From Candidatus Diapherotrites archaeon CG08_land_8_20_14_0_20_30_16 (lineage in GTDB: Archaea; Iainarchaeota; Iainarchaeia; Iainarchaeales; 0-14-0-20-30-16): 23,730 nt of DNA. How positions within the stretch are numbered: position 1 is the stretch's first letter; each line of letters opens with the position of its first letter. Under the pieces are notes generated by a model. The model was not told the DNA's origin, made no database searches, and worked only from the letters and a program-made list of their open reading frames with translations. This document shows, piece by piece, positions 1-23,730 of this stretch. The translations under genes were made by a program, and so were the position numbers. Where the stretch lies: assembly GCA_002779075.1 (NCBI GenBank), contig PEXK01000053.1, positions 1 through 23,730 on the forward strand, written 5' to 3'.

Positions 1-1
1 T

Positions 2-1525
2 ACTGGCGATTACCTTTGTGATGCAAATCAAATTGTTTTAGGATCTGATGAAAATTATTATGATTCATTGCCTTTAACAACAACTAGGTCTGCAGAAATG
101 CAAGCAACTGATATTTCTCTTAATAGTTCTGTTTCAGGAACAACTAGTACAGCAACATGTACTGTAAGAAATAATGGCGATGTTAGTGGAACACCTGCAA
201 CTGTTAAATTGTATGTTGAAAATGTTTTAACTGATACAAATTCAACTGCTCAGACAGTTACTGCGGGTTCAACAAAAACTTATGCTTTAGATTGGGCACC
301 AGCTCCAACAGTTCAAACAGTTTATGATTTAAATTGTGTTGTTACATATACAGATTGGAGCTCATCAAATAATAATTATGCAACAACAAAAACAATTGGT
401 GGAGTAAGTTCAAGTAAGAAGTCAGGAATAGATCTCAAAGCAATGTCTTTGACTTATGTTTCTCCAAGCCCAGTAAATAAAGAAGTAAGTTTTGATTTTG
501 TTTTCAAAAATGCAGGCACAAAAACAGCAACAAGTGATTATACTGCAACATTATCAATTACAAAAAAAGGATCAGAAGTAAAGAAATGTACACAAAAATA
601 CACTGAAGACTTGGACAAAAGCGCATCAAAAACATTTAATTGTAAATGGATGCCAACAGAAACAGAATTGTATTCTTTATTACCAACAATAGATTATTCT
701 GGAACAGATGATTCAGCTTCAAATGATACTTTAAGCGACAAGGTAATACAAATAACAGATACAAATGCTGTAATTGGTTCACAAGATTCAAACAAACCAG
801 TCCAAGGTACAAAAATTATTGATGAAAACAAGATATTGCAAGAATATTCTGACATAAATTCTTTAATCAAGGATATGAACATAGCTATTTATGGTCTGAA
901 TTTGTTTTTGCCAGACACAAATTCAATTTATCTGCCAGTAACAGTAACAAGAGATTTCAACTGCTACAAGGATGTGAATGATGCAAATAAAGAGAAATGC
1001 AATATTACTTTAACTTTGAAAAATACAGGGGACAAAAACATATCTAATTATTTCTATTATGAGATCCTTCCAGATTTAAATAACAACGCAAGAAAATTGA
1101 AGTTTGATATTAACTTCTTGGACATAAATAAAGAAATGAAGTTAACGTATGCTTTAGCAGGCCCAGTAGACAAGAACACATATCCTGCCTTTTTTGGAAT
1201 AATGTTGAAAGAAGACATCTATGCAAAAGAAGATACTACTATCAAAGAAGAGGGTTGGGACTTTAAAATATCTGGTACAACTTTGTATTGGTGTGTTGTT
1301 GGATTAGTTATTATTCTTGTATGTATAGCTATTATCTTTTATTTCAAAGGAAGAAGTTCAGGGTTCAAATATTACAAGCATTATGAATCAAGAATTCAAG
1401 AACCGACGCCAAGTTGGAAAGGTCTTGGTGCAAGTGATGAGAAACTCAAGTACAAATCAGGAAATCACAAACTAAAAGAAACTCCTGTCTCTTCCTCAGA
1501 ACATAAATACAAAGGCTGGAATTAG
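2..1525 (+). CDS. Membrane-anchored cell-surface protein with CARDB/Ig-like repeats (5' end cut by the window edge)
   Basis: The frame is open from nt 2 (TGDYLCDANQIVLGSDENYYDS precedes the TTG at 68), so the listed TTG start is probably internal. There are at least three repeated modules with the CARDB-like pattern x-V-x-N-x-G: TCTVRNNGDVSG, FDFVFKNAGTKTA and ITLTLKNTGDKNIS. A single C-terminal hydrophobic helix (LYWCVVGLVIILVCIAIIFYF) is followed by a basic tail. Stop TAG at 1523-1525. Confidence 0.7.
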   Translation, partial: TGDYLCDANQIVLGSDENYYDSLPLTTTRSAEMQATDISLNSSVSGTTSTATCTVRNNGDVSGTPATVKLYVENVLTDTNSTAQTVTAGSTKTYALDWAPAPTVQTVYDLNCVVTYTDWSSSNNNYATTKTIGGVSSSKKSGIDLKAMSLTYVSPSPVNKEVSFDFVFKNAGTKTATSDYTATLSITKKGSEVKKCTQKYTEDLDKSASKTFNCKWMPTETELYSLLPTIDYSGTDDSASNDTLSDKVIQITDTNAVIGSQDSNKPVQGTKIIDENKILQEYSDINSLIKDMNIAIYGLNLFLPDTNSIYLPVTVTRDFNCYKDVNDANKEKCNITLTLKNTGDKNISNYFYYEILPDLNNNARKLKFDINFLDINKEMKLTYALAGPVDKNTYPAFFGIMLKEDIYAKEDTTIKEEGWDFKISGTTLYWCVVGLVIILVCIAIIFYFKGRSSGFKYYKHYESRIQEPTPSWKGLGASDEKLKYKSGNHKLKETPVSSSEHKYKGWN

Positions 1526-1644
1526 TACACTAGACAAGCCATTTTTATATACTGCGAGGTTGTGACATTAGACCTGCTAATTTTATATGGTGCGAGGGTG
1601 TAAACACTAGACAAGATATTTTTATATGTAACTAGGGTTAATTA
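1526..1644 (+). repeat. Three tandem 38-39 bp intergenic repeats, each with a TTTATAT (TATA-box-like) core followed by (C/G)TGCGAGG or a degenerate version
   Basis: Direct reading. TTTATAT occurs at 1544-1550, 1582-1588 and 1621-1627. CACTAGACAAG(n2)ATTTTTATAT occurs twice, starting at 1528 and 1605. CTGCGAGGTT is at 1552-1561 and GTGCGAGGGT at 1590-1599. The array fills the whole spacer between two convergent genes and overlaps the stop codon (1642-1644) of the HAD gene. Confidence 0.8.
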
Positions 1645-2268
1645 GTGTTTTTCTTTCTCTTGTTTTTCTAAATATTTCTTTAAACTTTTTAAACTAGTTA
1701 TTTTCTCTTTTACTTCTTTATGTTCATTTTTTCTGTCAAGCAACAGGGTGTTGATACTCTGTTCTTTTGGAATAGAATAATCATTTTTGTAATCATTGCC
1801 TACGTGTAGCATTTCATTTAATTTTACATTCATCTTTTTTGCACAAATCTCAAATATTTCTTTATCTGGTTTTTGCATTTCATATTGATAGGATATTATA
1901 ATAGAATCAAATAGTTTTGCATAGCCCCAATCTTTTAAACACTCTCCAGTAACAAATGAAGCATTGCTTATTATGCCCAATTTGTATTTTTTCATTAAGG
2001 GCACAATACATTCAAAGTCTGTAAATTCTGTAAAGCTTTCAGTGTGTTTCCTGATTAAAGCATCAACATGTTTCATTTCTTTGTATCCCACTACACTTTT
2101 GAAATAGTGCAGGAATTCATCTTTTGTTTGTTTTTTTACGGACATGTTGTTTGCATAGCTTTTTCCTAGTTTTTCAGCAATATATTTCATTAAATTGTTA
2201 TGTGAAGTTGGGTTTGTATCTCTAATCAATGTATTCCACAAATCAAATGTTATTGCTTTTATAGGCAT
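1642..2268 (-). CDS. HAD-superfamily hydrolase (subfamily IA, dehalogenase-like motif I variant)
   Basis: All four HAD motifs are readable: I = FDLWNTL (nucleophile Asp, second Asp replaced as in the DxYxT dehalogenase-type enzymes), II = GIISNAS, III = QKPDKEIF, IV = HVGNDYKNDY. ATG start at 2268. Confidence 0.8.
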   Translation of the reverse strand: MPIKAITFDLWNTLIRDTNPTSHNNLMKYIAEKLGKSYANNMSVKKQTKDEFLHYFKSVVGYKEMKHVDALIRKHTESFTEFTDFECIVPLMKKYKLGIISNASFVTGECLKDWGYAKLFDSIIISYQYEMQKPDKEIFEICAKKMNVKLNEMLHVGNDYKNDYSIPKEQSINTLLLDRKNEHKEVKEKITSLKSLKKYLEKQEKEKH

Positions 2269-2424
2269 AATATAATAGTTATAAGAAGATATAAAAGAGT
2301 TACTTTAAACTACTAGTTAAATAGAAGTTTAAATTTGCAATTAACTCTTTAATTAAACATAATTGTTATTCGAAAGGTATTTATTTGATTAAAAGGTGAT
2401 ATATATAAAAAGAAAGTGATACTT

Positions 2425-3114
2425 ATGGATTTAGATAATTCTTTAATTGTATTTGGAGGTACTAAAATAAGGCGAATTTGGCATAATGAAGAATGGTGGT
2501 TTTCGATTGTTGATATTATAGAGATATTAACAGATAGTTCAAGAGCTAGAAAATATTGGTCTGATTTGAAAGTTAAACTTATAGATGAAGGTTTTGAGTT
2601 GTCCGAAAAAATCGGACAACTGAAATTGCAATCAGCAGATGGCAAATATTATGAAACTGATTGTGCTAACACTAAAAATATGTTTAGAATTATTCAATCT
2701 GTACCTTCACCAAAAGTAGAATCATTAAAACAATGGTTGGCGCAAGTAGGTTATGAACGGATTCAAGAGATTGAAGATCCAGAATTAGCTCAAAAACGTA
2801 TGAAAGAAATATATAAAGCTAAAGGTTATTCTGATAATTGGATTGAAAAGAGAGTTAGAGGAATAGCAATAAGGGATGAGCTTACTGATGAGTGGAAGAA
2901 AAGAGATGTGAAAACAGATAAAGAGTATGCTATACTTACTGCCGAAATTTCAAAGGCTGCATTTGGGATAACTCCAAGTGAATATAAAGAGTTAAAAGGT
3001 TTAAAAAAAGAGAATTTAAGAGATCATATGACTGATTTAGAATTGATTTTTACAATGTTGGGCGATGCATCTACAATCAGAATTGCAAAAAATAAAGATG
3101 TTAAGGATTCATAG
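2425..3114 (+). CDS. Bro-N domain / phage-antirepressor-like protein (DinD-like family), N-terminal 5/6; reading frame broken near 3104
   Basis: The N-terminus (IRRIWHNEEWWFSIVDIIEILTDSSRARKYWSDLKVKL, then QLKLQSADGKYYETDCA and IQSVPSPKVESLKQWLAQVGYERIQEIEDPELA) matches the widespread Bro-N family I recognise from bacterial and phage genomes. The ORF track starts at GTG 2416, but ATG 2425 is preceded by GTGAT (2415-2419) and is the more likely start. Confidence 0.75.
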   Translation: MDLDNSLIVFGGTKIRRIWHNEEWWFSIVDIIEILTDSSRARKYWSDLKVKLIDEGFELSEKIGQLKLQSADGKYYETDCANTKNMFRIIQSVPSPKVESLKQWLAQVGYERIQEIEDPELAQKRMKEIYKAKGYSDNWIEKRVRGIAIRDELTDEWKKRDVKTDKEYAILTAEISKAAFGITPSEYKELKGLKKENLRDHMTDLELIFTMLGDASTIRIAKNKDVKDS

Positions 3115-3293
3115 AAAATAAGACCGCAGCAAAAGAAGGCGGAACTGTTGTAGGAATTGCAAGAAAAGAATTAGAACTTAGAAGTAATCAATCTGTTATT
3201 ACCCAAGAGAACTATTTGGATTTGTCAGAAAAAGAAAAAAGATTGAAGTTTAAAAAACAAATAATTAAGACTTTTGATTATAATTTAAAGTGA
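3105..3293 (+). pseudogene. Out-of-frame C-terminal continuation of the Bro-N gene (frame shifted relative to 2425-3114)
   Basis: Translating from 3105 gives GFIENKTAAKEGGTVVGIARKELELRSNQSVITQENYLDLSEKEKRLKFKKQIIKTFDYNLK*. The block ENK-x-AAKEGG-x-V-x-G-x-ARKELE...NYL is the conserved C-terminus of this Bro-N family. The TGA stop at 3291-3293 lies within a GTGAT SD-like motif just upstream of the next gene's ATG at 3300, which fits this being the original gene end. Confidence 0.6.
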
Positions 3294-3299
3294 TAATAA

Positions 3300-4280
3300 A
3301 TGCAAAATAAAACAACTGTTAAATGGTATGGTAATCCTAATCCAAAAACAAATTTGAATGAGATAGGTAATACATCAATAATATTGATAAAATATCCTAA
3401 TTGTTGCCCAATTTTAGCAAAGGCAGAATATTTAAATCCAACAGGAAGTCATAAAGATAGGGCTATATTGAAAATAATTCAAAGCTTGGAAAAAGAAAAT
3501 AAAATAAACCCAGGGAAAACAACATTGGTTGATTATACTTCTGGAAATGATGGCGCTAGCTTAGCATTTATTGGGAAAGAAAAGGGATATAAAACAATTT
3601 CAGTTATGCCTGAAAATATGACAATAGAAAGAAAAGACCAAATAAAACAACAAGGTGGAGAATTAATATTAACGCCAAGATATGAATTCCTAAAAGGTGC
3701 AAGATTAAAAGCAGAACAATTAGTAAAAGAAAACAAAAATTATTATTTAATTAATCAATCAGATAATCCATTGAATGTCGTAGCATTCAAAGATTTAGGC
3801 ATAGAATTTGTTGATTTTTTAACAAAAGAACAAATTGAACCAAAAGTTTTTGTTGGCGCAATTGGCACAGGAGCTAGTACTTCTGGAATCTGTTCAATAC
3901 TAAAAGACAAATATAAATCTATTTTTTGTGTTGGTTTTGAACCATTGGAAGCTGCAACTACATTCTCACAAAAGTATAATATATCTGCAGGGATTAAAGA
4001 ACACAAATTAATTGGAACAGGTCCAGGAAAAGTAGCAGTGAATACAAATGTCAAATTGCTGGATTATATTGAATTAATACGTTCTTTTGATACAAATTCT
4101 TTAGAATTAACTGAAGGGGATAAATTACTTAAAGAATTAAATCTATCTTGCGGTAGAACATCTAAAGCAGCAATTTATTTAGCAAAGAAATGTGCTGAAA
4201 TGCTTGGTGAAAACAATGGTTGCATTTTGACTGTGTTTTATGATGCTGGTTGGAAATATTTCAGTGAAGATAAAAAATAA
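3300..4280 (+). CDS. PLP-dependent enzyme of the cysteine synthase / cystathionine beta-synthase (PALP) family
   Basis: The Schiff-base lysine motif AEYLNPTGSHKDRA is present. TSGNDGASLAF corresponds to the TSGNTG loop, and GAIGTGASTSG to the glycine-rich phosphate-binding loop. Both loops deviate from canonical CysK, so substrate specificity is uncertain. Confidence 0.75.
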   Translation: MQNKTTVKWYGNPNPKTNLNEIGNTSIILIKYPNCCPILAKAEYLNPTGSHKDRAILKIIQSLEKENKINPGKTTLVDYTSGNDGASLAFIGKEKGYKTISVMPENMTIERKDQIKQQGGELILTPRYEFLKGARLKAEQLVKENKNYYLINQSDNPLNVVAFKDLGIEFVDFLTKEQIEPKVFVGAIGTGASTSGICSILKDKYKSIFCVGFEPLEAATTFSQKYNISAGIKEHKLIGTGPGKVAVNTNVKLLDYIELIRSFDTNSLELTEGDKLLKELNLSCGRTSKAAIYLAKKCAEMLGENNGCILTVFYDAGWKYFSEDKK

Positions 4281-4376
4281 ATGGAATAATATTCAAATTT
4301 TAGTATATCTCAGCATATGTTGCTTATAGCAAAGCACCATGTGCAATGCGGTATTTTTTCTTTTGACACGACTGGA

Positions 4377-4407
4377 GACTTTTCTATTTTTTGAAAAAAG
4401 AAAAGTC
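4377..4407. terminator. Inverted repeat between convergent genes (possible bidirectional terminator)
   Basis: GACTTTTC (4377-4384) pairs with GAAAAGTC (4400-4407), and the inner TTTTTT/AAAAAA also pairs. T-runs flank it on both strands. It abuts the gyrB stop codon at 4408-4410. Confidence 0.45.
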
Positions 4408-9973
<5,566 letters not shown>

Positions 9974-10203
9974 CTATAAATAGTTCCCAGAAATTGATGA
10001 ATTTCCTTAATATATAATATATATAATTATATATATAAATGAATCGATTTGATATCACTTATACATTACTTTTATGTTTGAATCTTTAGAAACTCTTTTT
10101 AAAAAGCGTTGTCAAATCCAGATTTAAAATGAAGATTTATAATGCAATAACAAAGAAAAAGATTATGTCCAAAAGAAATTATCATTAATTATAGTATTTC
10201 TTT

Positions 10204-11085
10204 TTAAGCAATATCTTTTTTAGAGAATACAGACATTGCGACAATTAAGATTATAATAGACAAAACAACAGTTATAACCAAAAATAGAGTTAGACTTGAT
10301 GTGTAGTTTTGAACTATTATTCGTGGTGCATTTGAAATACCTGAGTCTATTTTGTAAAATACATCTCCATAGGCAGTACTTATAAAAGAAATGCTGTTTG
10401 AAACATTTCCAGAATCTATTAAAACAGAAACTGTTGAAGCAAATACTGGTTTTACAATATTTGGAATAATACTGATCTGCAATGCACTTTCATTTATTAT
10501 TGGTAAAATATATAATGCGAGTATTATTCCTATCATTATTAAAAAAACAGTTATACTGTGTTTGAATATTGTTGAAAATAATATTGATATTGAAACAAAA
10601 ATAGTTGAAAACAAAATAGAAAAAACATAAAACACTAAAGATAATTTCCAAATGATTGGCAGAATATTTGTTGATGCTCCAAAAAATAAATTCATCAAAG
10701 TAGGAACAAAAAGAAAAATAAAAGCATTTATTATTGCGATGTATCCCAATATTCCTAAGAATTTTCCTATTATGAATTCTTTTCTGCTTAAAGGCCTGGT
10801 AAAAAGCATCAATGCTGTTCCACTATTTAATTCTTTGTTTATGCTTCCTGATGCAATATAACAAATATATATCAAAAATGGAGCACCTGCAGATATTAAT
10901 AAAGCCCAAACAAAATAATTTGAAGCAATACCTGCTTCTATTTCATTTATGCCCAAATAACTACTTATTCCTAAGTTGAATAGAATTGCAAAAATTATCA
11001 CTATTGCAAAGTATATCAAATTATTTTTGATTTTGAGATTTTCAAATATTGTTCTTTTTGCAATTTGCAATATACTCAACACCAT
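10204..11085 (-). CDS. ABC-2 type transporter permease (NosY/GldF-like polytopic membrane protein)
   Basis: About six hydrophobic helices with a larger extracytoplasmic loop before the last helix. Its ATG lies 1 nt after the stop of the upstream ATPase gene (AAAGGTGAAATG). The family call rests on topology and context, not on a strong motif. Confidence 0.7.
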   Translation of the reverse strand: MVLSILQIAKRTIFENLKIKNNLIYFAIVIIFAILFNLGISSYLGINEIEAGIASNYFVWALLISAGAPFLIYICYIASGSINKELNSGTALMLFTRPLSRKEFIIGKFLGILGYIAIINAFIFLFVPTLMNLFFGASTNILPIIWKLSLVFYVFSILFSTIFVSISILFSTIFKHSITVFLIMIGIILALYILPIINESALQISIIPNIVKPVFASTVSVLIDSGNVSNSISFISTAYGDVFYKIDSGISNAPRIIVQNYTSSLTLFLVITVVLSIIILIVAMSVFSKKDIA

Positions 11086-11086
11086 T

Positions 11087-12100
11087 TCACCTTTTGAACA
11101 TTCCGCCCAAATTATCTTCTTTTTTTTCAGGTTCTTTTATTTCTATAGTTTTGCCATCGTCTTTTAATAATCCTAAAACAACATCCCATAGAGATTCATC
11201 CTTTATTGTCATATTCGAAACATTGATGTTTTCTTTTACTATTGCCTGCATTATTGTTTTTTGGATTTTTGCAGCATCCTGTTTTGCTGGCAAAATTACT
11301 TTTGAATCTGTTTGTGTTGCTTCTAGTCCTAATTTTTTTACAATTGCCAAAATTTTAGTTACATCATTCTGATTTGTAGCCAATATTTCTATTGTTTTTG
11401 ATGTTTTTTGTTTTATTTCATTTAAACTCGCATCAAGAATTATTCTTCCATGATTTATTACAATAATATCATCGATTAATTTTTCTAGTTCCTCAATATG
11501 GTGGCTGGAAATTAATACTGTAGTATTATTTTTTTTGCACATTTCTTTTAATACGCCTATTAATTGTTCCTGTGCAATAGGATCTAGATTTGCTGTTGGT
11601 TCGTCCAATATCAATATTTTTGGATTGTGAATTATTGCTTGTGCAAATGATATTTTTTTCTTCATGCCTGAGCTGAATCTTCCTATTGCTCTTTTTTTTG
11701 CTTCCTCTAAACCCAAAGCATTAATCAGAGTTTCTGTTCTTTCTTTTGCTAAATTACTAGGCAATCCAGAAAGTGAAGCCATCATTAACAAGTAATCTTT
11801 TGCATTCATATCTTCATAGAAAGTGTCTTTTTCAGGCATATATCCTATTATCTTTCTAATTTCGGAATCATTAATACTCCCGCCATTTAATTTGATATCT
11901 CCTGATGTTGATTGCAATAACCCTAACAATAACTTAATTGTTGTTGATTTTCCTGCACCATTTGGACCTACAAAACCACAAATCTTGCCACTTGAAACTT
12001 TAAAAGACACATTGTCAACAGCTCTGAATAACCCCCTTGAAGTTGAGAATTCCTTCGTCAAATTTTTTACTTCAATACTAGGTCTTATCTCTGTGTCCAT
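11087..12100 (-). CDS. ABC transporter ATP-binding protein (CcmA/NosF-like, with a C-terminal extra domain)
   Basis: Walker A GPNGAGKST, signature FSSGMKKK, Walker B ILILDEPTANLD, and H-loop SSHHIEE. ATG 12100 is preceded by GGTGAT with a 6-nt spacer; the ORF track's upstream start at 12115 is less likely. It overlaps the upstream gene's end by 16 nt. Confidence 0.9.
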   Translation of the reverse strand: MDTEIRPSIEVKNLTKEFSTSRGLFRAVDNVSFKVSSGKICGFVGPNGAGKSTTIKLLLGLLQSTSGDIKLNGGSINDSEIRKIIGYMPEKDTFYEDMNAKDYLLMMASLSGLPSNLAKERTETLINALGLEEAKKRAIGRFSSGMKKKISFAQAIIHNPKILILDEPTANLDPIAQEQLIGVLKEMCKKNNTTVLISSHHIEELEKLIDDIIVINHGRIILDASLNEIKQKTSKTIEILATNQNDVTKILAIVKKLGLEATQTDSKVILPAKQDAAKIQKTIMQAIVKENINVSNMTIKDESLWDVVLGLLKDDGKTIEIKEPEKKEDNLGGMFKR

Positions 12101-15100
12101 TTGTAAATCACCCAACTTATAAGAATAATTATCAAACTAATAAAAATAATTACAGATAATATTGATTTGTCTGAAGAATAATTAACATTGATTTCTGCAT
12201 TATCGACAACATAAACATTGTTTTGCGTTAATGCTACAGTTACATTGTAAGTTCCACTTTTCAATCTAAGTTTTGTTTGATCACCATAAGTCATACTATT
12301 AAAAATACTCCACTCATTTTCACTTAGATTATAAAAAATAATCTTTCTTACATCTTTATATTGTGAATTAAATTCAAGAATTGTACCATCATCTGTAGCA
12401 TATGAATTTGAAATTATTTTTGGGGTATTTGGTTTAAATTCTTGTGTTCCCAAAAAGACTTTCCCATCTTTATAATTTAAAGGCAAAGCACTCATCAAAA
12501 TTATCTTTTTCTGATCTAAATCCACAACAGTATTCAAATTTGGCTGTGAAATCTGAATGGGCAGAGTTCCATAATTTAGAATAGTTAAATAATCTCCAGT
12601 TATTTTTATTTTGTTTGTTGTATTTCCTCCTCCGTAGTAGTGTCCTTTTTGTTTTTCCTGTGCAGTTAGTTTGTAATTTTCTTCTAGATTTTTGTTATAG
12701 CAATATAGTGTTGGTACTTCTTCTCTAAAGTTTATAGTAACAAAGTCCAAAGCATTATCTTTATCACAATCATATAATCCAAAATAATCTTCAACAGGTT
12801 CTTCTAGCTTAATTGGTACTTTGAAATAGCTATTTTTAGTGAACACAACAGTAGGGCTGGAATCTTCATTTGCTCCAAAGACTAAAAAATCTCCCACTTT
12901 TGTCACTTTCGAAAAATTTCCTTTTATCTGGTCTATAAAAGAAACATTTGTACTGTAAACATATAAGTTTGATCTTGTTGGCAATATAATGTAATCACCA
13001 TAAGAATATGTGAACAAATTCAATAATGAATTTGTCTGAAAATCTACTGTTTTTTTCCACAATATTTGATTACTTTCTATGCTTATTGCTCTTAGTTGTC
13101 CTTTTTCATTCTCTGTGCTCATTATCAATAAATCGTTTTGCCCCTTTTTGTCCAAATCAGGCAAACAGGTTGTGCGTGTGAAATATATATTGTTTATATC
13201 GCGAAGATTCTCCAAATAAGTGTATCTTTCGCTGTTATCTGTTTTTATGTTGGTTTTATATATAAAGTTATTTTGAAGAGTTGAGATTACATATTGGCCA
13301 CAGATAGTTGCTTGTGAAATTGTAAATCTTGTTAACTCTTCTTCACTTTTAACATCATATTTTTGTCTTAGATTAGTTAATTTGTATAGTTCATTTTGTA
13401 ATGCATATAGTTCTGGCTCTGTGCTTTGTTTTTGTTTTTCTAAAGCTGATTTTTTTGCATTAGTACTAGTTAATTTTTTTCCCAAGTCTGAAATATCTTT
13501 GTCTAAATCTTCTACATCATCTTTTTCTGCATTTGCGTCCAAACCCTGTGCTATTTTTGCTTGCATTAACCCGTATTTAATTGTTCTTTGATTTTGAAGA
13601 TTTTGTAAATCGCTATTATATTGTGCAATCTCATTTGTATAATCATTTATTTCTTTGTTTAAACTCGTGTTAGTTGCGTTTTTTGCAAGGATCTTTTTAT
13701 TAAGGTCTCCTATATTTTTGTCAAAATCTGTAAGTATAGTTTCAATTTCATCTAATGTTGGTACAAAATTAATATTGAGGAGTTTTTTATTTTCTGGCCT
13801 GAAAATTATAACCCCTGCTTTCAAATTAGGAGGATATTTTTTTGGAAATAGCACAATTTCAGTAAACAAATCTTTATCTATGTCCCCATAATCAACAATT
13901 TTTTCAATACTCACTTCTTTATTTATGCTTAAAAATCCTGAGCTTCCCTTATAAGTGTATTTAAAAGGGGGTTCTCTTTGAATTGTAAGCTCAGATTTCC
14001 CAAGTATTTCTGAAAATGCAGGTTTTGTTTCTAAAGAAGTATATAATACCCCTTTTTTGTATAGTTTTATTCCGTTTGTTATTGTCTCAAGTAATAGATC
14101 TTCATTAATTATTTTAATGTTGTAAGATGCTTCTTTTGGAATCTTGTATTTTTTTGTTGTATTTTTTGTTTCAACGTCATAAATAAAAACAAATCCATTT
14201 TTATCCACAAAATATAATTTTGGATAAACACAGGTTATTGCTCCTGCATATGTTAGTTTTGATATTTCTTGATTATCAACCATTAATGTTGAAGTATCAT
14301 TATCAACAAAGTAACTGCTTTTTCCACAACTTTGAATGTTTGCTTGTTGCTGTTTAGAAAAATCACTTTTCTGAGCTTTATTTATAACATTTAAGTAAGC
14401 ATCAAAGATGATGTACTTTGTTTGTGCATTGTATGAATTTTCGCTGATTTTTATTTGATCATTTATAATTTCTGGTTTAGACATATAATTATCAAATGTA
14501 AAACTTTTGATTAGTTCAAAACCACTATTTAAAGAGTAGATTGTTTTTTGACCAAAAATAATTATATTATTGCCTAATAGTTTTATATCTTGAATAGAAC
14601 TATCTATTTGATATACTTTTGTAAGTGTTACATTTAGGTTTAGTTTGTAAATATTATTTAAAGCACTGACATAAATGTTATCATTTATTTTGATCATAGT
14701 ATTTGCAATAATTGGTATTGTACTCCCATAAACAGTTATTGACTCGTCATTGGATTTTACTATTTCTCCATTTGATGCATCTAATATTTTTATGCTTGGT
14801 GTGAATATGTTTTGTCCAATTATTACTATTTCTTTTTTTGAATCATTTGTAATATCTTCAAATTCCTCAATATTTGAAATATTTGATTCATCATTGTATG
14901 TCCAGTTTATTTTACCATTTTCTATTGCATAGACTGTTTGGTTTATAGTGATGTAGTCTGTTTTGTCTGTATTTAAATAGTAACTTTTTTCATTACTTTG
15001 ACTAATGTCTACTTTTTCATATTTAGAATATACGCCAGGTAGACTTATAGTTAAAAAAAGAAGTAGTAAAATAAATCCTACAAAAATAATCTTGTTTTTC

Positions 15101-15102
15101 AT
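12085..15102 (-). CDS. Large (1005 aa) extracytoplasmic protein anchored at both ends, with beta-propeller/FG-GAP-like repeats and a central coiled coil; function unknown
   Basis: N-terminal signal/anchor MKNKIIFVGFILLLLFLTISLPGVYS and C-terminal TM ILSVIIFISLIIILISWVIY followed by KWTQR. Four acidic loops are each followed by a hydrophobic strand: ITNDSKKEIVIIG, DIDKDLFTEIVLF, PDLDKKGQNDLLIMS and DCDKDNALDFVTIN. A heptad-rich segment runs from about aa 450 to 600 (about nt 13300-13760). It is the first gene of an overlapping three-gene operon. Confidence 0.75.
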   Translation of the reverse strand: MKNKIIFVGFILLLLFLTISLPGVYSKYEKVDISQSNEKSYYLNTDKTDYITINQTVYAIENGKINWTYNDESNISNIEEFEDITNDSKKEIVIIGQNIFTPSIKILDASNGEIVKSNDESITVYGSTIPIIANTMIKINDNIYVSALNNIYKLNLNVTLTKVYQIDSSIQDIKLLGNNIIIFGQKTIYSLNSGFELIKSFTFDNYMSKPEIINDQIKISENSYNAQTKYIIFDAYLNVINKAQKSDFSKQQQANIQSCGKSSYFVDNDTSTLMVDNQEISKLTYAGAITCVYPKLYFVDKNGFVFIYDVETKNTTKKYKIPKEASYNIKIINEDLLLETITNGIKLYKKGVLYTSLETKPAFSEILGKSELTIQREPPFKYTYKGSSGFLSINKEVSIEKIVDYGDIDKDLFTEIVLFPKKYPPNLKAGVIIFRPENKKLLNINFVPTLDEIETILTDFDKNIGDLNKKILAKNATNTSLNKEINDYTNEIAQYNSDLQNLQNQRTIKYGLMQAKIAQGLDANAEKDDVEDLDKDISDLGKKLTSTNAKKSALEKQKQSTEPELYALQNELYKLTNLRQKYDVKSEEELTRFTISQATICGQYVISTLQNNFIYKTNIKTDNSERYTYLENLRDINNIYFTRTTCLPDLDKKGQNDLLIMSTENEKGQLRAISIESNQILWKKTVDFQTNSLLNLFTYSYGDYIILPTRSNLYVYSTNVSFIDQIKGNFSKVTKVGDFLVFGANEDSSPTVVFTKNSYFKVPIKLEEPVEDYFGLYDCDKDNALDFVTINFREEVPTLYCYNKNLEENYKLTAQEKQKGHYYGGGNTTNKIKITGDYLTILNYGTLPIQISQPNLNTVVDLDQKKIILMSALPLNYKDGKVFLGTQEFKPNTPKIISNSYATDDGTILEFNSQYKDVRKIIFYNLSENEWSIFNSMTYGDQTKLRLKSGTYNVTVALTQNNVYVVDNAEINVNYSSDKSILSVIIFISLIIILISWVIYKWTQR

Positions 15103-15194
15103 CTAATATATAATATAGTAAACATATATAAATTTATATCTTCAGTTCTATTATTAACTCTTTATTTTTTACTGGGTATTTTTAGGGGATTGTT

Positions 15195-17759
15195 TTGGAA
15201 ATAGAAAAACAAGGATTATCTAATACACAAGTGTTGGAACTAAGGCAAAAATATGGTTTTAATGAGATTAAAGTGGAGAACAAATCCCATTTTCTGAAGC
15301 TTTTTTGTCATCAGTTTGTCTCTTTTTTAGTGCTTATTTTGGTTTTTGCGACGATTTTATCTTTTGCTTTTGGCGATGTTTTAGATGGTATTGCAATATT
15401 TGCAATAATTGTAATAAATGGAATAATTGGTTTTTTGCAGGAATATAAAGCAGAAAATGCAGTTAAAGCTTTGAAGAAAATGTTGATACCAAAAACAGTA
15501 GTGTACAGAAATGGTATTCAGTTAGAAATATCATCTAGGGAATTAGTACCTGGGGACTTAGTTTTTCTATCAGAAGGGGATAAAATACCCAGTGATTGTG
15601 ATATTTTGCAAGCCTTTGCTTTTAGAGTAGATGAATCTATTTTAACTGGGGAAAGTAAAACAGTATATAAGAAAGAGGGGCAGGTATTTTCTGGTACTTT
15701 GGTTACTTCTGGAAAAGCCTATGTTAAAGTAACACATATAGGGAAGGATACTCAATTTGGTAAAATAGTTAGTTTGGTTGCAAAAGAAAAGAAGACAGAT
15801 AGTCTTTTGAATAAAGAAATGGACAAGCTGTCAAAAAAATTAGGAATTGGTATTCTGATTTTTGTTGTTGTTCTTTTTATTTTAGGATTGATTGAAGGGT
15901 TATCTATATATAATACTTTGATTACTGCAATTGCTTTAGGTGTAAGCGCAATTCCTGAAGGCCTCCCTATAATAATTACATTGACTTTAGCTATTGGTAC
16001 CCAGATTTTGGCAAGAAAAAAAGCAATAATAAGGAAAATGAGTGCAATAGAAACTCTTGGCTCTACTACGACTATTTGTTGCGATAAAACAGGCACATTA
16101 ACTTTAAATGAAATGACTGTTAAAAAAGTTAAAACTATTTCTTATGAATTTGATGTTCCTGGCACAGGTTATAGTTGGAAAGATAAAATAAACATAGTGA
16201 ATGATGAAACATCGAAATTATTGGATGTTTGCGAGAACTGCAATAATTCAAATGTTGAGAGTTATATTATTGGCGATTCAACAGAAGTGGCTTTAAAAGT
16301 TTTGACTAGGAAAGCAAATTGTGTTAATAAGTGCAAGGAATTGGATGAAATTCCATTTTCATCTGAAAGAAAAATGATGTCCACTTTGGTTTTTTGTAAC
16401 AGTAAAAAACAAATTTTTACAAAAGGTGCTTTTGAAGAAGTAATTAAAAAAAGCAGTTTTATTTTAGATAAAGGAAGAGTAAGAAAAATAGACTCCACAG
16501 ATAAAGAATTGTTTACAAAAATAAACACAGAGTATTCTGAAGATGCTCTGAGAGTTATTGCTTTTGCATACAAAGACTACACAAAAGATTTTGATGAGGA
16601 GAGTTTGATTTTTGTTGGATTAGTTGGAATGATAGATCCTCCAAGGGAAGATGTTCCTGGTGCTCTGGCTTTAGCAAAAGGTGCTGGTATTAAAGTAAAA
16701 ATTATAACCGGCGATAATAATTTAACTGCAAAAGCAATTGCCAAGAGAATTGGTCTGCCTCATGAGAACGTTGTTTTGGGTTCGGAAATTGACAAAATGA
16801 CTGACAATGAATTAAAAGAAGTTATTAGAAAAACACACATATTTGCAAGAACAAACCCAGAACATAAATATAGAATTGTTTCTCTGTTGCAGGAAATGGG
16901 CGAGATTGTAAGCGTAACAGGAGATGGTGTAAATGATGCTCCTGCTTTGAAAAAGAGTGATGTTGGAATAGCAATGGGAATTAAAGGAACAGAAGCAACA
17001 CGCGAGGTTGCTGATATTGTTTTGAAAGATGACAATTTTGCAACAATTATTTCTGCAATATCTGAAGGCAGAAGGTTGTATGCAAATATTCTTCTATTTG
17101 TCAAGTTTATGCTTTCTGCGAACTTTGGAATGTTGATTTTTGTAGCAATTTTATCTTTAGCAAGACTCCCCCTACCATTATTAGCTTTGCAAATTTTATG
17201 GATTAATATTGTAACTGATTCCCTTCCTGCATTAGCATTAGGAATGCAGGGTGCAGAAGAAAACATAATGCGAAGGACTCCTGCACCAAGACACGCAAAT
17301 CTTTTTGTGAAGTTCTGGAAATTTATACTAATCACTTTAGTTTTTTATATTCTTGCTTGTTTAGTTGTTTTCTGGTATGGTTATGTTTTTGATAAAGGGC
17401 AAGGTATTGATTTGAATGATTTTTCACAGCCAAGCAAAGCACGTACTTTGGTTTTCACACAGATTGTTGTTATGGAATTAGTTTTAGCATTCTCCTGTGC
17501 TTATAAACGACAAGAGTTTTTCTTTAAAGGAATAAAAGCTGTTCTTTCGAATTGGTATTTAATTGGTGCTGTTTTGATTTCTTTTGGCCTGCAATTAATT
17601 GTTGTTTATCTCCCCTTTTTCCAACTATTTTTCAAAACTGTTCCTTTAAATATTTATGATTGGTTAATTATATTTGCTCTTTCTTTGTTAATGTTATTTG
17701 TTCCATTATTTGAAAGATTATTAGAAAAAGCAGTAAGAAAAAAAGAAATCACAGGTTAG
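15195..17759 (+). CDS. P-type cation-transporting ATPase, type II (Ca2+/Na+ pump-like)
   Basis: Motifs: LTGES, AIPEGLP, CCDKTGTLT (phosphorylated Asp), KIITGDN and TGDGVNDAPALKKSDVGIAMG, with about 10 TM helices. TTG start at 15195 is preceded by AGGGGAT. Confidence 0.9.
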   Translation: MEIEKQGLSNTQVLELRQKYGFNEIKVENKSHFLKLFCHQFVSFLVLILVFATILSFAFGDVLDGIAIFAIIVINGIIGFLQEYKAENAVKALKKMLIPKTVVYRNGIQLEISSRELVPGDLVFLSEGDKIPSDCDILQAFAFRVDESILTGESKTVYKKEGQVFSGTLVTSGKAYVKVTHIGKDTQFGKIVSLVAKEKKTDSLLNKEMDKLSKKLGIGILIFVVVLFILGLIEGLSIYNTLITAIALGVSAIPEGLPIIITLTLAIGTQILARKKAIIRKMSAIETLGSTTTICCDKTGTLTLNEMTVKKVKTISYEFDVPGTGYSWKDKINIVNDETSKLLDVCENCNNSNVESYIIGDSTEVALKVLTRKANCVNKCKELDEIPFSSERKMMSTLVFCNSKKQIFTKGAFEEVIKKSSFILDKGRVRKIDSTDKELFTKINTEYSEDALRVIAFAYKDYTKDFDEESLIFVGLVGMIDPPREDVPGALALAKGAGIKVKIITGDNNLTAKAIAKRIGLPHENVVLGSEIDKMTDNELKEVIRKTHIFARTNPEHKYRIVSLLQEMGEIVSVTGDGVNDAPALKKSDVGIAMGIKGTEATREVADIVLKDDNFATIISAISEGRRLYANILLFVKFMLSANFGMLIFVAILSLARLPLPLLALQILWINIVTDSLPALALGMQGAEENIMRRTPAPRHANLFVKFWKFILITLVFYILACLVVFWYGYVFDKGQGIDLNDFSQPSKARTLVFTQIVVMELVLAFSCAYKRQEFFFKGIKAVLSNWYLIGAVLISFGLQLIVVYLPFFQLFFKTVPLNIYDWLIIFALSLLMLFVPLFERLLEKAVRKKEITG

Positions 17760-17763
17760 AATT

Positions 17764-18108
17764 ATGCCATTAATATATATCCATTTAATATTTGATGTAC
17801 TTTTAATTGGTTTTATTTTTGTTTTTGACAAAGAGTTGCGTAATCAATTTCTTAAAAATAAATTAGTTTTGCTTTGGTTATCTTTAGTTGTTTTTGGATC
17901 AAATATAATAGATATAGATCATTTATTAGCAAATCCAATATACGACCCCAACAGATGTGGAATAAATTTCCATCCGTTGCATAGTTGGTATTTTATGCCA
18001 GTATGGGTTTTGGGCATGTTATTTAGGAATAAATATATAAGGTACTTTTGTTTAGCAGTTCTTTTGCATTTATGGTTAGATTATATGGGTTGTATTGGTT
18101 TGTTATAA
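17764..18108 (+). CDS. Small polytopic membrane protein with a conserved His/Asp motif (resembles uncharacterised DUF6122-like families)
   Basis: Three to four hydrophobic helices. The motif IDIDHLLANPIYDPNRCGINFHPLHS and a later LLHLWLDY resemble a conserved uncharacterised family; the family name is from memory. It starts 4 nt after the ATPase stop. Confidence 0.55.
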   Translation: MPLIYIHLIFDVLLIGFIFVFDKELRNQFLKNKLVLLWLSLVVFGSNIIDIDHLLANPIYDPNRCGINFHPLHSWYFMPVWVLGMLFRNKYIRYFCLAVLLHLWLDYMGCIGLL

Positions 18109-18124
18109 AACTAAAAAACGCCAA

Positions 18125-18547
18125 CTAGAAAGTTAACTTGCTTTTTTTAATTTGAATTCCTTTTTTTGTACCTCTTGTTATTTCTATTACATTTGATTTT
18201 TTAGGCTGGAACTCTTTTATTAAATAGTTTATTGCTTTGTCTGGGCATGTTTTACCACAGGTATAAATATCCATTGCGCAATACTCGCTTTCAGGAAATG
18301 TATGTATGCTTAAATTGGATTCTGAGATTGTGATAACAACACTAACTCCTTGAGGACTAAATTTATGGCTAAAAGAATTAAGAATATGTCCCTTGGCTTT
18401 AACAACAGCTAATTCCATATCTTTCTTTATTTTTTTTATGTTGTTTAGCTTGTCTGGTTTAACACCCCAGAACTCTGCAACAAAATGTTTGCTTTCAGTT
18501 TCCAATTTAGTCTCATCTCCTTTATTTGAATTGTAAAGAATATGCAT
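18125..18547 (-). CDS. speH: S-adenosylmethionine decarboxylase proenzyme (pyruvoyl-dependent, small prokaryotic class)
   Basis: VVITISESNLSIHTFPESEYCAMDIYTCG matches the self-cleavage and active-site region (E-S cleavage site, then HTxPE, then D-x-x-TCG). The size (140 aa) is typical. Confidence 0.85.
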   Translation of the reverse strand: MHILYNSNKGDETKLETESKHFVAEFWGVKPDKLNNIKKIKKDMELAVVKAKGHILNSFSHKFSPQGVSVVITISESNLSIHTFPESEYCAMDIYTCGKTCPDKAINYLIKEFQPKKSNVIEITRGTKKGIQIKKSKLTF

Positions 18548-18755
18548 TTTGGCTTGTAATAGTTTTTTTAGTTGACAAGTTCAATTTGTTTTCCTATTCT
18601 AAAAAATTAGAAATATTTATAATTAAAAAGGAATGTTTAAAAACTTATTCCCGTTTTTGCCTTTTTTGTTTAAATTAGGCATATTTTACATAAGCATATA
18701 AATATTATTGCCATAATTTATACGATCCTAATTATTTAAATGATCTGGTGGTTTT

Positions 18756-19388
18756 ATGCAATGCGATATTTGTGGCAAGGAGACAAGAGTCTTTTTGACC
18801 GAGATGGAAGGTGCAAAGATTTATGTTTGTGGTTTGTGTAACCCTTCTGGTGATGGTAAGGTTGCAAGACAACAAAGAACAGAGTTTAGTTCTGATTTTG
18901 TAAGAAAAACCTATGTACCCAAATTTGCAATGCGTAAGCAAGAACCATTTGATTTAAATAATTACGATTTAACAGAAAATAGTTCTGAACAGATTCGTAA
19001 ACTAAGAGAGTCAAAGAATCTGAATGTAGAAGACTTTGCAAGAACACTTTATGTTACTGCATCCTATCTTTTGAAGGTTGAGCAAGGCAAGTTGAAACCT
19101 AGTGCAGCTTTGCTTTTAAAATTATATGAAAAATACAATTTACTTTTGGTTAACAAAATTCCTGGCAAAGAACCAGAACCAAAAAAAGACTTTCCACAAA
19201 GACCAACAATTGAAAGAAATTTACCAGAAAGAAGATTTGAAAACAAAAGATTTGAACCAAGAAAATTTGAAGGCCAAAAAAAAGAAGAAAAGTTTCTAGG
19301 CTCAAAAGAAATTTATGCACCCGAAGAACAAAAATGCGAAGGTATTGAAACTGTAAACCACAACAACAAAAAAAAACTAATCCTCTAA
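18756..19388 (+). CDS. mbf1: Archaeal multiprotein-bridging factor 1 (zinc ribbon plus cro/C1-type HTH) with an extended basic C-terminal tail
   Basis: N-terminal CxxC...CxxC (MQCDICGKE...VCGLCNPSG). HTH region: IRKLRESKNLNVEDFARTLYVTASYLLKVEQGKLKPS. There are about 75 additional K/R/E/P-rich residues, including three 15-nt repeats. Confidence 0.8.
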   Translation: MQCDICGKETRVFLTEMEGAKIYVCGLCNPSGDGKVARQQRTEFSSDFVRKTYVPKFAMRKQEPFDLNNYDLTENSSEQIRKLRESKNLNVEDFARTLYVTASYLLKVEQGKLKPSAALLLKLYEKYNLLLVNKIPGKEPEPKKDFPQRPTIERNLPERRFENKRFEPRKFEGQKKEEKFLGSKEIYAPEEQKCEGIETVNHNNKKKLIL

Positions 19389-19395
19389 ACATGTT

Positions 19396-19421
19396 ATTTT
19401 TATGTGCTGCGAGGTTATGAC
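19396..19421 (+). promoter_or_regulatory. Fourth copy of the TATA-plus-CTGCGAGGTT motif, positioned as a promoter/operator for the M50 protease gene
   Basis: ATTTTTATGTGCTGCGAGGTTATGAC is 23/26 identical to 1541-1566. The TATA-like core at 19397-19405 sits about 40 nt upstream of the ATG at 19440, a plausible archaeal promoter geometry with a short leader. Confidence 0.4.
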
Positions 19422-19439
19422 TTGTAAATTAATTTAATA

Positions 19440-20909
19440 ATGGTGTTGATATTGATGAGTTGGTTTTTTTGGCTTTTATTAATTCTTGTTTCATTTGCTT
19501 TTGCACAACTCATGAAATATGCATTTAATGCAAAGCTTTATCTTTTTTTAATATCAATGGTATCAAGCAAGAAAGCAGTTAAGATATTAGATTGGTTTGA
19601 ACGTGATAAATTTTGGTTAGAGCTATCCAAAATAGGTATTTTTCTTGGCTTTGGTTTTTTTGGTATTCTCTATTGGTACATCCACAGTCTTTTGCAGGGC
19701 AAAAGAAAAGATATTCTCCCATTCATTGGTTATTCTATATCAATTTTAATAATTGGGTTATTATTGGGTCAATTTGGGTCAATGAATAACTCCACATTTT
19801 ATGTTCTCAATGTAATTGTTTTCTTTTTCTTTGGTTTTGCAGGTTTTGGCATTCTGCTTTTGGGTTATCAGGCATTTTACATTATCAAAGGATATATTTC
19901 GGGCAGGGTTTCATGTCCTGGTGTAGTGCCTGTTATTCCTGGAGTTACTATTCCTGGCACTGATTTAAAGATTCCTTTTTTCGAAGGTTGGTTAGCACTG
20001 ATAATGATTATGATAGTTCATGAGTTAAGCCATGGTGTTTTGGCACGAAAAGTAAATATTTATGTTAAATCATTTGGTCTTTTATTGTTAGGATTTTTTC
20101 CAATAGGTGCTTTTACTGAACCTGATGAAAGAGAATTGCAAAAAGCAAAGACCAGAGACCAATTATTAGTTTATTCTTCTGGCCCAACATTTAATTTACT
20201 TTTTGCACTTGTTGTTTTCTTATTAAGTTTAGGACTGACGCTAATTTTTGGTTCTTATCTAATTACAAATCAGACGCAGAGTGTTGATGGCCTGTATTTA
20301 GTGGCTGTTTCAGATTATTCTGGAATGTGCAATTTAGGAGTAAAATCTCAGAACACTTCTTCGCTTAATCCTTTATTTTCGCAATTAGATAATAACAAAG
20401 AATCTTTTTTCAAAGAATATAGTGCAAGGATTGTTTCTTTGGACTCGAATTTGATTTTTACAAGATTAGACTTCTCAAAAACTTTAAAAGAAGCAATAGA
20501 CAAAAACAAAACCACTGTTGAACTAGTTCTCTTTGTTGAAGACATTAACAAAACCAAATCTCTTTACTACACTGCAAACCTCTCTTTAAATACTGATAAA
20601 TCTTTAGGAATTAAAAGTGTTGAGAAACCAAAAGAAAATCATCCATTTAACTTTTGGTATTTGTTTTTAGTTTTCATACTCACAACAATGCAATGGACTT
20701 ACTTGTTAAGTTTCATGGTAGGTCTTTTCAATTATATTCCAATAAAACCATTAGATGGTGGCGCTATGCTACCACACCTGGTGGACGAATTCATTCCCAA
20801 GTACACACGAGAAGAAAAACGCAAGAAGATAATTGGAATTGTAGGTTGGACAATAATCATTTTATTCCTAACTTTGATTTTGATTAATGCCTTGCCTTTG
20901 TTTATTTAA
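19440..20909 (+). CDS. Site-2 protease family (M50) intramembrane zinc metalloprotease
   Basis: HELSHG zinc motif within a TM helix (IVHELSHGVLARK) and the second signature FNYIPIKPLDGG. There are multiple TM helices and a soluble insert of about 150 aa between the motifs. Confidence 0.85.
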   Translation: MVLILMSWFFWLLLILVSFAFAQLMKYAFNAKLYLFLISMVSSKKAVKILDWFERDKFWLELSKIGIFLGFGFFGILYWYIHSLLQGKRKDILPFIGYSISILIIGLLLGQFGSMNNSTFYVLNVIVFFFFGFAGFGILLLGYQAFYIIKGYISGRVSCPGVVPVIPGVTIPGTDLKIPFFEGWLALIMIMIVHELSHGVLARKVNIYVKSFGLLLLGFFPIGAFTEPDERELQKAKTRDQLLVYSSGPTFNLLFALVVFLLSLGLTLIFGSYLITNQTQSVDGLYLVAVSDYSGMCNLGVKSQNTSSLNPLFSQLDNNKESFFKEYSARIVSLDSNLIFTRLDFSKTLKEAIDKNKTTVELVLFVEDINKTKSLYYTANLSLNTDKSLGIKSVEKPKENHPFNFWYLFLVFILTTMQWTYLLSFMVGLFNYIPIKPLDGGAMLPHLVDEFIPKYTREEKRKKIIGIVGWTIIILFLTLILINALPLFI

Positions 20910-20916
20910 TTATTTG

Positions 20917-21885
20917 TTAAAGTCTAATTTCTTCTTCCAGCCATTCTATATGTTCGTTTTTTCGTCTCCAAAACAAATCTTCCCAAACATAATGAAAAGC
21001 TAATTTCTCAAACCCTTTGAATCTTTCAAAGAATTTCATCAACTTTTCTGTTGAAACCAGTTCTTTGTCAAACAATAATCTAGATAAGATTTTCTGCTCC
21101 CAAGGAGGAATAGTTTGCAAAGAATCCAAAAAATAAAAATCTTCAAATAGTAAATATTCTACTGAAGCAGGGCCTATTCCATATAATTTTAGCATTTCTT
21201 TTCTCACTTCTTCTTTGCTCTTTTTTCTAAGGCTAAATTCGTCTATTTCTTTATTTGCAAATTGTTCTGAAAAATTTTTAAAGAATTTCGCTCTGTATCC
21301 TACTTTCAAATCTCGCAATTCTTGTTCTGAAACAGAATTCATTTTTTCAGGTTTCCAAAATACAGATAAAGTTTTATTATCAAACTTTATCTTGTAGCCC
21401 AACATTTCAAACAAGTTTTCTAACATTTGGACAGATCGTCTAACTGTTGCATTCTGAAGAACAATATAAATTATTAAAGTTTCATAAAGGGAGTTTGCAG
21501 CAATTGGTTTCATGCCTTTCCATTTTTTGACAAATTTTCCAAGGATTTTATCTTCTTTATATTTCTCACAAAATGCAGAAATATCCTGATCTAAATTAAA
21601 TCTCCATCTTAGTTCTGGAATTAATTTTGCTATAAAAGTTTCAGACAAAGTATTTTCAGAATAAACAATTACTTTTATTTTTGGTTTTTCTATTGTGCCT
21701 TTATTTTCTATTTTCAATCCTAATTTATGTTCTTGCCAAATCATAGTAATCCAATATTTGCCTTTTTCCCAAACATTATCAGAAGAAGGAAAATGAGATG
21801 GCTTGTAAAAATTAGCATCAAAGTTATAGGGGCTTTTTGGAATTATTGTAAAAGGTATTTTCTTGTTTAAAATTATAGTAGCCAT
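20917..21885 (-). CDS. HhH-GPD superfamily DNA glycosylase (AlkA/Ogg-like)
   Basis: Helix-hairpin-helix LKLYGIGPASVEYLL is followed by an Asp (FLDSL) at roughly the spacing of the catalytic Asp. The N-terminal domain is AlkA-N-like in size. GGTGAT lies 5 nt upstream of the ATG. Substrate is unknown. Confidence 0.6.
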   Translation of the reverse strand: MATIILNKKIPFTIIPKSPYNFDANFYKPSHFPSSDNVWEKGKYWITMIWQEHKLGLKIENKGTIEKPKIKVIVYSENTLSETFIAKLIPELRWRFNLDQDISAFCEKYKEDKILGKFVKKWKGMKPIAANSLYETLIIYIVLQNATVRRSVQMLENLFEMLGYKIKFDNKTLSVFWKPEKMNSVSEQELRDLKVGYRAKFFKNFSEQFANKEIDEFSLRKKSKEEVRKEMLKLYGIGPASVEYLLFEDFYFLDSLQTIPPWEQKILSRLLFDKELVSTEKLMKFFERFKGFEKLAFHYVWEDLFWRRKNEHIEWLEEEIRL

Positions 21886-22122
21886 GGTTTATCACCAGTT
21901 TTATCTGCAATTGAATTGCAACTAAAAGTTTTTGTTTTTCTAACTAAACTCAATTCTTTTATTTGTTTTCTTTAAATGTGAAATAGTTTTATTCTGTACT
22001 GATTATCAATAGAATATGTGACATATAGTATATCATAGTATTGAAAAGTGATTTTAAAAACATTGCTATTTTGTATCAAAACCTATATATTTAATAGGTT
22101 TAAGTACATTATGGCATTAAAA

Positions 22123-22397
22123 TGACCGGGGCGCGACTCGAACGCGCGATCTTCAACTTTCTCCCTATCCTTTTCTTTTTCACAAAAAGAAAAGCCTAAG
22201 TTTGCCAAAAGAAAAACTTAGGTTGCTTCGCAACTTGTTTCTTTGCGAAACCCCATATCAAAATGGCTCTGCAAGAGAGCTTTTGACAGGATGTAAAAGA
22301 TTTGTACCAACAGGTGCAAAATCTTCTACACTCTGCTTTCTTTACAAAGAAAGCGGTGGTAGGAGGTTGATGCCTTATCCAACTCGGCTACCCGGCC
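22123..22397 (-). tRNA. tRNA-Arg (anticodon CCU) interrupted by a 201-nt intron at the canonical 37/38 position
   Basis: Minus strand reads GGCCGGG TA GCCG AGTTGGATA AGGC A TCAAC CTCCTA [intron] A GTTGA AGATC GCGCG TTCGAGT CGCGC CCCGGTC A. The acceptor stem is 7 bp (one G-U) and the anticodon and T stems are 5 bp each. The GGATAAGGCA...CCTCCTAA pattern matches archaeal/eukaryal tRNA-Arg(CCU). No CCA is encoded, and a T-run follows the 3' end. Confidence 0.85.
22159..22359 (-). other. tRNA-Arg intron (201 nt), composed of six consecutive hairpins
   Basis: The boundaries follow from the cloverleaf. CTCC (nt 32-35) pairs with GGAG just 5' of the 3' junction, leaving 3-nt bulges UAC and AAA (BHB-like). 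The outer helix on the intron side is weak. Confidence 0.75.
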
Positions 22398-22400
22398 AAG

Positions 22401-22472
22401 TGCAAGGGCCGGGATTCGAACCCGGATCTAAAGCTTGGGAAGCTTCAATCCTAACCATTGGACGACCATTGC
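22401..22472 (-). tRNA. tRNA-Gly (anticodon CCC)
   Basis: Minus strand reads GCAATGG TC GTCC AATGGTTA GGAT T GAAGC TTCCCAA GCTTT AGAT CCGGG TTCGAAT CCCGG CCCTTGC A. The cloverleaf folds with one U5-C68 mismatch in the acceptor stem. It lies 3 nt upstream of tRNA-Arg. Confidence 0.85.
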
Positions 22473-22496
22473 TTAGGTAAATTTAGTAGAATAATA

Positions 22497-22505
22497 CTTT
22501 TAAAG
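22497..22505 (-). promoter_or_regulatory. Candidate TATA box for the tRNA-Gly/tRNA-Arg transcription unit
   Basis: CTTTAAAAG on the minus strand ends 24 nt upstream of tRNA-Gly position 1, consistent with an archaeal TATA centred near -27/-29. Confidence 0.35.
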
Positions 22506-22586
22506 GGTACTTATGCATATAATATATAAGAAAAACTCTATTTATTAGATTAACCAATATATACAATTATACTGTTTAGTGGTAAG

Positions 22587-23621
22587 ATGACAAGATATAA
22601 TGAAGCTGAGAAGCTAAAGAAGGCACATGATAATATAATGGCTTTGCCTGAAAATGAATTAAAAGATTGGCCTGAAGTAAAAGGCTACGATTTTGAAAAC
22701 CCCTTTAATATAGGTGCATTTTTGGAATCTCTTTATAATACTGGTTTTCAAGCAACAAATTTATACAAGGCAATGAGAATCTTTCAGATGATGAAAGAAG
22801 ACAAAGCAACAATATTTTTTGGATTTACATCTAATATGGCAACGTCTGGCATAAGAGAAATAATTACTTATTTAACAAAACAAAGGATTGTAGGGATTTT
22901 GGTTACTACTGCTGGTGGTGTTGAAGAGGATATTATTAAAACACACAAACCATTTGTTTTGGGGTCATATGATGCAGATGGAAAAGTATTAAGAGATCAA
23001 GGGATTAACAGATCAGGAAATATTTATGTTCCAAATGATAGATATATTTTTTTAGAAGGCTTTATGAACAATGTTTATAATAAAATGTATGATGAACAAA
23101 AGAAAACAGGAAAAATCTTCAATACTTGTGATTTGATGAATTTTATTGGCGAGTTGTTAGATTATTATGAGGGTAAGGAATCAAGTATTTGTTATTGGGC
23201 TTGGAAAAATAAAATACCTTTATTTTGTCCTGGTTTTACAGATGGCTCTTTAGGGGACATTTTATTTTTCTTTAAACAAAGACATCCTGATTTCAAAGTG
23301 GATATTACAGATGATATTGTTGCAATAACAAAAATTGCAATTAATGCAGAAAAAACAGGAATAATTGCATTGGGCGGTTCATTACCTAAACATCATATTG
23401 CAAATGCAAATCTATTTAGAGATGGTGCAGATTACGCAATTTACATGACAACAGCTCAAGAATATGAAGGCTCAAATGCAGGTGCAAATATTGAAGAAGG
23501 CAAGTCTTGGGGAAAAATAAAACCAGATGCAAAAGCAGTAAAAGTTGTTGGTGACTGCTCAATTACATTTCCTTTGCTGGTTGCTGGTCTATTGTATTTA
23601 GAAAAAGAAAACAAAAAATAG
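22587..23621 (+). CDS. dys: Deoxyhypusine synthase
   Basis: Family-typical blocks: FFGFTSNMATSGIREIITYL, VTTAGGVEEDIIK, NRSGNIYVPN, PGFTDGSLGD, GGSLPKHH and EEGKSWGKI (the catalytic Lys region). Confidence 0.92.
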   Translation: MTRYNEAEKLKKAHDNIMALPENELKDWPEVKGYDFENPFNIGAFLESLYNTGFQATNLYKAMRIFQMMKEDKATIFFGFTSNMATSGIREIITYLTKQRIVGILVTTAGGVEEDIIKTHKPFVLGSYDADGKVLRDQGINRSGNIYVPNDRYIFLEGFMNNVYNKMYDEQKKTGKIFNTCDLMNFIGELLDYYEGKESSICYWAWKNKIPLFCPGFTDGSLGDILFFFKQRHPDFKVDITDDIVAITKIAINAEKTGIIALGGSLPKHHIANANLFRDGADYAIYMTTAQEYEGSNAGANIEEGKSWGKIKPDAKAVKVVGDCSITFPLLVAGLLYLEKENKK

Positions 23622-23654
23622 TGCTACAAGAAATCAGCACCTTTGAAATTTTTT
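23621..23654 (+). terminator. Short hairpin plus T-tract after deoxyhypusine synthase
   Basis: GTGCT (23621-23625) pairs with AGCAC (23636-23640), followed by TTTTTT at 23649-23654. The stem is weak. Confidence 0.3.
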
Positions 23655-23730
23655 GCTTTTAATCTGTTTATTAGTTCTTGGTTTTTTGGTACTTTCTCAG
23701 ATACTTGCCTGTCACCAATTTTATTTTCAG

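Follow-up and report, generated by a model that had tools for sequence, protein, structure and literature searches.

A 201-nt hairpin-packed insert at position 37/38 of an archaeal tRNA-Arg(CCU) gene, probably an expanded protein-spliced intron

The tRNA-Arg(CCU) gene of an uncultured DPANN archaeon is interrupted between positions 37 and 38 by 201 nt that fold into six hairpins. The best explanation, with a probability of about 0.6, is a genuine archaeal tRNA intron spliced by proteins of the EndA/RtcB type, which has grown to its present length within the lineage. Archaeal tRNA introns measure 11–129 nt, with medians of 12–25 nt, in a 2014 review (PMC4090602), and none of ∼200 nt was found in the limited library of literature searched. 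With 201 nt, where the longest one reported had 129 nt, the intron is as unusual as had been claimed in the initial annotation of the window (the whole stretch of DNA analysed, 23,730 nt), and it raises the known upper limit for archaeal tRNA introns by about half. It looks like a length record, without a new mechanism or a new kind of element.

Transcription, cleavage, ligation and circularisation, as well as the reason for the hairpins, may be reconstructed as follows. The genes for tRNA-Gly(CCC) and tRNA-Arg(CCU) would be transcribed jointly from a TATA-type promoter, and the tRNA body would fold next. A 3-nt AAA bulge and a 4-bp CUCC/GGAG helix would extend the anticodon stem, and the other ∼190 nt would form six self-contained hairpins around one junction. 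These hairpins would keep the long insert off the tRNA fold and bring both splice sites together. EndA would then cut after A37 and before A38, an RtcB-type ligase would join the exons, and the intron would probably be circularised. The intron-side helix, still present in an 83-nt orthologue, has apparently been replaced by local hairpins in the 201-nt version. We infer that the hairpins were selected for compactness and stability, without a conserved trans-acting function. Counting against an expanded intron is the predicted location of the 5′ splice site in a seven-way junction, where a bulge is expected.

Host and assemblies

Genes of the window near that of tRNA-Arg encode deoxyhypusine synthase (DHS), GyrB, GyrA, a P-type ATPase and an M50 peptidase. 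DHS groups the window with MAGs of Woesearchaeota, Pacearchaeota and Nanoarchaeota, the best genome match being 63% identical. Judged by sequence, the host is a DPANN archaeon, a relative of the Woesearchaeota/Nanoarchaeota. The complete locus is found in three further assemblies (ENA ERZ27293347, JGI 3300025021 and JGI 3300025868) with an identical pre-tRNA, and a Logan contig (SRR5435972) covers exon 1 and runs 30 nt into the intron. One SNP distinguishes the assemblies in the 701-nt intergenic region, outside the tRNA. Because separate assemblies carry an identical pre-tRNA, an assembly artefact is ruled out; these copies represent one population and are uninformative on constraint.

Logan contigs of two relatives (L087:1-36 and L088:1-36) stop exactly at anticodon position 35 in exon 1 of tRNA-Arg, and a contig of the window organism (L003:1-68) stops 30 nt inside the intron. 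Such ends at tRNA-Arg suggest branching of the assembly graph, through intron variants or through a second Arg isoacceptor with the same 5′ half. In the same genome, the GyrA ORF (6311..9973 of the window, minus strand) contains an intein of ∼387 aa (approximately aa 120–507; Pfam Intein_splicing), which follows GQGNFG and ends in ...VHN↓S. The syntenic GyrA of the relative L084 (833 aa, with exteins 73–79% identical) has no intein.

Gene structure and tRNA identity

The features of the locus are compiled in Table 1. Coordinates and sizes of the exons and intron, as first annotated (38/201/36 nt), proved exact, and removal of the intron at 37/38 gives a spliced 74-mer that ARAGORN reads as tRNA-Arg(cct) with a textbook cloverleaf. 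The spliced tRNA has an acceptor stem of 7 bp, an anticodon stem of 5 bp and a T stem of 5 bp (G/C), together with G18G19, A20 and a variable loop of 5 nt.

Table 1. Features of the tRNA-Gly(CCC)/tRNA-Arg(CCU) locus in window coordinates (↓, splice site)
Feature	Position	Strand	Remarks
TATA-like box UUUAAAAG	22497..22504	minus	∼25–32 nt upstream of tRNA-Gly; read from sequence
tRNA-Gly(CCC), intron-less	22400..22472	minus	3 nt upstream of tRNA-Arg; ARAGORN and Rfam (59.2 bits)
tRNA-Arg(CCU) exon 1	22360..22397	minus	38 nt, tRNA positions 1–37; ARAGORN cloverleaf of spliced sequence; GGCCGGGTAGCCGAGTTGGATAAGGCATCAACCTCCTA (22397..22360)
CUCC, 5′ strand of 4-bp central helix	22362..22365	minus	tRNA positions 32–35; pairs with GGAG 22164..22161, probabilities 0.92–0.98
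UAC with 5′ splice site UA↓C	22359..22361	minus	no closed bulge; site in multiloop
Intron at canonical 37/38	22159..22359	minus	201 nt; removal restores tRNA
Hairpin 1	22335..22354	minus	GCUUUCUUU-GU-AAAGAAAGC, perfect 9-bp palindrome; in MFE, 8 bp with GUAA loop
Hairpin 2	22291..22331	minus	∼17 bp, 2 G–U pairs
Hairpin 3	22253..22290	minus	15 bp, two small bulges
Hairpin 4	22225..22251	minus	9 bp, alternatively two 5-bp mini-hairpins
Hairpin 5	22195..22222	minus	CCUAAGUUU/AAACUUAGG
Hairpin 6	22168..22194	minus	CUUUUCUUUUU/AAAAAGAAAAG, 11 perfect bp
GGAG, 3′ strand of central helix	22161..22164	minus	conserved in L084 intron
AAA bulge with 3′ splice site AA↓A	22158..22160	minus	3 nt, between central helix and anticodon stem; unpaired probability 1.0
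tRNA-Arg(CCU) exon 2	22123..22158	minus	36 nt, positions 38–73 including discriminator A; CCA not encoded; AGTTGAAGATCGCGCGTTCGAGTCGCGCCCCGGTCA (22158..22123), followed by U-run
U-run	22119..22122	minus	directly 3′ of discriminator base; read from sequence

The gene is absent from the default output of ARAGORN, in which tRNA-Gly alone is called. Rfam likewise reports tRNA-Gly alone at the gathering cut-off, and nothing credible for the Arg region at E ≤ 10. A tRNA-Arg(CCU) gene missed by both is a warning for annotation. With introns allowed, ARAGORN bore out the initial annotation in part: the same 201-nt gap was recovered, but shifted by 2 nt and labelled Ser(aga). That label was rejected, the molecule being a class I tRNA. 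Since a variable loop of 5 nt rules out tRNA-Ser, Arg(CCU) with an intron at 37/38 is the consistent reading. The idea that tRNAscan-SE misses introns of 201 nt was dropped, version 2.0 reporting introns of up to 323 nt (PMC8450103).

From its sequence, the TATA-like box would be the promoter of a Gly–Arg unit, and the two tRNAs are probably co-transcribed. The block that holds this box is conserved in the relatives L084–L088. The conserved block AATAATACTTTTAAAGRGTACTTATRCATATAATATATA (22473..22586 in the window; upstream of DHS in L084–L088) separates the divergent DHS gene from the tRNA genes, and probably carries archaeal TATA-type promoters of both. The U-run that follows the discriminator base would act as an archaeal terminator. 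Both tRNAs of the pair decode rare G-ending codons, their genes lie 3 nt apart and neither encodes CCA. Among the Arg codons of the window ORFs, 30 of 194 (15%) are AGG. With AGG a minor codon, the demand for its decoder tRNA-Arg(CCU) is low, and slow splicing of this tRNA may be tolerated.

Splice junction geometry

In the predicted ensemble, the anticodon stem UCAAC/GUUGA, the AAA bulge and the CUCC/GGAG helix occur with probabilities of 0.89–1.0. The h-B-H half of the splice motif is thus complete, with an exon helix, a 3-nt bulge containing the 3′ splice site and a 4-bp central helix. Each cut, AA↓A on the 3′ side and UA↓C on the 5′ side, falls 2 nt into the canonical bulge positions. The strict hBHBh′ motif is not formed in the 201-nt intron, the sole possible h′ pair (C40–G233) having a probability of 0.01; without this intron-side helix, the 5′ splice site falls within a multiloop. 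A relaxed bulge–helix–bulge (BHB) core, as described in the initial annotation, is therefore what the model returns: probabilities exceed 0.9 for CUCC/GGAG and the AAA bulge, and the intron-side outer helix is missing (0.01). On this model, the motif of the 201-nt intron belongs to the relaxed hBH/bulge-helix-loop (BHL) class.

Relaxed hBH, HBh′ and BHL motifs have been described for tRNA introns, and a BHL at 37/38 in full-length pre-tRNA is reportedly cleaved even by the α′2 enzyme of Archaeoglobus fulgidus (PMC6379350). DPANN EndAs with an L3 loop are associated with more disrupted tRNA genes (PMC5829648). A broad-specificity splicing endonuclease, once offered as a possible requirement of such a gene, is plausible but would not be compelled, because the A. 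fulgidus α′2 enzyme cuts a BHL at this very position. Genes for EndA and RtcB were found nowhere on the ∼42 kb of host genome examined. A BHL whose 5′ splice site is embedded in a junction is of modest mechanistic interest.

Folding and composition of the intron

All hairpins pointed out in the initial annotation exist. The minimum free energy (MFE) fold of the intron consists of six hairpins radiating off one junction, with 74 bp and 148 of the 201 nt paired. Its energy is −72.4 kcal/mol, compared with −46.9 ± 4.2 kcal/mol for dinucleotide shuffles (z = −6.1), and the whole pre-tRNA reaches z = −7.6 against such shuffles. Among 236 sliding windows of 201 nt (mean −28.9, sd 8.3 kcal/mol) the intron is the most stable, with a GC-corrected z of −5.0, and the three lowest values all come from the tRNA region. 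The GC content is 38% in the intron, 24% in intergenic DNA and 30% in the window. Because the stems are palindromic, the antisense strand of the intron also folds well (z = −7.1); the tRNA (sense) strand, with 5 G–U pairs, exceeds its antisense mirror structure in stability by 7 kcal/mol. The six hairpins were compared for traces of tandem duplication, and no similarity among them was detected. Hairpin 4 contains UUUCGCAAAG and GCGAAG, both of which occur in the L084 intron as well.

The structure raises the question of a function of its own. The excised 201-nt intron could be a functional, stable and probably circular RNA (a protein scaffold, decoy or regulator), for which the tRNA gene serves as an expression and processing cassette, as for the tRNA-Trp C/D-box sRNA and metazoan tricRNAs. 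In favour of such an RNA are the highest predicted stability in the window, a raised GC content, a bias towards the sense strand with its 5 G–U pairs, and a sequence identical in all assemblies that cover it. BHB-type excision is known to yield circular introns. Circular RNAs from tRNA introns are known as tricRNAs (PMC4536317). Against a function, the identical copies all come from one population and are silent on constraint, and conservation of the interior does not extend to the 83-nt orthologue, in a relative whose exons are 97% identical. C/D motifs are absent, in agreement with the initial annotation: the intron has no C box (RUGAUGA, ≤1 mismatch) and no D box (CUGA). A single-stranded ACA box follows none of the hairpins. 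Rfam 15 gives sub-threshold matches at chance level within the intron (E ≥ 0.2), and no family is recognized at E ≤ 10. A functional excised RNA, as suggested at the outset, is thus rather unlikely. Should the excised RNA turn out to be a stable circle, archaea would gain a new circular RNA.

A self-splicing group I intron was also considered. Such introns, of ∼200 nt, reportedly reside in the tRNA-Arg(CCU) of Agrobacterium and the tRNA-Ile of Azoarcus, so that tRNA species and length would be similar here. This candidate is effectively refuted. The intron has no match to Intron_gpI (RF00028) even at E ≤ 10, and its fold is made of independent hairpins, without a long-range core of the P3–P7 type. 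In the sole type of frame that gives a 7-nt anticodon loop, it ends in ...GGAGAA (or in ...GGAGA, with the frame 1 nt 5′), never in a terminal G. The archaeal host and the BHB-type junction likewise argue against group I.

Orthologous intron and evolution of the locus

An orthologous gene is present in L084, a JGI contig whose DHS is 80% identical and which keeps the synteny of gyrB, gyrA, AdoMet decarboxylase, HTH, M50 and DHS. At the corresponding place it carries a tRNA-Arg(CCU) with exons 97% identical to those of the window and with two differences, one compensatory acceptor pair (C3–G70 → U3–A70). Its intron, of 83 nt, also lies at 37/38 and agrees with the window intron in its first base and in its 3′ end, GGAGAA↓A. 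Folded alone it is structured (z = −4.05), and it can form the strict hBHBh′ motif at 1.8 kcal/mol above its MFE, whereas the window intron cannot. The label Ser(aga) given by ARAGORN to the L084 gene was corrected to Arg(CCU). Since L084 has the same tRNA, a same-site intron and a compensatory change, the intron is ancestral to a small clade and the tRNA is under purifying selection.

Inside the two introns, similarity is not significant: the score of the best local match, TTTCGCAAAG, was reached by 27 of 500 shuffles. In these two orthologous tRNA-Arg(CCU) introns (window and L084), length and sequence turn over quickly, and hairpin content persists. As an alternative, hairpin 1 could pair through its 5′ arm with the 3′ arm of hairpin 6, in a structure resembling the closing stem of the short intron. 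In a comparison of two sequences, this hints that the ancestral closing stem became two local hairpins and that h′ was lost in exchange. With near-identical exons, an 83-nt strict BHB and a 201-nt BHL provide a natural pair for the study of intron growth and BHB relaxation.

The orthologue also bears on whether the gene is active. In a pseudogene, the insert would be unspliceable, the 5′ half of the BHB being missing, and AGG would be read by tRNA-Arg(UCU) or by a second CCU copy. The absent helix h′, the minor status of AGG and the failure of default tRNA finders fit this proposal. Yet neither exon is damaged, and their identity to those of L084 is 97%, compared with 80% for the neighbouring protein; the sole difference in the acceptor stem is compensatory. 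The intron site, the 3′ junction motif, the promoter block and the U-run are all kept, and a BHL at 37/38 is a known substrate (PMC6379350). Inactivation by insertion, the outcome that the initial annotation had foreseen as a refutation, is very unlikely given the orthologous intron and the compensatory acceptor-stem change.

The extra ∼120 nt could alternatively be small palindromic mobile or insertion sequences (MITE-like, hairpin elements) that entered a pre-existing short intron and are harmless because they are spliced out. An orthologue of 83 nt, alike at its ends and different in its interior, which is longer in the window, would fit such insertions, as would near-perfect palindromic stems that fold on both strands (antisense z = −7.1). 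Selfish insertions do occur in the window genome, since its GyrA has an intein and that of L084 has none. Near-perfect palindromes could also arise by a DNA-level process (insertion of a palindromic element, template switching) without selection at the RNA level. A search of the window, the remainder of the 39.5-kb contig (L001) and 96 fetched loci, which covered ∼42 kb of the host genome, turned up no further copy of the intron or of a part of it, and neither did viral contigs, phages and plasmids (the latter two by blastn). Terminal inverted repeats or target-site duplications around a discrete insert are absent, and the hairpin modules have no detectable mutual similarity. On this search of ∼42 kb of the host genome, the hairpin-type mobile element suggested by the initial annotation is unlikely, and growth of an ordinary protein-spliced intron is preferred.

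Among the relatives examined, the orthologous intron was recovered from L084 alone. A DHS-anchored scan of genome contigs returned 80 DPANN loci with ≤63% identity, none with a tRNA-Arg nearby. The DHS relatives at 85%, 81% and 66% identity have no upstream tRNA-Arg or lie on contigs that are too short, and for the relative at 74% the contigs stop within exon 1. No tRNA-Arg lies near the neighbouring glycosylase in relatives with 74–88% identity. Pattern scans with exon 1 gave 0 matches in metagenome contigs, a collection evidently without samples carrying the locus, and viral contigs gave 0 matches to the exon pattern and 0 to hairpin 2. A Woesearchaeota MAG (L068:6069-6210, minus strand) has a tRNA-Asp(GUC) with a 69-nt intron of two hairpins at 37/38; ARAGORN, which placed this intron 4 nt too far 5′, had labelled it Ser(aga), and the label was corrected. 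Two other calls in intron mode, L049 (Ala, 235 nt) and L059 (297 nt, within the DHS gene), were discarded as false positives with poor cloverleaves.

Comparison with known tRNA introns

Archaeal EndA/BHB introns at 37/38, relaxed hBH/BHL forms included (Marck & Grosjean 2003; PMC4090602, PMC6379350), share their site with the window intron. As in these, a 4-bp helix joins positions 32–35 to the 3′ end of the intron, a 3-nt bulge with the 3′ splice site adjoins the anticodon stem, and removal gives a normal cloverleaf. The window intron differs in its 201 nt, in a 5′ site that lies in a multi-helix junction and in a body made of six local hairpins. The archaeal tRNA-Trp intron with a box C/D sRNA (Haloferax and others) is likewise long, structured and sited in the anticodon loop, and its excised circular form has its own function (PMC4090602). 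Unlike it, the window intron has no C, D, C′ or D′ boxes or guide architecture, and the orthologue does not share its interior.

As in eukaryotic pre-tRNA BHL introns, which rely on recognition of the mature domain, an anticodon–intron helix closes the bulge that contains the 3′ site, a loop contains the 5′ site, and the long intron could give a stable circle as in tricRNAs (PMC4536317); the host, in contrast, is an archaeon. Long introns predicted in eukaryotic tRNAs include 113 nt in Drosophila and 323 nt in C. elegans (PMC8450103). The window intron shares with the mobile introns of Thermoproteales a lineage-specific gain and turnover of tRNA intron sequence. The latter are reported to be transposed, with near-identical introns in several tRNA genes, whereas no second copy of the window intron was seen in a comparison of two tRNA genes of the genome.

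Sets of tRNAs in DPANN are reported as incomplete (PMC5829648), and in 208 complete Nanobdellota genomes order-specific ‘missing’ tRNAs emerge with tRNAscan-SE (bioRxiv 10.64898/2026.05.13.725050). Very long introns are one candidate cause of such missing DPANN/Nanobdellota tRNAs. In a bolder and rather improbable scenario, giant hairpin-packed tRNA introns would be a trait of Woesearchaeota-like DPANN lineages and the excised 201-nt RNA a very stable circle with its own role; separately, such introns might explain some of the Nanobdellota tRNAs reported missing by standard tools. If either the lineage trait or the account of missing tRNAs were true, the splicing enzyme would have to accept a 5′ site inside a multi-helix junction.

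Finally, the 3′ end of tRNA-Arg is repeated in L084 and not in the window. The direct repeat of 19 nt (AAATGATCGGGGCGCGACT, plus strand) occurs at L084:9620-9641 and L084:9722-9742, ∼85 nt apart, and looks like the att-site remnant of an element once integrated in tRNA-Arg. In L085, L086, L089–L093 and L095, whose flanking proteins are 66–88% identical, the tRNA-Gly/tRNA-Arg pair is variously kept, missing or rearranged. On these sequences, the locus appears to be a hotspot of rearrangement.
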